A stretch of DNA of 64,000 nucleotides from Oscillatoriales cyanobacterium (GTDB lineage: Bacteria; Cyanobacteriota; Cyanobacteriia; Cyanobacteriales; Microcoleaceae). This document shows positions 1 through 64,000 of this stretch, in pieces. The stretch covers positions 7,673 to 71,672 of the forward strand of contig RDXX01000023.1 in assembly GCA_004292955.1 (NCBI GenBank). The letters run 5' to 3'. Position 1 is the first letter of the stretch. Each line of letters opens with the position of its first letter. Both the position numbers and the translations under genes were made by a program. Under the pieces are notes generated by a model. It was not told the origin of the DNA. It did not search any database and saw only the letters and a list, made by a program, of their open reading frames with translations.

Positions 1-601
1 CCCGATTTGTGGCATCGAGATAATCTACAATGGTGCGAACCAGCCTTTCGGTTTGCTGAAACAGATGGGCATTAACGACTCCCTGGGCGATGGGCCCAAC
101 TTCTATCGTGCAACCAAAAGCAGATAGCGATCGCAACATTGGCGAATCCTGACCATCCTCATCTCGGAAACAAACTCGAACTGAGCGATCGAGTTCGCTT
201 AAATAGGCTAATAATTGTAAATTGAATGGATGTTTGCTAGACGGTAAAATTGTCAGCCCCATGTTCGCCGTTGTGCTGTGGAGGTCGATAATGAAATCAG
301 CCCCGTTTTGGTCTTTAGGACATAGTTGGGCGGAGATTTCCTTAGCGCGTGTGTCCTCGTAACCCGTCAAGTCTGGGTTAGCCAAATCTGCGCGGCTAAA
401 GCAACGGTTCAAATCGCGATCGACATAACGCCGATTCAGCGCCACCGCTTTCGGGTTGGCTAATAAGGCAACTGTCTCAAAGGTCGATCGTTTCAGCAAG
501 TCTGGGAATTGTTGAAACTTCTTAATCAGGTAAACTCCTGTTAACTCATTTCCGTGGGTTCCTCCGACAACTGCAACTCGTCGAATTACGTGCGACAACA
601 T
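1..601 (-). CDS. Aspartoacylase (succinylglutamate desuccinylase/aspartoacylase family), 3' part runs off the window
   Basis: Not in ORF track. Manual translation from ATG at 601: MLSHVIRRVAVVGGTHGNELTG...RYVDRDLNRCF...IIDLHSTT...TIEVGP, the Zn-binding motifs of M14-like aspartoacylases. Confidence 0.9.
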   Translation of the reverse strand, partial: MLSHVIRRVAVVGGTHGNELTGVYLIKKFQQFPDLLKRSTFETVALLANPKAVALNRRYVDRDLNRCFSRADLANPDLTGYEDTRAKEISAQLCPKDQNGADFIIDLHSTTANMGLTILPSSKHPFNLQLLAYLSELDRSVRVCFRDEDGQDSPMLRSLSAFGCTIEVGPIAQGVVNAHLFQQTERLVRTIVDYLDATNR

Positions 602-671
602 AAATAATCCTCGTTTTGTGATAATTAAAATCGTAATTGCTCGCCAAATTTTCGGGTGCATCTGGCGCAAG

Positions 672-747
672 GAAGAGGGCGAAGCATGACCGCATATAAG
701 TTATTAGTTATCATCTCATATTGACTGCGGTCATGCTTCGCCCCTAC
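672..747. repeat. 76-bp REP-like inverted-repeat doublet (GGGCGAAGCATGACCGCA...TGCGGTCATGCTTCGCCCCTAC)
   Basis: Inverted repeat seen directly; near-identical copy at 20273-20348. Confidence 0.85.
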
Positions 748-883
748 GGATAAAACAAGTTATTATTATATGTCAAATACTTTTTTTAATATAAGAATAT
801 ACTCAAGAAGTATGGCAGTATCTACTCAATAACCGCTATAGTAATTATTCATTTCCAAGTTTAAAGTTTAACATCTAAAATCT

Positions 884-1831
884 ATGGAACTTCGCCATCT
901 CCGTTACTTCATTGCAGTGGCAGACGAACTGAGCTTTACCAATGCGGCAAAGCGATTGCACATTTCGCAACCGCCCCTAAGCAACCAAATTAAAGATTTG
1001 GAGACTGAATTGGGCGTGCAACTATTCGATCGCAAAAGTCACCCAATTGGGCTAACTCCAGCAGGACAGGCGTTTTTAGAAGAATCTCGTGCAACTCTGG
1101 CACTGTTAGAACAAGGGGTACATAAAACCCAGCGCATTCATCAAGGTGAATTGGGTCACTTGACGGTGAGTTTTACGAGTTCGATCGCGAATGGTGTCTT
1201 TCCAGAGATGCTGCGAACGTTTCGACAGCGATATCCAGAGGTAAAACTGATTTTACAGGAAGAAAATAGTGCTTTTCTAATTCAGAGATTGCGCGATCGC
1301 CAAACTGATATCATTTTTCTGTATCTCTACCACGAAATCTCGGAAGACAATGATTTAGAAACGATGTCTATCACGGAAGAACCACTTGTCGCCGTTTTAC
1401 CTAAAAACCATCCGCTGGCAGCCAAATCCCAAATTTCGCTTGCTGACGTAAAAAATGAAGAATTTGTCATGCCCCTGCATCAAGTTGTGGCGGGTTTGTC
1501 TGAACAAATTTACCATCTATGTTCGCAAGCAGGATTTGTGCCGAAAGTTGTTCAAACAGCCGTCTTTATGGTCACGATTTTGGGGTTGGTTGCAGGCGAA
1601 ACTGGTATTAGTATTCTGCCATCTCACGTCCAGAATCTTCAACGCAAAGGAGTGGTGTATCGTCCGATTCTGGAACAAACGACAACCACTAACTTAACTG
1701 CGGTTTGGCGGCAGAATGATTCATCGACTATTTTGCAGCAATTTCTGGAGATTATTAAAAGCCTCTCAATTTATCAGCCGGAAACATCGATTATTTCAGC
1801 GTCAGAATTAGAAGTAGAGTGTGTCAGCTAG
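884..1831 (+). CDS. LysR-family transcriptional regulator
   Basis: MELRHLRYFIAVADELSFTNAAKRLHISQPPLS helix-turn-helix plus substrate-binding domain; divergent from aspartoacylase. Confidence 0.95.
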   Translation: MELRHLRYFIAVADELSFTNAAKRLHISQPPLSNQIKDLETELGVQLFDRKSHPIGLTPAGQAFLEESRATLALLEQGVHKTQRIHQGELGHLTVSFTSSIANGVFPEMLRTFRQRYPEVKLILQEENSAFLIQRLRDRQTDIIFLYLYHEISEDNDLETMSITEEPLVAVLPKNHPLAAKSQISLADVKNEEFVMPLHQVVAGLSEQIYHLCSQAGFVPKVVQTAVFMVTILGLVAGETGISILPSHVQNLQRKGVVYRPILEQTTTTNLTAVWRQNDSSTILQQFLEIIKSLSIYQPETSIISASELEVECVS

Positions 1832-1852
1832 AGAGATTTTTGCGACAAACTG

Positions 1853-1958
1853 ATATCGTTTCCGGTTGCATAGGAATTATTATTAATCTCTCTATTCTCT
1901 CTCTGTGTCCTCTGCGCCCTCTGCGGTTAAATCATTCCCATACAACCGGAAACGATAT
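1853..1958. mobile_element. MITE with 25-bp terminal inverted repeats (ATATCGTTTCCGGTTGCATAGGAAT)
   Basis: TIRs match 23/25; related TIRs at 60027-60148 and 61817-61942. Confidence 0.75.
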
Positions 1959-1969
1959 GACAATCTAAA

Positions 1970-2252
1970 AACTGACGCACCACAGAATAAATGGTGCGTC
2001 AGAATGGGATTTTTTGTATGTGAGAATGCTCTTTCCTGACGCACCCTACGGCTAATTTTATCGCCCAAACAGGATAAAATCACTGCGCTCGATCGCACTA
2101 CCAGCCACTGTATTCGTAGAAGTAGGGTGTGTCAGAAGCGTGAGATTTTCGCGACCAATTCATCATCTCGGAACTGACACACCATTTATTCCATGGTGCG
2201 TCAGTTCCGAGATTGTCCGTGATGATTGAGATTAAACTGACGCACCCTACGG
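1970..2252. repeat. Cluster of GTAGGGTGCGTCAG-type REP-like doublets containing a 74-bp duplication
   Basis: Repeated GGTG(C/T)GTCAG...CTGAC(G/A)CACC(CTAC) pairs; 2036-2109 duplicates 2237-2310. Confidence 0.75.
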
Positions 2253-3399
2253 CTAGTTCGATCGCCCAAACAGGATAAAATCACTGCGATCGATCGCACT
2301 ACCAGCCACTTTATTGACCGTAGCCAACAGTTGACCGTTCTGAGAAATCGCGATCGCACCTGCATTAGGGCTTTGGGTAATAGTGAGTTGAGCAAAAGTT
2401 AAACCGCCCGCTAACACTAGCAAATCTTCACCTTTAGTGAAATCAGCAATGACATCGCTGCCTTCACCTGCGGTTAAAATAAAGCGATCGCGCCCAATGC
2501 CACCACTGAGAATATCGTTACCTAAACCCCCAGTCAAAGTATCATCACCCTTACCGCCGTACAGAGTATCATTGCCCTCATCACCGCAGAGGTTGTCATT
2601 ACCGCCGTTACCAAACAGCAAATCGTTACCCGCACCGCCACAGAGGGAATCTGGAGATCCGTTTAAGTCGTGAAGCGTAGCTATCCCGTAGGGAATCGCG
2701 CGATCGCCGAAAATAGTATCGTCCCCATCGGCGCCGCAAATGCTGTCGCTGCCGCGATCGCCCAACAGCAGATCGTTGCCCGTACCCCCCACCAGAACGT
2801 CATCGCCCTTGCCGCCGTTCAGCGTATCGTTGCCCTCTCCACCGCTGAGAGTATCCGCAGCATCTCCCCCATTCAAGAAGTCATTGCCAGCACCGCCAAA
2901 CAGCAAATCCTGTCCGTTTGAGTCAGGGCTAGACGGGTCAAAACTGCCTCCAAACAAGCAGTCGTTACCCTCAGCCCCCACCAGAGTGTCGTTTCCCTTG
3001 TCACCCCAAATCAAGTCATCGTCTTTGCCACCGATCGCCACATCATCGCCTTTACCACCGAAAATGAGATCGTCGCCGGCACTTCCGTTGAGGTAATCAT
3101 TACCTCTGCCGCCAAATAACAAGTCTTTGTCTGCATTCGGGCCAAGAGGGATATTGCTGGGCTGCCCACCATAAATATTGTCGTTACCGTTTCCGCCCAG
3201 CAGAATGTCGTTCCCGTTGAAACCGTTGATAGCGTCGTTGAGATTGCTACCGATGAGGAAATCGTTGCCCTCAGTGCCGTTGAAAGTGCGATCGACTGAA
3301 TTCGGCCCTGGAATTGAATCGATCGCAGGTAAGGTAATTTCGTCGCAAGTGCGATCGTCGGCATTACCGCCACCAATGCTGTCAGAGTCAACAGGATTT

Positions 3400-3801
3400 G
3401 GAGTCGGAGTCGGAGTTGTCGCCGGAGTTGGACTTTCCGCCGGAGTTGGACTTTCCGCCGGAGTTGTTACCGGAGTCGGAGTTGTTACCGGAGTCGGAGT
3501 TGTTACCGGAGTCGGAGTTGTTACCGGAGTTGGAGTTGTTACCGGAGTTGGACTTTCCGTCGGAGTTGGAGTTGTTACCGGAGTTGGAGTCGGAGTTGTC
3601 GCCGGAGTTGGAGTTGTCGCCGGAGTTGGAGTTGTCGCCGGAGTTGGAGTTGTCGCCGGAGTTGGAGTTGTTACCGGAGTCGGAGTTGTTACCGGAGTCG
3701 GAGTTGTTACCGGAGTCGGAGTTGTTACCGGAGTCGGAGTTGTTACCGGAGTCGGAGTTGTTTGTTACCGGAGTTGGAGTTGTTACCGGAGTTGGAGTTG
3801 G
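3400..3801. repeat. Intragenic 18-bp tandem repeat (GGAGTTGTTACCGGAGT[C/T]) encoding a TPVTTP linker
   Basis: About 20 units seen; 4-bp insertion near 3760. Confidence 0.95.
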
Positions 3802-4472
3802 AGAGTTATTGACAACAATGCTGGCTGTGACGATCGCAGAATCAGCTTTTCCGTCATTAGCTTTGTAGGTAAAAGAATCTGTCCCTGCAAAACCAGCATT
3901 CGGAGTGTAACTGAAGGAACCGTTAGCGTTGAGGGCGATCGCACCTTTAGCCGGATTTGCCACCAAAATCGCAGTCAACGGATCGTTTTCCGGGTCTGTA
4001 TCGTTAATTAAGACTCCCAACCCTGCCACGTTGAGAGGAGTATTAAAAGGAGTTGTATAGTTGTCAGCATTCGCGACAGGCGGGTTATTGTTGACGTTTA
4101 CAGTCACGGTAGCTGGTACAGAACTAACTATGCCGTCGCTGACTGTGTAGGTAAATGTGTCTGTCCCAGTAAAGCCTGCCTTAGGAGTATAGGTGAAAGA
4201 ACCGTCTTTGCTGAGGGCGATCGACCCTTTCGTCGGGTTGGCCGCCAATGCAGCAGTCAGCGTGTCCAAGTCCGCGTCGGAATCGTTGGCTAAAACTCCC
4301 GGCAATATTTCGCTGAGGGCTTTTCCCGCACTGGTGCTATAGGTGTCGGGATTGGCTGTTGGCACACTGTTAGTAACGTTGATATTCACCGTGGCGGGGA
4401 CAGTTGCAGCGCCATCGCTAGCGCTATAAATGAAAGTATCAACTCCGACAAATCCGGGGCTGGGAGTGTAAA

Positions 4473-4812
4473 TGAAGTCACCCTTGGGATTGAGTACGAG
4501 TTTACCTTTAGTCGGTTGTGTGACAACAGCAGCAGTCAACGTGTCGAAAATGTCGGGGTCGAAGTCATTGATCGACTTTGTATGTGTCGGGAATAGCGAT
4601 CGGCAGACTGTTCGTAACATCAATACTCACCGTACTGGGGACAGTCGCAGCCCCATCGCTAACGCTGTAAGTGAAAGTATCAATTCCAACAAAGCCAGGG
4701 TTAGGAGTGTAAGTGAAGTCACCCTTGGGATTGAGTACGAGTTTACCTTTAGTCGGTTGTGTGACAACAGCAGCAGTCAACGTGTCGAAAATGTCGGGGT
4801 CGAAGTCATTGA
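4473..4812. repeat. Two identical 99-bp direct repeats (4473-4571 and 4714-4812), period 241 bp
   Basis: Base-by-base comparison. Confidence 0.9.
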
Positions 4813-7246
4813 GTGTCGGGATTGGCGATCGGCGGACTGTTGGTAATATTAATTACAAATGTCTGGTTTGCCGAAGTATCGATGCCGCCGTTAGCTATAC
4901 CGCCGTTGTCTCTGAGGTTGAGAGTGATATTAGCCTTGCCAGTTCCACTTGTGGCGGGGGTAAAAGTCAGTTGTCCGAAAAAGCCGATCGCCGGTGGTAC
5001 GCTAAACAAACCGGGATTGTCATTTCCCACGACTTGAAAGTTGACGGTTTGTGTTGACTCGTTGACCGGCCCTGGAGAAATGGCTATGGCCCATCCAGGA
5101 AAGGTTTGCAGGCCAGCACTGTGATTGACAGTGCGATCGGGCCCTTTGACAAACGACGGTGCATCGTTGACAGGATTAACAGTAATTGTTGCAGTCTCGC
5201 TGGCCGTACTGAAAGCTGCTAAACCCCCAATACTGCTAGCAGTTGAAATATCAGCCGTCCCCCCATTCGTGAGGGTAGTACCGCTAGAGTTAGTCGTCGT
5301 TCCATCCCACGATTGATAGGTGATATTAGCACTACCGTTGTAGTCATTATTGGGAAGAAAGCGGATACTGGCATTGCCTGCTAGCAGTCTCGCTGCTGCT
5401 GTTGACGGTGTACCGAATGCCGTCCAAGTCGCACCGCTATCAATAGAATATTGCCAACTGCCGTTAGTATTGTCTGTCGCCGTCACAGCAATTCCTTGAG
5501 TGTCGGCGGTGTCGGGATCTGTAACTATTCCTGCAATTAAAACAGAAACTAAGGTGCCAGTGTTGCTGGCAGAAGGTACATCTTCGTTAATTGCTGTTAG
5601 TACCGGCGAACCGCTGTTGTTGAGTACGGGTGCGTTGTTGGCTGCAAACGCTGCGAATCTGGTGGGAAGGGCAAAATTGTTGTCGCTGACAAGAATTAGC
5701 GTTCGTTTCCCAGTTGCTGTTTGAGGAGGCCCAAATGTCATCCCTTCAAAATTGTCAACCAGTGCCGGAGTGCCTGTACTGAGGAAATAAGCAGAAGTGG
5801 CGATCGGAGTTTTCGATACTGGTGTAATGCTAGCAACACCAGAAGCAATCAAACCGGTATTGTTTTGAATGTCAGTCGCACCGTTTAAAGAAATTTGATA
5901 AAGCTTCAAATCCCCTGACGGCGGTGTTGTCGATAAGTCGAGAAAACGTTCGAGAACCAGCAGTGTATTATCATCAACGGCCAGCATTTCTGAAATGCCG
6001 TTGCGCGGATCGGTATTGTAAAGAAATTCTCCGTTTGCGGTGTTTGTACCTAAGTTATATCTGACAATTCGCGATCGCGCGCCAGCCGTTATATCTGAAG
6101 CAGGGCCGTCTTGTTCGAGAGCATTTTCTGTTGCTGTAAATAGAAAACTTTGACTGGGAGTAATCGTCAGACTTTCAAAACCTTGATTGTTGCGGATGCC
6201 GCTGTTAGGATCTGCTGATACGTCGTATTTGGGAGAAGCAATAGGCAGCGCGAAATTTTGAACTCCTGTTGCAATGGCGAAACTATTAATAAAAGGCTGG
6301 GTATTTGTGGAGAAATTGCCTTCAGAAGAGACGAAGACATTGCCGCCGATGAAGCCAATGCCCTCTGTATCCGATGTATCTGCGGCAAAGGGAGGCGGAT
6401 TGCCAATCTGTGTCACCCCTGTAAAATTCACTTGTCCTGGTACTGGTGTCAAGCTACCGGAACTCACAGTAGGTATAGTGAGGGTGTAAAAGCGAGATGG
6501 GCCGGGACTGCCACCAGGAATATTGCGGCCGTCGGAGATAGCGTAGTAAGTGTTGCTTCCCGCGTAGGTAAGGCCAGACAGTCCACCTACCTGAGTTGTT
6601 GGTGTTCCAAAAGTTGTATTTGCCGGAAATCCTGCTTGTCCCAAAAGTTGTAAGCCGAACACAAATTGGTAAGCGGCCATTGTGGCTGGGTCGATCGCCA
6701 TTCCAGCAACAATCCTTCCCGTTGTATAATCTAGTTCCCAGTCTCCGCCTAAAGCTGAATTGCCGATCGGCCCCCTGGAAGCAGCAATTTTTGCCTTTGT
6801 TAGCCGACTGATTTGCTGTACGAAACTAACGCCCGCATCATCCGCCGCCACATCGCACCCGTACAGCAAAATCTCTGCACTCTCTGCCAGCGATCGCGCC
6901 CAACGCTGCAATTTTTCACCATAAAAGTTTAAATTTGTCAAGTTTAGATCGATCGCGCCTAACTGCAAACTCGCGGGGCTGCCGTGGGAAATGATATGAA
7001 TACTGGTGATATTGCGGAGACTCGCTAGCGCTGCGGTGATTTGTGATACTCCATCCCGCGCCCGATCGAGGATAATTACTTTTGTCCCCGGTTTGATACC
7101 CTTGTGAAGAATTTGGATATCGGGTACGGCAGAGTCGAAAAAGGCGATCGAACTCATAACAGAATTGATAAAATTTGGCACAAAACACCTCTGGTTTGAT
7201 GACCGTCGATAACTTAAATATATGCCAAATATACCAAACTCAGATA

Positions 7247-8203
7247 TTAAATGTCATCCGTAAAATTTCGGGAATGTTGCTGCAACCAAGTCACCAAATC
7301 TGAAACACTTTCAAAATCAAACATCGCATCTCCTAAATTATCCAAATTCTCAAGATTCAACTCGCATATCTGCGTCTGAATGTCTGGAGAAATTTCACCA
7401 ATTAGCCTCCTCATATTCCGGACTATTAATTCTGACTTGCCTCGTTCCATGCCTCGTTCCATGCCTCGTTCCATGCCTCGTTCTAGAGCTTGCTGAGCCG
7501 CTAGATCGATCGCCCCTTGTTGATCTTGAATCCAAAACTCTTGTTTTTGCAATTCATCTAAGTCTTTTTGACTCAGATTCGTGTCGTTAGCAATCTGAAA
7601 AGCTCTTTCAATTTCTGGCACCGTAACCATTGTATCGGGAACAGTTTCTAGGTTACTGGTATTTTTGACAAAATAAATCCACTTGTCCGTCAGCGTTGTC
7701 AACTGATCCAATTCCTTTTTGAATTTTGGCAGTTCGATAAACACCAACTCAATCTCGCTATCGGGATAATCGAATAATCTTTGTGTTTCTTTGAAAGCAA
7801 ATCTCGAAATTACTTCCAATTGATTGGGAAACATTTCAAAGTCTGTGATATTCAAAGCAATTACTGGCCTGAGTCTTTGATAGCTATCGCTTAGATTTAA
7901 TTGCATTCCATAAGTTTTAGCAGCATTATATAAAACTCGCTTACGATATTTTGCCACGTTCAAAACTTGGATTGTGACAATCACAGTTTTGCCATCATTA
8001 ATTTTAGCTTTGACATCTAAATAAGTGTCTTTACTTCCAAAAATCTCAGCAGATAAATAAGGAGGGATGATTTCTAAATCTTCGATCGCAGATTCGCCTG
8101 CATAAAGCATAGCGTTCAAAAAACTCATCAAAATTTCTCGGCTTTCGTTAGAACAGAATATCTTCGTGAAGGCCAAATATAGTTTGGGATTGATAAAACC
8201 CAT
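7247..8203 (-). CDS. Rpn-family recombination-promoting nuclease/putative transposase with DUF4351-like C-terminus
   Basis: FINPK...AFTKIF, DVKAKINDGK, RVLYNAAKTYG, FIELPKF, KWIYFVK motifs; MERG repeats before the C-terminal domain. Confidence 0.9.
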   Translation of the reverse strand: MGFINPKLYLAFTKIFCSNESREILMSFLNAMLYAGESAIEDLEIIPPYLSAEIFGSKDTYLDVKAKINDGKTVIVTIQVLNVAKYRKRVLYNAAKTYGMQLNLSDSYQRLRPVIALNITDFEMFPNQLEVISRFAFKETQRLFDYPDSEIELVFIELPKFKKELDQLTTLTDKWIYFVKNTSNLETVPDTMVTVPEIERAFQIANDTNLSQKDLDELQKQEFWIQDQQGAIDLAAQQALERGMERGMERGMERGKSELIVRNMRRLIGEISPDIQTQICELNLENLDNLGDAMFDFESVSDLVTWLQQHSRNFTDDI

Positions 8204-8249
8204 AGTTTTTAGCGATCGAGGTTTTGTCTATCATTATAAACTACCAGAC

Positions 8250-8942
8250 TTAAGATTGACTACCTAACAGTTCTTCTGCTACCAATCCTTTCTGAATAGC
8301 GAGCACTGCTGCTTGAGTGCGATCGCGCACTTCTAACTTTTGCAAAATCGCGTGGACGTGCACCCGCACAGTCCCCGGAGCGATGTACAATATTTGTGCA
8401 ATCTCCTGATTGCTTTTCCCGCCCGCAACTAAGGCTAATATTTCCTGTTCCCTCGGAGTCAGCGGATTGTCTAAAACTTCCCATTTACTCGCGCTTTTGA
8501 CAGGTTCGGGATTACTAAAAACCGCCCGAATTTCCGCAGTTGCGGCCTTGTCCCACCAAGAAGCGCCCGCCGCTACCGATCGAATTGCCAAAACCAAAGT
8601 TTCTGCCGCAATTCCCTTGAGACAATATCCTTGGGCTCCCGCAGCCATCAACCTTTCAATTAACGTTTTTTGGGCGTGAGATGTTAAAATTAAAACCGGA
8701 ATTTCTGGATGTCTCTGTTTAATTTGGCGACAGGCTTCAATGCCACCAATTCCCGGCAAACCGACATCGAGAACTACCACATCCGGCAAGTGTTCCTGAG
8801 TCAATTCTACCGCCGTTTCGCCATCTTCCGCCTCGGCAATTATTTGCAAAGAACTTTCTTGCTGCAATCTGGTTTGCAGTCCCAACCGAAACAGTTCGTC
8901 GTCTTCAACTAAGAGAATTCGCAAGGGAGAATTAGGTTTCAT
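8250..8942 (-). CDS. NarL/LuxR-family response regulator (Rre19-like partner of the kdp cluster)
   Basis: Receiver LLVEDD...VVVLDVGLPG plus LTPREQEIL HTH; likely start MKPNSP at 8942 overlapping the kinase stop (ORF track starts at 8981). Confidence 0.9.
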   Translation of the reverse strand: MKPNSPLRILLVEDDELFRLGLQTRLQQESSLQIIAEAEDGETAVELTQEHLPDVVVLDVGLPGIGGIEACRQIKQRHPEIPVLILTSHAQKTLIERLMAAGAQGYCLKGIAAETLVLAIRSVAAGASWWDKAATAEIRAVFSNPEPVKSASKWEVLDNPLTPREQEILALVAGGKSNQEIAQILYIAPGTVRVHVHAILQKLEVRDRTQAAVLAIQKGLVAEELLGSQS

Positions 8943-10038
8943 TGGCAGAGATAGCTGGTAGTCGGAATCCAAACAAAGCACCTAAAGGCAATTTGTTTTC
9001 TGCCCAAATTATACCGCCGTGGGCGTCAATAATTTGGCGAGATAAGTATAACCCCAATCCCGATCCTTTGGCTTGCCGATCGCCATTTCCTTGATAAAAA
9101 CGCTCGAACAAGTGGGGCAGCTCATCGCTAGTAATTCCCAACCCGCTATCGATAACTTTCACCACCTGATCGGTTGCGTAAGATTCCATGACTATTTCTA
9201 CTTTACCACCTCGGGGAGAATGGTTGATCGCGTTTGTTAGCAAATTAACAAAAACGCGCTGGAGTTGCACTTCATCGCCGTTTACCCACAAAGAACGGCG
9301 AAAGTCAGACTCTCCGTAACTTATACTAATATAAACTCGGCGCGCTGCCGATAAATGGATGAGTGTGGCAATTACTTCTTCTGCTAAAGCTGCTAAATTT
9401 ACGGGCGCAAGTTGCAGTTTTAAACCTTCGGCATCGTTGCGGTAAACATCCAGCAGCGTTTCTACTAATTGTAGTGACATTTTTTGCGATCGCGCCATTG
9501 TTTCGAGAACTTTTTGTTGGCTGGTAGTCACTTCCCCAAAGTTTGCTCCCTGAAAAGCTTTGATTGTTTCAATTGCACCCAGCATCGGCGTTTTCAAGTC
9601 GTGACTCAAAGTAGAGACAAAATCCTCTCGGATGCTGGCTAGCTGCTGCTGAGACTGCAACTGCGCTTTGGCGATCGCGATCGCTTCTTGATACTGCTGG
9701 GTGCGATCGCTCAAATATCCCGTGACTCCCAAGGCCATAACTGCGATCGCCCTATTTGCAACAGTCGCTAGGGCGATCGTTTCTCCATAGGGAACAAACA
9801 AGTTCAACAGCGTCAATGCTGCTGCTAACAGCGTAATTTGCAACTTTCCCAACCGACTCAACCGCGAATTTGCCAGTAAAATCGGCCCTGTATACAAATA
9901 CCCAAACAGATATTCTGACGGCGTGGTAAATTCCAGTGCTATAACGATCGCGAATAAAATTGCGATCGACCACCTTCCGCGCAAATACTTTTCTTGAAAC
10001 ACCAAAATTTTGGGAATTTTCAATAAGCTGTCAAACAT
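8932..10038 (-). CDS. Membrane sensor histidine kinase (Hik20-like)
   Basis: N-terminal TM helices, H-box LSHDLKTP, N-box NLLTNAI, G-boxes DSGLGI and GSGLGL. Confidence 0.92.
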   Translation of the reverse strand: MFDSLLKIPKILVFQEKYLRGRWSIAILFAIVIALEFTTPSEYLFGYLYTGPILLANSRLSRLGKLQITLLAAALTLLNLFVPYGETIALATVANRAIAVMALGVTGYLSDRTQQYQEAIAIAKAQLQSQQQLASIREDFVSTLSHDLKTPMLGAIETIKAFQGANFGEVTTSQQKVLETMARSQKMSLQLVETLLDVYRNDAEGLKLQLAPVNLAALAEEVIATLIHLSAARRVYISISYGESDFRRSLWVNGDEVQLQRVFVNLLTNAINHSPRGGKVEIVMESYATDQVVKVIDSGLGITSDELPHLFERFYQGNGDRQAKGSGLGLYLSRQIIDAHGGIIWAENKLPLGALFGFRLPAISANET

Positions 10039-10393
10039 CTCTAATTAATCCATTTTAAGCTTGTAAAATATCAACCAATACAGTTAACTTAAAAACAATC
10101 TGATTTATGGAAAATGCCTGCATCGCCTATAAAATCGCGATCGTAAATTCGTCAAAAAGCGTTAAGTAAACCGTATTAAAATATCAACTACATTTTGGCG
10201 CAAAAAACAGCGTTTAGACAGCATTTATACCTGGAAGTATAGATTTAATACATTGGCTAAACATTCGCCTATCAGTAAAAGTATAGGTAAAAAAAGCATA
10301 ATTTATAAACAGTAACTTATACCTTAAGACAGATTATCAACAACCCCAAACCTCAGTAAAGTAATCACTAAACGAGGAATTTTTAACACACTT

Positions 10394-12154
10394 ATGTTAC
10401 AAGGCTTAATTCAAATTGCATTAACCCTAATCATTTTAATCGCGATCGCGCCCGTGTTCGGCAACTACATGGCACGGGTGTACATGGGAGAACGAACCAT
10501 TCTCGACCCCGCAATTAAACCACTAGAACAACTCATCTATAAAGCCAGCAATATTCGGTCTGTAGATTCCATGACAGGCTGGCAGTATGCCCGATCGCTA
10601 TTATACAGCAATGCAGCAATGGGCATATTTGTATTCTTGATTTTCATGCTTCAGGGACTGCTGCCTTTAAATCCCACCAGCCTCAGCGCACCAACCTGGG
10701 ATACCGCGCTGCATACAACTATTTCATTCCTCACAAATACCGACCAACAACATTACTCAGGCGAGACAACATTCAGTTATTTATCCCAGTTAACCCTGGG
10801 TTTTTTAATGTTCACCTCAGCAGCCACGGGTTTAGCAGTAGGAATTGCCTTTATTCGGGGACTGACAGGTCGCCCCCTCGGCAACTTTTATATCGATTTA
10901 ATTCAATCTATCACCCGGATTCTGCTGCCACTTTCTTTGATAATTGGCTTGTGCTTACTAATTTCTGGAGTGCCGGAAACCCTAGCCGGCCCAGCAGTTG
11001 CGCGTACCTTAGAAGGCGGCACGCAAGTAATTGCTCGCGGCCCAGTAGCTCACTTTGAAAGCATCAAACAACTGGGAGAAAACGGCGGCGGATTCTTTGC
11101 CATTAACTCGGCTCACCCTTTTGAAAATCCCAACCCTTTTACTAACCTGCTGGAAACACTAGCAATGGTTTCTATACCAGCAGCACTAATTCACACCTAC
11201 GGCAGATTTGCTAACAATAAAAAGCAGGGATGGCTGATTTTTGGGATGGTGTTTGCCATCTATGTAATTTTGATCGGCATTGCAGCAGTTGGCGAATATC
11301 AAGGCAATCCCCAAATTAATAGTTTGCTCGGTTCCGTGCAACCAAACTTAGAAGGGAAAGAAGTTAGATTCGGTTGGGCAGAAACTGTACTTTGGGCTGT
11401 CACTACGACTGGGACAATGTGCGGGGCTGTCAACGGAATGCACGATTCTTTAATGCCGCCAGGGGGTTTTGCTACTTTATTTAACTTGTTTCTCCAAATT
11501 GTTTGGGGCGGACAGGGAACGGGAACGGCTTACTTATTTATTTACTCCATTTTGAGCGTATTTCTCACCGGATTGATGGTGGGGAGAACGCCGGAATTTT
11601 TGGGACGAAAAATTGAAAAGCGGGAAATTGTTTTAGCTAGCGTTGTTTTGTTGATTCACCCGATCGCAGTTTTAATCCCCGGCGCGATTACCCTCGCCTT
11701 TCCCGACAGCTTGAGCGGCATCAGCAACCCAGAATTTCACGGCATTTCGCAGGTGATGTACGAATACGCTTCAGCGGCGGCTAATAACGGTTCTGGCTTT
11801 GAAGGATTGGGCGATTCTCAACCCGCGCCGACAGGACTTTGGTGGAATTTAAGCACTTGTTTTAGCTTGCTGATGGGGCGCTACGTTCCAATTATTGCCT
11901 TGCTGCTGTTAGCTGACAGCATGACGAACAAACAACTGGTTCCTGAAACAACCGGAACACTGAGAACAGATTCGATTTTGTTCACCAGCGTCACCGCAGG
12001 AGTAATCATCATTTTGGGCGCGCTGACATTTTTCCCAGTCCTAGCTTTAGGGCCGATCGCAGAAGGATATGAAATCAGCAGCGGCAAGTTTGAAGCCGCA
12101 CCCGTAACTGCACCCACAACACCTTTAGCAACACCAACTGCTCAACCTCAATAG
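10394..12154 (+). CDS. kdpA: K+-transporting ATPase subunit A
   Basis: [37 protein letters not shown] motifs. Confidence 0.97.
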
Positions 12155-12228
12155 CTAAAAACATCAACCTCACTATTCTCTTTCTCTGCGTTCTCTGCGT
12201 CCTCTGCGGTTCATTAAAATTCCAAATT

Positions 12229-14334
12229 ATGGCTACTTCCAATACCCCCGATTCCCCAAAAAATCCCCGTTCCAGAGGCTCTCGCGAGTCTCGCAAACAT
12301 ACGCCAAAAGCAAATACTAAAGGCCTTTATCAAAGAGCTTTCAAAGAAGCTTTTATCAAACTAGATCCTCGGGTGATGCTGAAAAACCCGGTGATGTTTG
12401 TGGTATGGGTAGGCACAATTGTGACTGCATTATTAACGATCGACCCCACGCTGTTCGGCCCGGTTCCCGGCAAAAATCAGGTAGTTTTCAACGGTTTAGT
12501 CACGTTTATTTTGTTCTTCACCTTAGTATTTGCTAATTTTGCAGAAGCGGTAGCCGAAGGGCGCGGGAAAGCGCAAGCGGATGCACTGCGATCGACAAAA
12601 GCAGATACCACAGCCCGCAAACTCTTACCAGACGGTTCAATTCAAGAAGTTAGTTCGACATCCCTGAGACGCGGCGACCAAATTAAAGTGATCGCAGGCG
12701 ATGTCATTCCTTCCGACGGCGAAGTGATCGCAGGTGTCGCATCCGTAGACGAATCTGCGATCACCGGGGAATCCGCGCCAGTGCTTAAGGAACCGGGTTC
12801 GGACATCGCCAGTTCCGTCACCGGCGGTACGCGCATCCTTTCTGACGAACTGACGCTGCGGGTGATGGCCGACCCCGGTAAGGGGTTTTTGGACAGGATG
12901 ATCGCGCTGGTGGAGGGCGCTGAACGCTCGAAAACGCCGAACGAGATCGCGCTGACGGTACTGCTGGCGGTGCTGACTCTGGTGTTTTTGATTGTGGTAT
13001 CAACGATTCCGCCGATCGGCAATTATGTAAAAACTCCTGTGGGCGTGGTAACGCTGATTTCGCTGCTGGTGGCGCTGATCCCGACAACGATCGGCGGTTT
13101 GTTAAGTGCGATCGGCATTGCGGGGATGGATCGCGTCGCTCAATTTAACGTGATAGCGACCTCTGGGCGGGCCGTGGAGGCTTGCGGCGACGTGAATACG
13201 CTGATTTTGGACAAAACGGGAACGATTACGCTGGGCAACCGTTTAGCCGAGGAGTTCATCCCGGTAAACGGTCATTCGCTGCAAGAAGTGGCGCAGGTAG
13301 CGCTGACTGCGAGCGTTTTTGACGATACTCCCGAGGGAAAGTCGATCGTCCGTTTGGCTCAGAATTTGGGCGCACAGGTGGAGTTCGATCGCACCAACTC
13401 CCAAGGATCTGAAGGCATTGATTTTTCCGCAAAAACGCGGATGTCTGGTACGGACTTACCCGACGGTACGGAAGTTCGCAAGGGTGCGGTGGATGCGGTT
13501 AAAGGTTTTGTGCGATCGCGCGGCGGCAATTTCGGCCCGGATCTCGATGAAGCTTACGAGCGAGTTTCGCGATTTGGAGGCACACCCTTAGGCGTTTGTC
13601 AAGGTAGCGACACCTACGGAATTATCTATTTGAAAGATGTGATTAAACCCGGGATTCGCGATCGGTTTGACCAACTGCGAAAAATGGGAATTCGCACCAT
13701 CATGCTCACCGGAGATAACCGAATTACAGCATCAGTAATTGCCGACGAAGCCGGAGTAGACGACTTCATCGCCGAAGCAACTCCCGAAGACAAAATCGAA
13801 GTAATTCGCAAGCAACAAGCCGAAGGTAAATTAGTAGCAATGACGGGAGACGGAACCAACGACGCACCCGCCCTAGCCCAAGCAAACGTAGGTTTGGCGA
13901 TGAATTCCGGAACCCAAGCGGCGAAGGAAGCTGCAAACATGGTGGACTTAGATTCTGACCCCACAAAACTGATTGACTTAGTGACAATTGGCAAACAATT
14001 GCTAATTACTCGCGGCGCGCTGACTACGTTTTCGCTAGCCAACGACATCGCCAAATACTTCGCAATTATTCCCGCAATGTTTGCTCCCGTCGGCGCTTTA
14101 AACATCATGGGTTTAGCCAGCGGTCAATCGGCGGTTTTGTCAGCATTAGTTTACAATGCTTTGATTATTCCCGCTTTGATTCCCCTGGCACTAACTGGTG
14201 TCAAATTTAGACCACTAAGTGCCAATCAACTGTTGCAGCGGAACATTTTAATCTACGGATTGGGCGGAGCAGTTGCGCCGTTTATCGCCATCAAAATTAT
14301 TGATGTTTTCATTGCTGCGATCGGGTTAGCATAA
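12229..14334 (+). CDS. kdpB: K+-transporting ATPase subunit B (P-type ATPase)
   Basis: DKTGT phosphorylation site, [16 protein letters not shown]. Confidence 0.98.
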
Positions 14335-14483
14335 AAAACTTCGACTACCGATTCGCAGGGCGGATGTAACGGATGACTCTTCCCGGCTCTGCCTGGGAAC
14401 GCATATCCAGAGGCTATGCCTCGATTTTCCCACAAAAAATCTAAGAGAAAGACAGATATTTAGTTCCCAACAAAGGAGAATTC

Positions 14484-14753
14484 ATGAAACGGAATGATTT
14501 GCTGAATGATGTTTTACCCAGAGACTTTCAAGAAACAATTGAGTTAGCGAAAATGCTGCGATCGCGCCACCCAATCCCGGTGCAGCTATTTCTGGTAATG
14601 TGCTTTAACTTGATAATTGCACCCGCGGTTTATGCGGCTGCGGATGAAGGTTTGACCAAAAAAGCGGCGTGGGGTTTAAGTCTTTTGGGTTTAGTAATTA
14701 TTGGGCTAGCAGTTTATTTGTTTGTCGTGATTTTTCAGCCAGAAAGATTTTAG
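14484..14753 (+). CDS. Small hydrophobic Kdp accessory subunit (cyanobacterial KdpG / extended KdpF)
   Basis: Between kdpB and kdpC; two hydrophobic segments; C-terminus YLFVVIFQPERF resembles KdpF. Confidence 0.75.
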   Translation: MKRNDLLNDVLPRDFQETIELAKMLRSRHPIPVQLFLVMCFNLIIAPAVYAAADEGLTKKAAWGLSLLGLVIIGLAVYLFVVIFQPERF

Positions 14754-14915
14754 GCATTTCCATTGTCAACCTTAGAAACCGGGTTTTTTACCGAATCTGG
14801 CGGCTAAACCAAATATTTTCGCAAAAATCCGGTTTCGGGCATCCAGTTTTTCATGACATCCGTTACACAATCCGTTACACAATCCGTTGCCGAACTTCCT
14901 TCATTGAGGTCATGT

Positions 14916-15542
14916 ATGAGAGAATTAATCAGAGCTATTCGCGTTACTTTAGTTTTGTGGGGAATCACAGCGATTATTTATCCCTTAATCCTGCTCGCAA
15001 TCGGTCAACTTGCTTTCAATTCCCAAGCAAACGGCAGTTTAATTACCAACCAAGGAGTTGTAGTCGGCTCATCGTTAATCGGTCAGTCTTTCGGCTCGGA
15101 TAAATATTTTTGGGGTCGCCCCAGTACCACAAATTACAGCAGCTTTGCGGCAATAGATTACGACCCCACAAAGGCAGAAAATTTAAGTCAGAGAACGGGC
15201 GTTTCGGGAGCGAGCAATCTTGCTCCTAGCAACTCGGATCTGGTGAAGCGAGGTAATGAAAAAGATGGTTTTCAGGGGGTAGAAGTTGAGTTGGCTCGCC
15301 TCAATTTAGTTGGTATCAAACCGACTGCGGATTTAGTTTACACTTCCGGTTCTAGCCTCGACCCGCACATTAGCGTAGAATCAGCTCGATCGCAAATTGA
15401 ACGGGTAGCAAAAGTGCGATCGGTCAATCTCAATCAAGTCGAAATGTTAGTAGCCAAAAATACAGATAGCAGATTTCTCGGTATTTTCGGCGAACCGGGA
15501 GTTAACGTCCTCAAACTAAATGTGGCTCTCGACGGTTTATAA
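14916..15542 (+). CDS. kdpC: K+-transporting ATPase subunit C
   Basis: QANGSLI...GSSLIGQ...YFWGRPS, SGASNL, TSGSSLDPHIS; likely start MRELIR at 14916 (ORF track 14853). Confidence 0.95.
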   Translation: MRELIRAIRVTLVLWGITAIIYPLILLAIGQLAFNSQANGSLITNQGVVVGSSLIGQSFGSDKYFWGRPSTTNYSSFAAIDYDPTKAENLSQRTGVSGASNLAPSNSDLVKRGNEKDGFQGVEVELARLNLVGIKPTADLVYTSGSSLDPHISVESARSQIERVAKVRSVNLNQVEMLVAKNTDSRFLGIFGEPGVNVLKLNVALDGL

Positions 15543-15660
15543 TACTCTGTGGTCAGTAGTCAGCAGTCAGTAGTGAATAGTCATTAGTCATTAGTCATTA
15601 GTCAGGTAGGGGCGGTGCCCCATGCCCGCCCTCTTAGTAGTCATTGGTAATCGGTAATTG

Positions 15661-15750
15661 ACTGTCAACCGTCAACCGTCAACTGTCAACTATCAACTGC
15701 CAACTGCCAACTGCCAACTGTCAACTGTCAACTGTCAACTGCCAACTGCG
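15661..15750. repeat. Heptamer tandem array (AACTGTC/AACTGCC)n
   Basis: Seen directly; abuts the kdpD ATG. Confidence 0.9.
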
Positions 15751-16893
15751 ATGATTCACTCTAGCGAACTCAGTAACAATTCCGACGCAATTTACGCCCA
15801 ACCAAATCGCGGTTACGATCGCCCTCACCGCCGGGGAAAGCACAAAATCTTTATCGGAATGGCCCCCGGTGTCGGCAAAACTTTCCGAATGCTGGAAGAA
15901 GGGCACAGACTCAAATCTGAAGGCATTGATGTCGCCGTTGGACTGTTAGAAACTCACGGGCGGAAAGAGACAGCAGCTAAAGGCGAAGGACTAGAAATAG
16001 TCCCGCGAAAAGAAATGCTGCACGGCGAAAAAGCACTTACCGAAATGGATACTGAAGCCCTAATAGTACGCCGCCCTCAACTAGCATTAGTAGACGAACT
16101 GGCTCATACAAACGTTCCCGGTTCTCTGCGAGAAAAACGATATCAAGATGTCGAAGAAATTCTGAAAGCAGGGATAGATGTTTTCTCTACCCTCAACATT
16201 CAACACATAGAAAGTCTCAACGATTTAGTAGCGAGAATTACGGGAGTTGTAGTGCGAGAGCGAGTACCCGATCGCATTCTCGAAGAAGCTGACGAAATAG
16301 TCGTTATTGATGTCACGCCCGAAACCTTAGAAGAACGGTTGCGAGAAGGCAAAATCTACGCTCCTGAAAAAATAGAACAATCTTTAAAAAACTTTTTCCA
16401 GCGCCGTCATTTAATCGCATTGCGAGAACTGGCGCTGCGGGAGGTAGCAGATAGTGTTGAAGACGATGCAGCAACTTTAAAAGGTCAATCTTGCAACATT
16501 CACGAACGAGTTTTAGTATGCGTATCGACTTTTCCTAATTCCTTGCAACTGCTGCGGCGGGGTGCAAGGCTGGCGAACTACATGAATGCCCCATTTTATG
16601 CTTTGTTTGTGGATGCTCCCGATCGCTTCTTAACAAAATCCGAAAGCTTGCACGTTGAAACTTGCCAGAAGCTTTGCCAAGAATTTAACGGCCAATTTCT
16701 GCGGGTGGAAAGTCCGAATATCGCACAAGCAATTTCTGAGGTAGCTAAACAGTATCGGATTACTCAAATTGTGATCGGCGAAAGCCAGCAATCACGCTGG
16801 AAATTGCTGTTTCGGGGTTCTTTGACTCAACAGTTAGTGCGATCGCTCAAACACGTAGATTTGCACATCATCTCTACGGAAAAAAGTCGGTAG
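15751..16893 (+). CDS. kdpD: Truncated KdpD (N-terminal KdpD domain plus USP domain, no kinase domain)
   Basis: RGKHKIFIGMAPGVGKT, LVDELAHTN, TLNIQHIESLND; start at 15751 because the upstream extension is a heptamer array. Confidence 0.92.
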   Translation: MIHSSELSNNSDAIYAQPNRGYDRPHRRGKHKIFIGMAPGVGKTFRMLEEGHRLKSEGIDVAVGLLETHGRKETAAKGEGLEIVPRKEMLHGEKALTEMDTEALIVRRPQLALVDELAHTNVPGSLREKRYQDVEEILKAGIDVFSTLNIQHIESLNDLVARITGVVVRERVPDRILEEADEIVVIDVTPETLEERLREGKIYAPEKIEQSLKNFFQRRHLIALRELALREVADSVEDDAATLKGQSCNIHERVLVCVSTFPNSLQLLRRGARLANYMNAPFYALFVDAPDRFLTKSESLHVETCQKLCQEFNGQFLRVESPNIAQAISEVAKQYRITQIVIGESQQSRWKLLFRGSLTQQLVRSLKHVDLHIISTEKSR

Positions 16894-17115
16894 TTATTGG
16901 GCATGGGGCATGGGGCATAGGGCATAGGGCATAGGGCATTAGTTATTTGTCTTAGGTTTGGTGTTTGTTGTTGTTTCTAATAACTAATAACTCATAACTA
17001 ATAACTCATAAATATAACTTTCGGAGGATAGCAGACTCTAGCTGGTGGCGGATGTGCCAGAAGCTTTTATCTGTCAAGATTGCACTTGTTAAAGCTGATT
17101 AAAAGTGCGATCGCT

Positions 17116-18354
17116 ATGGTAGATCATTACATTCTAAATTTGCTAGTGATTGGCATCCTCCTGCTCACCGTCACCTTGGGCTCCGGATGGATTTCGCGAT
17201 TGCCGGTATCTTATGCCTTAATTTATCTAATTGTCGGTATCGGATTGGGGCCCTACGGCGTCAAGCTGGTTGAATTGCGCCCCGATGCTCAATTTTTAGA
17301 AAGACTCACAGAATTTGTAGTTATTGTGTCTCTGTTTAGTTGCGGCTTAAAAATGAATCGCCCGCTACAACTTTGGGCCTGGAATTCCACCGCGCGGCTG
17401 CTCGGTTTTTTAATGCCGATTTCGATTTTTGCTGTTGCTGCGATCGCTCATTGGTTTGTGAAATTAGATTGGGGCCCTGCCATTTTACTAGGAGCAATTC
17501 TGGCACCCACAGATCCAGTTTTAGCCTCAGAAGTTCAGATAGCTGATATAGAAGATCGCGATGAATTGCGTTTTGGCTTAACATCGGAAGGCGGTTTGAA
17601 CGATGCTTTAGCTTTTCCCTTTGTTTATTTCGGCATTTATGCGCTAAAAGATAACAACTGGCCGAACTGGTTTTCGCAGTGGGTGGCAGTTGACTTGCTT
17701 TGGGCGGGTTCCGCAGGTATCGTGATGGGCATTTTAGTAGCCAAAGCCGTCACTTGGATCGATCGCCGATTGCAACGCTACAGGCCCGCCGACGAACTAA
17801 TGGAAGATTTCATCGCTCTCAGCACAATTCTGCTCACATATTCCCTCACCGAAGTAGTCAACGGCTACGGATTCCTCGCAGTTTTTGTAGCAGGAATTGT
17901 AGTGCAGCGCAGTTACCGCGACCCCGAAAAACCGCTTTCCCAACTGCACTTTACTGAGCGCATAGAAAAGTTAATGGAAGTAGGAACAATTTTAATATTG
18001 GGTTCCATGTTGCGCCTAGAAGCTCTCGTTGCACATGGAAGCTACGCCCTTTTAATAGCTGGATTGTTAATCTTTTTGATTCGGCCTGTGGGAGCTTGGA
18101 TCAGTACGATCGGCGGTCGCTTGCATCCCGCCAGTCGCTTGCTGTGCGGTTGGTTCGGCATTCGGGGCGTCGGTTCAATTTATTATCTTACCTATGCTTT
18201 CGGTCACGGTTTGAAAGGCGAAACTGCCGAGAAAATTGCCTGGATTACTTTTACTACGATCGTAATTTCTGTGATTGTGCACGGCATTAGCGCCACCCCG
18301 TTAATGAACTGGTACGAGCGGCGAATTAAACCTAAAGTACCGGATTTAATTTAA
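17116..18354 (+). CDS. Cation:proton antiporter, CPA1/NhaP-like
   Basis: LAPTDPVLAS, EGGLNDALAFPF, WFGIRGVGS; multiple TM segments; likely start MVDHY at 17116. Confidence 0.9.
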   Translation: MVDHYILNLLVIGILLLTVTLGSGWISRLPVSYALIYLIVGIGLGPYGVKLVELRPDAQFLERLTEFVVIVSLFSCGLKMNRPLQLWAWNSTARLLGFLMPISIFAVAAIAHWFVKLDWGPAILLGAILAPTDPVLASEVQIADIEDRDELRFGLTSEGGLNDALAFPFVYFGIYALKDNNWPNWFSQWVAVDLLWAGSAGIVMGILVAKAVTWIDRRLQRYRPADELMEDFIALSTILLTYSLTEVVNGYGFLAVFVAGIVVQRSYRDPEKPLSQLHFTERIEKLMEVGTILILGSMLRLEALVAHGSYALLIAGLLIFLIRPVGAWISTIGGRLHPASRLLCGWFGIRGVGSIYYLTYAFGHGLKGETAEKIAWITFTTIVISVIVHGISATPLMNWYERRIKPKVPDLI

Positions 18355-18385
18355 TTCACAGGACTAACACACCAAGCAGATGAAA

Positions 18386-18447
18386 CTGGTTCTTAGTGAG
18401 GACTTCAGTCCTCAGAAATCAGGACTAAAGTCCTCACTACGAACCAG
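18386..18447. repeat. REP-like palindrome, GTAGTGAGGACTTTAGTCC family
   Basis: Related copies at 19137-19200, 20201-20248, 25503-25562, 32278-32330, 39189-39248, 44607-44670. Confidence 0.85.
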
Positions 18448-18480
18448 TTTTATTAAAGGATACAGGAGATGATCGAAGTC

Positions 18481-19107
18481 CTAACCAACTAATTTTCTCT
18501 GTATTCTCGGAGCAACTAAGCGGAGCATCATTGCTGCAACTAGCAACACTGTCAAAGGTAAATATACGATCGCCGATTTAACAATCTTGATACCGAATTC
18601 AAAGGTAAAAGCCAGCCAGAAATAGTGCATTCCAGCATTGTGTAGAATCTTCCAGGCCCGTTGACCTATCCATGCTGCCGATCGCTCAAAAGATGTTACA
18701 GTCATTGCAAACAGGAACACGTAGCCCAAGATCCCCAGAGGGTCAAACCCGGGCGACGCGCCAGAAGTGGCCCACCACAAGCCAGTCCAGGCGATCGCGT
18801 GATACGTATGCGACACAGCCATCGATAGCCCCAAATAGCGGCGATTTTTTAACAGCCACTGTGTAAATATATTGGGCCACAGCCTGCGAAGTGACGAAGC
18901 CACAAAAGCACATAGAAATAAGATACACGAAGTACGAGCAGTTGCTCGAATCGCCAACCGCATCGCTGTCTCATCAACACCGTAAATCAGCCAAATCACA
19001 GCAAGCATAATCCCAATTGTCAGCGCCGAAAAACCAACAATGCTCCATCCTTCCACAGCAAATTTACTACCTTTCATCCGTGATGAATCCTTACAATAAA
19101 TTCTCAT
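18481..19107 (-). CDS. Ferric-reductase-like (MsrQ/YedZ-like) transmembrane protein
   Basis: Six hydrophobic segments; RRYLGLSMAVSHTYH and WKILHNAGMHY heme-ligand-type His motifs. Confidence 0.65.
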   Translation of the reverse strand: MRIYCKDSSRMKGSKFAVEGWSIVGFSALTIGIMLAVIWLIYGVDETAMRLAIRATARTSCILFLCAFVASSLRRLWPNIFTQWLLKNRRYLGLSMAVSHTYHAIAWTGLWWATSGASPGFDPLGILGYVFLFAMTVTSFERSAAWIGQRAWKILHNAGMHYFWLAFTFEFGIKIVKSAIVYLPLTVLLVAAMMLRLVAPRIQRKLVG

Positions 19108-19136
19108 ATCCTGTCCGATCGAACACCATGAAAAAA

Positions 19137-19200
19137 TTGGTTCGTAGTGAGGACTTTAGTCCGCATCAAAGAGAGGGCTAAAGTCCTCACTACGAACCAA
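19137..19200. repeat. REP-like palindrome, GTAGTGAGGACTTTAGTCC family, inside a larger ATC(A/C)TGTCCG-ended shell
   Basis: Near-perfect inverted repeat seen directly. Confidence 0.8.
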
Positions 19201-19316
19201 ACCTTATGATTGCCAGTAATTAACAGGACACGAACTCAGTACATACTAAATTTAGCGATCGCCCGTGGCCGCTGTCTTGCCAAATCTTCCCAAAAATGTC
19301 CTAATCTTCCCAACCT

Positions 19317-20171
19317 TCAAAGCGCATCTCTATAAGCCTTTGGAGTAGTTTTAACCTGTTGGCGAAACACTCTGGTAAAATGACTTTGACTTTGAAATCC
19401 GACTTGGTGGCAGATTTCTACAAGTGTCAACTCCCGCAGCCGAAGCAACTGCTTTGCTCTCTCAATGCGGCATTTCATCACATACTGATGGGGTGTAAAT
19501 CCTGTAGATTGCTTGAACAAACTTGCAAAATAATGCGGACTAATCTGCACAGCACTGCTCAGATTTTCCAAACTCAAATTACCATCCAAATTTTGCTCAA
19601 TATAATTGAATACTTGCCTTAGTTGATACTTGCACAACCCGCCCGTATAGTTTTTAATTTCAGGAGTAAAAGAACAATAACGCCTCAGCAAATGCACAGC
19701 AAGCGCTGTTGCCATTGACTCTGCATACAGGCGACTGTCTGCGCCTCCGGCTGCTAATTCTTGCTTCAAAGCCAGCGCCATATGCTGAATTAACGGATCG
19801 CGTAGATGCAACTGCGGCACCAACTCAATTTTATCTGCATCCACAGAGTCAAAAGCAGCGCGCGCCAGCATTTCAGGGGCGAGAAACAGCTCAATTAATG
19901 GAACTTCGCGATCGACAAATGTTCTCGGAATAGTTTGAGTAGCAGGAATAATCGCAATATCGCCGCTGGCGTAATCTACCTCTTGCAAACTTCCATTCAA
20001 CATAAAACTCGCCCGAAAATCATTTTCAGCGATGAGAATAAAGTGGTGTTCTAAATCAGTTTCCGGCATTTCGTCAGCAGGTTCTAGCTCATAAATCAGA
20101 TTCAAACCATTCCATCCCAATTCAAAGCTAGAAAGGAGGTGCAAATGCGGTGCAGGTTCATTATCAGACAC
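19317..20171 (-). CDS. AraC-family transcriptional regulator
   Basis: C-terminal double HTH (FKQSTGFTPHQYV...GFQSQSHFTRVFRQ). Probable GTG start at 20171; the ORF-track start at 20372 reads through two repeat elements. Confidence 0.9.
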   Translation of the reverse strand: MSDNEPAPHLHLLSSFELGWNGLNLIYELEPADEMPETDLEHHFILIAENDFRASFMLNGSLQEVDYASGDIAIIPATQTIPRTFVDREVPLIELFLAPEMLARAAFDSVDADKIELVPQLHLRDPLIQHMALALKQELAAGGADSRLYAESMATALAVHLLRRYCSFTPEIKNYTGGLCKYQLRQVFNYIEQNLDGNLSLENLSSAVQISPHYFASLFKQSTGFTPHQYVMKCRIERAKQLLRLRELTLVEICHQVGFQSQSHFTRVFRQQVKTTPKAYRDAL

Positions 20172-20272
20172 AGCGAGTCTCGACTTCGAGCGACAAAAAC
20201 GGTTTGTAGTGAGGACTTTAGTCCGCAGATTTAGAGGACTAAAGTCCGAACAGTCGGGTGCATCTGGTTTTT

Positions 20273-20348
20273 GAAGAGGGCGAAGCATGACCGCATATAA
20301 GTTATTAGTTATAATCTCATATTGATTGCGGTCATGCTTCGCCCCTAC
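20273..20348. repeat. Second copy of the 76-bp REP-like doublet at 672-747
   Basis: 2 mismatches over 76 bp. Confidence 0.85.
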
Positions 20349-20392
20349 ACGCATATTTGCTTGCAGATGCACGCCTTACTATCGAACTAATA

Positions 20393-21037
20393 TTATTGCG
20401 ATGCGATTGGTTTCACCCCAATTAATAAAGCGAGTTCCCGCCACTTCCAATAACAGTCTGCATTGTCAAAACCAATTTCTCTAAACCAGCGCAGTTGTGT
20501 TTCCACATCCAGCAATTTATTAGAAGGATCTTCACCCTCTTTGCTGATACCCAGTGCCTCTCGAAACTTCTCATGCAAAGCCTCTGTTGGGGACGCTACG
20601 TGCTCCAAATTGCAAAAAATGCCTCCGGGTTCCAAAAGCTCGAAAATCTCGGCGTAAAGCGAACGTTTGCGATCGTCCTCTACGTGATGGATGGCAAAAC
20701 TAGAAACGATCGCATCAAACTTGCCCAAATCCGGCAGAGGTGCGTCAAAATTGTGCTCGATTACCGTGACAGTATTGTCATCAGCAAAGCGAATGCGGGC
20801 TTTTTCCAGCATAGTTGGCGAAAAGTCGATCGCCACAGATGCAACATTCGGGCGATCGCACTTCAGCAAACCCAACAACCGCCCATCACCCGTACCCACA
20901 TCCAGAATCCGCTTGACATCTTTCGGCACTTCCTCCAACAAAACCGCCTCACCCTCAGTGCGGTGAGGAATACCATCAGCCTTAGCAAGATACCACAAAG
21001 CGTGTTCCGCAGAACTCCAAAGATTAACTTGACTCAT
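20393..21037 (-). CDS. Class I SAM-dependent methyltransferase
   Basis: ILDVGTGDG motif I, IDFSPTML, FDAIVSSFAIHH. Confidence 0.9.
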   Translation of the reverse strand: MSQVNLWSSAEHALWYLAKADGIPHRTEGEAVLLEEVPKDVKRILDVGTGDGRLLGLLKCDRPNVASVAIDFSPTMLEKARIRFADDNTVTVIEHNFDAPLPDLGKFDAIVSSFAIHHVEDDRKRSLYAEIFELLEPGGIFCNLEHVASPTEALHEKFREALGISKEGEDPSNKLLDVETQLRWFREIGFDNADCYWKWRELALLIGVKPIASQ

Positions 21038-21166
21038 AAACAGTTGACAGTTGACAGTTGACAGTTGACAGTTGACAGATGAGTGCGAGGTTTTTAAGAC
21101 GGGGATTTAAACCTCTCCATAAAAACAATCCGCCCGCACCTGAAGGGGGCTAATAACCCTTGATAT

Positions 21167-21622
21167 TTAGTAAATCTCGCCGTTTTTATGCGTAAAAATC
21201 CAACCATTATCGCCCGCTTTCGCGATTAAGTCATCATCGGGATAACTTGCTGAATCATCAGGAGTGCGATCGCCAATTTCCAGATAAACAACATCAGCAT
21301 TCGAGCGATTCACCAAATGATGCCCGTCAGCATCTCCAGCCGGAAAACCTGCCGCCATACCCGATTTTAGCAATTGCTCACCCAAATTTGTAATCAGAGT
21401 AACTTCCCCTTCCAGAACATAGACTAACTCATCTTGACGAGAGTGCCAATGTCGAAGAGCAGAGCAACTTCCCGGCGCCAACCTCACCAAATTTACCCCA
21501 AAATTCTGCAAACCCGCAGCATCACCCAAGCGTTTTTTAACTCTTCCCGCAACAGCAGATTTAAATTGCTGAGGATAATTTGAGCCTGTACTTTCTGGGA
21601 CATTATTAGGATGAATAATCAT
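21167..21622 (-). CDS. Cupin-domain protein
   Basis: LRHWHSRQDELVYVLEG...AGFPAG...HHLVN; likely start MIIHPN at 21622. Confidence 0.88.
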   Translation of the reverse strand: MIIHPNNVPESTGSNYPQQFKSAVAGRVKKRLGDAAGLQNFGVNLVRLAPGSCSALRHWHSRQDELVYVLEGEVTLITNLGEQLLKSGMAAGFPAGDADGHHLVNRSNADVVYLEIGDRTPDDSASYPDDDLIAKAGDNGWIFTHKNGEIY

Positions 21623-21683
21623 ACAAAACTCCTTCTCTTCTTTCTCTTCCTTCGCGTTTTTCGCGCCTTCGCGGTTCATTTCT

Positions 21684-22163
21684 CTATTCCAAAGGTTTCA
21701 AAGTAGTAGGATTTTCACGAATCGGTTTAACAAAACGGCTGTTCGCCCGCACAAAACAATTACCCTTATCAGTGGAAATCGGCAACCAAGGCTTACCCTG
21801 AGAGTCAGCAATCATAATTTGATTAGCATTATTTCCAGTCACCGCTTGCAAGCGCTGTCCCCGCCGAAAAGTGGTCACCACAGGCCACAGCGAAACATTA
21901 TGTTTATTTTTTTCAAATAACTCATCTGGTGCATCAAGAGCATCTACAGAAACAGATCTAAATCGCTGAGCCATCCGGCAATTTAACCCTTGAGAATCCG
22001 AGTCAACAACCACCCAATTCACCTGCCTGTTGCCCCGCTGTCTCGCCAGCAGCCCCGTATAATCTCCTTGCTGATTAGCAACAGGTAAAGCCAAGGCTAA
22101 ATGAGCCCCCGCTCCTAAAATCCAAGTTACTGCCAGAGAGAAAATTCTGATTTCTGCTTTCAT
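21684..22163 (-). CDS. Hypothetical secreted protein
   Basis: Signal-peptide-like N-terminus; two Cys (GLNCR, GNCFVRAN). Confidence 0.7.
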   Translation of the reverse strand: MKAEIRIFSLAVTWILGAGAHLALALPVANQQGDYTGLLARQRGNRQVNWVVVDSDSQGLNCRMAQRFRSVSVDALDAPDELFEKNKHNVSLWPVVTTFRRGQRLQAVTGNNANQIMIADSQGKPWLPISTDKGNCFVRANSRFVKPIRENPTTLKPLE

Positions 22164-22361
22164 TGATACAAAAAATCCTTAAATTCAGATTAATTACAAT
22201 CGTAGCAAGCTCTCCTGGCGATCGTCCAAGTGCTAATTGCTGAAACCCTTGCTTCCCTTGGACTTCTGTCAACCGTCAACTGACAACCGTCACAACCGTC
22301 AACTGTCAATTCATTAAGAATGTGTTATAAATATTGAGATTCATTAAGAAATATTGCTCAA

Positions 22362-23816
22362 ATGCTCCTTTCCCCCTCTGGCGCCAGCAAACTCAAAGAA
22401 TCCTTAAAAGAAAAAGTATTCTTCGGGAATGAGCCAACCCCGGAACTCATAGCCATCTTACTGATTTATTTCGTCCAAGGCATCCTCGGACTAGCCCGCT
22501 TAGCCGTCAGCTTCTTCCTCAAAGACGAACTCGGCATGACTCCCGCCGAAGTCTCAGCCATGCTGGGCGTCGTCGCCATACCTTGGATTATCAAACCCTT
22601 GTTCGGCTTCATGTCCGACGGGTTGCCCATATTCGGCTACCGCAGACGGCCTTATATCGTCCTCTCGGGGCTGTTGGGAACGGCAGCATGGGTGGGGATG
22701 GCCACAGTCGTACACACGCCCTTAGCGGCCACAGGGGCGATCGCCCTAAGTTCCGTTTCACTAGCCGTCAGCGACGTAATCGCCGACTCCCTAGTAGTAG
22801 AAAGAGCGAGAAAGGAAACAGTTAGCGACGCCGGTTCCCTGCAATCCTTGTCTTGGGGCGCATCAGCCATTGGCGGACTAATTACCGCTTACCTCAGCGG
22901 TTCCCTGCTGCAACACTTCAGCACCCACACCATCTTTTTAATCACTGCATCTTTCCCGCTAATCGTATCAACAACAGCCTGGTTAATTACCGAAGAAAAA
23001 GTCAACAAAAGAACCGACTTTGAAACAGTAAAAGACCAACTCAAACAACTGCGGCAAGCTGTTGCCGAAAAAACAATTTGGTTGCCCACCGCCTTTCTAT
23101 TTCTGTGGCAATCCACACCAAGCTCGGACTCCGCCTTCTTCTTTTTTAGCACCAACGAATTAGGCTTTCAGCCAGAATTTCTCGGACGAGTGCGCCTCGT
23201 CACCAGCATAGCCGCCCTCGTTGGCATTTGGCTGTTTCAGCGCTACCTCAAAGCAATTCCATTTCGAGTCATTTTCGGCTGGTCAACAGTCATTGCAAGT
23301 GCCTTGGGCATGACTACATTATTATTAGTAACTCATGCCAACCGAGCATTAGGAATTGACGACCAATGGTTCAGCATCGGAGACAGCCTGATCCTGACAG
23401 TAATCGGACAAATTGCTTATATGCCCGTGCTGGTACTATCAGCGCGGTTGTGTCCTCCAGGCGTCGAAGCAACCTTATTTGCAGTGCTGATGTCTGTCAC
23501 CAATTTAGCAGGAATTATTTCCTACGAAGGCGGTGCAATTTTGACACACTGGCTCGGAATTACCGATCGCAATTTCGACAACCTCTGGCTGCTAGTAGTC
23601 ATCGCCAACCTCTCCACACTGCTACCCCTCCCCTTCTTAAACTGGCTCCCGGCAGAAAGCACAGAAAGCGGCGATCCAAACTACCAACAATCTCTCCCAG
23701 TATTAGAACCCGAACTGGGCTGTGCAAAACCGGGCGGACAGCATTTCATGCCCGAATACTTTCCCGACTTAGTACCGACATCAATTCCCGAAACCCGCAC
23801 CGTAGAAAGCAAATGA
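22362..23816 (+). CDS. Folate/biopterin family MFS transporter
   Basis: PWIIKPLFGFMSDGLPIFGYRRRPY, DVIADSLVVER, LCPPGVEATLFA. Confidence 0.92.
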   Translation: MLLSPSGASKLKESLKEKVFFGNEPTPELIAILLIYFVQGILGLARLAVSFFLKDELGMTPAEVSAMLGVVAIPWIIKPLFGFMSDGLPIFGYRRRPYIVLSGLLGTAAWVGMATVVHTPLAATGAIALSSVSLAVSDVIADSLVVERARKETVSDAGSLQSLSWGASAIGGLITAYLSGSLLQHFSTHTIFLITASFPLIVSTTAWLITEEKVNKRTDFETVKDQLKQLRQAVAEKTIWLPTAFLFLWQSTPSSDSAFFFFSTNELGFQPEFLGRVRLVTSIAALVGIWLFQRYLKAIPFRVIFGWSTVIASALGMTTLLLVTHANRALGIDDQWFSIGDSLILTVIGQIAYMPVLVLSARLCPPGVEATLFAVLMSVTNLAGIISYEGGAILTHWLGITDRNFDNLWLLVVIANLSTLLPLPFLNWLPAESTESGDPNYQQSLPVLEPELGCAKPGGQHFMPEYFPDLVPTSIPETRTVESK

Positions 23817-23981
23817 AGGAAGAAGAAAGAAGAAAGAAGAAGGAAGAAGGAAGAAGGAAGAAAATAGACTGCGAATATCTTGATAGTTTTCTTTCTGCTA
23901 TTTTTCTCTCCTTTATTTCTTTCTTTCTCTCTGCGCTCTCTGCGCCCTCTGCGGTTAAATCAATAAAAGCTTATTCTACCA

Positions 23982-25493
23982 ATGCAAAACTTACAAACTT
24001 CCCCAGCCAAAACAGTAGCCCCAAACTTATCATACGATCGCAAAGACTGGCAGCGTGGCTACGAATCCCAACCCAACGAAGCCGACTACTGGATTGACAA
24101 CATCGAAGGCGAGATCCCAGAAGGCTTACAAGGCACATTCTTTCGTAACGGGCCCGGATTATTGGATGTCAACGGATCGCGCATCCACCACCCCTTTGAC
24201 GGCGACGGCATGATTTGTGCGATCGCAATTTCCCAAAAACGCGCCCACTTCCGCAACCGATTCGTGCACACCGAAGGCTACCTCGCCGAACAAAAAGCCG
24301 GAAAAATCCTGCACCGAGGCGTATTCGGCACACAGAAACCCGGAGGCTGGTTAGCCAACATCTTTGATGTCAAAATCAAAAACATCGCCAACACCAACAT
24401 CATTTATTGGGGCGACAAACTGCTAGCACTCTGGGAAGCAGCACAGCCCTACAGACTCGACCCCCGCAGCCTAGAAACCCTCGGATTAGACACCCTAGAC
24501 GGCATCTTACAACCCGGTGAAGCCTTCGCCGCCCACCCCAGAATTGAAAAAGGGAAAAATGGCAAAGGAGACAGATTAATCAACTTTTCCGTCAAGCCCG
24601 GTTTGTCAAGTACAATCACGATTTACGAACTCGACGAAACTGGCAAACTATTGCAGAAACACGCCCATGCAATCCCGGGTTTTGCCTTCCTACACGACAT
24701 GGTAATTACCGAGAATTACTGCATATTCTTCCAAAATCCTGTCAGCTTCAATCCCCTACTTTTCCTATTAGGATTTCGGAGTGCAGCGCAGTGCATTAAA
24801 TTTTCGCCAAACAAGCCCACCCAAGCAATTTTAATTCCGCGCAACGGCACTGACGAGGTAAAAATATTAGAAACCGAACCTTGTTTTGTGTTCCACCACT
24901 GCAACGCCTGGGAAGAAAACGGCGAAGTTTTTGTAGATTCAGTTTGCTACGAATCATTTCCCACTGTCGAACATGACGGCGATTTTCTGGAGATTGATTT
25001 TGACACCATTCCAGCGGGCGAGTTGTGGCGGTTCAAGTTAAATCTGCAAGACAAAACCGTGCAGCATCAAGTTGTGGAAACTCGGTGTTGCGAGTTTCCG
25101 ACTTTGCATCCGAATAATGTCGGACAACCTTACCGATATCTTTATATCGGCGCCGCTGACTCTGCCACTGGGAATGCTCCTTTGCAAGCTATTCTTAAAA
25201 TAGATTTCCACACGGGTGAAAGGCAAGTTTGGAGTGTCGCGCCGCGCGGCTTTGCTGGTGAACCAGTTTTTGTTCCCCGTGATTCAGCCGTCTCGCCTGA
25301 GGCTGCAAGGGCTGAAGATGACGGTTGGCTGCTGGTTTTGATGTATGATGCGGCTAATCATCGATCGACCTTAGCGATTCTAGATGCCCGCGACATCACC
25401 AAAGGCCCCCTAGCGCGCCTGCATTTAAAACAGCACATTCCCTACGGTTTGCACGGCAGCTTTACACCAAACGTACTGCTTCCCGAGAACTAA
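23982..25493 (+). CDS. Carotenoid cleavage oxygenase (apocarotenoid oxygenase family)
   Basis: FRNGPG, HPFDGDG, AHP, LHD, FVFHH, EDDG, PYGLHG Fe-ligand motifs. Confidence 0.93.
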   Translation: MQNLQTSPAKTVAPNLSYDRKDWQRGYESQPNEADYWIDNIEGEIPEGLQGTFFRNGPGLLDVNGSRIHHPFDGDGMICAIAISQKRAHFRNRFVHTEGYLAEQKAGKILHRGVFGTQKPGGWLANIFDVKIKNIANTNIIYWGDKLLALWEAAQPYRLDPRSLETLGLDTLDGILQPGEAFAAHPRIEKGKNGKGDRLINFSVKPGLSSTITIYELDETGKLLQKHAHAIPGFAFLHDMVITENYCIFFQNPVSFNPLLFLLGFRSAAQCIKFSPNKPTQAILIPRNGTDEVKILETEPCFVFHHCNAWEENGEVFVDSVCYESFPTVEHDGDFLEIDFDTIPAGELWRFKLNLQDKTVQHQVVETRCCEFPTLHPNNVGQPYRYLYIGAADSATGNAPLQAILKIDFHTGERQVWSVAPRGFAGEPVFVPRDSAVSPEAARAEDDGWLLVLMYDAANHRSTLAILDARDITKGPLARLHLKQHIPYGLHGSFTPNVLLPEN

Positions 25494-25502
25494 GATAAAA
25501 TA

Positions 25503-25562
25503 GGTTTGTAGTGAGGACTTTAGTCCGCATCCGTCAGAGGACTAAAGTCCTCACTACGAACC
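25503..25562. repeat. REP-like palindrome, GTAGTGAGGACTTTAGTCC family
   Basis: Inverted repeat just after the oxygenase stop codon. Confidence 0.85.
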
Positions 25563-25617
25563 TTTTGTATTGCGGGGAATACTAACAACAAGTCAATACA
25601 TAAAATATCCCTAATTA

Positions 25618-26520
25618 ATGCAAACTGTCAACAAATCAAATATCAAAAAAATACTTATTTTAATTTGCAGCCTCGCCGTAAGTTTGGCAATTATCTTATC
25701 TATTTACTCTCACAATGCTAATGCCCAAGAGCCTTACAGCCCCTCTCCAGATACCGCTGTAGCCCCCAAAGGCTTGGTTGAGGTCAAAATGACCGTAATT
25801 GGCGTAGACCCGATTAAAAACGAATTAGAAACCCGCTTGCAGTTCGAGCTTAAAGGTATTTATAAAAAAGGGCCTACTTACCCGGCTCAAGACTTGTTAA
25901 TGACAGTTAACGGCGCGAATGTAGAAGATTCGGAAATTAGCTTTAAAGAAGGCAAACCGATGATTGTCCCGGCATTAAAGTTTAACTTAGTCAAGGGAAA
26001 AATCAACAATTATCCGTTTGACACGCACATTGCTAAAGTAGCTATTTCAATTGACCCGCTGGCTTCAATTGGCAAACAGTTTGCTCCCTTCCAACTAAAT
26101 CCTGTGCCGCTGGAATTTAAGTTTAATGCTGATGTTCCCGGCTTCGATATCAGTTATAAGCCGATGGAAGAGAATTCATCTATCTTTATTTATATCGATG
26201 TTTCAGCAACGCGATCGCTCCCGGTGAAATTTTTTGCCATAGTGATTATTGTGATTATGTGGGTGCTGTCAATCATGGCGCTGTTGCTAGCATTAAAGGT
26301 GATGAAATCGGGGAAGTTACCGGAAGTCGGAATGCTGAGTTGGACTGGTGTGATGCTGTTTGCTTTTCCCGGTATTCGCAACTCTCAACCGGGAGTTCCG
26401 CCAGTGGGAACTGCTAGCGATTTCCTGTCGTTTTTTTGGACGGAAATGATCGTTGTAGTAGCCTTGGTAATTATCGGTAGCTGTTGGTTGAAGCGCTATC
26501 ATCCGCCCATTGATGATTAA
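25618..26520 (+). CDS. Membrane protein, DUF4436-like
   Basis: YPFD motif and C-terminal LFAFPGIRNSQPGVPPVG...DFLSFFW with three TM helices. Confidence 0.65.
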   Translation: MQTVNKSNIKKILILICSLAVSLAIILSIYSHNANAQEPYSPSPDTAVAPKGLVEVKMTVIGVDPIKNELETRLQFELKGIYKKGPTYPAQDLLMTVNGANVEDSEISFKEGKPMIVPALKFNLVKGKINNYPFDTHIAKVAISIDPLASIGKQFAPFQLNPVPLEFKFNADVPGFDISYKPMEENSSIFIYIDVSATRSLPVKFFAIVIIVIMWVLSIMALLLALKVMKSGKLPEVGMLSWTGVMLFAFPGIRNSQPGVPPVGTASDFLSFFWTEMIVVVALVIIGSCWLKRYHPPIDD

Positions 26521-26685
26521 TACCATTTATGAAAAATATGGCTGCGGAAAAAAATTGGCTTGTTTCCACGCACCCTAAGTGTCAGGTGCGTCGCTCGCTC
26601 GATTGTTGATTGGATGCGAGGGATTTTTCATGGCGACGCACCCTACAAATACTACTGACAACTGACAACTGACAACTGACTAATC

Positions 26686-27540
26686 TCAATTTTTGACCTG
26701 CAAATTCTCAATATCCTTAGCGGGTACTCCCAAACCGCGCAAGATAGTAAAAGCAATGATTCGATATCCCGACGGATTCGGGTGAACTCCATCGGCTGCT
26801 AACAAATTTAGAGTTTTTCCGGCGTGTTTTTGATAGGTGCCGATCACTTCCCGAAAAGGCGCATTCAAATCGATAAACAAGCACTGATTTTGCTTGGCAA
26901 TTTCTCGCATCGCCACAACATATTCTTGCAACCTGCGATTTTCTGGGCCGTCGAGAATCTCGCGGATGGGAGTAGGAGAAAGCAGCACGACTCGAATTCC
27001 TGCGGCTTTTGCTGCCAGTACCATTTGAGTTATTTTGTCTATATATTCTGCCAGCGGTAATCCCGCAGCTAGGTTGCCTTGCGGATGAAATTGCAGGTTT
27101 TTGAAGTCGAAAAAAGCGTGCCAAACGTCGTTAACTCCGGCGTTGATCGTGACTAAATCTGGCTTTTTGTCGATCGCATCTTTCTGAAAACGCGCCTGCA
27201 TATCACTCGCCTTGTTACCGGAGATTCCCGCGTTGACGATCTCGATTTTGCGATCGGGATACAGGGCATTTAGATAGCGTTGCAGCAGCCAAACGTAACC
27301 TCCTGGGTATTTCGCCGCTTCGGTGATGCTGTCCCCCACAGTCACAATTATGCGCTTCCCGGCGAGCACGTTTTGGATTTCGGGCGGCGGCGATGCTTCG
27401 GATACAGGTTCTTTAAACACGGGAATTAAGGAGTGAGGAATGTTGAACGCGATAACAGCAGCAATTACGGCGAGGACAAGTCTGATTAACACTTGCTTCA
27501 GCGGGGATTTGGGACGGGGCGATCGCACATTTGCAGACAT
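26686..27540 (-). CDS. SGNH/GDSL-family hydrolase
   Basis: GDSIT, NAGISG, INAGVND, DGVHP. Confidence 0.93.
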   Translation of the reverse strand: MSANVRSPRPKSPLKQVLIRLVLAVIAAVIAFNIPHSLIPVFKEPVSEASPPPEIQNVLAGKRIIVTVGDSITEAAKYPGGYVWLLQRYLNALYPDRKIEIVNAGISGNKASDMQARFQKDAIDKKPDLVTINAGVNDVWHAFFDFKNLQFHPQGNLAAGLPLAEYIDKITQMVLAAKAAGIRVVLLSPTPIREILDGPENRRLQEYVVAMREIAKQNQCLFIDLNAPFREVIGTYQKHAGKTLNLLAADGVHPNPSGYRIIAFTILRGLGVPAKDIENLQVKN

Positions 27541-27659
27541 TACACAGTTTTTGACGAAAAGTTTAAGTTTTGATCTTGGGATTTCCGGGCAAGAGTTTCG
27601 GTGATTAAGAATATCCTAACAGTCTTGGCAGTTGCTATATAATTATATTAAGGGCTTTT

Positions 27660-27700
27660 TTGACACTCCTGATGTGAACGCGGGGGGCTTCCACGAATGG
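27660..27700 (-). mobile_element. Solo IS200/IS605-type right-end relic (hairpin ending GAGTGTCAA on minus strand)
   Basis: TTGACACTCCTGATGTGAACGCGGGGGGCTT resembles the end at 37154. Confidence 0.45.
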
Positions 27701-27750
27701 ATCTGTAAGTCTGTAAAGTTTCAAATTAAATTGATGCTTGAGGAAATCCT

Positions 27751-27991
27751 ATGCTGAAGTTACAATAGTTATTAAAGTCCAAGGGCGAGGATATCCTGGC
27801 GGTGGCGCTGCGACATGGGGCGTTTAATGTATGGGTGTTTGGTTCGGTGGCGCGGGGTGTTGTCGATGAGAGTAGTGATATTGACCTTTTGGTGGATTAT
27901 AACGGAATAAGGATTAAGCCGTTTGATTAAGGATTGGGTTTTGGCGGAGGCGAAATATTTCGTTGATTTTAGTTTAAAGGAGGCTGTATGA
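27751..27991 (+). pseudogene. Minimal nucleotidyltransferase (MNT-type antitoxin) pseudogene
   Basis: Manual translation MLKLQ*LLKSKGEDILAVALRHGAFNVWVFGSVARGVVDESSDIDLLVDY: GS-x-DxD motif, in-frame TAG at codon 6, then a deletion/frameshift; tail stop overlaps the next ATG. Confidence 0.75.
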
Positions 27992-28218
27992 TGACTGTAC
28001 AAGAAATTATTGCTCAGGTCGAAAGTTTATCAATAGAAGATCAGGATCAGTTGTTTGAGCTAATCCGCAAGCGACGGATTGAAAATCGGAGGGATGAAAT
28101 TTTGGCTAATGCTCAGGAAGTGATGGAAGCTTTTAAGAATGGGACAGCAAAGAGAGGAAGTGTTGATGATTTGATCGCAGATTTACTAGGAGATGATGAT
28201 GGAAGTTGTCTGGAGTAG
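27988..28218 (+). CDS. Putative type II antitoxin
   Basis: 76-aa protein overlapping the downstream RelE-type toxin; acidic C-terminus. Confidence 0.7.
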   Translation: MMTVQEIIAQVESLSIEDQDQLFELIRKRRIENRRDEILANAQEVMEAFKNGTAKRGSVDDLIADLLGDDDGSCLE

Positions 28219-28480
28219 TGGATTTAATCGATCTTTTAGGAAGATCGTACAGAAAAATCCACAATTAAAGGATCAAATTACTAAGGTGTTAAAGCTACTG
28301 GCAGATGATCCATTTACGCCATCTTTGAAGTCTCAGAAGTTAGGAGGGGACTTAGCCGGATTATGGTCTTGTTCTGTTGCATATGATTGCAGAATAATTT
28401 TTAATTTTTCTGAAGATGAGGAATTGTTAGAAATGGTGATTCTCTTAGTTGATATTGAAAGCCATGATGAGGTTTATTAA
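28193..28480 (+). CDS. RelE/YafQ-family type II toxin (mRNA interferase)
   Basis: WSSGFNRSFRK...DPFTPSLKSQKLGG.L.GLWSCSVAYDCRIIF...HDEVY. Confidence 0.85.
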   Translation: MMMEVVWSSGFNRSFRKIVQKNPQLKDQITKVLKLLADDPFTPSLKSQKLGGDLAGLWSCSVAYDCRIIFNFSEDEELLEMVILLVDIESHDEVY

Positions 28481-28579
28481 TATGTAGCTGCGCCTTGACT
28501 TTATGCCCTACGGCTTCAAGCCCCTTGATTTCGATTACGATAGAAATAGGACTTACCCATTTCAAAGTAATTCTTTTTT

Positions 28580-29119
28580 TTGCCAATGAGTTCCGACCTA
28601 GTTCCCCTCTTGCCCAAAGTATCACTCGATCGCCGCGCCGGTGCCTTCTGCATCGATGCGATCGCCGTTTGGATACCCAGTTTGCTTCTCGGTACAAATC
28701 CGATCGCCCAAACCTTTCTTTTTGTCCTGCTGTGGATGATAATGCGCGTAGCCATCGTCAGGAAAAACCAAGGTCAAAGTCTCGGGCGCTGGGCCCTGGA
28801 CATGAAAATTTTCGATCCTAGATTCCAACGGACTCCCGGAGTGCAAGAATTGTGCAAGCGCGAGGCATTGCTGGGCTTTTGCGCCGCCCTAGCCTTCGCA
28901 GGTGTAGGTGGGCTCACCTCCACTAACGCGGGCGTCTTGCTGCTGATGTTACCACTGGCGATCGACTGTAGCGTTGCTTTCACCGACGCAGAAAGGTTTC
29001 CCCAAGCTTTTCACGATCGACTCGGTAGGACGATCGTCATCGGAACCAAGCGCGGCTACTCGCTTGACATCAAAGTTAGAAGATTGCTTGACCAAGTGCA
29101 GACAAATGTGAGACGATAA
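28580..29119 (+). CDS. RDD-family membrane protein
   Basis: RRAGAFCID, GQSLGRWALDMK, HDRLGRT. Confidence 0.88.
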   Translation: MPMSSDLVPLLPKVSLDRRAGAFCIDAIAVWIPSLLLGTNPIAQTFLFVLLWMIMRVAIVRKNQGQSLGRWALDMKIFDPRFQRTPGVQELCKREALLGFCAALAFAGVGGLTSTNAGVLLLMLPLAIDCSVAFTDAERFPQAFHDRLGRTIVIGTKRGYSLDIKVRRLLDQVQTNVRR

Positions 29120-29157
29120 TAAATTGTGTTTAAATTAGTCGAAATTTATTTAGAATT

Positions 29158-29346
29158 ATGGCTAAAGGCGTCCGCATCATAATTACCCTAGAGTGTACTG
29201 AGTGCCGAACAAACGCGAGCAAACGCTCCAAAGGCGTGTCTCGGTACACCACGACCAAGAACCGTCGCAACACGACGGCACGGCTAGAACTCAAAAAGTT
29301 CTGCCCCCACTGCAACAAGCACACTACTCACAAAGAGATCAAGTAG
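29158..29346 (+). CDS. rpmG: 50S ribosomal protein L33
   Basis: [11 protein letters not shown]...[27 protein letters not shown]. Confidence 0.98.
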
Positions 29347-29557
29347 GGAATGGGGCATGGGGCATGGGGAATGGGGCATGGGGCATGGGGAATGAGTAGT
29401 ATTTAAGGATTAATGGCTAATAGTTTCTACTATCGCAGTCATTTAAGAATCTTTTAAGAATTACTGATTACCGATTGCCAATTACCAATGACCAATGACC
29501 GATTACCAATGACCAATGACCAATGACCAATGACAGATTACCAATTACCAAAGAACC

Positions 29558-29773
29558 ATGACTTACTTTCGCCGGCGCGTTTCGCCAATCAAACCAGGAG
29601 ACCCGATCGACTATAAAGATGTCGATTTGCTCAAAAAATACGTCACAGAACGCGGTAAAATCTTGCCCCGCCGGATTACCGGTTTGACGGCAAAACAACA
29701 GCGCGACCTGACCCGCAGCATCAAAAGAGCAAGAATTGTAGCTTTGATGCCCTTCGTAAACCAAGAAGGCTAA
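29558..29773 (+). CDS. rpsR: 30S ribosomal protein S18
   Basis: [26 protein letters not shown]. Confidence 0.98.
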
Positions 29774-29812
29774 TTGGATTTTGGATTTTAGATTTTAGAT
29801 TTTGGACAAAAA

Positions 29813-29908
29813 TAGGACTTACGCGAAAACAACGTCTTTTTGTCGCAAGCGATGGTAGCTAATAGCTGGCAATATTTGGTATTGAGTCGCTGGTGCGTAA
29901 GTCTTAAT
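29813..29908. mobile_element. MITE-like element with AGGACTTACGC / GCGTAAGTCTT ends
   Basis: Inverted ends seen; related left end at about 54720. Confidence 0.55.
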
Positions 29909-30075
29909 CAAAATCTCAAAAGTTAAAAATTAAAGCACAAAAAGCAGAACTTTTTAGATGTTAGTTTTGACAATTGATTTAAAAAATGTAAACATCCAAA
30001 ATCTAAAATCGGAAGCAAAGAAACTCGATAAGTGGCAACTGTAAAAATCCAAAATCTCAAAAATAAAGCGGGCAA

Positions 30076-32085
30076 GTGGAGAAGGGAACGTTAGTAGAAT
30101 TTAGAGTGCACGGCGACCGCCGCCTGGCCGTTGCCGATCGCCCTGACGGCAAGAAAAACTGGGTAGTGGTAGACGAAAACGGTCAACCGCACAGCATTCC
30201 GCCAAAACAAATCAGCTATGAAGCAGTCGGAGAAACTTACAAACCCTCCGACATTTCCAAATTTCTTAAAGAAGTAGAAGCTTACTCAGATCCGTCGAGT
30301 CTAGAAGTAGCTTGGGAACTTCTAGTGGGCGACGGAGAAAATACAGATCCAGAAGCCCTGGCTATGCTGCTATTTTCCGATCGCACTCCGGCGCAATGTT
30401 ATGCAGCTTATTGTTTGCTGTCCACAGATAAACTGTATTTTAAACAAAAGGGCGATCGCTACGAACCGCGACCAGTTGCCCAAGTAGCCGAAATCAAACA
30501 CCAGCAAGAAGTAGAACAGCACCGACACCAAGAATCCCAAGGATTTTGGGATCGAGTTAAACGGCGGCTGGCTGGGGAAAATAATGTAGATTGGGCAACT
30601 AGCGATCGAACTCGCCTCGATGCCCTAGAACGCTTTGCTACCCTCGGAGAAGAAGCAACTCACCGCACGCCGGCCTTAGAAACTTTAGCCAGCTTACAAC
30701 GTCCCGAAAACCCCGAAGCAGCATTTCAACTCCTAGTCGATCTCGGCCTGTGGAGTCCCCACGAAAACCTGTTTTTGCGGCGAAGCCAAATTCCGCTACA
30801 ACTATCGGCAAAGGTATTAGAAGTAGCGCAAAGCTGCCTAGAAGAACCCTCAACCGACTCAGACACAGATCGTCTCGATTTAACTCACCTCAAGGTTTAC
30901 ACGATCGACGACGAAAGCACTACGGAAATCGACGACGGACTCAGCCTAGAATTCCTCGAAAACGGCCAGCAGCGTCTGTGGATACACATAGCAGATCCGA
31001 CCCGCTTGCTTTCCCCCGGAGACGAACTCGACCTCGAAGCCAGAAAGCGCACCACTACAGTGTATCTGCCCACGGGCATGATCCCGATGTTTCCCCCAGC
31101 TTTGGCAACTGGGCCGATGAGTTTAATTCAAGGTAAAGAGTGCAGCGCCCTCAGCTTTAGTGTCACCTTAGATGAAATCGGCGCGGCCCAAGATTACAGC
31201 ATCCATATCAGCAAGATCAAACCCACCTATCGCTTAACCTACGATGACGTAGACGAAATGCTGGAGTTGGGAATTGAAGCAGAACCGGAAATAAGCGCGA
31301 TCGCCTCGGCGGCCAAACTGCGTCAAAAATGGCGCGAAGCCCAAGGCGCCATCAGCATTTTCATGCCCGAATCCGTCATCAAAGTCCACGGCGACGAAAT
31401 CAAAATCCACGTCATCGACGACTCCACAGCCAGATTGCTAGTAGCAGAAATGATGATTTTAGCTGGCGAAGTCGCCGCCCGCTACGGTCAAACTCACAGC
31501 CTGCCCATACCCTACCGCTATCAGCCGCAGCCGGAACTCCCCCCAGAGGAAGAACTGCTGGCCGTGCCCGCTGGCCCAGCCCGCGCTTGCGCTGTACGTC
31601 GCTGTATGCCCCGCAGCGAAATGGGTCTGACCCCCGGACGCCACGCAGGTTTAGGTTTGGAATCCTACACTCAAGTTACTTCCCCGATCCGCCGCTATAC
31701 CGACTTGCTGACTCACTTCCAAATTAAAGCCCACCTGCGGGGCGAACCACTGCCTTTTTCCGCCCAAGAAATACAGGATATTGTGATGTGTCTCGGTACC
31801 GCAGTTAGAGAAGCCTCTACCGTGGAACGCCAAACAAACCGTTATTGGGGATTGGAATATTTGCGGCGCAATCCTGATGAGGTTTGGGAAGCTTTGATGC
31901 TGCGCTGGTTGAGGGAAGATAGCAATCTGGCTTTGATTTTGTTGGAAGAGTTGGGTTTGGAGTTGGCGATGCGATTTGGTCGATCGGTCGAAATTGGCGA
32001 TCGGCTAGAAGTCAAAGTCACTCACTGCGATCCGCGATCGGACGTGATTAACTTCCAAGAGATGATTTTTGAAGCAGCACAATAG
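30076..32085 (+). CDS. RNB-domain exoribonuclease (RNase II family)
   Basis: TIDDESTTEIDDGLS catalytic motif, HIAD, YTQVTSPIRRYTDL. Confidence 0.95.
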   Translation: MEKGTLVEFRVHGDRRLAVADRPDGKKNWVVVDENGQPHSIPPKQISYEAVGETYKPSDISKFLKEVEAYSDPSSLEVAWELLVGDGENTDPEALAMLLFSDRTPAQCYAAYCLLSTDKLYFKQKGDRYEPRPVAQVAEIKHQQEVEQHRHQESQGFWDRVKRRLAGENNVDWATSDRTRLDALERFATLGEEATHRTPALETLASLQRPENPEAAFQLLVDLGLWSPHENLFLRRSQIPLQLSAKVLEVAQSCLEEPSTDSDTDRLDLTHLKVYTIDDESTTEIDDGLSLEFLENGQQRLWIHIADPTRLLSPGDELDLEARKRTTTVYLPTGMIPMFPPALATGPMSLIQGKECSALSFSVTLDEIGAAQDYSIHISKIKPTYRLTYDDVDEMLELGIEAEPEISAIASAAKLRQKWREAQGAISIFMPESVIKVHGDEIKIHVIDDSTARLLVAEMMILAGEVAARYGQTHSLPIPYRYQPQPELPPEEELLAVPAGPARACAVRRCMPRSEMGLTPGRHAGLGLESYTQVTSPIRRYTDLLTHFQIKAHLRGEPLPFSAQEIQDIVMCLGTAVREASTVERQTNRYWGLEYLRRNPDEVWEALMLRWLREDSNLALILLEELGLELAMRFGRSVEIGDRLEVKVTHCDPRSDVINFQEMIFEAAQ

Positions 32086-32241
32086 GATTTTAGATTTTAG
32101 ATTTTAGATTTTAGATTTTGGATTGCCAAAATCTTACTGACAGGAATTGTGCGTTTGCGGCTATAAACCAATAAGCTTAAGTTAGCAATCTCATTGAAGT
32201 GGGTTTTGTTTCTCTAGGGGCGGTTGCAAGCGCCGTCTTAT

Positions 32242-32586
32242 ATCATGTCGAGTCGATTACCATCACAAAAACCGTTTGTTTGTAGTGCGGACTAAAGTCC
32301 GCTTTCAGGCTGCGGACTAAAGTCCGCACGCGCGATCGAATCTGATTGCGGTAAATCGATCGCACATGATTAACTAAGGAACTAAAATTTAATAACTTAC
32401 ACTCTTAAAAGTGGGATGGGCCAGAAGATCCCGTTCTTTCTGGACGGGCGGGACGCCCATCCCACAAGAACAATAAAAATTGTAAGTTAAGCTGTTGTGC
32501 ATTTAAACTGTATGTCAAGAAATAATTCAAGTCTTGTGGGATGGGCTTCTAGCCCGTCCCGAATATGCAATTGAAATGCACGACAG
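32242..32586. mobile_element. Stack of three small inverted-repeat elements (about 32242-32370, 32392-32490, 32492-32586)
   Basis: End pairs ATCATGTCG/CACATGAT, TAACTTACA/TGTAAGTTA, CTGTTGTGCATTT/AAATGCACGACAG, each with an internal hairpin. Confidence 0.7.
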
Positions 32587-34026
32587 AATTCTATAAACCA
32601 AGTTCAGCCACCGCTGGAATTCATACCCCCAGCCTACAACCCCCTCATCGTCAATGGTTGTCAGCAAATACTCCCCTGGTGGCTGCGATTTAAGACAAAT
32701 ATCAGCCACATTCAAGCCGAAAACGTCGAAACCCTCGCCGAACTCTTCCACCAATTTCAAAATCAAAAAGTTCGCTTCTTACTCGCCTTCCGCCATCCCA
32801 ACTCCGACGATCCCTACTGTTTGGGACAACTAATTTGGAAACTCGTTCCCCAGGCGGCGCGCGCCAAAGGCATTCCCCTGCAATTCCCGGTACATTCCCA
32901 CTTTATCTACGATCGCGGAATTCCTCTGTGGGCCGGTTCTAGCGTCGGCTGGCTATATTCTCGCCTCGGCGGTACTCCGATTGTGCGCGGCAAGATCGAT
33001 CGCGCTGGATTGCGATCGGCCCGCGATTTATTCGCCAACAGCCAATTTCCCATCGCCGCCGCCCCAGAAGGCGCCACCAACGGTCACAATGAAATAGTTA
33101 GCCCCCTGGAACCGGGAATCGCTCAAATGGGCTTCTGGTGCGTTGAAGACTTGCTAAAAGCCGGACGTACTGATGAAAAAGTGTTGATTGTGCCGATCGG
33201 CATTCAATACCGCTATGTCAATCCACCTTGGGAACCCTTAGAAAAACTTTTAACTCAATTAGAAATAGATTGCGGACTTCCAGCCTTAGAACCCACCGAG
33301 ATTGCTAAATTAGAGGCAGAAAATCTCGCTCCCGCAGACCAGCATCACAAATTCCAATATCTGCGCCTGATTCGAGTTGGCAACCATTTACTAACAGTAA
33401 TGGAACAGTTTTACGCCCGTTTTTATCATCGAAATTTACAGTTAAAAACATCTTCTTTGACATTAATACCGCTGCCCGAAACAACGACAAACGATTCGGA
33501 AAATGAAGCGATGATTCCTCGACTGACAGCACTGTTAGACGTAGGCTTGCAAGTAGCAGAAGAATATTTTAACTTGAAGCCCAAAGGCAGTTTGATAGAC
33601 CGCTGCCGCCGTCTGGAACAAGCAGGCTGGGACTATATTTATCGAGAAGATATCAAAGATATTGCAGGACTTTGTTCCTTAGAAAGAGGATTAGCCGATC
33701 GCCTCGCTGAAGAAGCAAGTCTGCGGATGTGGCACATGAGACTTGTCGAAAGTTTCGTCTCAGTCACGGGCAGATACGTCCAAGAAAAGCTCACAGCAGA
33801 ACGTTTGGCAGAAACAACTTTACTGCTGTGGGACGTACTGACTCGCATCAAAGGCGGAAATCCTTTCGGCCGACCTTCTTTGGGCAAACAGCAGGTGCAA
33901 ATGACCGTGGGCGAACCGATATCAGTGGGCGATCGCTGGGAGGGATATCAAAGCAGCCGCAGGGTAGCAGTTGCCGAACTCACTCAAGACTTGCAATCCG
34001 CTTTAGAAGGAATGATTAAATCTTAA
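32575..34026 (+). CDS. Glycerolipid acyltransferase family protein; start codon missing or non-canonical
   Basis: Frame opens at 32575: SINQVQPPLEFIPP...FRHPNSDD (HX4D)...APEGATNG...VPIGIQY; ORF-track TTG at 32821 lies after the HX4D motif. Confidence 0.75.
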   Translation, partial: NARQNSINQVQPPLEFIPPAYNPLIVNGCQQILPWWLRFKTNISHIQAENVETLAELFHQFQNQKVRFLLAFRHPNSDDPYCLGQLIWKLVPQAARAKGIPLQFPVHSHFIYDRGIPLWAGSSVGWLYSRLGGTPIVRGKIDRAGLRSARDLFANSQFPIAAAPEGATNGHNEIVSPLEPGIAQMGFWCVEDLLKAGRTDEKVLIVPIGIQYRYVNPPWEPLEKLLTQLEIDCGLPALEPTEIAKLEAENLAPADQHHKFQYLRLIRVGNHLLTVMEQFYARFYHRNLQLKTSSLTLIPLPETTTNDSENEAMIPRLTALLDVGLQVAEEYFNLKPKGSLIDRCRRLEQAGWDYIYREDIKDIAGLCSLERGLADRLAEEASLRMWHMRLVESFVSVTGRYVQEKLTAERLAETTLLLWDVLTRIKGGNPFGRPSLGKQQVQMTVGEPISVGDRWEGYQSSRRVAVAELTQDLQSALEGMIKS

Positions 34027-34480
34027 TTAGTCCGAATCTGCAATTAGGAATAGGGAAGTAGGAAGAGAGACGCAGGAAGAGAGAAGCAAAAATAAGGATG
34101 ATATAGCAACCGCCACATAGGTTAGGACATAAATCATGTCATGAATAGATCCTATAACCCTTTAGCATAAACGGTTTGATTCTCGTACTATGTAACTGTC
34201 AACTGTCAACTGTCAACTGTCAACTGTCAACTGCTATATATTGCCTTTGGGTTGCCACTCTATTTTTAATTCGTGCAGCAAACAACTTGTTATAAACTTG
34301 GGGAAGATGTATAATAAGTAACTAAGTATCAGTGCCGGTTAATCACTGATAATAAAGTTGTTTTCGTTCGGCGTTTTAAGATTTTGAGGGCTGCCGTCCT
34401 CAGTACAAACTTAATTAGAATTATTTAACCGGACTCGATCTAACAATAAGCGCTCGATAATGAACCAACAAAAATAACCG

Positions 34481-35374
34481 ATGAATAACAAACCTATCGA
34501 TTTATCTACTAACTCAATTAAAGTAAAACTGCTGAATCATTTAGCGCAAGAATTGCTCACCCCGCTCACTTCTGTCCTCGGCATGGCAAGCGTATTGAAC
34601 CAAGAAATTTACGGCCCCTTAACGAGCAAGCAAAAAGAATATATCGACGTGATCCAAGACAGCAGCCGATCTTTGCGATCGCTAGTTGAAGAAATTTTGG
34701 AACTGGCAGATCTAGACGATACCGCTTTCACATTGAAGCGAACCGCAGTTGATATAGAAACTTTGTCTCAGCAAGTTGTGACAACCCTGTCGCCAGCAGC
34801 CTCTAGACGAGAGCAAGAAATTAACTTGTCAATGGGGCCCGGGCCGCGCATCTGGCTGGCCGATAAGGATAAAGTTCAGCAAATGCTGCACCACTTAATT
34901 TTTAGCATTATTCAATCGGCTGGGGCAGGCAGCGTGATTCGAGTCCACGTTTCTCGGAAACAAGACGGTATCAATATCGGAGTTTGGGTTTTTCATCCTT
35001 GGTTGGGTGAAAGTTTGCCCCATGCTAAACTCTACTCCGACTACTTGTTGAAGGTCGGAGCCGATCGCGGTGCGCGATCGAACTCCGAAACCGACTCCCT
35101 GGAATTTGAACCGCCACTTCGGTCACAGACACAGGCTTCGCAGCGATTAACGCTGGCGTTTTCTGAGTTGGCGGCTTTGGTGGCCGAGAATGCTGCGGAT
35201 ACGGCACCTGTGTTAGCTGGTTACGGCGCTAGGGAACGCTTGGGGCTGCTGCTTTGCTGCCAGTTGGTGGAAATTCAAGGCGGCAAACTCTCGATTCAAG
35301 GCACTCCAGAATCTGGATATCGCTACGTGCTCTGGCTCCCCTGTACCAATGCTACCGAGTTGTTGGAAAGATGA
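34481..35374 (+). CDS. Degenerate histidine-kinase-like protein (HisKA/HATPase fold, no sensor domain)
   Basis: LAQELLTPLTSVLGM where SHELRTPL is expected; degenerate N and G boxes. Confidence 0.75.
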   Translation: MNNKPIDLSTNSIKVKLLNHLAQELLTPLTSVLGMASVLNQEIYGPLTSKQKEYIDVIQDSSRSLRSLVEEILELADLDDTAFTLKRTAVDIETLSQQVVTTLSPAASRREQEINLSMGPGPRIWLADKDKVQQMLHHLIFSIIQSAGAGSVIRVHVSRKQDGINIGVWVFHPWLGESLPHAKLYSDYLLKVGADRGARSNSETDSLEFEPPLRSQTQASQRLTLAFSELAALVAENAADTAPVLAGYGARERLGLLLCCQLVEIQGGKLSIQGTPESGYRYVLWLPCTNATELLER

Positions 35375-35476
35375 AGTCAGTTGACAGTTGACAGTTGACA
35401 GTTGACAGTTGTTATTGGTTACTTGTTATTGGTTACTTGTTACTTGTTATTAGTTATTTGTTGTTATTACAGCCAA

Positions 35477-35548
35477 TAACGAACAACGAATAACGAATAA
35501 CGAATAACGAACAACGAATAACGAATAACGAATAACGAATAACGAATT
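35477..35548. repeat. Heptamer tandem array (AACGAAT)n
   Basis: Seen directly, immediately upstream of ictB. Confidence 0.9.
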
Positions 35549-35555
35549 TAAAGAA

Positions 35556-36995
35556 ATGAATTCAGTTTGGCAACAGTTAACTCTGGCAAATTTGCCGCTC
35601 TCTCAGTGGCAAAGTGGCAGTTATTTATTGAATTTGGCGATCGGCAATGCGCGCAGTTGGCGGCAGAGTAGCTGGCTGATGCAGTGGGCCGAGCCCCTGG
35701 GTTTTGTTTTGCTCGCCTTGACGTTCGGTATGGGCCCATTTGTAAACAACGCCCTGGTGGGTGTGTTGATGGCTGCTGCCGCTGCGTTTTGGGTGCTGCT
35801 GACTGTTTCGGACGATCGCGCGATCGCCCTCACACCCATTCACTTGCTGGTACTTTTGTACTGGGGCATTGCTACCGTCGCCACAGCAATGTCGCCGGTG
35901 AAAGCCGCCGCTTTTACAGGCTGGACGAAGCTAACGCTGTATTTGCTATTTTTTGCACTGATGGCGCGGATATTGCGAGATTCCCGTTTGCGATCGTGGT
36001 TAATAGCCGTATATCTTAATGTTGCTTTAATTGTCAGTTTCTACGGCGTGCGGCAGTGGATTGATAAAGTGCCACCATTAGCTACTTGGAACGATCCGAC
36101 TTCTACTCAAGCCGATGTCACCCGAGTTTACAGTTTTTTGGGCAATCCCAACTTGCTCGGTTCCTATTTGCTACCAGCCATTGCCTTGAGCGCCGCCGCA
36201 CTTTTTGTGTGGCAAGGATGGGGAACCAAACTTTTAGCGTTGACGATGCTGGTAGTGAATTGCGCGTGTTTGCGCTACACCGACAGTCGCGGTGCTTGGA
36301 TCGGTTTTGTGGCTGTGCTGGTGGTGTTTTTAGTCCTGCTTTGGTACTGGTACAGCCCTTTAATGCCTAGGTTCTGGCGCACTTGGGCGCTGCCGTTAGG
36401 GTTAGGAGGTTTGGCTGGAGCGTTAATTTTGGGAGTAGCTTTGGTGCCAGCCTTGCGCGATCGAGTTTCGAGTATGTTTGTCGGCCGCGGCGACAGCAGC
36501 AACAATTTTCGGATTAATGTTTGGACGGCGGTGATTGACATGATTCGCGATCGGCCAATCCTCGGCATTGGGCCCGGAAATACTGCTTTTAATAAAGTTT
36601 ATCCGCTTTATATGAAGCCAAAATTCACTGCTTTGAGCGCTTATTCTGTGCTGCTAGAAATTGCCGTCGAAACTGGTTTTATCGGTTTAATGTGTTTCCT
36701 GTGGCTGATGACTGTTACCGTCAATCAAGGTTTGTTGCAGATCAAAAAATTGCGCGACGCACAATTTAACAGCTCTCATTTAGAGGAAGAATCCCCAAAT
36801 CTCAAATCAAATCAGGGGTTTTGGTTGATTGGGGCGATCGCCACTTTAACTGGTATGATGGCTCACGGTTTTGTCGATACAGTTTGGTATCGGCCGGAAG
36901 TTAATATGCTTTGGTGGTTGATGGTGGCGATTATTGCTAGTTTTTATAGCAATTCTCAGCAGCAGCAAGATTCAGGTTTGACACAGGGCGAGTAG
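35556..36995 (+). CDS. ictB: IctB-family membrane protein (O-antigen ligase-like)
   Basis: RVYSFLGNPNLLGSYL, DSSNNFRINVW, GIGPGNTAF, HGFVDTVWYRP. Confidence 0.93.
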   Translation: MNSVWQQLTLANLPLSQWQSGSYLLNLAIGNARSWRQSSWLMQWAEPLGFVLLALTFGMGPFVNNALVGVLMAAAAAFWVLLTVSDDRAIALTPIHLLVLLYWGIATVATAMSPVKAAAFTGWTKLTLYLLFFALMARILRDSRLRSWLIAVYLNVALIVSFYGVRQWIDKVPPLATWNDPTSTQADVTRVYSFLGNPNLLGSYLLPAIALSAAALFVWQGWGTKLLALTMLVVNCACLRYTDSRGAWIGFVAVLVVFLVLLWYWYSPLMPRFWRTWALPLGLGGLAGALILGVALVPALRDRVSSMFVGRGDSSNNFRINVWTAVIDMIRDRPILGIGPGNTAFNKVYPLYMKPKFTALSAYSVLLEIAVETGFIGLMCFLWLMTVTVNQGLLQIKKLRDAQFNSSHLEEESPNLKSNQGFWLIGAIATLTGMMAHGFVDTVWYRPEVNMLWWLMVAIIASFYSNSQQQQDSGLTQGE

Positions 36996-37153
36996 AATAG
37001 CGATCGGAAAAATCAGGTACCCCTGGGTAATCACCGAAAAGCTTGCGGTTCAAAAATCGAACTTATAAAAGTAATGGCGGGGTTTTATCCCCGCCCGGTA
37101 AGGATTCCAGTTCCCAAAAAGCAGACAGCTTTCCTAAAGCTGCAAGCGATGAT

Positions 37154-37550
37154 TTGACACTCTCCGACCTGAAGGTGCGGAGATTCTTAAGAAGCTTTGA
37201 CACTCTTAAATACGCTGTCAAGACACATCTAGACGTTCAAAACAACTACCTTTTGGTGTTGCAATTACGCTTACTTTTTTGATTTATGCTTTCGTTCGCA
37301 CTTCTCAACACTAAGCCAGTTCGGTACGCTCCCCATCCTGCGCTGCTTGGCTGTGCCATAGTCTTTCTCAAACAAAGATGTTGAGGGTGTCTTACTGCCC
37401 GGAATTTCACCGTTCTAGGAATGGTTCTACGCGTAGTTGATACGCCTACTTGTTCCACATTGTTAAAAACTATAACACAGATTACTGGCAACCTAAAGGT
37501 TGCAACTGCGTTTCATCCCCGGCTTGAAAGACCGGGGTTCTCACGCGACG
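37154..37550 (-). mobile_element. Non-autonomous IS200/IS605-family element (left- and right-end hairpins, no transposase or TnpB ORF)
   Basis: Minus-strand left hairpin GAACCCCGGTCTTTCAAGCCGGGGATGAAAC and right end AAGAATCTCCGCACCTTCAGGTCGGAGAGTGTCAA; left boundary approximate. Confidence 0.75.
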
Positions 37551-37579
37551 CGCTATAGCCTTTCTCAAATAAGTGAGGT

Positions 37580-37742
37580 ATGCCCTATGCCCTATGCCCT
37601 ATGCCCTATGCCCTATGCCCTATGCCCTATGCCCTATGCCCTATGAGCACCGCACTGTTACTGAAAAAGGCTATAGTCATCAGTCATTTCCAATTCTTTA
37701 ATCTCAAATCTCAAATCTCAAATCTCAAATCTCAAATCTCAA
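37580..37742. repeat. Heptamer arrays (ATGCCCT)n at 37580-37625 and (AATCTCA)n at about 37700-37742
   Basis: Seen directly. Confidence 0.9.
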
Positions 37743-37851
37743 ATGGTATAAGGTGCACAGCGTGCACCTACATAACTACTACTACATACTACATACCTGT
37801 TAGTTGTAAAGTGCTAGTGGCGAACTCTACAAAAATTATCGAAAATAACTC

Positions 37852-38082
37852 TTATTCTTCGCTATCCGAAGGCATTGCAAATCTCGGACACGCATAATAT
37901 CCATCTCTATCTTTGCACCGCCGCCACGTCGTAGACTGATTCAATTGGAACAGCGTTGCGACTGATTCATTCACTGTGGGTGTAACAGTTGCAGGAGTTG
38001 GCATTGCTCTTGAGGCTTGACTTAGCTCCATTACCGTTATAATTGCCAGCATGGCTGATGAAAGCAAAACTGTGCGTTTCAT
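37852..38082 (-). CDS. Small putatively secreted peptide (76 aa, two Cys)
   Basis: Sec-type leader MKRTVLLSSAMLAIITVMELSQASRA; ATG overlaps the stop of the TPR gene. Confidence 0.7.
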   Translation of the reverse strand: MKRTVLLSSAMLAIITVMELSQASRAMPTPATVTPTVNESVATLFQLNQSTTWRRCKDRDGYYACPRFAMPSDSEE

Positions 38083-38804
38083 TTATTTGTTTTTTCCTCT
38101 TTTAATCGTTGACGTGCCATTCCTATCCATATATCCTCATCGAATTCTTGGGAATCCGCATACTTTAGACAAGTTTTCCACTGCGGTAGCGCTTCCTTCG
38201 TCTTTTTCATCCCTTCTAGGACTTGCGCTTTTAAGCAGTAAGTTGCAGGTCTTTCACTATCAAGCTTAATCGCTGCATCCAGATGCTGCAATGCCTCTGA
38301 ATATCTACCCTGTTTCAGCCGAGCCCATCCCAAATTTTTGAGTAAGGAATATTTTACTCGATCGTCCTCAGCTAATTTTAAACCTTGCCACAGCAAGTGA
38401 ACGGCAGCAGCATAGTTTTTCTTGTCTACTATATATAATCGAGCTAAATTGCTGTAAGCAGCAGGGAGACCCAGTTTGGCAGCTTGCAGGTATTTTCCTC
38501 GGGCGCACTCTAAATCTTGCACCTCTTCGCACAGCCATCCCAAATTGTAAAGAGCTGTTCGGCTCTTGGGATCTACGGAGAGGGCTAATTCATAGGCTTT
38601 TTGAGTATCAGCCAATCTATTGGCTTTGTAGTTTTCAAAGCCCTTATTATTAAACAGTGAGGCGAGTTCCGGCAACCCAAATTGCCAGCCGCCAAAGCCT
38701 ACTGCTAGCATCAGTAGGAATGCCGCCCACTTGGAGTGATGATGCTTTTTTGTTGGCTCTTTCATGACATTAAAAATGTTAGCTAACGGTGTCGTTTTTA
38801 GCAT
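38079..38804 (-). CDS. Membrane-anchored tetratricopeptide-repeat protein
   Basis: One TM helix followed by TPRs (ALYNLG, AAYSNLA, LLKNLGWA). Confidence 0.85.
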   Translation of the reverse strand: MLKTTPLANIFNVMKEPTKKHHHSKWAAFLLMLAVGFGGWQFGLPELASLFNNKGFENYKANRLADTQKAYELALSVDPKSRTALYNLGWLCEEVQDLECARGKYLQAAKLGLPAAYSNLARLYIVDKKNYAAAVHLLWQGLKLAEDDRVKYSLLKNLGWARLKQGRYSEALQHLDAAIKLDSERPATYCLKAQVLEGMKKTKEALPQWKTCLKYADSQEFDEDIWIGMARQRLKEEKTNK

Positions 38805-39188
38805 CTTTTAACTTGAGAGTTGGGATATTTTGTTGTCTAGATTTAATTGCCACCCTCATGGCATCATAATCTTAGGAAATGAAGGAAGGCTTGAACTCAT
38901 TTCTCATTTATGGTTTGCAACTCCACAGCCGAATGCTTGCCTCATGCTGCGATTACCTAGATGTATTCGAGCATAGGTTAACCCTTCGTGGGACTCCACA
39001 AGCAATCCGGATATTTTCAGGAAGATTGAAGATTGAAGCGGGAAGAAGGACAGTTGACAGTTGACAGTTGACAGTTGACAGTTGGCAGTTGACAGAAGAG
39101 CCCGAAGAGGTTGACAGAAGCGGTTGAGAGGACTGATGACTGAATGACTGATGATATGGTGTTCGCTCGATTAAGGGCACGCGCGAAC

Positions 39189-39248
39189 AGTTTGTAGTGC
39201 GTCCTGGTGTCCGCTCTGAAGCTGCGGACACCAGGACGCACTACGAAC
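39189..39248. repeat. REP-like palindrome (GTAGTGCGTCCTGGTGTCCGC variant)
   Basis: Inverted repeat seen directly. Confidence 0.8.
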
Positions 39249-39514
39249 CATTTTTATTATGGTTATGGATCGGACATGATAGGCAGCATCTGAGTTTTGT
39301 ATTTATAGTGCTGTCCCCGCTCGCGTACTATACAATACGCGAGCGGGGACGCTCGCACTCAAAAAAAAATGCTTTTTACAAAAATGAGATGCTCCCACAT
39401 AATATAACTGATGACTGTTGACAGTTGACAGCTTGCCCCCTGCCCGAAGAGCACAGTCGTTGGGTTGATAGGTGACAGTTGACTGTTTACCGACTAATGA
39501 CTGATGACTGATGA

Positions 39515-39982
39515 CTAAAATTGCTTCATCGCGCGTTCCATATCCCGCTTGTCTTCGCGTTTCTTCAAATCTTCGCGCTTGTCGTGCAGTTTTTTCCCTT
39601 TTCCCAAACCGATATCAAGTTTTACCCAGCCACCTTTCAAATACATTTTTAACGGCACTAAAGTCAAACCTTTTTCTTCCACTTTGCCGATTAATTTGCG
39701 AATTTCCTGCTTGTGCATCAGCAATTTGCGGGTGCGGCGAGGCTCGTGATTAAAATAGTTGCTAGCACTTCTCCACGGCGAAATATGAACGTTAATCAGC
39801 CATATTTCGCCATTTTTAACCAAAGCATATCCGTCCCGCAAATTCGCTTTTCCTTCCCGAATCGATTTGACTTCGGTTCCCTTTAACTCGATTCCCACTT
39901 GATATGTATCTATAATTTCATACAAATGGCGCGCTTGTCGGTTGTCGCTAAGAATTTTGTATCCTGTACTTTTTTCGCTCAT
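39515..39982 (-). CDS. smpB: SsrA-binding protein
   Basis: DNRQARHLY...GIELKGTEVKSIREGK...RKLLMHKQEI. Confidence 0.98.
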   Translation of the reverse strand: MSEKSTGYKILSDNRQARHLYEIIDTYQVGIELKGTEVKSIREGKANLRDGYALVKNGEIWLINVHISPWRSASNYFNHEPRRTRKLLMHKQEIRKLIGKVEEKGLTLVPLKMYLKGGWVKLDIGLGKGKKLHDKREDLKKREDKRDMERAMKQF

Positions 39983-40120
39983 TTTTACCTCCGATTAAAT
40001 TATTATAAGGCTAACATTTATGTATAGAAAATAGAAGCTTGACAAAACTTAATTTACGGGTCTAGGCATTACCAATTTTGCTGAGCTAAGATTTCATCAA
40101 TGTGAATTTCAAGCGGTATC

Positions 40121-41671
40121 ATGCAGCGCACCAATATTCCAGATTCGGGAATTTCAGATTCTGTTAGTCCCCCTCAGGCGGTTAATTTGGTTTGGCTGGC
40201 TCCTTTTTTGCTGGCGCTTGCTTGGTTTTGGGCCAATATCTCGGCTGTTAAGTGGCTGTTATCGTCGTTTGTTGAGATACCGGCACTGTACAAGATAGCA
40301 ATTGGTTTTCTGATTGTAGCATTAGTAGTGCGATCGCCCCAACCGAGCGATCGCCCGCGCGCATTTTCCCGCAACTTCATTTTGAGGCGCAATCCGCTGC
40401 TGTTGATGTTGGGTGCAGGTGTTTTGGCGATCGCCACAGGGTGCATAATTAATATCCCACAAGTTAGCGTACTGCTATTTATCCTCGGAACTTACGGGCT
40501 GTGCGGCTTCTTTGCGGAACCGAATTTTTGGCAAAAAAACTTGCCAATTGCCGGCTTGCTGGCTTGTATTTTACCCTTCAGCAATCAGTTTAATAGCGGC
40601 CTCGGCTTGCCCGCGCGAGTGATGACTGCTCACGTAGTAGAACAGTTGCTCTCATTCCTGCACGTGGGAGCTATTTCTTCCTACGATATCCTGATTTTGG
40701 AAAACGGCATCGCTCACGTTGATATACCTTGCAGCGGCATTAAAACCCTATTAGTCGGGACGCTATTTTTGCTAGTGGCTACCTGGTTAGAAAGCCGAAA
40801 ATTAAGTTTTCAATGGCTGGCAGTATGCGCTGCTAACTTGTTAATGTTGCTGTCTGCTAACGCTTTGCGGGTTGTCGCGCTAGTGCTGGTTGCCCAAGTT
40901 TGGCAACAGCCAACCTATGCAGAAATCCTCCACGTACCACTGGGAATTGTAGGTTTAGTCTGCGGTTGTTTTGTAAGTTGGTTGATGCTGCAACAAGTTC
41001 CCAAATTTCAGCCAACAAAACAAATTGATTTCAACTCGCAACGAGATTCGGAAATACTGAAAAATCAGCCTCTGGCAAAAGCCGGACTAATTGTGACGGT
41101 GACTGTTTTAGCAGGAATTTCTCAATTGTATCATGTCGAAAGTACAAAAGTAGCGATCGCCCCTTTACAACTACCCCAACAAATTATATCCGAAGCAATC
41201 CCGCTGAATCCCAGCGAACAAAGATTCTTCGGCAATTACCCAGATACAAAAGCCGAAAAAAAGAGATTTGTCTCAGGTAACTTGCACGGTTCCCTCCTCG
41301 CAGTAGCCAGCACATCTTGGCAGACTTATCACGCACCAGAGTTGTGCTTTGTAACCAGTGGCATCTCCGTTAATCGAATAGAACAAAAACAGCTAACTCC
41401 TACCGTAACCGCTCGCTGGCTGTATCTCAAAGACAACCAACTATCCGCTGCATACTGGCTGCAATCTCAAGCGCAAACCACAGATAACTTCTTGTCGCGC
41501 ATCGGCAGCGACATCACCCATCGCAATCAGACTTGGGTGCTAGTTTCCATTCTTTTTGACAGTTTCGTAAATCCTGAAAATTCCGAGGTACAAGAGTTTA
41601 CTGCTAACGTACATAATGCTGTCAAACAAAGCTTAAAAGGAGCAAAAAATGAAAGCAAAGCAGGTATTTGA
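40121..41671 (+). CDS. xrtO: Exosortase O
   Basis: Multi-TM protein with VDIPCSG catalytic Cys, ANALR, EILHVPLG and C-terminal HAPELC; directly upstream of a PEP-CTERM protein. Confidence 0.8.
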   Translation: MQRTNIPDSGISDSVSPPQAVNLVWLAPFLLALAWFWANISAVKWLLSSFVEIPALYKIAIGFLIVALVVRSPQPSDRPRAFSRNFILRRNPLLLMLGAGVLAIATGCIINIPQVSVLLFILGTYGLCGFFAEPNFWQKNLPIAGLLACILPFSNQFNSGLGLPARVMTAHVVEQLLSFLHVGAISSYDILILENGIAHVDIPCSGIKTLLVGTLFLLVATWLESRKLSFQWLAVCAANLLMLLSANALRVVALVLVAQVWQQPTYAEILHVPLGIVGLVCGCFVSWLMLQQVPKFQPTKQIDFNSQRDSEILKNQPLAKAGLIVTVTVLAGISQLYHVESTKVAIAPLQLPQQIISEAIPLNPSEQRFFGNYPDTKAEKKRFVSGNLHGSLLAVASTSWQTYHAPELCFVTSGISVNRIEQKQLTPTVTARWLYLKDNQLSAAYWLQSQAQTTDNFLSRIGSDITHRNQTWVLVSILFDSFVNPENSEVQEFTANVHNAVKQSLKGAKNESKAGI

Positions 41672-44513
41672 TGCAATTTTTAGAATTGTTTTTTGGGTGT
41701 GGAACCTGACATTTTTGTCAACTGTTTATCTAGGAATTTTGCCATACCTAGCAATTCCGTTAATCCAAGCAACAATAGACGGAATTATTCCCCTTGAATT
41801 TTCCTTAACCCTAACAGCACTGATAGCAGTACCGACAGTGTTTACCATAGTAGGAGCAAGGCGCTTTCACAAGCAACCATTGCAGCTAATGCGCTTGTTT
41901 TACGGAGTAGAAGCGCCGTTGTTTTTGCTCTGCTTAATCAGGCTGTTTATGCTTCGAGAACTGAATCCAGCCAGCTCGCTAATTATCGCTACAATCGTTT
42001 TGTGCATTGCAGCATTTTTAGTAGAAATGCTGTACGGATATTTTGGGAAACAAGAAAATATTGAAGATATTTCAATATCTCAAGATGCTCGCAACAGAAA
42101 GTCCAGTTCTATTGGATTCATGGGAAACAAGCGAAGTGCGTGGATACAGTTAGCATTTCACAGCTTAATGCTGCTAGTTGGAACTTGGGCGGCAACCTTG
42201 CTGATGTTTTACGCTCTACCTGTCGCATTTACGCTGGTAGTTGGATTTTTAAGTTTTGCCTGGGTAGCACCACTGATTGATTCTCTAAAGTACACTTCAT
42301 TATCCATAATTTGGTGGCTACCATTATCCTTGATTCTGTTTGGTCTTACCTCCAGCTTGTTCGTAGTAATGCCTTCGCTTTACGGCTTTCTATACATCCA
42401 ATCTGGACGCAAAGTATTTCGCAGTTTTGCTTCCCAATACGGAAAGAATCAAGCAATCATGGGCAGCTTGGGAGTCATGGCTGCTTGGCTGGCAATTTTC
42501 GCAGCTTTGCTACAGCAGCCGCAAATTCAAGCCATGAAAATTCTGGCAACTCCCGCAGCAAATGACACTGCGCGTCAAACTTTATTAGCCAAGTCTGATA
42601 TGATTCGATCGGGCTTAGTTAATGCTTATTTATCTCCGTACCGCTATCTCAGCACTGTGGGAGAAAACAACCACATTTATGAGATGTACAAAAATACGTT
42701 CAGTTTGCCTAACACAGCGGCTCGCAACGTGCAGAACAGCTACAATTTTTTAATGTCGCCGTTTTTGTATCAAGGCTCTGATTCCGATGTTAAAAAAGCC
42801 GAAAAACTCTACGCTGGATTCTTCGATACCGAAATTCAAAAAGGTGACACGGAAGCAGTAAAGCACGCAGTGCAGTCAACATCTAACCGCCAAGAAGCTA
42901 AGGCAGGTTTGCTGAATGTCAATGAGGAAAAAGTATGGTTGCAGTCGCAAGAAGTTACAATCACAGAAAAGGGCGATTGGGCTGATGTTCAACTCTACGA
43001 AGTTTACAAAAATCAAACGCCGAACTTGCAAGAAGTATTTTATTACTTTTCACTGCCGGAAAGCGCCGCAGTTACAGGAGTTTGGCTGGGCGATACTGGG
43101 GATTTGAAAAGGCGTTTTGCATTTAGTGTGTCGCCCAGAGGTGCTGCACAGCAAGTTTACAACCAGCAGGTGAGAGAAAATGTAGACCCGGCTTTGCTCG
43201 AACAAGTTGGCCCGAAACAATACCGCTTGCGAGCTTTTCCAATTCCGGCTAAACGAGAGTTTTCGCGCACGCAAACTGATGGGCCAACGGAAATGCACTT
43301 GTGGCTGACTTACAAAGTGATGCGACAACCACAGGGTTGGGCGATGCCTGTTTTAGCAGAAAAACGTAACATTTATTGGGATGGAAATACTCGCCGCACA
43401 ATTGCCGGAAAACAGGTAAATTACAAAGGAAAAGAGGCAAAAGAAACTTGGTTGCCGAGTTTTGTGCTAGCAGTTTCCCGGCAGCAAGCAATACCGCGTC
43501 TGGCAAATTTTCCGGGAGAAAATACGATTTCTGCTAAGCCACTGGTTGATGCAAATTATTCGCTACCGCAGGGCAAAAAGTTTGCAGTTATTCTGGATAC
43601 TTCCCGCAGTATGACGGGGAAAACAAAGGAGGTTAAGGAGACTTTTGAATGGTTGAAAGCGAATAGTTTAAAAGCAAATACGGTTGATTTGTATGTGGGG
43701 AGTGCTGCGGGGATGCCGCCGAAGTTGGTGGAAGATTTGGGGAGTTTTGATGTTGGAAAGTTGACGTTTTATGGTACGCTCCAACTTAAGGATATTCTGC
43801 AACAGTTTGCACAGTTACGCGCCGATCGCACTTATGATACTGTATTCTTGGTGAGCGATCGCCACAGCTATGAGTTATCCGACGATCGCAAAACCAGCGT
43901 TTCCATGCCCTCACCCCTATGGACTGTGCATTTGGGAGGCTTACCACCGGCTTACGATGATGGAACTTTAAAGCTGATTCAAGATAGCGGTGGCGGAGTT
44001 TCTACCGATATCAAAGAGGCGATGCAGCGAGTGGCGACGACAGCATCATCAGGGAAATCTGCAATTAGTGTTGTTGATGGCTATGTTTGGAGTTATGCCA
44101 AAACTCCCAAGTCGGCGGCGGTTGCGAAAATAACTGATGATGAAAATGAAGGTTTTAAACCGATAGCTGCGCGGCAGTTGATAACCGCCCTTAGCAAAGA
44201 GAAAACTTCCAATCAGTTGACTCAGTTGGATGCAATGCACTCGCTAGCTAAAACTTTTAAAGTCGTCACGCCTTATTCTTCGATGATTGTGCTAGTTAAT
44301 GACGCGCAAAGGGCGCAGCTAAAGGCGGCGGAAGCTAAGAGCGATCGATTTGAAAGAAAGATAGAATCGGGTAAGGAGGAGTTGACGAAACCGAACAATC
44401 CTTTGAATGTTTCTGGGGTTCCGGAACCGGAAGAATGGCTGCTTTTGATCGTTGGGGCGATCGGGCTTTTGGGGGTTTTCCTCCGTCAGCGGCGCGCCAA
44501 AGTGATAGGTTGA
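41649..44513 (+). CDS. PEP-CTERM integral membrane protein (TIGR02921-like; VIT/vWA-like middle region)
   Basis: N-terminal TM block, LPESAAVTG/DPALLEQ, ILDTSRSM, C-terminal VPEPEEW-hydrophobic-RQRR. Confidence 0.85.
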   Translation: MKAKQVFDAIFRIVFWVWNLTFLSTVYLGILPYLAIPLIQATIDGIIPLEFSLTLTALIAVPTVFTIVGARRFHKQPLQLMRLFYGVEAPLFLLCLIRLFMLRELNPASSLIIATIVLCIAAFLVEMLYGYFGKQENIEDISISQDARNRKSSSIGFMGNKRSAWIQLAFHSLMLLVGTWAATLLMFYALPVAFTLVVGFLSFAWVAPLIDSLKYTSLSIIWWLPLSLILFGLTSSLFVVMPSLYGFLYIQSGRKVFRSFASQYGKNQAIMGSLGVMAAWLAIFAALLQQPQIQAMKILATPAANDTARQTLLAKSDMIRSGLVNAYLSPYRYLSTVGENNHIYEMYKNTFSLPNTAARNVQNSYNFLMSPFLYQGSDSDVKKAEKLYAGFFDTEIQKGDTEAVKHAVQSTSNRQEAKAGLLNVNEEKVWLQSQEVTITEKGDWADVQLYEVYKNQTPNLQEVFYYFSLPESAAVTGVWLGDTGDLKRRFAFSVSPRGAAQQVYNQQVRENVDPALLEQVGPKQYRLRAFPIPAKREFSRTQTDGPTEMHLWLTYKVMRQPQGWAMPVLAEKRNIYWDGNTRRTIAGKQVNYKGKEAKETWLPSFVLAVSRQQAIPRLANFPGENTISAKPLVDANYSLPQGKKFAVILDTSRSMTGKTKEVKETFEWLKANSLKANTVDLYVGSAAGMPPKLVEDLGSFDVGKLTFYGTLQLKDILQQFAQLRADRTYDTVFLVSDRHSYELSDDRKTSVSMPSPLWTVHLGGLPPAYDDGTLKLIQDSGGGVSTDIKEAMQRVATTASSGKSAISVVDGYVWSYAKTPKSAAVAKITDDENEGFKPIAARQLITALSKEKTSNQLTQLDAMHSLAKTFKVVTPYSSMIVLVNDAQRAQLKAAEAKSDRFERKIESGKEELTKPNNPLNVSGVPEPEEWLLLIVGAIGLLGVFLRQRRAKVIG

Positions 44514-44761
44514 AAAGTGCGGTGGTTTAAAGTTAATTAACTCCTTCCCAAGCGATGTGCTTGGGAAAGAGTCATATCATGTCCGCTCTATTACCATAAC
44601 AAAAACAGTTTGTAGTGCGTCGGGAGTGTCCTCCGCATGAAAGCTGACTGAAGTCCGCACTACGAACCAATCTGATTGTGCTTAATTACTCGGACACCAT
44701 ATGAACCCCAGATGCCAGTTCAAAACTTTAATCCGCCACCACCAAGCACCAGTAAAGTCGA

Positions 44762-45232
44762 TTAACGCTCGATCAAAATTGCTTTCGGTTTCTGAGAATC
44801 CAGGAGAGAAGTGGAAAGCAGAATTACCAGATCTCCTGTTTCATTTTGACCGTGATGCACCATACCCCCTGCCTCAACTAAAGAATCTCCCACCGTCAGA
44901 CGAGTAGTTTGGCCCGCGTCTAGGGTTTCTTCTTTACCATTGGCGCGTTTAATTTTCGCGATTCCCTGGACAACAGTATAGGTGAGTGTCCCCAATTCAA
45001 CTTTGAAAATTTGCATCCCTGGATGAACGTGAGGCAGCAGTTTTGCCATACCAGGAATGGTATAACGTACTAATTCTAAAATTCTACCTTCTGCCTCACT
45101 AGGATAACCACTCGCGAAGACTTCCCGTTTCACGGTTTGACTATAGGTATTGATAGGTGGTGGTGTTTGCTGACTTCTGACAATTGCAACTGTTCCCAAG
45201 CTAATCATCACCATCAAAAAAAAAACAGGCAT
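44762..45232 (-). CDS. Secreted cupin-like protein
   Basis: Signal peptide; HVHPG...E and H motifs. Confidence 0.75.
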   Translation of the reverse strand: MPVFFLMVMISLGTVAIVRSQQTPPPINTYSQTVKREVFASGYPSEAEGRILELVRYTIPGMAKLLPHVHPGMQIFKVELGTLTYTVVQGIAKIKRANGKEETLDAGQTTRLTVGDSLVEAGGMVHHGQNETGDLVILLSTSLLDSQKPKAILIER

Positions 45233-45295
45233 AGTTTTTTCATGATTTTATTTGTTGGAATATCTGGTTTTCCGTCCCTAGTTGAGATTTTATCT

Positions 45296-45335
45296 TTGAC
45301 GCTCCTTGCCGCGTGAAGGTACGAGGAGTATGAAC
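45296..45335 (-). mobile_element. Degenerate IS200/IS605-type right end (ends GGAGCGTCAA on minus strand)
   Basis: Resembles the end at 37154-37190. Confidence 0.4.
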
Positions 45336-45365
45336 ACTATTGAGAATGTTTGTTGGGTTATAAAA

Positions 45366-45504
45366 CAATACGGTTTACTTAACACTATTTATGCCCGGAG
45401 ATCACCCTAAATCCCCCGCATCGTTGCGGGGACTTTAAGAGCTTCTTGTCCCCCCCGCATCTCCCGGGGGGTTAGGGGGGATCTGTCTTAAGTGAACCGT
45501 ATTG
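45366..45504. mobile_element. 139-bp MITE with 17-bp TIRs and 10-bp target-site duplication
   Basis: TIR CAATACGGTTTACTTAA / TTAAGTGAACCGTATTG; GGTTATAAAA at 45356-45365 and 45505-45514. Confidence 0.9.
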
Positions 45505-45516
45505 GGTTATAAAATT

Positions 45517-45662
45517 ACTGGTATCACGCTCGGAACCCTTCTATTAAATGCGTGGGACTTTGTAATTTACCAGGCAACTCAGATTCTTATGCTCTGCCTT
45601 GTTTGGCTCCCATGTCGGCAAAGCCTCCCGGCGCTAGCAGGTTTGTGTTGGAAACAGCACAT
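45517..45662. ncRNA. Candidate structured non-coding RNA (6S-like rod or transposon-derived RNA)
   Basis: Hand-folded long irregular hairpin with internal loops; family not confirmed. Confidence 0.3.
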
Positions 45663-45857
45663 AATAAGATTTTGACAAATTGTTGTTACGGTTATTAACG
45701 GTTATTAACTATATAAAAAATATCTATCTTAAGGCATAGATTGCCAGACACGGTGCCGTGCCGTGTCCCTACAGGTAAAAACCTCTAATTTATTTTTCTT
45801 ATTTTTTTATTCTTATGAGATTTTGTTTCAAATTGGTATGAATAAATGACTGATGAA

Positions 45858-46166
45858 TCATGATTCATTGATGTCAACAAAAACGATTTCGCCCTCAATC
45901 TTTACGGGATAAGACTCTAGGGAATCACTCGGTGCATTCAAACATTTACCAGTATCTAACTTGAATTGAAATTTATGAAAGGGACAGGTAATGATGCCAT
46001 TACTTACTTTCCCCATATCGATCGGATATTCTAAATGAGTGCAAGCATTGCGGTAACAAGTGACATTCGCACCTTGGCGATTCAAAATTAGTGAAATTCC
46101 TTCAACTTTTACCTTCAAAATATCCCGTTCGGGAATCTGATTTAGCGCTGTTACGTCTACCCACAT
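45858..46166 (-). CDS. Rieske (2Fe-2S) ferredoxin
   Basis: CTH and CPFH ligand motifs. Confidence 0.92.
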   Translation of the reverse strand: MWVDVTALNQIPERDILKVKVEGISLILNRQGANVTCYRNACTHLEYPIDMGKVSNGIITCPFHKFQFKLDTGKCLNAPSDSLESYPVKIEGEIVFVDINES

Positions 46167-46219
46167 AAAATATTTTTTCTGAGTTGTCTATACTTTTCTA
46201 TTTCCATATATATCATACC

Positions 46220-46888
46220 CTACGGATGAATCTGACTCAAAATCACCCGCAACCGATCGTAATCATCCTTCAACAAAACACTTAAATTCCTGCCCGCTTC
46301 CACCAACCAAGATCGATCGCGCATTCGCAACTGATAAATCTCCCGAATCGTCGCAGCCGTCAGCGCATCCACAGGCGCATTCGTCACTCCCAGCAGCGTC
46401 CTCAAAAAATCCAACTGCACCGTAAAATCAATCACCTCATCCGGTTCGCAGCGATAAACCGCTTGGTGAATTTGCGGCGGGCGCGGCGGCAAATACTGAT
46501 AAATTGTACCCCTCGATGGGCCGTGGCCGTTCAACCTTTCCGGTGGCTTCTCAAACCCCACAAGCGCCACTCGAAACTCGGTTTTCAGCATCGCAAAAAT
46601 CTGCGGTTGTTCTTCCCGCAACTCTTCCAGCGATAAACCCAAAGCCCTAGCTCTGTGCACCGAGTCGATCGGGCTAGTGGTAGCATGGTAAACTACGCCG
46701 TAGATTTGATTTTTTGACTCTTCATCTTCCGCCTTCACCCAACTCCCAAAAGGTGGCATCACCGGAAAACTCAAGTCATCCGGTTCCAAGCATTGAGCCA
46801 AAAACTCTGTAGTTGCCGTCTCGATGACTTCAGCAATGCGATCGGGATGCCGCTCTTTTGTTCCAAATTGGGGTAAAGGTAAACGCAT
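46220..46888 (-). CDS. HAS-barrel domain protein
   Basis: IAEVIETATTEFLAQC...PPFGSWVK...QYLPPRPPQIHQAV, typical of the cyanobacterial family. Confidence 0.75.
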   Translation of the reverse strand: MRLPLPQFGTKERHPDRIAEVIETATTEFLAQCLEPDDLSFPVMPPFGSWVKAEDEESKNQIYGVVYHATTSPIDSVHRARALGLSLEELREEQPQIFAMLKTEFRVALVGFEKPPERLNGHGPSRGTIYQYLPPRPPQIHQAVYRCEPDEVIDFTVQLDFLRTLLGVTNAPVDALTAATIREIYQLRMRDRSWLVEAGRNLSVLLKDDYDRLRVILSQIHP

Positions 46889-47058
46889 ATTAGTCAGTTG
46901 ACAGTTGACAGTTGACAGTTGGCAGTTGGCAGTTGGCAGTTGGCAGTTGGCGGTTAGCAGTTGGTTATTTATTATTTGTTATTTGTGAGTGGGTACTAAT
47001 AACCAATAACCAATAACTAATAACAAATAACAACTGACTAATGACCGCTGACTAATGA

Positions 47059-47250
47059 CTATTTCGCGCGACCAGCCGTAGCATCCACAATATCCAATTG
47101 CGATAAGCGGAACGTGATCAGCTTGTCCCAATTGCCACCTTCAAACAATACCGCGACTTTCCCGTCGGTAACTCGCTGCACAAGTCCTTGAAAGCCGTAG
47201 TAAATCTCGCCCTTATCTTTAACTCGAACTGCCGAACCTGGAAAAATCAT
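47059..47250 (-). CDS. ndhS: NDH-1 subunit S
   Basis: [31 protein letters not shown]. Confidence 0.95.
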
Positions 47251-47448
47251 AATTCTTTGAATGTTAAGTTTGCTCTTTATAGCTTACCGTTTCTCGTTTC
47301 TAGTTCCCAAGCAGAGCTCGGGAATTAGGCAAACCTTCGCCAACAGGAGACAAAGCTGGGAAACGAAAGTTTGTGAGACTTCTCCCAAAAACTGTTGTGG
47401 GGCAGGCCGGAGAGCCTGCCCTTGACGAACTTTTGGATGAGATGTCTA

Positions 47449-48534
47449 TTAGGCTAGGGCTGCTACAGAAACTTTACCAGCAATGCGACCCGCGATCGCC
47501 CGCAACTCCCTCGCCGAAGCAGAACCCGGTTGTCCCACGACAATTGGCACACCGGAATCGCCACCTTCCCGCAGCGGAATTTCCAGCGGAATGCGGCCTA
47601 ACAGCGGCACTCCCAACTCTGCCGCCGTCCTTTCGCCGCCGCCGGAACCGAAAATATCGTATTGCTTGTCAGGCATATCCGGCGGCACAAAATAACTCAT
47701 ATTTTCCACAATTCCCAACACCGACACTCCCAACTGTTGGAACATCTTCAACCCCTTGCGGGAGTCCAACAAAGCCACCGTCTGCGGCGTCGTCACAATC
47801 ACCACACCAGCCATCGGCACCGCTTGGGCCATTGTCAACTGCGCGTCTCCAGTACCCGGAGGCATATCGACAATCAGATAATCTAAATCGCCCCAATTCA
47901 CCTGGTAGAGGAACTGTCGGATGATTCCGTTCAACATCGGGCCGCGCCAAATTACAGGCTGGTCTTTCTCAATTAAAAACGCCATCGACACTAATTTGAC
48001 GCCGTAGTTGAATGCGGGTTCGAGGCTTTCTCCGCTTTTTCCATCCCTAACCATTACTTTCGCGTCCCCCAAACCCAACATATTTGGGTCGTTGGGCCCA
48101 TAGATATCGGCATCCAGCAAACCCACCTTTGCGCCGGTTTGCGCCAGGGCTACTGCCACATTCACCGCCACCGTGCTTTTGCCGACGCCCCCTTTGCCGC
48201 TGGAAATTGCGATAATATTTTTAACGCCTTCTATGCCTTGGCGATCGACCACTCCCTTCTGCTGGGGAGTCTCGGCTGTCACCTCCACAGCCACTTTTTC
48301 GACTCCTGGCAACTGTTTGACCGCTTTTTGGCAATCTTCGACAATAAATTCTCGCAGCGGGCAAGCAGGCGTTGTCAGCACTAAAGTAAAACTGACGACT
48401 CCGCCGTCAATTTTGATGTTACGAATCATGTTCAATTCCACCAAACTTTTTTGCAGTTCGGGGTCTTGCACAGGTCGCAGGATTTCTAAGACTGAACTAA
48501 TATCGAGTGTACTGGGCATTGTGTTCTCCACCAT
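47449..48534 (-). CDS. mrp: Mrp/NBP35-family Fe-S scaffold ATPase
   Basis: SGKGGVGKST, DADIYGP, WRGPM, DMPPGTGD. Confidence 0.95.
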   Translation of the reverse strand: MVENTMPSTLDISSVLEILRPVQDPELQKSLVELNMIRNIKIDGGVVSFTLVLTTPACPLREFIVEDCQKAVKQLPGVEKVAVEVTAETPQQKGVVDRQGIEGVKNIIAISSGKGGVGKSTVAVNVAVALAQTGAKVGLLDADIYGPNDPNMLGLGDAKVMVRDGKSGESLEPAFNYGVKLVSMAFLIEKDQPVIWRGPMLNGIIRQFLYQVNWGDLDYLIVDMPPGTGDAQLTMAQAVPMAGVVIVTTPQTVALLDSRKGLKMFQQLGVSVLGIVENMSYFVPPDMPDKQYDIFGSGGGERTAAELGVPLLGRIPLEIPLREGGDSGVPIVVGQPGSASARELRAIAGRIAGKVSVAALA

Positions 48535-48708
48535 AGCTCTGCAATTGTGTCAGTGAATGTTCGATCGCAAGTTTAAGTATATTTTTATTGCTATTTTTTA
48601 ATGTAACTTCATAGCGATCATTTGCAGACCTGCGGTGGCATAATTACATGGCGACTGGATTTGGCAATCATCACCATCTAAGATTCAAATCTGACAACAG
48701 AAAATTTT

Positions 48709-49752
48709 ATGACAGTTTCTACAACACTTAAAACCACGACTTCTCCGTTTTTGCCGCCCGCTGACTCTAGAGCTAGAGTCAGCCAATTTATGAAAAGCCT
48801 ACAAGACGAAATTTGTCAAGCCCTCGAACAGGTCGATGGCGGCGGCAAATTTAAAGAGGACTCTTGGGAACGCTCCGAAGGCGGGGGCGGACGTTCTCGC
48901 GTTATGCGCGAAGGCAATGTGTTTGAACAAGGCGGAGTTAATTTTTCCCAAGTTTGGGGCGAAAGTTTGCCTGCTTTGATTCTGACCAAGCACCCAGAAG
49001 CTGCCGGTCACGATTTCTACGCCACTGGTACTTCGATGGTGCTGCACCCCCGCAATCCCTACTTGCCTACGGTTCACCTGAATTACCGTTATTTTGAAGC
49101 GGGCCCGATTTGGTGGTTTGGTGGTGGTGTCGATTTGACTCCTTATTACCTGTTGGATGAGGATGCAGCTCATTTTCACAAAACTCTGAAATCAGCTTGC
49201 GACAAACACCACTCGGACTATTACCAGACATTTAAACTCTGGTGCGACGAATATTTTTACCTGCCCCACCGCCAAGAAACTCGCGGTATCGGCGGCCTGT
49301 TTTTTGACTACCAAAACGCTCAAGGCCCGCTTTACCGCGACCAAAATGTCAAAGGGAAAGCTGCTGAGTACAGCAAAAATGTCGGAAACCCGGAGCCTAG
49401 AAGCTGGGAGTCGCTGTTCGCCTTCATACAGGACTGCGGCCGCGCATTTTTGCCGGCTTACACCCCAATTGTTGAAAAACATCGATCGAAAGCATACGGC
49501 GAGCGCGAGCGCGATTTCCAACTTTACCGCCGCGGCCGTTACGTTGAATTTAACTTAGTGTACGATCGGGGCACGACCTTTGGCTTACAGACCAACGGAC
49601 GCACCGAATCGATTCTGATGTCCCTGCCACCTCTGGTACGCTGGGAGTATTGTTTCGAGCCAGAACCCAACTCTCCAGAAGCCGAACTCTACTCAAAGTT
49701 CTTAAAACCGCAAGATTGGGCGAATTGGATGCCTCAGCAGTCACCGACGTGA
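48709..49752 (+). CDS. hemF: Oxygen-dependent coproporphyrinogen III oxidase
   Basis: [43 protein letters not shown]. Confidence 0.98.
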
Positions 49753-49789
49753 GTTAAACTACTGAGAAAGTCCTTAGCTAGCAATTAAG

Positions 49790-50295
49790 TAGACAGAATG
49801 GTAAACTTTTACACAAACACTCATAGTGTGCCATGTTCAAACCCTGCGCGATTTGCGAAAAAGCTTGGACTTTCAGTATCAAGTCACTACTTACTTATGC
49901 AAAAACCACGCAACTATAAGTAGAAGATTTAAATGTTGATCGGATGCCAAAAAATCACAAACTAGCGCAGGCAATAGCTGACTGTGGATTCTCTGAATTC
50001 AAGCGTCACCTAGAATATAAGGCGAAAAAGTTTGGTTGTGAAATAATCATTGCTGACCGCTGGTTTCCGCCCTTGCAAAACAATAGTCAAGCTGTGGGCA
50101 TATCCAAGATATGCCACTGAAAGAAAGAACCTTCAACTGCGAAAGTTGTGGTAATTCGATGGACAGAGACTTGAAGGCAGCGATTAATTTATCACGCTTG
50201 GCTAAAGCGCGAAAGCTTACTGAGGGATAACCGCTCCCATGCTCCCTGTGAAGTAAGAAGCAAATGTCTAGACTTGTCTAGTATTTGTATAGCAG
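49790..50295 (+). pseudogene. tnpB: Internally deleted IS607/IS605-type element with frameshifted tnpB 3' fragment and right end
   Basis: Manual translation over two frameshifts: DFQYQVTTYLCKNH / VEDLNV...CGFSEFKRHLEYKA...DRWFP / CGH...FNCESCG..MDRDLKAAINL, followed by TGTCTAGACTTGTCTAG...ATAGCAG; left boundary approximate. Confidence 0.85.
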
Positions 50296-50326
50296 AAAGT
50301 AACCACCGCGATAAATAGTAATAAAT

Positions 50327-50704
50327 TTGAGGGAAGGGTCAGTGATTCATATTGATCAAAAAACCCACACGCTATCTGACGGTACAACAGTTATCGTCTT
50401 AGCACCGACAGGACGGTTGGACATCACGACAGCTTGGCAATTCCGCCTCAAGTTGCAAGAGTGTATTTCCAAACTCAGCCGTCATGTCGTCGTGAATCTT
50501 GGTCAGGTAAACTTTATCGATAGTTCTGGCCTGACCTCGTTGGTAGCCGGTATGCGCGATGCGGATAAAGTTAAGGGCAGTTTCCGCATTTGCAATGTTC
50601 ATCCAGAAGCCAAACTGGTGTTTGAAGTGACCATGATGGATTCTGTCTTTGAAATATTTGAAACAGAAGAAGAAGCTCTAGAGGGGGTGCCGCGCGCAAG
50701 TTAA
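50327..50704 (+). CDS. STAS-domain anti-sigma-factor antagonist
   Basis: GRLDITTA, VNFIDSSGL phosphorylation motif. Confidence 0.93.
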   Translation: MREGSVIHIDQKTHTLSDGTTVIVLAPTGRLDITTAWQFRLKLQECISKLSRHVVVNLGQVNFIDSSGLTSLVAGMRDADKVKGSFRICNVHPEAKLVFEVTMMDSVFEIFETEEEALEGVPRAS

Positions 50705-50705
50705 G

Positions 50706-50905
50706 AAAACCGGGCGGTTGAAACCGCTTCTACACAAACAAAACCTGCCTCCGCAGGTTGAAGAAGACCGGGCGATTGAAATCGCGTCTACACAAACTTG
50801 CACGTGTCTGGTGCAGGTTAAAGACCGGGCGGTGAAAATTACGCGATCTTCTTCTTTAGTCCGCGGAGGCGGACTTTGTTTCTGTAGACGCGGTTTCAAC
50901 CGCCG
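50706..50905. repeat. Cluster of GTAGA(A/C)GCGGTTTCAACCGCC REP-like units between convergent genes
   Basis: Three direct units of about 58 bp plus one inverted unit. Confidence 0.8.
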
Positions 50906-51546
50906 TCCGATCCGATCCCAAGCGTATTGGCAAATATTTCAGAAGCAAAATCCTGACGCTTGACAAATCTAAAAGGGCCCATTAAAGCTCCCCAGATAGC
51001 CTTACCTGTCGTGGGGTTTATTCCTTTGTCGTAGCTGAGAAATTCCTCGTCTGCGGCTTCAAATCCCAAGTCTACTTGGTAAGTTTGCCCATCGTAGGTA
51101 AAGCAGCAACGAGTTCCCTCCGGCAGAGATGCCCGAAATCGATAGCGGTTTGAGCCTAAATTTTGCACCGCAACCGAGAGGGTGCAGCCGGGAAGAAGTT
51201 CGACTTGCTCGCCCTTGAGTTTTGCCAGTAAGTCGGGGTTGCGACCGGCTCCTTTGACGGCTGCGATATCCTTGAACATATAATACTGAGCTTCTATAAG
51301 TTCCGGCGCTGTCTTCACGTGCCTCAGTTGCACGATGCGGGGACGGTAGGGCTTGTCTAATTCTAGAATATTGGCTTGTTCGGCAAACAGGGCAATGCTG
51401 GGTTCGTCCAAGAGAGGCACGGGCAGGGGTCTTTGCCAAAAACGCAGGTGGACGTACCACGCCGGATCTGCTAGCGCTTGTTCTTGGTTGTCAAATTCGC
51501 CCGCCATGTATTGGGCTAAAGCTCTTAATTCAGGAGAAATTGTCAT
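50896..51546 (-). CDS. cpcT: CpcT/CpeT-family phycobiliprotein chromophore lyase
   Basis: GEFDNQEQA, PYRPR, LPGC, FLSYDKG..WG; likely start MTISPEL at 51546. Confidence 0.88.
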   Translation of the reverse strand: MTISPELRALAQYMAGEFDNQEQALADPAWYVHLRFWQRPLPVPLLDEPSIALFAEQANILELDKPYRPRIVQLRHVKTAPELIEAQYYMFKDIAAVKGAGRNPDLLAKLKGEQVELLPGCTLSVAVQNLGSNRYRFRASLPEGTRCCFTYDGQTYQVDLGFEAADEEFLSYDKGINPTTGKAIWGALMGPFRFVKRQDFASEIFANTLGIGSDGG

Positions 51547-51888
51547 GTTCGTTCGATTTTTGAGGATTGGGCTTGACAATAAAATTTGATTGTGGTAAGG
51601 GTTGCCCGAAGAGGGCCGGGCAAGTCAGAAGATGGGATTTATCAGCGATCCCAGAAGAGCTATGATTGTAAAGATACTTGGCTTTTGCCATCGTATTGCG
51701 ACAGATTAATTGTTGCTGCCGATCGCCCGCAAAATCTTCCAGGGTAAAATTTTGCCTCGCAGTCTCGGCTGCACAGTTAAAAAAAACTGGCAAATTTTGC
51801 CAGGGAGATCGCCAATCGACTCTCCCGACTTTACTCATGCCGCGCTGGTCCACCTGTGGCGGCACAATTATTTATCTATAAAACTCAG

Positions 51889-52602
51889 GTGAACAAGAAC
51901 CGTACTGTTTCAGATACTAAGCGAAGTTTCTATACGATTCACACTCGACCGATTAACTCAATTTACCGTCGAGTGGTGGAAGAGTTGATGGTAGAAATGC
52001 ACTTGCTTTCGGCGAATGTAGATTTTCAATACGACCCGATTTATGCTTTGGGCGTGGTGACAGCTTTCGATCGATTCATGCTCGGGTACGCCCCAGAAGC
52101 AGACAGACTTTCGATTTTTAACGCTTTGTGCAAAGCCCTAGAAGACGATCCCGATCGCTACAAGCAAGACGCTCACAGATTGGAAAGCTTGGCCGATCGC
52201 CTTGGAGGGTCTGAGTTGCTCTCGTGGCTCGATCGCTCCACCAGCTTTGAAGATACAGGAGATTTGCAAGCGTCCTTAGGGGCGATCGCCAGCAACGCTC
52301 AATTTAAGTACAGTCGCTTATTTGCGATCGGTTTGTTCTCGCTGTTAGAAAAAGCTGACCCCGAAATGGTAAAAAACCAAGAAACTCGCAACGAGGCGAT
52401 CGGCAAAATCAGTGCAGCTTTGCATTTACCTGAAGACAAAGTTAGCAAAGATTTAGATTTGTACCGCAGCAATTTGGAAAAAATGGCCCAAGCGCGAATA
52501 GTGCTTCAAGATGTCATCCAAGCTGAACGGAAAAAACGTGAAAAACGAGAAACAAAAGTTACTGCCGGCCCCTCCGCAGACTCTTCTGAGAGCAATAATT
52601 AA
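51889..52602 (+). CDS. psb29: Photosystem II biogenesis protein Psb29/THF1
   Basis: RTVSDTKRSFY..HTRPINSIYRRVVEELMVEMHLL, FKYSRLFAIGL; GTG start at 51889. Confidence 0.96.
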   Translation: MNKNRTVSDTKRSFYTIHTRPINSIYRRVVEELMVEMHLLSANVDFQYDPIYALGVVTAFDRFMLGYAPEADRLSIFNALCKALEDDPDRYKQDAHRLESLADRLGGSELLSWLDRSTSFEDTGDLQASLGAIASNAQFKYSRLFAIGLFSLLEKADPEMVKNQETRNEAIGKISAALHLPEDKVSKDLDLYRSNLEKMAQARIVLQDVIQAERKKREKRETKVTAGPSADSSESNN

Positions 52603-52643
52603 TTGTTTGAAGTCATTAGTCATTAGTCATTAGTCAGAAGGAA

Positions 52644-52697
52644 AAGGGAATTGTTTGTTTTAGGTGGCAAACAAACAATTCCTTTAATTTTTTTTTC
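52644..52697 (+). terminator. Likely intrinsic terminator after psb29
   Basis: AAGGGAATTGTTTGTTT...AAACAAACAATTCCTT stem followed by a T-run. Confidence 0.65.
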
Positions 52698-52871
52698 AAT
52701 TGTGACGGATGTCTTGTGACCAAAAAGAATTGGTTTAAAGCCGGAATCCCGATCGGGAGAAATTAAAATCAGACGATTCATTACTCCAATCCCACATCCC
52801 CCTTCCTTCTGCTGTCAACTGTCAACTGTCAACTGTCAACTGTCAACTGTCAACTGTTTCTGGCTCAAAAA

Positions 52872-52903
52872 CTAAAAATCCCGCTTTTTGAATTGAGCGG
52901 GAT
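52872..52903 (-). terminator. Likely intrinsic terminator after the ComFB-domain gene
   Basis: ATCCCGCT...AGCGGGAT stem followed by T-run on the minus strand. Confidence 0.6.
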
Positions 52904-52937
52904 CGACTTAACCAAAATAGAGCTGTTGGACGTGGTA

Positions 52938-53480
52938 CTACGGCTGCGGCTCAAAATTAACGGCGTTAGCTTGCAGCCAATTGCTGAGATTTGACAGAAC
53001 TTCGGTTCCAGAAGACGGCTTACCCAAAGCTGTGGGGTTTACGGGTTCAGGTCTGACCAAGTTGCGGTCGATCGCTGCGTTGACTTCTTTGGAAATCAAA
53101 TCGTGAAGCTGCTCTTTAGCCCTAGCCCTTTGAAAGTGAGCTCCCTCTTCCGTCGTAGCGTACAGAGGGGGCAGCCTATTTAAAGCATAAGCCGCAATAT
53201 CTCCCACATCCAGACTCTGCTCGCTGCTCGCCGCCTCAATTTCTGCCACCCTGGCGATCGCCTCGCTAAGCACCAACTCTTCCATCACATTGATGAACTG
53301 TTTGCGTGGCAGAACCACCACTTCTCCGGTCAACAAAGCTCCCATCAGGCGATCGAGAGCCATGTACTCTTCGATCGACAATTCAGAAGCCGTATTGCAG
53401 ATTCGTCCCACCTCAGCTTCCATAGACGGCGTTAAATAGCCGTCTTGCAAAGCCTGTTCAACAATTTTTTCAATACTCAT
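52938..53480 (-). CDS. ComFB-domain protein (CdgR-like c-di-NMP receptor family)
   Basis: NVMEELV...DIAAYALNRLPPLYAT ComFB signature. Confidence 0.85.
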   Translation of the reverse strand: MSIEKIVEQALQDGYLTPSMEAEVGRICNTASELSIEEYMALDRLMGALLTGEVVVLPRKQFINVMEELVLSEAIARVAEIEAASSEQSLDVGDIAAYALNRLPPLYATTEEGAHFQRARAKEQLHDLISKEVNAAIDRNLVRPEPVNPTALGKPSSGTEVLSNLSNWLQANAVNFEPQP

Positions 53481-53692
53481 ATATGCTTCCCGCTCAACGG
53501 CATCATTAATACAGTTTTGTTTTGTAAAGACGCAATTGCTGGCGTCTTGAGATTCGAGTTTTGAGGCTTGAGTTGAGAATTTTTGTACAAATCATAACCC
53601 AATAGTGATAACCCAGAACAGTTATCTACACACCCCAGCCACAAACTTACCCCATAATTGACTTTTAAATTCGTCAAAATCGGTAAAAAGTC

Positions 53693-54631
53693 CTACTCAA
53701 CTCCCTGAAGCCGCCAAGGTACCGGATCGACAGACTGCCCGTGCACGTAAAGTCCCCAGTGCAGGTGAGGGCCTGTCGAAGCCCCCGTTGACCCCAAAGC
53801 ACCAATTACTTGACCCGCTTTCACGAAATCGCCTTCCTTGACATCAATCCGGCTGAGGTGCATCAAAATACTTGCTACCCCTTGACCGTGGTCGATACCA
53901 ACTACATTACCGTGGATTTTGAACCCTTGGGATTCGCGTCCCACGAGAGACACGCGACCGGCAGCCGGTGCAACTACAGGGGAACCGTAAGCGCCCGCGT
54001 AATCGACGCCGCGGTGGTAGTAGTCCTTAGCAAATACCCCATTATAGTACCGACGCACGCCGTAAATAGTGGTAATTTCGCCGGAGTTGGGGCGCAACAA
54101 TTTGCCATCCCAAAATTTTTGAGGTGTCACAAGTGCTTTAAAGGCGTCTACGCGATCGAATTCGGCATCGGTACCTTCACTGTCTTTCCCAGGCGGCAGC
54201 CAGATGGATTGAGTCGGAAAATCTCGATCGCGCACTTGCACATTCAACTTCTGCACTTGTCCGTCACCGGAGACTTGAACAACGCGCGCACCGGGTTTCT
54301 CCAGTGGTGTCGTCGGTAGCAGGGCCCGAAAGCGATTATTGCCGATCGGAAACGCGGGGTAATTTTTTTGCAGTACAGAAACCGTTGGAGTTGCGCTGCT
54401 GCTGTTTACCTGAATGATTACCGACAGCGTATCACCCAGTTCAGGATTTGGCGGCGTCACCTGCACCTGCAAAGCTTGCACAGGCGATACCAGACTGAGA
54501 ATGCTGGCAACAATTGGGCCAGTCAAAATCGCCCTGTTTATGTTTGCCTTCAATAGCCTACACTCCCAAATAGCACTCGCAACTATTTTGGCACTTTGTC
54601 CCCAGTTAGCTCGATTCGCAGTTGCTGTCAT
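53693..54631 (-). CDS. M23-family metallopeptidase
   Basis: HRGVDY, MHLS, GPHLHWG. Confidence 0.95.
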   Translation of the reverse strand: MTATANRANWGQSAKIVASAIWECRLLKANINRAILTGPIVASILSLVSPVQALQVQVTPPNPELGDTLSVIIQVNSSSATPTVSVLQKNYPAFPIGNNRFRALLPTTPLEKPGARVVQVSGDGQVQKLNVQVRDRDFPTQSIWLPPGKDSEGTDAEFDRVDAFKALVTPQKFWDGKLLRPNSGEITTIYGVRRYYNGVFAKDYYHRGVDYAGAYGSPVVAPAAGRVSLVGRESQGFKIHGNVVGIDHGQGVASILMHLSRIDVKEGDFVKAGQVIGALGSTGASTGPHLHWGLYVHGQSVDPVPWRLQGVE

Positions 54632-54866
54632 TACCGATATCCTTAACCTTTGTCTAGCTAATGTTACACAAAGTAGCTAAATTTAGCACGCTTTGACTCA
54701 AAAAGGTAAAGGACTATTAAGACTTACGCAAAGTACGCGAATGTAGCGTGAGTTAGCGGAGCGTAACGCACTATTTGTCTTATTTGTAGCGTTGGTAAGT
54801 TTTGAATATTTGACATAGCTATTAAGTAAATGCCACAGTGGTTAATCATACAGAGGTCAAAATGCC

Positions 54867-55994
54867 ATGCCAAATGAGCAAAATCAACCTGGAGAATATG
54901 ATGCCGTCCTTGGCGGTCAAAATTCAACTCCTGTCGATGCGGCGGTACTGGGAGGAATTACAGGCGTTAAAAGCCGCTTAGCCTCACCCGCTGTCGAAGT
55001 CAGAATCGCTGCACTATCTGAGGCGCTCCAATATGGAGAAGCTGGCTTAGACTTGCTTCTTCAAGGACTGAATGATAAATCGCTACAAGTAAAATTTGCG
55101 GTTTACAATTTGCTAAAAGATCGAGATGAATCAAAGATAAAATGGCAATTAAATAATTTTTTTTATACCTTTAATTTTGATGTCATCACGGTAGACCACT
55201 ACAGCGGCAACGAAAATAGTCGTTGTGTTAAGTCGGCTCAAGTTTTTAATGAAGACTTAGGTGACAAACTTGCACTTCAGATGGTTTATATTCCTGGTGG
55301 CAAATTCGAGATGGGTGCGTCACATCTTGGAAGTGAGCAAAAGCCGTCGCATCAAGTAACGATTCAACCTGTCTTTATGGCGGAATATACAGTTAATCAA
55401 GCACAGTGGGAAAGGGTAATGAAAAGTAATCCCTCTCATTTTAAAGGAGCTAAACGACCTGTCGAACAAGTATCATGGGATGAAGCTATCGAATTTTGCG
55501 ATCGGCTTACTCAAAAAACAGGCAATAGTTATCGTTTACCTTCAGAAGCAGAATGGGAATATGCTTGTCGCGCTGGAACGAACACAGACTTCTATTTTGG
55601 TTCGACAATTACAACGGATTTGGTTAATACTAGCTTTGATGTGCCTTATACGTCAAGTTTTCCTGCTTTCGAGGGTCTAGATACTGACTATGCTTTTATA
55701 CATCGCAGTAATCAAACAACTAATAATGGGAAATTTTATCCGAATAGTTTTGGACTCTACGATATGCACGGAAATGTTTGGGAATGGTGCAGTGATTGCT
55801 ACCACTCTAACTATAACGGGGCCCCCTCTGACGGAAGTTCCTGGGAAATAGGTGGATCGGAGAATCAACGGATGTTGCGTGGAGGCTCTTGGGATAGTGA
55901 TAGCTCCAAGTGCTCTAGTTTGTATCGTTACTCTCTCTCGCGCGACAGCCGGAGGAATGACATTGGTTTTCGCGTTGTTATTGACCTTGTGTGA
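54867..55994 (+). CDS. Formylglycine-generating-enzyme (SUMF1) domain protein with cyanobacterial N-terminal helical module
   Basis: RLPSEAEWEYACRAG, GLYDMHGNVWEWC, RGGSW, GFRV. Confidence 0.92.
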   Translation: MPNEQNQPGEYDAVLGGQNSTPVDAAVLGGITGVKSRLASPAVEVRIAALSEALQYGEAGLDLLLQGLNDKSLQVKFAVYNLLKDRDESKIKWQLNNFFYTFNFDVITVDHYSGNENSRCVKSAQVFNEDLGDKLALQMVYIPGGKFEMGASHLGSEQKPSHQVTIQPVFMAEYTVNQAQWERVMKSNPSHFKGAKRPVEQVSWDEAIEFCDRLTQKTGNSYRLPSEAEWEYACRAGTNTDFYFGSTITTDLVNTSFDVPYTSSFPAFEGLDTDYAFIHRSNQTTNNGKFYPNSFGLYDMHGNVWEWCSDCYHSNYNGAPSDGSSWEIGGSENQRMLRGGSWDSDSSKCSSLYRYSLSRDSRRNDIGFRVVIDLV

Positions 55995-56010
55995 ATGATT
56001 CCACACAATA

Positions 56011-56240
56011 GTAGGGTGCGTCGCCTTCTAAAATATGCAAATTCCAGCGAAAATGTCACAGCGACGCACCATCCAATTGTAGGGTGCGGATTCTTCTAAA
56101 ATATGCAAATTCGATCGACAATCTCACAGCGACGCACCATGGAAAATAAAGTGCGATCGAACTAATTAAACCCTGTGGTGCGTCGCTTTTAGATTTTTCG
56201 ATTTTTTACCGAGATTCTGGATTGCGACGCACCCTACACC
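56011..56240. repeat. Tandem GTAGGGTGCGTCGC...GCGACGCACC REP-like doublets
   Basis: Two similar units of about 68 bp plus a third doublet, between convergent genes. Confidence 0.8.
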
Positions 56241-56330
56241 TCAAAATCCCCCCCTGCTGACGTATTGCGGTAAATCGATCGCAAGTTAAGCTCGATCGCA
56301 CCGCACATCTCACAGATCCGCACCCTACAA

Positions 56331-57422
56331 TTAGCTGGCTTGCGCCTTCGGAAGAAACATTTTTTCAACAATATTTTTCCGCAGATAAACTGTCAATGGT
56401 TTTTCGATGAAAGAGTAGAATATGCAGCCGACAACTACAGCAAACAATGCCACCATAGCCGGAGCAAAGAAACCGTCGAAATATTTTCCTAAATTTGCCT
56501 TTTGCACAATTTTTGTAGTTGCTGATATCACCGGGCTGTGGAGCAGAAATATTGAATATGAGGCATCGCCCAGGAAAATTAAAAGATAAGGAAGTCTCGG
56601 AGAATCCTTAAGGTCGATCGAAGTTGCAGCAACGATTAATATAGCTGCCAGCACTGCAAAAGTCTTGATCCGATCGAACTCAATGTTGCCCCAAGCCACA
56701 AACAGTCCTAAAATAACATATCCTAAATTTGCTATCCCAAATAATATCCATCTGTAATTAGTAATCTTATTGTTATATTTAAGCACGATATACGCAGCCA
56801 AGCCACCCAAAACAAATTCTAGATTCATATTGCCAAATACTAGATTCAGCAAGAAAAAAGCATCGGGAAATGTTACTACTTTAGAAAAATGTAGAAGTGT
56901 GACAAATAGCCAAGCCGACAGCAGAGGCACAGACTGTTTAGGTTTTAGCCAGATAGCTATGCTGAACAATACATAAAAATAAATTTCGTAAACTAAAGTC
57001 CAACCTACATCGAGAATTGGCTTGCCATATTGAGGAATCAATAGCAGCGACAGAATTATCTTGTCCAAACTTAAGTCTTGAGCATTAGCAAAACCTGGAA
57101 TCAGTAGAAAGAAAAACACAACTGTCAGAGTAATTATCCAGTAGATTGGGTAAATTCGCACGCAGCGCTTGACTAAAAATGATTTTAACTGGTCTTTTTT
57201 ACCGATCGCCGATCGGTGAACGTAGACCATGATAAAACCGCTCAATACAAAAAAGTAATCAACACCACTCCACCCAGCCTGAAATAAATTAAAAAAAGTA
57301 ACTTGATTTAATCTTTCCGTGCTCATCTGGTTGACGTGAAACATTACCACCAATAAAGCCCCAATCCCTCGATAAACTTGCAAGAGATTAAGCTTTTTGT
57401 GAGGATTTGAACTCTTTGTCAT
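56331..57422 (-). CDS. Acyltransferase-3 (OafA-like) membrane acyltransferase
   Basis: RGIGALLVVMFH, GVDYFFVLSGFIM, RIYP, WTLVYEIYFY, SYSIFLLH. Confidence 0.92.
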   Translation of the reverse strand: MTKSSNPHKKLNLLQVYRGIGALLVVMFHVNQMSTERLNQVTFFNLFQAGWSGVDYFFVLSGFIMVYVHRSAIGKKDQLKSFLVKRCVRIYPIYWIITLTVVFFFLLIPGFANAQDLSLDKIILSLLLIPQYGKPILDVGWTLVYEIYFYVLFSIAIWLKPKQSVPLLSAWLFVTLLHFSKVVTFPDAFFLLNLVFGNMNLEFVLGGLAAYIVLKYNNKITNYRWILFGIANLGYVILGLFVAWGNIEFDRIKTFAVLAAILIVAATSIDLKDSPRLPYLLIFLGDASYSIFLLHSPVISATTKIVQKANLGKYFDGFFAPAMVALFAVVVGCIFYSFIEKPLTVYLRKNIVEKMFLPKAQAS

Positions 57423-57541
57423 TAGAAAATACCTTGTTCAAGAGTGGCAGTTGGGCTTGCTACTCAACTATAGTCAACGCCCCCCAACATAGTCAACACA
57501 TTAAACACTATAATATAACTTTACACTTTTTTCATAAAGTT

Positions 57542-59857
57542 GTGCAAGAAGACTTCCGACTGATTGTTGACTTAGTTCTAGTTCTCGCTGCTGCCGCAGC
57601 AGGAGGACTCTTTGCATCGTTGTTGCGACAGCCGGTAATTCTCGGATACCTCCTGGGAGGGATCGTAGTTGGGCCGGCCGGTTTGGGGCTGATTAAAGAA
57701 TTAGTTCAGGTAGACACCCTGGCAGAATTTGGTGTGGCTTTTCTGTTGTTTGCTTTGGGAGTAGAGTTTTCATTCGCCGAACTAAATCGAGTTAAAGCAA
57801 TTAGTCTGGGCGGGGGGGGCTTGCAAATTGTGCTGACGATCGCCATTACTACTGCAATTTCCTTGGGTGTAGGCTGGGTAGAATCCCCTGCCCAAGGGGT
57901 GTTTTTAGGGGCGATCCTGTCGCTTTCCTCGACGGCGGTTGTACTCAAATGCTTGATGGAACGCAATGAAGGCGGTACTTCCCACGGACAAGTCATGCTG
58001 GGAATCTTGGTAGTTCAAGATTTGGCTTTGGGGCTAATGCTGGCAGTTTTGCCGGCCCTCAATCAGCCCGCAGAGGCGATCGGCATGACGGTAGTCTGGG
58101 CCCTGGTGCGGATCGGATTATTTGCTGCGGGTGCAGTAGTAGCGGGCATTTGGATCGTACCGCAGTTGCTGCGCTACCTCGCGAGAACAGAAAGCCGGGA
58201 ACTGTTTTTGCTGGGAGTTGTGGTTTTGGCTTTAGGGATTGCGCTGCTGACAGAATATCTGGGTTTCTCGATCGAGATGGGCGCATTTGTGGCGGGTTTA
58301 ATGATTTCGGAGGTGGAATATGCCGACCAAACTCTAACTTATGTCGAGCCTTTGCGAGATATTTTTGCATCCTTATTTTTTGTTACCATCGGAATGTTAA
58401 TCGACCCGGTGTTTCTCTGGAACCATCTAGAGTTAATTCTAGGACTGGTATTTCTAGTATTTGTCGGCAAATTCTTGATTGTAACGCCGATCGTCCGATT
58501 ATTTGGCTATCCCCTAAAAACAGCATTAATCGCAGGTTTGGGCTTAGCTCAAATCGGAGAATTTTCCTTTGTACTCGCTAGTTCTGGCCAAGCTATGGGA
58601 CTGGTTTCGCGAAACGTTTACCTATTAATTTTAGGAACGACAGCAGTCACCTTGGTGCTGACGCCGTTTGTATTGAGAAGCGTGCCACAGTTATTCAAGT
58701 GGGCGGAAAATTTCGGGCCTTTGCAGCGCTATTTTGACCAAACATCTCAACCTGTCGAAATAGCTGAAACTTTGCCGGAACAAAATCATGTTGTGGTTTG
58801 TGGCTACGGGCGAGTTGGCAGAAATTTAGTCAAAGTGCTGCAAAGCCGCAACTGTTCAATTGTGGTAATCGACGAGTCGGAAAGCAGAATTCAAGAATGC
58901 AGAGTGTCAGGAATTCCTTACATTTACGGGAATGCTGCTAGCTTGCACGTATTGGAAGCCGCCGGGGTAGAACGCGCCAAAGCAATGGCGATTACTCTTC
59001 CCGATCCGATGAGCACTCGCTTGTGTCTGAAGCGGGCTTTAGAATTAGTCCCGGATTTGGATATTGTGGTGCGCGCCAACAAAGATAAAGATATTGAACT
59101 GCTTTACCAACTGGGGGCTTGGGAAGTTGTGCAGCCGGAGTTTGAGGCTAGTTTAGAACTGTCTGCCCACTTGCTAGCTGGTATGGGTTTGTCAGCAATG
59201 GCTATTGGGCGAGATGTGCAGCAAATTCGCAGCAGCCGCTATCTGGAATTGCGGCCGGCGCGGGAACCTTTGGCGGTTTCGCGGGATTTGAAAGTGGCGG
59301 TTCGAGATCTCAACGGCGATTGGTACAACTTACCGGAGGGCTCTCCCATTGGTGGGATGACTCTGGAAGAAACTAACTTGCGGCAGTTGACAGGGGTCAG
59401 TGTGATGGCGATCGTCCGCGAAGATGGCGAGGAAATTGATTATCCTAACGGGAAGGCTGCTTTGCTGTCGGGCGATCGACTTTTGGTCGTTGGTGAACCG
59501 GAAGAACTGATCAGTTTTGAGTTGCTGGCGAAGGGCGAAGTTGCTGTCCCCGAGGGCGACAGTTCTTGTCAGTGGTTGAGGTTACCAGCCAACAGTCCTT
59601 GGGTTGGCCAAAAACTGTCAGAGGTAGATTTGCTCACTCAGTATGGGGTGCAGGTGCGGGCGATCCGCCGGGAAGGGAAGTTTACTCGCTGGCCGGATGG
59701 AACTACTGATTTGCAAGAGGGCGATCGTTTGCTGCTGTGCGGCGGCTTCTACGAGCTCGGCTTGATGCAGCGGACGGCCTCGCCTCCGCTGCCGCAACCA
59801 GCCTTAAAGCTGCCTTTTGTCACCGCCCAAGTTAGCGAAAAGCTATTTAGCGATTAG
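57542..59857 (+). CDS. CPA2/KefC-like cation:proton antiporter with TrkA-N and two TrkA-C (RCK) domains
   Basis: LSSTAVV, LVVQD, VCGYGRVG; GTG start at 57542. Confidence 0.92.
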   Translation: MQEDFRLIVDLVLVLAAAAAGGLFASLLRQPVILGYLLGGIVVGPAGLGLIKELVQVDTLAEFGVAFLLFALGVEFSFAELNRVKAISLGGGGLQIVLTIAITTAISLGVGWVESPAQGVFLGAILSLSSTAVVLKCLMERNEGGTSHGQVMLGILVVQDLALGLMLAVLPALNQPAEAIGMTVVWALVRIGLFAAGAVVAGIWIVPQLLRYLARTESRELFLLGVVVLALGIALLTEYLGFSIEMGAFVAGLMISEVEYADQTLTYVEPLRDIFASLFFVTIGMLIDPVFLWNHLELILGLVFLVFVGKFLIVTPIVRLFGYPLKTALIAGLGLAQIGEFSFVLASSGQAMGLVSRNVYLLILGTTAVTLVLTPFVLRSVPQLFKWAENFGPLQRYFDQTSQPVEIAETLPEQNHVVVCGYGRVGRNLVKVLQSRNCSIVVIDESESRIQECRVSGIPYIYGNAASLHVLEAAGVERAKAMAITLPDPMSTRLCLKRALELVPDLDIVVRANKDKDIELLYQLGAWEVVQPEFEASLELSAHLLAGMGLSAMAIGRDVQQIRSSRYLELRPAREPLAVSRDLKVAVRDLNGDWYNLPEGSPIGGMTLEETNLRQLTGVSVMAIVREDGEEIDYPNGKAALLSGDRLLVVGEPEELISFELLAKGEVAVPEGDSSCQWLRLPANSPWVGQKLSEVDLLTQYGVQVRAIRREGKFTRWPDGTTDLQEGDRLLLCGGFYELGLMQRTASPPLPQPALKLPFVTAQVSEKLFSD

Positions 59858-60026
59858 TCATGGGGCATGGGGCATCGGGCATGGGGCATCGGGCATCGGG
59901 CATCGGGCATCGGGCATCGGGCATGGGGCATTGGTGCTGTCCGCGCGATCGAACGTTATTAGTCAGACGGAAGACGGAAGAGGAAAGACGGAAGAGGGAA
60001 GCCCTGTAGGGGATGTAACGGATGTA

Positions 60027-60148
60027 ATATCAAATCCGGTAGCATCGGAATAATATATTTCAATTATGTAGTGCGAGCGTCTCGCTCGCGATTGGTTCGC
60101 GAGCGAGACGCTCGCACTATATAACTCCGATGCACCCGGAAACGATAT
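60027..60148. mobile_element. MITE (ATATC-A/G-TCCGGT-GCAT-GGA ends) carrying a long internal palindrome
   Basis: TIRs and internal TAGTGCGAGCGTCTCGCTCGCGA...TCGCGAGCGAGACGCTCGCACTA. Confidence 0.75.
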
Positions 60149-60210
60149 AACGGATGGAAGGAAGAGCGAACAGGAAAGATTTTCCCCCTCTCCCCCTCTC
60201 CCCCTCTTCT

Positions 60211-60423
60211 TCACGCGTTGGGTTTGAGATAAGCAATTGCCGATCGCGAGATCAGAATTTGTGTTTCTGAGGCATCGAGGAGGCAAATGCAGCTATGATC
60301 CTGCCAAAAAATTCTGCCGGCTAACAAGTCGCCAGTCATCAGTTTGATCTCTAACTGTTCTTTGTCTTTGATGTAGCTTTGTATTAAGCGAACGCTGGGC
60401 AATCCGGTCTCAAATTCAGACAT
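60211..60423 (-). CDS. hfq: Cyanobacterial Hfq-like RNA-binding protein
   Basis: TGLPSVRLIQ..IK....EIKLMTGD...GRIFWQD; divergent from dapF as in other cyanobacteria. Confidence 0.9.
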   Translation of the reverse strand: MSEFETGLPSVRLIQSYIKDKEQLEIKLMTGDLLAGRIFWQDHSCICLLDASETQILISRSAIAYLKPNA

Positions 60424-60634
60424 ACTGGGAAATGGGTAAATTGGTTATTAGTCATTAATCATTAGTCATTAGTCATCGGTCATTAGTGCTGTCCCCGATC
60501 GCGAACAGCATTAGTCATTTTTTTGCTATCAACTGTCAACTGCTTGCGGGTTCGCGTAGACGAAGGGTCAACTGCTTTACCCGATCGCCCTTCGGCTACG
60601 CGAGCGGATAAACGCAGTCGTTGGGTCAACTATT

Positions 60635-60679
60635 AACTGTCAACTGTCAACTGTCAACTGTCAACTGTCAACTGTCAAC
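60635..60679. repeat. Heptamer array (AACTGTC)n upstream of dapF
   Basis: About 6 units. Confidence 0.9.
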
Positions 60680-60693
60680 AGAGGTTTGTTTTT

Positions 60694-61572
60694 ATGTCGA
60701 TCGAGTTTGCGAAGTATCACGGACTGGGCAATGATTTTATTCTGATTGACAACCGCCACTCCTCAGAACCAGTTTTAACACCAGAACAAGCTGTGTCCAT
60801 GTGCGATCGACATTTTGGGATCGGCGCAGACGGCGTGATTTTTGCTCTTCCGGGTCAAAACGGCACTGACTATACGATGCGGATTTTTAACTCCGACGGT
60901 TCGGAACCGGAAATGTGCGGCAACGGGATTCGCTGTTTGGCTAAGTTTATCGCCGATTTGGAAGCAGCGGAAATTCACCCCCCCCAGCCCCCCCTTGCTA
61001 AGGGGGGGAGTAAATCTAAGACTGAGTATCGCATCCACACTCTGGCGGGTGTGATTAGCCCCGAATTGCGATCGGACGGTCAGGTTAAGGTGGATATGGG
61101 ACTTCCCCGGTTGCTGGCTGCGGAAATTCCGACAACTTTGGCTGCACCAGATGCCAAAGTGATAGATGTGCCGATCGAAGTTGCTGATAAATCTTGGTCT
61201 GTTACCTGTGTCAGCATGGGAAATCCTCACTGCATTACGTTTGTAGAAGATGTTTCGGCTGTGGCTTTGGAAACTCTCGGCCCTCAATTTGAACACCACC
61301 CAGCCTTCCCGCAGCGTATAAATACCGAATTTATTCAAGTGATACGACGGGACTACGTAAAAATGCGGGTGTGGGAAAGGGGCGCAGGTGTTACTCTAGC
61401 TTGTGGGACTGGTGCTTGTGCTGCTGTGGTGGCTGGGGTGTTGGTCGGAAAGTGCGATCGGACAACTGCTGTTGAACTCCCCGGTGGCGTTTTGGAAATC
61501 GAATGGGCAGAAGTTTCTGGGCGGATTTACATGACTGGGCCAGCACAGCGAGTATTTACTGGTTGTCAGTAG
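60694..61572 (+). CDS. dapF: Diaminopimelate epimerase
   Basis: [32 protein letters not shown]. Confidence 0.98.
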
Positions 61573-61686
61573 TCAGTTGACAGTTGTCAGTTGACAGTTG
61601 TCAGTTGACAGTTGACAGTTGACAGTTGACAGTTGACAGTTGACAGTTGACAGTTGACAGTTGACAGTTGACAGTTGACAGTTGTC
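61573..61686. repeat. Heptamer array (GACAGTT/GTCAGTT)n downstream of dapF
   Basis: About 16 units; reverse complement of the upstream array. Confidence 0.9.
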
Positions 61687-61816
61687 ATTGGTCATTGCTC
61701 AAAAGGAGTTTTTTGTGGAATTAACAAACAAGAAAAATTCTTAAATTCCAAATTTTTCTTTAATTCTTTAATTATCAAGAATGCTCAATGACTAATGCCT
61801 TGCGCCTTGTGAAGTC

Positions 61817-61942
61817 ATATCAAATCCGGTAGCATCGGAATAATATATTTGAATGATGGAGCGTGCGAGCGTCTCACTCGGGAACCAATCGTTCGCTATG
61901 GACGCTTGCACTACATAATTCCGATGCAACCGAAAACGATAT
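61817..61942. mobile_element. MITE, degenerate relative of 60027-60148
   Basis: First 34 bp identical to the 60027 element; matching right TIR. Confidence 0.75.
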
Positions 61943-62056
61943 CATAGGCTGAAGACTAATGACTAATGACAACTGTCAACTGTCAACTGTCAACTGTCAA
62001 CTATCAACTGACTAAGCCTGAATTCTCAAATCTAAAATCTAAAATTAAGTAGGTGG

Positions 62057-63205
62057 ATGTGCATGGCTGGAGGTATTTATCTGATTCAGGACGACGACAG
62101 GCTGGTAGAAATGATGGAACAGCCCTACGACTCGGAAGACCAGTTACAAGACTTGCTTGTAACTTATCCTAATCTGATTGCCGGAGATCAAATCGATCGG
62201 GCGACGGCGCGGAAGTGGCTGTTAATTTCACGGGAATCAGTGCCCACCGATGAGGAAACTGCCGTCCAATGGTCGCTGGATCATTTGTTTCTCGACCAAA
62301 ATGCAGTTCCTACTTTGGTGGATGTCAGGCGCACTCCTAATGCTGCACTCCGGCAAAAAGTTTTAGGTCAGTCGATCGACTATGCTGCTAATGCGTTGGT
62401 TTACTGGCCAATAGATTCAATTATTGCTCTGTTTGAAGCCAATTGTCGCGATCGGGGTCGCGATCCCGAACAGATTTTTGAAGAGTTTCTCGGTGCGGAT
62501 GCTAATGAAGACCTATTTTGGCAGAAAGTTAAAACTAATTTGCAAGCCGGTAAAATTCGCTTAGTATTTGTAGCAGACGAGATTTCCGCTGAAATGCGCC
62601 GAGTTGTGGAATTTCTCAACGAACAAATGGACCCGGTTGAAGTTTTGGCCCTGGAAATTAAGCAATATGTAAGTGAAGACGGTTTGAGAACCTTGGTTCC
62701 CAGAGTGATCGGTCAGACAGCCGAAGCACAGCATAAAAAATCCAACGCAATGCGCGAAAGAAGGCGCTGGGATGAATCGTCATTTTTTGCGGAAATCAAA
62801 GCCAGACAAGGCGCGGACGAGGCGCAAATGGCAAGAGCTATATACCTTTGGGCAAAAAGTCAAGAACCCGAAATTCAAATCCATTGGGGAACGGGGGACA
62901 CCTACGGCGGTTTCGCCGCCGGGTTGCATCACAGAGGCAGAAAACCATATCAGTTATTCACTGTAGATATTGCTGGCAGAATGGAGATTTCTGCTGACAA
63001 TTACGGTTCCCAACCGCCATTTAATGCAGAAAAAAATTGGCTGGAATTGAGAAATAAGCTAAGTTCGATCGGTCTTTCGCTACCTACAGAACCGGGCGAG
63101 AGAAGGTCGCCGAGTCTGGCTTTATCTACTTTGGAAGACGAATTTGCCCTCCAGCAAGTTATGGAAACGTTCAACTGGGCGATCGAGCAAATTAAAACGT
63201 TATAG
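62057..63205 (+). CDS. Hypothetical protein with NucS-like PD-(D/E)XK endonuclease fold
   Basis: EDQLQDLL...[16 protein letters not shown]...GQSIDYAA...RLVFVAD. Confidence 0.6.
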
Positions 63206-63271
63206 TCATTGGGAATTGGGAATTGGGAATTGGGAATTGGGCATTGGGAATTGGGAATTGGGCATTTAAAT

Positions 63272-63342
63272 TAGACATCTCCAATAATTCTTGTGGAACA
63301 AGCATCCTGCCTGTTCAAAACTGGCTTTTCTGGAGATGTCTA
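63272..63342. mobile_element. 71-bp MITE-like element (TAGACATCTCCA / TGGAGATGTCTA)
   Basis: Perfect 12-bp inverted ends. Confidence 0.65.
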
Positions 63343-63463
63343 TTGCATATTCAGGGCAGGCGGGACACCCCACAAGATTTTGAGTCTTTTTTGATATACA
63401 ATTTAAATGCAGAGCAGCTTATCACCAACAACTAACCAATAACCAATAACCAGTAACCAGTAA

Positions 63464-64000
63464 TTAATAGCGAATGTTTGCTTGTTTCAAACGGCGCAAA
63501 GCTTCTCCCAGTCGATCGCAATCTGCAATCAAACTAACCCTCACATATCCTTCACCACCAGGCCCAAAAGCATTACCAGGAGTCACAACAACACCCGTTT
63601 GCTGCAAAACATTCAGGGCAAAATCTGTCGAACTCATGCCCTGAGTGCAAGGAACCCAAAGATACATTGCAGCCAGAGGTTTAGGAATATTCCACCCCAA
63701 TTCTGCCAATCCTGCAACCATAAAATCGCGGCGAGTGCGGTAGCGTTCCTGCACTTCGTGCAAGTAACTATCTGGTAATTGCAACGCTGTTTCTGCTGCT
63801 GCTTGCAAGGCAGAAAATATGCCGTAATCTAAGTTAGTTTTTAAAGTTCGCAAACCTTGAATGATCCGGCTGTTTCCAACTACAAAACCGACTCGCCAGC
63901 CGGCCATATTGTAGGTTTTTGACATGGTGTGAAATTCAACTCCGATTTCTTTGCCGCCGGGAATTTCTAATAAACTTGTCGGTTGATAGCCGTCAAAGGC
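63464..64000 (-). CDS. PLP-dependent class I/II aminotransferase (LL-diaminopimelate aminotransferase-like), 5' part outside the window
   Basis: EFHTMSKTYNMAGWRVG PLP-lysine motif; VTPGNAFG..GEGYVR. Confidence 0.9.
   Translation of the reverse strand, partial: AFDGYQPTSLLEIPGGKEIGVEFHTMSKTYNMAGWRVGFVVGNSRIIQGLRTLKTNLDYGIFSALQAAAETALQLPDSYLHEVQERYRTRRDFMVAGLAELGWNIPKPLAAMYLWVPCTQGMSSTDFALNVLQQTGVVVTPGNAFGPGGEGYVRVSLIADCDRLGEALRRLKQANIRY

Follow-up and report, generated by a model that had tools for sequence, protein, structure and literature searches.

Does an ORF-less, IS605-type element in a cyanobacterial genome carry a guide RNA for a TnpB nuclease that is encoded elsewhere? The question is raised by a locus within a 64,000-nucleotide stretch of an Oscillatoriales genome (hereafter the window), where a first-pass annotation, made from the sequence alone, had placed an element of approximately 400 bp at 37130-37550 and had proposed that it supplies a scaffold plus guide in trans to TnpB. 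Stand-alone, mobilised ωRNAs acting in trans and ωRNA-encoding PATEs have already been described (Altae-Tran et al. 2021, as summarised in PMC10691335; Meers et al. 2023, bioRxiv 10.1101/2023.03.14.532601), and the literature describes the biological role of stand-alone ωRNAs as unknown.

Fifteen copies of the element in 9 genomes align exactly from CTAT/AGCGCG (the slash marks the boundary between target and element) to GAGTGTCAA, with flanks that are unrelated and a base after TCAA that varies. Metagenome and metatranscriptome contigs leave the window sequence exactly between 37154 and 37153 and between 37558 and 37559, and among the environmental contigs, of DNA as well as of RNA, the element also occurs between a second pair of flanks. 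An empty site, which the first-pass annotation had proposed to look for, was found by searching 30 congeners with the region and its flanks: the closest congener, G001, joins both flanks directly, its uninterrupted site reading ...CTGATGACTAT^CATCGCTTGCAGC.... On the strength of the empty site, the ends of the 15 copies and the points of contig divergence, we place the element at 37554-37154, with CTAT as target and TCAA as right end. All the main features noted in the first pass are present in the sequence, and the limits are corrected accordingly. The mini-element thus comprises 401 nt of the minus strand, from A37554 to A37154, without an ORF (Table 1), and we assign it to the PATE type, that of non-autonomous IS200/IS605-family elements that encode no protein.

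Table 1. Anatomy of the mini-element and its flanks (window coordinates; LE, left end).
Feature	Position	Strand	Remarks
Inferred target/TAM, 5'-CTAT-3'	37555..37558	-	Directly 5' of the left end; invariant in 15 copies, upstream flanks otherwise unrelated
Left end (LE), start AGCGCGTCGCG	37482..37554	-	Conserved in 15 copies; 91% identity over 88 nt to the C60 LE beside tnpA
LE hairpin CCCCGG (37537-37532)/CCGGGG (37522-37517)	37537-37517	-	
Second LE hairpin GCAACC/GGTTGC	37503-37488	-	
Extended -10 promoter box TGTTATAGT	37469..37477	-	Position kept across copies
5' RNA domain, ~150 nt	37299..37455	-	Long-range helices, hairpin CGG-UGAAAUU-CCG, variable hairpin; covariation
3' RNA domain, ωRNA-like scaffold	37154..37298	-	Helices Pa, Pb, Pc and right-end hairpin; tnpB 3'-end homology
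Right-end hairpin TCTCCG (37183-37178)/CGGAGA (37166-37161)	37183-37161	-	Followed by GTGTCAA
Right-end terminus TCAA	37157-37154	-	
Putative guide from flank, ATCATCGCTTGCAGCT	37138..37153	-	Directly 3' of TCAA; flank different in every copy
Two terminator-like hairpins in host flank	37076..37143	-	37143-37125 with T-run, and 37095-37076; terminator scan

Relative to G001, the window carries two insertions, the mini-element and a small MITE (window 37556-37673) that has inverted ends TAGCCTTTYTCA, a TA target duplication and internal (ATGCCCT)10 heptamers. The mini-element is inserted exactly within the TA duplication of the MITE; CTAT as target rests on this reading of the duplication and then fits the G001 empty site. 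The 29-nt end of the MITE occurs approximately 90 times across the genome. Adjoining the MITE is a (TCTCAAA)n heptamer array (window 37700-37745), followed by a hairpin, GGTGCACAGCGTGCACC, at approximately 37750-37770.

The mini-element is mobile within the genus, and its transposition in the complete genome G024, which has 6 identical copies at 6 loci, was recent. No simple empty site was present in PacBio reads of a related mat organism, because the flank of this relative diverges at 36963. In PacBio run X21, the copy of a related organism lacks 66 nt (window 37456-37521) that include the -10 box; this copy is a naturally occurring variant without the promoter or else a fusion to a different left end.

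Both ends of the element have imperfect subterminal hairpins that are kept in the 15 copies, and there are no terminal inverted repeats; insertion is 3' of the conserved CTAT and does not duplicate the target. The extended -10-like box that had been noticed on the minus strand just inside the left end is indeed there; a sigma-70 -35/-10 scan returned no match and no -35 box, and the promoter is called solely from the conserved extended -10 box. The interior of approximately 300 nt is non-coding, and neither TnpA nor TnpB is encoded, in line with the first pass: blastx against all genome ORFs of at least 100 amino acids gave nothing below E = 0.65, which leaves no coding similarity and no coding remnant, and the members of the family differ by indels without a common reading frame. 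No Rfam 15 family, including HEARO, IS605-orfB and RAGATH-18, matched at its gathering threshold across the whole window, and a search at E <= 10 on 36900-37900 gave only noise (E > 1). The proposed guide, ATCATCGCTTGCAGCTTTAG from 37153 downward, had been read correctly. The terminator-like hairpins beyond the right end are host DNA, since their sequence is also present at the G001 empty site, and could terminate the primary transcript.

Comparison of the interior with the host's own genome, another check that had been suggested, identified 19 ORF-less relatives, the same copies being recovered by blastn, a nhmmer profile and a covariance model (the latter two at E <= 1e-16). None of the 19 is directly downstream of a tnpB ORF, and an ωRNA that neither overlaps tnpB nor lies just 3' of it defines the stand-alone subclass. 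These copies are only 67-77% identical to the window element, yet they share its layout: left end, a TGnTAnnAT box approximately 10 nt before a conserved GAGUAAGAA, the 5' and then the 3' domain, and finally a right-end hairpin that precedes G(U/A)UCAA. The box is at the same position in approximately 13 of the 19 copies, and copies from congeners have it there as well (TGTTATAAT), as do those from another family of the order (TGGTATAAT).

This one RNA family is joined to at least 4 left-end types. Type a (CTAT/AGCGCG) belongs to the window and C6 copies and also to the C60 tnpA/tnpB element; type b (TTGAC/C..CGAG) is shared with the left ends of the tnpB-bearing C55 and C78; type c (TTCAT/AAAAAT..ACGGGATGCGGG) is found as well at the left ends of the tnpB-bearing elements at C74, C75, C82 and C24; and type d is a GGGTCTGAAGCCCCGTCC hairpin. 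Two copies, C30:146255-146548 and one on C130, seemed to have no left end and were considered as fixed, genus-wide orthologous host genes. This was rejected, as congeners have empty sites; the hairpin upstream of both copies is the fourth left-end type. At C6:16123-16850 (L002), 2 mini-elements stand in tandem, the lineage-a copy sitting in the promoter region of the second. A hairpin with conserved neighbours, GCGGTTTCAACCGCC, occurs at more than 100 dispersed genomic sites, for example at window 50733 and 50884 (C86:58405 and 58556), and is also the second hairpin of type b left ends.

An ORF-less element of this kind might be an inert IS605 deletion derivative, moved by TnpA via the 2 ends that it has kept and with an interior devoid of function. 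Apart from the missing ORF, this would fit an interior that is roughly colinear with the tnpB 3' region and a single-sequence fold that is not unusually stable (z = -0.9), a value that is uninformative. Comparison between copies speaks against it. For the 5' half, RNAalifold on 18 own-genome copies gives the long-range helices CAUC:GAUG, UACGU:GCGUA and ACAU-CCU:AGG-AUGU plus a CGG/CCG hairpin; 92.6% of cells are paired, as against 39-47% for slid partners, and 15 of 28 pairs have compensatory changes, with 0 of 500 shuffles reaching the observed values. The 3' half, for which the alignment included 3 tnpB-linked sequences, has 4 helices (Pa, Pb, Pc and the right-end hairpin), with 90.5% of cells paired (39-51% for slid partners) and compensatory changes in 17 of 26 pairs. 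Covariation, the first-pass annotation's own touchstone for the interior, is strong in both halves, and both RNA domains are under structural selection. The individual stems named in the first pass fared unevenly: the GGUGAAAUUCC hairpin (CGG/CCG) is conserved and covaries, the AGCCA/TGGCT stem is broken in other copies and finds no support, and the TTGACA/TGTCAA stem is not among the covarying helices, the conserved ones in that region being Pb and Pc. There is a faint hint of a pseudoknot in a three-base pairing of loop to flank (CUU:AAG), for which the G004 copy has a double compensatory change (CAA:UUG), the one instance seen. Given that 67-77% identical copies retain their helices by compensatory changes, that the promoter box keeps its position, that the same architecture recurs across several cyanobacterial families and that RNA is detected, we consider an inert derivative very unlikely.

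The conserved pairing could instead reflect folding of the single-stranded DNA transposition intermediate that TnpA sees, and not of an RNA. IS200/IS605 transposition uses ssDNA hairpins at both ends, and covariation in the right-end hairpin cannot tell DNA from RNA folding. However, recognition by TnpA, as known, needs the subterminal hairpins only and not approximately 250 nt of internal structure. Moreover, pairs of the G-U type, which are strand-specific, are frequent in the helices (e.g., UG:11, UG:9) and fit an RNA of the minus strand, and a promoter and transcripts are present. We give this explanation hardly any credence.

RNA from the element is present in environmental metatranscriptomes. 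Eight freshwater metatranscriptomes carry the element at 100% identity; the depth of the RNA contig is 19-50 over the element versus 0-7 over the neighbouring gene, and a DNA run that matches the window has a flat depth. Transcripts were expected from the first pass to cross the right end, and metatranscriptome contigs do so, one of them (X9) ending with Illumina adapter at 37143, 11 nt past TCAA (assembled contigs, unstranded). A putative RNA 5' end recurs at 37446, where an X6 contig ends in adapter with zero coverage upstream in that run and where an X24 contig ends as well. The adapter orientations fit minus-strand RNA, if the libraries were dUTP-stranded. Coverage by several RNA contigs extends over the left end, upstream of the promoter, and some contigs include flank sequence; read-through, DNA carry-over and a second genomic copy probably contribute to these contigs.

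By nhmmer, the last approximately 136 nt of the element (positions 167-302) resemble the 3' end of tnpB together with the right end at C55 (E = 1e-15) and C78 (E = 2e-14), and also at C112 (2 copies), C40, C66 and C75. The 3' domain and right end are thus homologues of a tnpB 3' end, the genes concerned coming from a TnpB clade that has no zinc finger. The proteins of this clade have OrfB_IS605 and TNB domains and the RuvC motifs IDxG, ETEESYTSK and INADxNGAxNI, and none of the matching TnpB proteins has a CxxC (C4) zinc finger. A PDB sequence search with the cognate TnpB gave no match.

A tnpA/tnpB-bearing parent with matching ends had also been sought, and the matches are divided between 2 contigs: the C60 left end is the one that resembles that of the mini-element, and the tnpB 3' end and right end of C78 match its scaffold. 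C60 has, in this order, the left end, an intact-looking tnpA on the opposite strand (C60:661-1113, a 151-aa Y1_Tnp protein whose frame looks intact) and the N-terminal part of tnpB, which is broken off at residue 190 by an inserted type b right end. C78 (60083-60931) has the matching C-terminal 255 residues, with a type b left end ahead of them. C60 (1-1200) and C78 appear to be the halves of one lineage-a IS605, which we infer to have been split by a nested lineage-b IS at approximately codon 190. The Y1 (HUH) TnpA of C60, with its matching left end, is a candidate to move the mini-element in trans. An intact lineage-a tnpB of 416 aa (OrfB_IS605, TNB) is present in congeners, for example in G011 (C167:658-1908), with the same CTAT/AGCGCG left end; the intact relatives in the own genome, at C55 and C74/C75, apparently have other targets, TTGAC and TTCAT.

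The IS605-family load of the genome is very high, with 94 TNB-domain (tnpB-type) matches, approximately 116 TnpB ORF fragments and 13 Y1 TnpA matches in 7.3 Mb, and many members lie at contig ends. The window itself has a short tnpB TNB-domain remnant with an in-frame TAG at 50081-50191 (+). Two zinc-finger-less tnpB genes, C112:15244-16344(-) and C112:115548-116651(+), have in common an extra base at GCGAAAAACTTT that leads to a stop before RuvC-III, and in the approximately 200 nt behind these stops the 2 copies differ only at synonymous positions of the shifted frame. This frameshift could be a case of recoding or of slippage during transcription, or its product could be a truncated protein like TldR.

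In the part of the mini-element that lies 5' of the shared 136 nt, colinearity with the coding sequence of the parent is only weak. We considered and rejected the possibility that the 5' domain is hidden in tnpB coding sequence. The covariance model of this domain, CM R1, which matches the window element at C86:44971-45127, finds nothing at E <= 1 in the tnpB loci of the genome, and with filters off nothing above 10.4 bits (noise) in 6 cognate tnpB loci. On this evidence only the ORF-less elements have the 5' domain, and since these 150 nt were found in no tnpB gene, the RNA is more than a cut-down version of a tnpB-encoded ωRNA. The domain may stabilise the RNA, or it may replace the part that overlaps tnpB coding sequence in full elements.

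Such an RNA could also have a function of its own that is independent of TnpB, either controlling excision and integration by TnpA or acting as a regulatory or structural RNA that benefits element or host, the TnpB-like 3' part being an evolutionary leftover fused to the right end. A private, covarying 150-nt domain that occurs in no tested tnpB locus and a conserved promoter of its own are what one would expect of such an RNA, and the distribution of the family bears directly on this. By blastn, the scaffold is present in 22 of the 24 congeners searched. The 5'-domain model has matches in 48 of 401 sampled cyanobacterial genomes and 18 of 155 genera; the positive genomes fall into several families of the same order, except for one that belongs to a different order. 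Copies in another family of the order have the full layout and lie between ordinary genes, for example those for thioredoxin and an aminotransferase. A 21-base motif of the 5' domain is found at more than 117 loci in named genomes, from genera that include Microcoleus, Tychonema, Okeania, Lyngbya, Scytonema, Tolypothrix, Nostoc, Dolichospermum, Anabaena and Calothrix.

Of the same 401 genomes, 65 have the zinc-finger-less TnpB clade (E <= 1e-60): 34 have both RNA and TnpB, 14 the RNA only, 31 TnpB only and 322 neither. As raw counts that ignore shared ancestry, the clade is found in 34 of 48 RNA-positive versus 31 of 353 RNA-negative genomes; the TnpB searches scored 4 candidates per genome, and absences are therefore soft. 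The association between RNA and clade is clear, with real exceptions. G310 has 4 identical RNA copies in a genome without the cognate clade, and G024, with its 6 identical mini-elements, has no lineage-a TnpB, the best match being 50% identical. The RNA is thus present, and sometimes multiplies, without its cognate clade (G024, G310; 14 of 48 genomes), as a TnpB-independent role would allow. Against such a role, Pb and Pc are conserved and covary jointly with the tnpB-linked sequences, as expected if an ωRNA function has been retained; the end of the RNA invariably coincides with the transposon boundary, like that of guide RNAs; and the co-occurrence with the TnpB clade is well above background, while the absences are of the soft kind just described. 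We regard a TnpB-independent role as unlikely and keep it as the main rival because the lineage-a tnpB appears to be split in the own genome, because G024 has no lineage-a TnpB and because the 5' domain is unexplained.

The guides themselves offer a further view of function. A search of the whole genome for the 16-nt flank of each of the 19 copies, allowing up to 2 mismatches, gave chance-level matches only, none of them TAM-adjacent. Guides without a second target fit homing and not gene regulation, and we rejected the idea that they act as trans-regulators of host genes, as none of the 19 copies has a second TAM-adjacent target. A domesticated guide RNA of the TldR type was likewise rejected, there being no TAM-adjacent second targets and the loci being insertion polymorphisms.

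The explanation that we favour, and consider probable, is that the mini-element encodes a stand-alone ωRNA and depends on two enzymes in trans: TnpA would move the element, and TnpB would use the ωRNA to cut the vacated site again. RNA polymerase would start at the extended -10 box and read across the right end into the flank, and the transcript would be trimmed to the scaffold plus approximately 11-16 nt of flank. A TnpB encoded elsewhere would bind the 3' domain. Once a Y1 TnpA (e.g., from C60) had excised the mini-element, the TnpB-RNA complex would cut the vacated site, consisting of CTAT and the flank sequence listed as guide in Table 1, and repair from the sister chromosome would restore the mini-element. 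An element working in this way would keep just what exploiting both enzymes in trans requires. The original proposal of a scaffold plus guide acting in trans has therefore gained support, with RNA contigs across the right end, covariation in the interior and a tnpB with matching ends all found; use by TnpB is what we infer from them. Several observations count against this reading. In the own genome the tnpB of the same lineage is apparently interrupted, and the intact relatives seem to have other targets; G024 has no lineage-a TnpB, and at E <= 1e-60 the clade is missing from 14 of 48 RNA-positive genomes; tnpB-linked ωRNAs do not have the 5' domain; the observed 3' end leaves a guide of 11 nt only; the RNA contigs, which are unstranded and in several cases extend over the left end, may owe something to read-through or DNA carry-over; and the z-score of the single-sequence fold is unremarkable.

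More tentatively, and with considerable doubt on our part, the family might be an independent lineage of guide-RNA hyperparasites and more than a set of deletion products, that is, a promoter-driven, two-domain RNA gene that has been shuffled onto at least 4 IS605 left-end types and to which the 5' domain adds a function missing from tnpB-encoded ωRNAs. If so, this domain might out-compete resident ωRNAs, recruit more than one TnpB lineage or act without TnpB, and the element could persist and multiply even in a genome without a cognate nuclease. If, on the other hand, the RNA is an ordinary trans-ωRNA, the outcome is a solid annotation of an abundant and currently unannotated cyanobacterial repeat and RNA family. 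The family is well suited to studying the role of stand-alone ωRNAs, as it is large and diversified and is expressed in the environment, its TnpA and TnpB partners can be identified, and its structure, promoter, target and ends are clearly defined. It would allow testing of whether guide-only elements depend on resident nucleases for their retention, and of how the 5' domain affects competition with the guide RNAs that the nucleases themselves encode. The scaffold, together with the zinc-finger-less TnpB clade, may interest developers of compact genome editors.

How does the mini-element compare with known systems? A similarity of its RNA to Cas12k tracrRNA was considered and set aside, as the two are not known to have motifs in common. 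With TldR guide RNAs (bioRxiv 10.1101/2023.11.30.569447) it shares a derivation from TnpB-ωRNA and the potential to serve a protein encoded elsewhere; unlike these, the 19 guides are local flank without a second TAM-adjacent genomic target, and the loci are not fixed host genes but mobile insertions, for which congeners have empty sites. Like the canonical, tnpB-encoded ωRNA of ISDra2 (PMC10097598), the RNA has a 3' scaffold that ends at the transposon boundary beside a stem-loop, several helices, a possible short pseudoknot and homology to the tnpB 3' end. In contrast to the canonical ωRNA, it overlaps no tnpB ORF, has an extra 5' domain, has by inference its own promoter and is not processed from tnpB mRNA, and its partner clade of TnpB is without the C4 zinc finger.

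The closest likeness is to the stand-alone ωRNAs and PATEs. Like them, the mini-element is protein-less, has IS605-type ends, a scaffold that abuts the right end and a guide taken from the flank, and is mobilised in genomes that have effector-bearing elements, the proposed user being a nuclease encoded elsewhere. It differs from them in having a dedicated, conserved extended -10 promoter and a private 5' domain of approximately 150 nt that is missing from tnpB-encoded versions, in the number of ORF-less copies (19), which far exceeds that of intact cognate tnpB genes in the genome, and in the joining of at least 4 left-end types to one RNA family. No Rfam family or paper matched the RNA family. 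The concept of a stand-alone guide RNA is therefore already known, whereas the family found here in cyanobacteria appears to be undescribed, as do the dedicated promoter and the private, covarying 5' domain that it has, the predominance of guide-only elements over intact cognate nucleases and the presence of one RNA family on several left-end types.

What the first reader, a model, noticed from the sequence alone, without database searches (positions are those of the whole stretch)
37852..38804. Membrane-anchored TPR protein translationally coupled to a small secreted two-cysteine peptide
Seen: the TPR gene stop overlaps the peptide ATG (38079-38082). The peptide has a Sec-like leader, a Pro/Thr spacer and a compact C-terminal WRRCKDRDGYYACPRF motif able to form a 10-residue disulfide loop. 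The TPR protein has a single TM helix and no output domain. Established: TPR protein plus overlapping secreted-peptide gene is the layout of Rap-Phr/RRNPP signalling in Firmicutes, although those receptors are cytoplasmic. Inference: a possible cyanobacterial peptide-receptor pair or protease-inhibitor/partner module acting outside the cytoplasm.
Basis: partly seen in the sequence, partly recalled or inferred. Interest (0 to 1): 0.65.

Follow-up and report, generated by a model that had tools for sequence, protein, structure and literature searches.

The report
Membrane TPR module with cognate secreted peptide
A Microcoleus cyanobacterium couples a membrane-anchored TPR protein (a "headless" copy of the outward-facing sensor of caspase-type and kinase-type receptors) to a small secreted two-cysteine peptide, and related peptides in the genus also sit beside this TPR type, so the pair is a good candidate peptide-receptor system with no function shown yet.

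Summary
A 241-aa gene (38079-38804, minus strand) encodes a single-pass membrane anchor plus TPR domain. Its TGA overlaps the ATG of a 76-aa gene (37852-38082) encoding a Sec-type signal peptide, a Pro/Thr linker and a two-cysteine loop.

The peptide belongs to NCBIfam NF040661, a family with a name but no known function. It occurs in 77 of 79 genomes of the genus and in none of about 590 other cyanobacterial genomes. The ATGA overlap is kept in 73 of 73 loci, and the peptide gene is under purifying selection (dN/dS 0.54 overall, 0.32 in the loop).

The TPR gene is not a broken gene. It is a conserved stand-alone copy (dN/dS 0.17) of a TM+TPR module. In relatives that module is the C-terminus of CHAT/caspase or Ser/Thr-kinase membrane proteins.

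The main new evidence concerns shorter paralogous loop peptides, which share C-x-D-x2-G-x2-Y-x-C-P and occur in 27 genus genomes. In 25 of 28 loci read they lie tail-to-tail with soluble members of the same TPR-module family. Peptide subtypes follow the TPR subclades.

This supports a cognate peptide/TPR-module pair. RRNPP membership fails, and the protease-inhibitor idea has no support. Binding, expression and function remain untested.

The parts
38079..38804 (-). Gene for the 241-aa membrane-anchored TPR-module protein. The start at M1 is supported because some orthologs have Ile at position 14.
   Evidence: ORF; TPR Pfam hits; orthologs 75-99% identical in 73 species with dN/dS 0.17; AF2 pLDDT 89.
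38730..38804 (-). Short Lys/His-rich cytoplasmic N-terminal tail (residues 1-25), predicted disordered.
   Evidence: pLDDT below 50 for residues 1-18. The positive charges before the helix follow the positive-inside rule, read directly from the sequence.
38673..38729 (-). Single transmembrane anchor (about residues 26-44, WAAFLLMLAVGFGGWQFGL), oriented N-in/C-out.
   Evidence: Hydrophobic stretch within AF2 helix 23-60. It is homologous to the single TM helix that separates the cytoplasmic CHAT or kinase domains from the TPR module in relatives.
38082..38672 (-). Extracytoplasmic TPR module (residues 45-241): five helix pairs plus a capping helix, the C-terminal motif DEDIWIGMARQRL, and four invariant cysteines (C92, C100, C190, C212).
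   Evidence: AF2 model and Foldseek hits to generic TPR superhelices. All four cysteines are present in 73 of 73 orthologs. They are absent as pairs from the soluble paralogs.
38095..38099 (-). GAGGA Shine-Dalgarno-like sequence 12 nt upstream of the peptide ATG, inside the end of the TPR gene.
   Evidence: Read from the sequence. The surrounding AACAAATAAATGAAA is near-invariant in the genus. Function is inferred.
38079..38082 (-). ATGA stop/start overlap that couples the two genes translationally.
   Evidence: conserved in 73 of 73 loci.
37852..38082 (-). Gene for the 76-aa pre-peptide (NCBIfam NF040661, Osc7112_2153 family).
   Evidence: NF040661 at E 2.3e-38, 130 bits against a 50-bit cutoff. 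Intact frame in 77 of 79 genus genomes. dN/dS 0.54.
38014..38082 (-). Sec-type signal peptide (residues 1-23, MKRTVLLSSAMLAIITVMELSQA); cleavage predicted after SQA.
   Evidence: Sequence features. This is the most conserved part of the peptide, with dN/dS 0.30. No SignalP run was possible; the cleavage site is inferred.
37918..38013 (-). Pro/Thr-rich linker plus basic WRR stretch (residues 24-55), evolving almost neutrally.
   Evidence: dN/dS 0.80 for residues 25-52; alignment.
37885..37917 (-). Conserved cysteine loop C-K-D-R-D-G-Y-Y-A-C-P (residues 56-66). The family-wide invariant residues are C, D, G, Y, C, P.
   Evidence: Alignments of the main family and the paralogs. dN/dS 0.32 for residues 53-68.
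37855..37884 (-). C-terminal tail RFAMPSDSEE (residues 67-76), acidic at its end and specific to the TM-TPR-linked peptides. The paralogs stop right after the CP.

Best explanation
This is a real two-gene operon encoding a cognate pair that acts outside the cytoplasmic membrane, in the periplasm or possibly the thylakoid lumen.

Gene 1 encodes a single-pass, N-in/C-out membrane protein. Its TPR module is a stand-alone ('headless') copy of the outward-facing C-terminal sensor module of cyanobacterial EACC2-CHAT (caspase-like) and Ser/Thr-kinase membrane proteins. Gene 2 is translated by coupling through the ATGA overlap. Its product is exported by Sec, its signal peptide is removed, and it is oxidised to a roughly 53-aa peptide whose conserved element is the disulfide-closed loop C-x-D-x2-G-x2-Y-x-C-P.

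The most likely mechanism is that the TPR superhelix binds this loop peptide as its specific ligand or partner at the outer face of the membrane. Because the TPR protein has no cytoplasmic output domain, any downstream effect must go through other proteins, or the protein acts as a tethered binding or decoy protein.

Shown: gene reality, coupling, conservation, the origin of the module, and repeated peptide/TPR-module pairing. Inferred: topology, disulfides, binding and any signalling role.
For: (1) Coupling and conservation. The ATGA overlap and the roughly 242-aa TPR ORF are present in 73 of 73 loci. The peptide is present in 77 of 79 genus genomes, and both genes are missing together in the other two. 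Synteny xrtO-smpB-TPR-peptide-ictB is fixed.

(2) Both genes are coding. dN/dS is 0.17 for the TPR gene. For the peptide it is 0.30 in the signal, 0.32 in the loop and 0.80 in the linker.

(3) Origin and topology. The closest relatives (48-57% identity) are C-termini of CHAT-TM-TPR proteins of about 600 aa and kinase-TM-TPR proteins of about 510 aa. The stand-alone clade (support 100/99) nests inside the CHAT-fused clade (97/92), with the kinase fusions as the next outgroup (99/94). Cytoplasmic catalytic domains followed by one TM helix place the TPR module outside. The cysteine pairs C92/C100 and C190/C212 are invariant in the 73 anchored proteins and absent as pairs from soluble family members.

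(4) Independent second association. 27 of 79 genus genomes carry 59-63-aa paralogous loop peptides. In 25 of 28 such loci the peptide gene is convergent with a soluble EAD4- or HTH-fused member of the same TPR-module family, with 3' ends 4-235 bp apart. The same layout occurs on a metagenome contig.

(5) Peptide subtypes track TPR subclades.

(6) Across cyanobacteria this TPR-module family is habitually coupled to a downstream partner gene. In 17 of 27 out-of-genus loci, and in the paralog in this genome, a partner starts within -28 to +25 nt of the TPR stop, often as ATGA. The partner's signal peptide is present where the TPR is membrane-anchored and absent in the one HTH-TPR locus read.
Against: There is no direct evidence of expression, secretion, disulfide formation or binding.

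The pairwise co-evolution signal is not specific. The partial Mantel r for peptide loop versus TPR is 0.40, but TPR versus the unrelated neighbour ictB gives 0.43.

In the paralogous pairs the TPR protein is soluble and presumably cytoplasmic, while the peptide still carries a signal-like N-terminus. The compartments therefore do not obviously match there.

The repeated adjacency could partly reflect duplication of a two-gene cassette rather than selection for linkage, although gene orientation and N-terminal domains differ between the arrangements.

The seven closest out-of-genus relatives, and the closest relative in sister-genus genome G190, have no coupled downstream gene.
Confidence: 0.55

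Rival explanations
1. The peptide is the active product, for example a self/non-self or antimicrobial factor, or a signal acting on another receptor. On this reading the co-translated TPR protein is only its membrane-tethered chaperone, maturation, retention or immunity factor, not a receptor.
For: The TPR protein has no output domain. The peptide differs in nearly every species, with 72 distinct sequences in 73 species. Membrane- or lipid-anchored periplasmic TPR proteins such as PilW/PilF, Tgl and NlpI commonly act as adaptors or assembly factors; the weak NCBIfam and Foldseek similarities to these are generic.
Against: There is no sign of positive selection in the loop (dN/dS 0.32). No export, modification or immunity genes lie in the conserved neighbourhood. 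The same peptide type is paired with soluble EAD4/HTH-TPR proteins next to NB-ARC NTPases, which looks like sensing rather than maturation.
Confidence: 0.2
2. RRNPP-like quorum sensing: the exported peptide is processed, re-imported and sensed by a cytoplasmic TPR receptor.
For: The gene layout resembles rap-phr (my own knowledge). The paralogous pairs combine a soluble HTH_VMAP-M9/HTH- or EAD4-TPR protein with an adjacent gene for a signal-bearing small peptide.
Against: In the window's pair the TPR domain is anchored and predicted to face outward, with conserved cysteine pairs and no HTH or phosphatase domain. No RRNPP family model matches; the only trace is AimR at E 0.01, far below its cutoff, on the relative P0064. 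A disulfide loop is unlike the linear RRNPP peptides. No opp link was examined.
Confidence: 0.07
3. The two genes are co-transcribed but functionally unrelated. The TPR protein would be a general periplasmic scaffold, and the small gene a young, genus-restricted gene that merely uses the upstream ribosomes.
For: The peptide family is confined to one genus and shows no detectable homology to the larger partner proteins found downstream of TPR-module genes elsewhere (hhalign probability about 1%).
Against: Paralogous peptides are paired with other members of the same TPR-module family in a different orientation in 25 of 28 loci, and peptide subtypes match TPR subclades. The two genes are present or absent together.
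Confidence: 0.1
4. The peptide is a substrate of the neighbouring exosortase O (XrtO), or the small ORF is spurious.
For: XrtO (TIGR04489, E 8e-181) lies 2 kb away in conserved synteny.
Against: The peptide has no C-terminal PEP motif, TM helix or basic tail; it ends in an acidic SDSEE. XrtO occurs in 15 of 72 genera of the order, whereas the peptide occurs in one. A spurious ORF is excluded by the intact frames in 77 genomes and by purifying selection.
Confidence: 0.02

Closest known systems
NCBIfam NF040661, 'Osc7112_2153 family protein'
   Same: The 76-aa product matches the model full-length, at 130 bits against a 50-bit cutoff. Database relatives carry this name.
   Different: The family has a name only. 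The literature search found no paper or function. Its link to a TPR module and the shorter paralogs are not captured by the model; the paralogs score only 25-31 bits.
EACC2-caspase (CHAT) systems with an ECF sigma factor and DUF1822 (Kaur, Iyer, Burroughs, Aravind 2021, PMC8195603)
   Same: The TPR module is 57% identical to, and phylogenetically nested among, the C-terminal TM+TPR parts of such CHAT proteins. A full system lies elsewhere in this genome: a sigma-like gene, DUF1822, a CHAT-TM-TPR protein of 640 aa and an ATGA-coupled secreted partner. The paper describes variable, sometimes extracellular, C-terminal sensor regions.
   Different: The window's gene lacks the EACC2 and CHAT domains and has no sigma or DUF1822 neighbours. 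It is only the sensor module. In the passages of the two papers I searched, I found no mention of a small secreted peptide partner.
Rap-Phr / RRNPP peptide-receptor systems of Firmicutes
   Same: A TPR-repeat protein gene is followed by an overlapping gene for a small Sec-exported pro-peptide. Peptide and receptor diversify together across subfamilies.
   Different: The receptor here is membrane-anchored and predicted to face outward. It has no HTH or phosphatase output and no sequence relationship to RRNPP receptors. The peptide is a disulfide loop rather than a short linear peptide, and the organism is a cyanobacterium.
Periplasmic TPR adaptors and pilotins (PilW/PilF, Tgl, NlpI, MamA-like TPR proteins)
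   Same: Similar size and a similar all-TPR superhelix on or near a membrane. Foldseek gives TM-scores of 0.55-0.69 (normalised to the query), and NCBIfam hits are weak.
   Different: All these hits fall far below the family cutoffs and are generic TPR similarity. The anchor here is a TM helix, not a lipid. Those proteins have no known coupled peptide gene (my own knowledge).

Membership tests
NCBIfam NF040661 (Osc7112_2153 family) | Full-length HMM match above the curated 50-bit cutoff | tested here: met
   130.4 bits, E 2.3e-38, model positions 1-75 of 75.
TPR repeat proteins (Pfam TPR_1, TPR_2 and others) | Repeat HMM matches and a helix-pair superhelix | tested here: met
   TPR_1 at 51 bits against a 27.8-bit cutoff. 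AF2 model with 10 helices plus a cap, pLDDT 89. Foldseek hits to consensus TPR, OGT/SPY and MamA.
RRNPP (Rap/Rgg/NprR/PlcR/PrgX/AimR) | Cytoplasmic receptor | tested here: not met
   There is a single TM helix with a K/H-rich N-tail. The module is homologous to the outward-facing C-terminus of kinase and CHAT single-pass proteins. Paired cysteines are found only in anchored forms. Topology is inferred, not measured.
RRNPP | Output domain on the receptor (HTH or phosphatase) | tested here: not met
   No domain other than TPR in Pfam or NCBIfam.
RRNPP | Adjacent gene for a small exported pro-peptide | tested here: met
   An ATGA-overlapped 76-aa gene with a signal-peptide layout.
RRNPP | Sequence or profile homology to known RRNPP receptors | tested here: not met
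   No RRNPP model appears among the NCBIfam or Pfam hits of the window protein.
RRNPP | Processed peptide re-imported by an oligopeptide permease and bound inside the cell | not testable with these tools
   Requires experiments.
EACC2-caspase/CHAT systems (PMC8195603) | N-terminal EACC2 and CHAT/caspase domains in the same protein | tested here: not met
   Absent from the 241-aa protein, and no remnants upstream. Present in relatives.
EACC2-caspase/CHAT systems (PMC8195603) | Neighbouring ECF sigma and DUF1822 genes | tested here: not met
   The window's neighbours are smpB, xrtO and ictB. DUF1822 is present at the paralog locus L126.
EACC2-caspase/CHAT systems (PMC8195603) | Homology of the module to the variable C-terminal sensor region of such proteins | tested here: met
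   57% identity over 224 aa to the CHAT-TM-TPR protein of genome G190. Nested in the CHAT clade.
Exosortase (PEP-CTERM type) substrates | C-terminal sorting signal: PEP-like motif, TM helix and basic tail | tested here: not met
   The peptide ends ...CPRFAMPSDSEE with no C-terminal hydrophobic segment. The XrtO distribution does not match that of the peptide.
DxDxDG-type calcium-binding loops (EF-hand, Excalibur) | Profile match to the family | tested here: not met
   No Pfam hit for five peptides, even at E up to 10. The resemblance of D-x-[DN]-G-[GN]-x-Y is only a recollection and a lead.

The most novel reading that the evidence does not exclude
Microcoleus makes a family of Sec-exported, disulfide-closed loop peptides (C-x-D-x2-G-x2-Y-x-C-P). 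These would be the self-encoded ligands of one dedicated TPR-module family. That same module serves as the sensor part of caspase-like (EACC2-CHAT), Ser/Thr-kinase, EAD4-adaptor and HTH proteins linked to NB-ARC NTPases. In other words, a multicellular cyanobacterium would use endogenous peptide signals to gate cell-death or immunity-type receptors. The window's pair would be the core, universally retained member, acting in the periplasm, which I recall may be continuous along cyanobacterial filaments.
Probability: 0.25. Interest if true: 0.85.

Novelty: new variant of a known kind. Interest (0 to 1): 0.62.

Why it matters
Few peptide signals are known in cyanobacteria; from memory, PatS and HetN are the main examples. 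The bacterial caspase/STAND "conflict systems" predicted by comparative genomics have almost no known ligands.

This locus offers a concrete, testable candidate. It pairs a 53-aa mature peptide with a roughly 200-aa ectodomain that can be expressed. Natural specificity controls exist, because several paralogous peptide/TPR pairs occur in the same genus.

The locus also shows how a receptor's sensor module can be released as a stand-alone gene and kept for the whole history of a genus. It gives a first functional context to NCBIfam family NF040661, which so far has only a name.

Tried and rejected
- Homology between the peptide and the N-terminal Cys-loop domain of the 313-399-aa partner proteins found downstream of TPR-module genes in other cyanobacteria: hhalign probability about 1%, with only a 5-residue match around the first Cys. 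Not supported.
- Distant peptide relatives: an exhaustive profile search of 1.84 billion representatives found only Microcoleus-type sequences. A broader profile over 401 cyanobacterial genomes found none outside the genus.
- Residue-level co-evolution by partial Mantel tests: the loop-versus-TPR value of 0.40 exceeds loop versus ictB, xrtO or smpB (0.14-0.24), but TPR versus ictB is 0.43, so I make no claim from it.
- XrtO link: rejected.
- Remnants of a CHAT domain or of a long partner gene around the operon: none.
- Rfam and promoter/terminator scans of the flanks: nothing meaningful. One sub-threshold miRNA-model hit falls on a palindromic repeat.
- Calcium-loop (Excalibur/EF-hand) or protease-inhibitor families for the peptide: no Pfam hit.
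- Foldseek on the TPR model: only generic TPR folds.
- Foldseek on a partner-protein model (pLDDT 85; two beta domains plus TPR): the top hit is the MtxA C-terminal domain and the rest are generic. Not pursued.
- Literature search for XrtO, exosortase O or Osc7112_2153: nothing relevant.
Full report
**What is there**

On the minus strand, a 241-aa ORF (38079-38804) ends in a TGA that overlaps the ATG of a 76-aa ORF (37852-38082). The sequence reads AAATAAATGAAACGC.

The larger protein gives only TPR hits in Pfam and NCBIfam. An AlphaFold2 model built on 53 homologs is confident (pLDDT 89). Its first 18 residues are disordered. One long helix spans residues 23-60 and contains the hydrophobic stretch at 26-44. 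Ten TPR helices and a capping helix follow. Foldseek returns only generic TPR superhelices.

The small protein has a classical signal-peptide layout: MKR, a hydrophobic core, then SQA|S. After that come a Pro/Thr-rich linker, a basic WRR stretch, the loop C-KDRDGYYA-C-P and an acidic tail. It matches NCBIfam NF040661 ("Osc7112_2153 family") at 130 bits against a 50-bit cutoff. That family has a name but no literature.

**Is it real and conserved?**

The NF040661 model finds an intact frame in 77 of 79 genomes of the genus (Microcoleus/Tychonema by record titles). It finds none in 193 other genomes of the order. An exhaustive profile search of 1.84 billion protein representatives found only sequences of this type.

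In all 73 species loci I could read, a roughly 242-aa TPR ORF precedes the peptide with the same ATGA overlap. The gene order xrtO-smpB-TPR-peptide-ictB is fixed. The two genus genomes that lack the peptide also lack the stand-alone TPR gene.

Pooled pairwise dN/dS values are:

| Region | dN/dS |
|---|---|
| TPR gene | 0.17 |
| Peptide, overall | 0.54 |
| Peptide signal peptide | 0.30 |
| Peptide WRRC...CPRF core | 0.32 |
| Peptide linker | 0.80 |
| Peptide tail | 0.69 |

Both frames are coding. The signal and the loop are the constrained parts of the peptide, and the peptide evolves two to three times faster than its neighbours.

**Where the TPR gene comes from**

The module (TM helix plus TPR domain, ending in a PDEDxWIxxARQRL-type motif) defines a cyanobacterial family found in 64 of 401 sampled genomes, or 41 of 169 genera.

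Its closest relatives outside the genus (48-57% identity) are the C-termini of long single-pass proteins. These are CHAT (caspase-like)-TM-TPR proteins of about 600 aa and Ser/Thr-kinase-TM-TPR proteins of about 510 aa. In the sister-genus genome G190 the best match sits behind DUF1822 and a small sigma-like gene, and is not near smpB.

This genome also has a more distant paralog (39% identity). It lies in a full system made of a sigma-like gene, DUF1822, a CHAT-TM-TPR protein of 640 aa and an ATGA-overlapped 398-aa secreted protein. That matches the EACC2-caspase/ECF/DUF1822 systems described by Kaur et al. 2021 (PMC8195603), which have variable, sometimes extracellular, C-terminal sensor regions.

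In a maximum-likelihood tree the stand-alone clade (support 100/99) is nested in the CHAT-fused clade (97/92), with the kinase fusions as the next outgroup (99/94). No CHAT remnant lies upstream in the window.

So the gene is a released, "headless" copy of a receptor's sensor module that has been kept intact throughout the genus. It is not a recent break.

**Topology**

Three lines of evidence put the TPR domain outside the cytoplasm:
- The N-terminal tail before the helix is rich in Lys and His.
- The homologous helix in relatives follows cytoplasmic kinase or CHAT domains, and it is the only TM helix in those proteins.
- The protein's only four cysteines form two pairs that flank helix-turn-helix junctions (C92/C100 and C190/C212).

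These cysteines are invariant in 73 of 73 orthologs. C190 and C212 are both present in all 97 TM-adjacent family members classified. Most soluble members (HTH- or EAD4-fused) have Gly at position 190, and the soluble paralogs have no Cys at 92, 100 or 190.

This is an inference, not a measurement. "Outside" could mean either the periplasm or the thylakoid lumen.

**The partner theme in the wider family**

In 17 of 27 out-of-genus loci read, and in the paralog in this genome, the TPR-module gene is followed within -28 to +25 nt (often as ATGA) by a gene for a 131-399-aa protein. That protein has a beta domain with two conserved cysteines (...C...C-P), an IPYIISPRxT...WNxVxGAxxY beta domain and a C-terminal TPR region.

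Where the TPR protein is membrane-anchored, the partner has a signal peptide or lipoprotein signal. In the one HTH-TPR case read, which has no TM helix, the partner lacks a signal. The module is therefore habitually co-translated with a partner from the same compartment.

Profile-profile comparison does not show the Microcoleus peptide to be homologous to that partner (probability about 1%). It occupies the partner's position.

**The key new evidence**

Weak extra hits of the peptide model turned out to be real, shorter paralogs of 59-63 aa. Each has a signal-like N-terminus, a linker and the loop, and stops right after C-P. An example is ...RICIDRDGNEYPCP*. A joint alignment leaves C, D, G, Y, C and P invariant.

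The paralogs occur in 27 of 79 genus genomes and not outside the genus in 401 genomes. One further divergent copy is on a metagenome contig.

In 25 of 28 paralog loci the peptide gene is convergent with a member of the same TPR-module family, with 3' ends 4-235 bp apart. These TPR proteins are soluble and carry an N-terminal EAD4, an HTH_VMAP-M9-type domain or another HTH-like domain. At least four of the loci, and the metagenome contig, also have an adjacent NB-ARC-type (P-loop) NTPase gene. One of the three exceptions is cut off by a contig end.

With two or three module genes in a 7-Mb genome, a chance placement within 250 bp has odds of about 2e-4 per event. The TPR subclades also correspond to peptide subtypes:
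- NKYHCP-type peptides go with the L167/L168 clade.
- DKYGN(E/Q)Y(S/P)CP-type peptides go with the L169/L172 clade.
- GNEYPCP-type peptides go with the L186 and L188 clades.

The loop peptide and the TPR module thus travel and diversify as a unit. This holds in two gene orientations and with at least five different N-terminal contexts on the TPR protein.

**Interpretation**

The best-supported reading is a cognate pair in which the TPR module binds the loop peptide. For the window's pair both partners are outside the membrane. Because the TPR protein has no output domain, it would act as a tethered binding protein, co-receptor or decoy.

I put 0.55 on a direct, specific interaction. The existence of a real, co-expressed and functionally linked pair is much more certain.

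Weaknesses:
- There is no complex model.
- The distance-matrix co-evolution signal is non-specific.
- Compartments are mismatched in the soluble paralog pairs. Those pairs look more like the RRNPP layout than the window's pair does.

Rivals are a chaperone or immunity role for the TPR protein (0.2), unrelated co-transcription (0.1), true RRNPP-like re-import (0.07), and an XrtO substrate or spurious ORF (0.02). XrtO is found in 15 of 72 genera, and the peptide has no sorting signal.

**Comparison with known systems**

The pair is a member of NF040661 and of the TPR superfamily. Its module is homologous to the sensor region of EACC2-CHAT proteins, but it lacks their defining domains and neighbours.

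It resembles Rap-Phr in gene layout only. It fails the RRNPP criteria of a cytoplasmic receptor, an output domain and sequence homology.

The D-x-[DN]-G-[GN]-x-Y loop recalls DxDxDG calcium-binding loops, but this is from memory. No profile supports it.

**Verdict**

This is a real and unusually well-conserved genus-specific module. It is a new variant of the peptide-plus-TPR-receptor theme, set in the context of cyanobacterial caspase/kinase/STAND systems. Its function is unproven. Interest: 0.62.

Noticed in passing
Own genome G000:C62:159500-169500 (locus L126; ORFs at 2454-3650, 3647-5569, 5559-6716 and 6742-7503, all minus strand): A full EACC2/CHAT-type system: a 253-aa sigma-like protein, DUF1822, and a CHAT-TM-TPR protein of 640 aa whose stop overlaps (ATGA) the start of a 398-aa secreted partner protein. 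An IS200-like Y1 transposase gene lies next to it.
   Followed up: partly
Loci L037, L039, L041, L129-L156 (other cyanobacteria): An unannotated family of 131-399-aa proteins: a signal peptide, a beta domain with two conserved Cys, an IPYIISPRxT...WNxVxGAxxY beta domain and C-terminal TPRs, with occasional DUF928 hits. It is translationally coupled downstream of TPR-module genes in 17 of 27 loci. Relatives also occur in Anaerolineae/Chloroflexi records.
   Followed up: partly
Loci L167-L173, L183-L202, L203 (genus relatives and one metagenome contig): 59-63-aa loop-peptide genes lie convergent with soluble EAD4- or HTH_VMAP-M9-TPR genes. At least four of these loci, and the metagenome contig, also carry an NB-ARC-type NTPase gene whose N-terminal HTH-like domain resembles that of the TPR protein.
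   Followed up: partly
window 40121-41671 (+) and 39515-39982 (-): Exosortase O (XrtO, TIGR04489, E 8e-181) is divergent from smpB. This adjacency is conserved across the genus. XrtO is present in 15 of 72 genera of the order. I did not look for a PEP-CTERM-type substrate in the window.
   Followed up: partly
window 39189-39249 and 37600-37790, 39040-39100: A palindromic hairpin gives a sub-threshold Rfam miRNA-model hit (33.5 bits against 100). Tandem heptamer arrays (GGGCATA, GATTTGA, CAACTGT types) flank the operon on both sides.
   Followed up: no
Loci L166 and L184 (genus relatives): A third loop-peptide subtype (MNFK...C[IT]DKDGN[HY]Y[DN]CP) has no TPR-module gene within about 3 kb. It is the only clear exception to the pairing.
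   Followed up: no
Nostoc-type loci, for example L039 and L129-L156: The commonest architecture of the TPR-module family (about 420-470 aa) has an unannotated N-terminal region with a conserved WWWF...RFDWLW...RFLSGGPDT motif and two or three TM helices. It has no Pfam match.
   Followed up: no

Follow-up and report, generated by a model that had tools for sequence, protein, structure and literature searches.

Heptamer arrays in this Microcoleus genome follow one mirror-symmetric rule: the strand that leaves the nearest end of a protein gene is G-rich and C-poor, with an excess of T over A as a weaker term. It is G versus C, rather than the sequence of the repeat unit, that codes the orientation. 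The arrays fill dispensable spacer right up to the start and stop codons, and comparison with related genomes indicates that the unit sequence changes from species to species, with position and polarity retained. An A/C-rich orientation ahead of starts and a G/T-rich orientation after stops amount to a single statement, so that the direction of the gene is not needed to formulate the rule.

The window is the whole stretch of DNA that was analysed, 64,000 nt in length (C86:7673-71672), and belongs to a draft genome of 7.3 Mb. Repeats were detected with TRF, which was run on the window and on the whole genome. Genes were called with a purpose-written program (3-periodic fifth-order Markov score, trained on long ORFs), which returned 5212 genes and missed small ones. 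Genome-wide, 2739 TRF rows had period 7, covering 113 kb, compared with at most 818 rows for every other period. After removal of overlaps, 2167 arrays with at least three copies of a 7-nt unit were retained, in 186 unit families; 2048 of them were intergenic and 119 lay inside called genes. The commonest units were AACTGTC (500 arrays), AAAATCT (286) and AAGAAGG (140). Repeats with periods other than 7 had a weak polarity bias, and among the arrays inside genes no position-dependent polarity was seen.

The earlier note on this DNA had proposed that arrays are oriented relative to the nearest start or stop, and the genome-wide tally was far from random. AACTGTC stood on the coding strand in 136 of the 172 arrays nearest a start (136:36), and its complement in 274 of the 296 arrays nearest a stop (22:274), giving a Fisher value of 4e-59 for 5' versus 3' ends. 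Nearly all of the 24 commonest families followed the same polarity as AACTGTC. A stricter count was confined to genes called with high confidence (high coding score, length of 150 aa or more) and to arrays no further than 10 nt from their ends. The outward strand, read 5' to 3' away from the gene, had more G than C in 150 of 151 such arrays near starts (150:1) and in 221 of 224 near stops (221:3). The bias fell to about 50% beyond roughly 100 nt from the gene end.

Strict polarity at gene ends was thus upheld, and gene direction as its determinant, also part of the earlier claim, was not. The polarity was equally valid whichever way neighbouring genes were arranged (four arrangements, with tandem, convergent and divergent junctions), and a logistic fit gave equal weights at both ends, about 2.2 for G-C skew and 0.57 for T-A skew per unit. 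The outward strand of the arrays contained only 5-10% C. Of 506 spacers with several arrays, 483 were G-rich and then C-rich whichever strand was read, and of neighbouring arrays 384 pairs were ordered G-then-C and 24 C-then-G. Where the composition switches from G to C, the gap had a median of 67 nt, with unique DNA usually left in the middle of the spacer.

The main features of the window are the following.

15552-15748, plus strand: (GTCAGTA)7.7 followed by (ACTGTCA)12.6, a typical G-then-C junction.
21040-21082, minus strand: (ACAGTTG)6.1, 2 nt 5' of a minus-strand start at 21037; CAACTGT in the sense direction.
23804-23863, plus strand: purine array (AGAAAGA)8.7, spanning a stop at 23816; sense strand with G>C.
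29983-30062, plus strand: short AAAATCT-type repeats 5' of the RNase II gene; motifs kept in congeners, unexpanded.
32086-32124, plus strand: trailer array (GATTTTA)5.6, beginning at the RNase II stop.
34194-34233, plus strand: (AACTGTC)5.7, 247 nt 5' of a HisKA kinase-like gene and 167 nt past the previous stop.
35378-35547, plus strand: all-array spacer of (CAGTTGA)4.9 (35378-35411), (TTGTTAT)7.7 and (AATAACG)10.4, by TRF.
60625-60679, plus strand: leader array (GTCAACT)7.9, equivalent to (AACTGTC)n, G-poor on the dapF sense strand, by TRF.
60694-61572, plus strand: dapF, diaminopimelate epimerase, by Pfam; last codons and stop inside the downstream array.
61562-61684, plus strand: trailer array (GTTGACA)17.6, sense strand with G>C, covering the dapF stop (TAG, 61570-61572).
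61970-62045, plus strand: leader arrays (CAACTGT)5.9 and (TCTAAAA)3.1, preceding the 62057/62063 gene, both G-poor on the sense strand.
63208-63266, plus strand: trailer array (ATTGGGA)8.4, 2 nt past a stop at 63205, sense strand G-rich.

The arrays that had been described at dapF, the kinase-like gene and RNase II were all found in place by TRF, and Pfam supported the identity of dapF, the HisKA kinase-like protein and RNase II. In the window, polarity fitted the rule for 33 of 38 arrays, and for all 22 of the 22 that were no more than 30 nt from the end of a called gene. The leader array of dapF ends 14 nt before the ATG at 60694 and abuts a conserved AGAGGTTTGTTTTT-ATG block. At the 15552-15748 junction, (GTCAGTA)7.7 lies 9 nt past the stop at 15542 and (ACTGTCA)12.6 ends 2 nt before the start at 15751. 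The spacer at 35378-35547 makes a single switch from G/T-rich to A/C-rich: (CAGTTGA)4.9 and (TTGTTAT)7.7 follow the stop at 35374, and (AATAACG)10.4 then ends 8 nt ahead of the start at 35556. The minus-strand array at 21040-21082 obeys the rule as well, so that it is valid on the other strand. The purine run after 23816, previously listed as the one array that does not fit, ceases to be an exception if the criterion is an excess of G over C on the outward strand. The array at 34194-34233 could not be assigned with confidence to a gene end because it is too distant from either.

One locus at which polarity in relatives was inspected is dapF. The closest dapF loci are those of other Microcoleus species, non-heterocystous Oscillatoriales. 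In 15 of 15 same-genus genomes the dapF stop is followed at 0-20 nt by an array, and each of these arrays has the keto (G/T-rich) orientation; G is at least as frequent as C in 14 of these 15 trailers, and the exception, AGTCATC, has T>A. The units vary widely (CAGTTGA, ATTAGTC, GTCATTG, ATTAGTG, GTTAACA, TTGATAG and CATTGGG), and the stop codon is often supplied by the array (...FTGC-Q* versus ...FTGC-ISD*). Upstream of dapF an array was present in five genomes only, every one of the CAACTGT type. In a wider set, an array was found at the dapF stop in 30 of 30 Microcoleus-like loci, with six misfits that were near-ties (AGTCATC, AACAGTT), and in 1 of 50 loci from Nostocales. After the RNase II stop, most congeners carry (GATTTTA)n, and one carries (GAAGGAA)n instead.

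Cross-genome samples of arrays within 30 nt of a gene end, all of them small, pointed the same way. In 400 kb of a congener (G007), 3' ends were split 17:1 and 5' ends 8:0, and in a genome of another genus with 38% GC (G024) the splits were 16:5 and 9:1. On the Nostoc punctiforme plasmid pNPUN01, with its NCBI annotation, 7 of 7 unambiguous arrays fitted the rule; plasmid alpha of Nostoc PCC 7120 was too array-poor for use as an annotated control. There are 672 occurrences of the word (AACTGTC)4 in the genome studied here and 3-306 in congeners, with hardly any in other genera. Unit families thus come and go fast, while polarity stays.

The arrays of the window and the genome are STRR-type slippage arrays. 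Mazel and colleagues reportedly described STRR in 1990 as tandem 7-nt units, dispersed and mostly intergenic, in heterocystous Nostocales. The units of STRR1-3 are CCCCAGT, TTGGTCA and CAACAGT, and we know of no general polarity rule from that work. The arrays share with STRR the head-to-tail 7-nt units, the many dispersed and mostly intergenic copies, and a filamentous cyanobacterial host. They differ in that Microcoleus is non-heterocystous and that the dominant unit is AACTGTC; the CAACAGT class (AACAGTC) accounts for 25 arrays here and the TTGGTCA class (AATGACC) for 13.

An identical placement has been published for single G-rich heptamers, GGGAATC in Xanthomonas and GGGGA(C/T)T in Nostoc PCC 7120 (Rehm et al., 2015, PLoS One, PMC4692102). 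These repeats are intergenic, lie 0-50 bp from ORFs and in some cases extend across the stop codon; their G-rich strand is non-coding upstream and coding downstream, "irrespective of the ORF's orientation" (PMC4692102). That study dealt with one G-quadruplex-forming unit per organism and offered G4 formation as the lead (PMC4692102). Near ORFs, the mirror rule is identical to the one found here. However, the present arrays fall into 186 families, most of which are unable to form G4 (GGG occurs in only 57 of 438 trailer arrays, and the main unit, GACAGTT, has single Gs), and the rule is quantitatively coded by G-C skew, near absolute at gene ends, and survives unit turnover. Convergent same-unit inverted pairs, frequent in Xanthomonas, are not enriched here: the same family stood on both sides in 21 of 285 spacers with arrays at either side (19.9 expected), and 27 same-family pairs met at a G-to-C switch (24.7 expected).

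A second precedent is the direct repeat TAACTGA of marine Beggiatoaceae and some cyanobacteria, which occurs in forward orientation a few nt before starts (MacGregor, 2015, PMC4679880). The downstream genes mostly lack a Shine-Dalgarno (SD) sequence, and a translational role was proposed; the sets comprise 2-6 copies, mainly on the 5' side, and a small Microcystis sample looked mixed (PMC4679880). The unit resembles the AACTGAC and AACTGTC leaders described here, but neither a trailer nor a composition rule was stated. The earlier remark that no published description was known is therefore only partly right, since Rehm et al. (2015) had reported the placement of one heptamer. In the literature searched, we found no prior statement of a general, unit-independent rule of G versus C, no report that such a rule persists when units change, and no test of pairing.

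The best reading of the polarity, which we hold tentatively and judge a little short of evenly balanced, is that selection acts on the transcript, as a filter on the RNA that enters and leaves ORFs. The arrays would then be transcribed, as leaders ahead of genes and as trailers behind them. RNA entering an ORF would have to be G-poor, and thereby free of G-C and G-U pairs and of SD-like or start-like triplets; a G-poor leader may then serve as an open landing pad for SD-independent translation initiation right at the ATG. RNA leaving an ORF would be G/U-rich and would fold on itself, by G-U pairs or G tracts, just past the stop codon. The folded trailer probably shields the 3' end or aids the stop of transcription in an organism without Rho; a search of the genome for a Rho gene found none.

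Several properties of the arrays are in keeping with such a filter. Leader arrays end 1-12 nt from the ATG, and no SD was seen in the examples inspected. When 266 leader arrays were flipped in silico, the unpaired probability at positions -20 to +15 fell from 0.61 to 0.455, compared with 0.50 for array-less genes, and the minimum free energy went from -16 to -25 kcal/mol; this shift in energy was seen in all tested families, CCTTCTT among them. Trailers fold with -0.16 kcal/mol per nt as sense RNA versus -0.045 for the complement, and the sense RNA was the more stable in 365 of 438 arrays. They self-fold in the sense direction because GUUGAC pairs with itself through G-U; the dapF trailer, (GTTGACA)17.6, is an example of self-pairing by such wobble pairs. 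In variant units the outward strand tends to gain G and lose C, through transitions as well as transversions, which looks like selection rather than deamination alone.

The fold asymmetry follows almost automatically from G/T versus A/C richness and is therefore no independent confirmation of the mechanism. Trailers consisting of purines only (AAGAAGG) do not fold, yet they are oriented 45:13, so that self-folding is not the whole story at 3' ends. Two further observations speak against a transcript filter. Two unrelated selective pressures would need identical composition weights at the two gene ends, and a skew gradient of the same polarity inside genes, described below, suits an asymmetry at the level of DNA or of the transcription unit better.

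Two known kinds of 3' element provide a comparison for the trailers. The REP/BIME elements of enterobacteria are transcribed extragenic palindromes that stabilise the upstream mRNA by folding at its 3' end and are spread by RAYT transposases. The present arrays resemble them as abundant intergenic repeats next to gene ends and, by analogy, in a possible stabilising role of the trailers. REP/BIME are imperfect palindromes that form a stem-loop of their own and have no leader counterpart, whereas the arrays are 7-nt direct repeats whose folding occurs between units through G-U. Intrinsic terminators combine a G+C-rich hairpin with a U tract; the trailers, in contrast, fold weakly, by G-U pairs, and have no U tract.

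Genes for tRNA and tmRNA were avoided. None of 45 was abutted by an array, compared with about 9 expected, and the 2 arrays within 80 nt of such genes are too few to judge polarity there. We counted this avoidance, together with the polarity kept under unit change, for the transcript filter.

Ranked second, a serious rival though in our judgment rather unlikely, and one that may act jointly with the transcript filter, is a polar process at the DNA level that sets the orientation and leaves RNA effects secondary. Arrays would arise or expand only if the structure-prone G/T-rich strand runs 5' to 3' away from the gene, either through slippage that depends on which strand is single-stranded or through polar synthesis or repair from intergenic breaks. 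A model is provided by triplet-type repeats, whose expansion and contraction depend on the strand that bears the structure-prone sequence, with a polarity set by the direction of replication. Here, by contrast, polarity depends on the nearest ORF end and not on the chromosome strand.

The mirror symmetry, with its equal weights at the two gene ends and its validity for each of the four arrangements of genes, favours a DNA-level origin, as do the polar purine-only trailers that are unable to fold. Standard-unit arrays supplant unrelated sequence at orthologous sites, and one unit has bloomed in this genome only. Synonymous sites inside genes carry GC and TA skews of the same polarity hundreds of nt into the coding sequence: sense GC3 skew rises from -0.10 in the first decile of genes to +0.15 in the last. 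This gradient persists without nearby arrays and depends on a real adjoining spacer; it is strongest at the ends of transcription units and absent at tight operon junctions. It is about 3-fold stronger at 3' than at 5' ends, however, and thus not symmetric. The variant units are ambiguous in a similar way. Their outward strand has an excess of C>T and A>G at both ends, as a DNA-level process might leave, but T>G and C>A are favoured as well, which deamination does not explain. A break-centred model moreover predicts the opposite of the layout seen, in which arrays abut genes and unique DNA lies in mid-spacer, and it is difficult to reconcile a process acting on DNA with the lack of arrays next to tRNA genes. 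We also know of no enzyme or process that is anchored at ORF ends.

A broader interpretation, which we regard as less probable again, sees in the polarity the trace of a one-way element of general and perhaps cross-phylum occurrence. This might be a polar writing or expansion of DNA anchored at ORF ends, or a set of directional insulators. Complementary families of leaders and trailers could then make up a trans "heptamer code", and the synonymous skew gradient would belong to the same phenomenon. As insulators, the arrays would let polymerase and ribosomes enter on G-poor RNA, and G-rich RNA would stop whatever leaves the gene.

It is improbable, in our view, that the arrays are directional binding sites for a protein on RNA or DNA, or that trailers pair with leaders in trans, so as to define family-specific regulons. 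Common families do supply both leaders and trailers in complementary orientation (AACTGTC 136/274, AATTACC 48/44, CCTTCTT 42/45), and any G-array with any C-array gives a duplex of about -17 kcal/mol, whatever the pair. In Nostoc PCC 7120, leader heptamers have been linked to recF and recO expression, their deletion altered reporter output, and a binding factor was speculated upon (preprint, 10.1101/2022.06.06.494920); for TAACTGA leaders, binding by S1, Csp or Csr was proposed (MacGregor, 2015, PMC4679880). Against this, orientation follows G versus C and not the unit, there are 186 unit families, and a pairing signal in cis is absent. The units at one orthologous site also differ among congeners, which speaks against both a conserved regulon and a sequence-specific reader.

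The earlier note had gone further and suggested that arrays bracket genes as inverted pairs, with the 5' and 3' arrays of one gene pairing in cis to close the mRNA into a loop. We consider this very improbable. Complementary units do stand on both sides of dapF and of the kinase-like gene in the window, and most congeners keep the upstream AAAATCT motifs of RNase II together with the downstream (GATTTTA)n. Yet among genes with arrays at both ends, the two belonged to the same family in 7 of 128 cases, compared with 9.7 expected, and such bracketing is accordingly no commoner than chance. The energy of the native 5'-3' duplex around a gene was -14.4 versus -13.6 in re-paired controls (z = -0.52), and across spacers native duplexes likewise matched re-paired controls (z = -0.42). 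Among congeners with arrays on both sides of dapF, complementary units occur in this genome only; the other loci keep the polarity on both sides with non-complementary units. The upstream array of the kinase-like gene, finally, is 247 nt away from the start. With no excess in pair counts, for genes or spacers, or in duplex energies, cis pairing is rejected as a general rule. A link to the transcript, which the earlier note had also proposed, is plausible; closure of the mRNA by 5'UTR-3'UTR pairing is not borne out. The inverted pairs seen around individual genes arise by chance from the polarity rule and are no mark of mRNA looping: the requirements for leaders and trailers are reverse-complementary, and a bracketed look results when one abundant unit falls on both sides.

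That the rule is an artefact or a coding triviality, in which arrays carrying stops set the ORF boundaries or amplify local base composition, is scarcely credible: stop codons have no C, so that C-poor strands are rich in them, arrays often provide the actual stop codon, and the gene caller was purpose-written, but units that are stop-less on both strands are still oriented 112:3 at 3' and 78:1 at 5' ends, G>C prevails 45:1 when stops fall on the C-rich strand, and the ratio is 118:4 for units that lack start codons. The outward G-C skew of spacer DNA free of repeats is only 0.03-0.14, and the rule stands when high-scoring genes with a length of 150 aa or more are counted, when genes are backed by orthology and Pfam, and with NCBI annotation.

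Three simpler drivers were discarded on related grounds. Supply of stop codons and avoidance of start codons fail since units that lack these codons on both strands are equally polar and conflict cases follow G>C. Amplification of local composition is ruled out by the weak skew of non-repeat spacer DNA, and a bias of chromosome strand or replication by the even split of arrays between the chromosome strands (255 versus 245). A search for -10-like hexamers, which might have marked a fixed promoter position, gave no peak relative to the leader arrays.

The present analysis broadens the one-unit observation of Rehm et al. (2015) to 186 unit families. Since the rule extends to repeats that are unable to form quadruplexes, a quadruplex explanation is insufficient. 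Complementary arrays around a gene should not be read as a designed hairpin. In repeat-rich cyanobacterial genomes, the polarity rule may also aid in placing the starts and stops of genes. No function has gained acceptance for the heptamer repeats of cyanobacteria, although they were described as early as 1990. What can be put to the test now is a near-absolute and unit-independent rule, SD-less leaders that abut the ATG, and a polarity that is kept under unit turnover.

Across the whole genome, no heptamer array was found within 30 nt of any of the 45 tRNA and tmRNA genes, against about 9 expected from the rate at the ends of protein genes. Only two arrays were located within 80 nt of these RNA genes, both with the usual polarity. 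Leader arrays, counted up to 30 nt upstream of the start codon, had a frequency of 9-14% at tandem junctions, two to three times the 4-5% at divergent junctions. For trailer arrays, which follow stop codons, tandem and convergent junctions gave about equal frequencies (13-19%).

Genome-wide, the sense-strand skew at third codon positions climbs from the start of genes to their end, as exemplified in the window by the genes at 30076-32085 and 57542-59857. Between the first and the last decile, the rise was from -0.10 to +0.15 for GC3 skew and from -0.03 to +0.10 for TA3 skew. The polarity of this gradient is the same as that of the heptamer arrays, and the gradient was still present in genes without a tandem array within 150 nt. 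It peaked at the ends of transcription units, reaching +0.19 to +0.25 ahead of a convergent neighbour, and was lost at tight operon junctions, where values were +0.06 at 3' ends and +0.03 at 5' ends.

Many arrays also have a super-period of 14 or 21 nt, with a regular alternation of unit variants. Genome-wide, the TRF output contained 391 rows with period 14 and 340 rows with period 21. This organization and two features at individual genes are exemplified by the following sites in the window:

29478-29562, array with super-period
35411-35462, array with super-period
59859-59931, array with super-period
32110-32150, 9-bp hairpin AGATTTTGG-ATTG-CCAAAATCT at the RNase II trailer array
60964-61005, in-frame insertion within dapF (plus strand), encoded by the C7...G7 palindrome CACCCCCCCCAGCCCCCCCTTGCTAAGGGGGGG

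The hairpin arises where the trailer array behind RNase II pairs its final units with CCAAAATCT further downstream, and is kept at the orthologous loci (L022-L033) of most congeners.

The insertion in dapF comprises about 14 residues by alignment, and most congeners have a dapF gene that is 15 codons shorter. M. vaginatus HSN003 and Nostocales have dapF without the palindromic insertion, and in other Microcoleus genomes it is present singly or as several tandem copies. The insertion appears to be a small palindromic element that is tolerated within a coding region.

On the 3' side of the variable dapF trailer array, at 61690-61760 and at orthologous loci, lies an A/T-rich block that contains an inverted repeat (GGAATTnACAAACAAnAAAAATT...) and is conserved in several congeners. 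This block may be a terminator or part of a small inverted-repeat element.

In this genome the word (AACTGTC)4 was counted 672 times, compared with 3-306 times in 18 congeners and essentially not at all in other genera of the order. The AACTGTC unit family has bloomed in a lineage-specific way.
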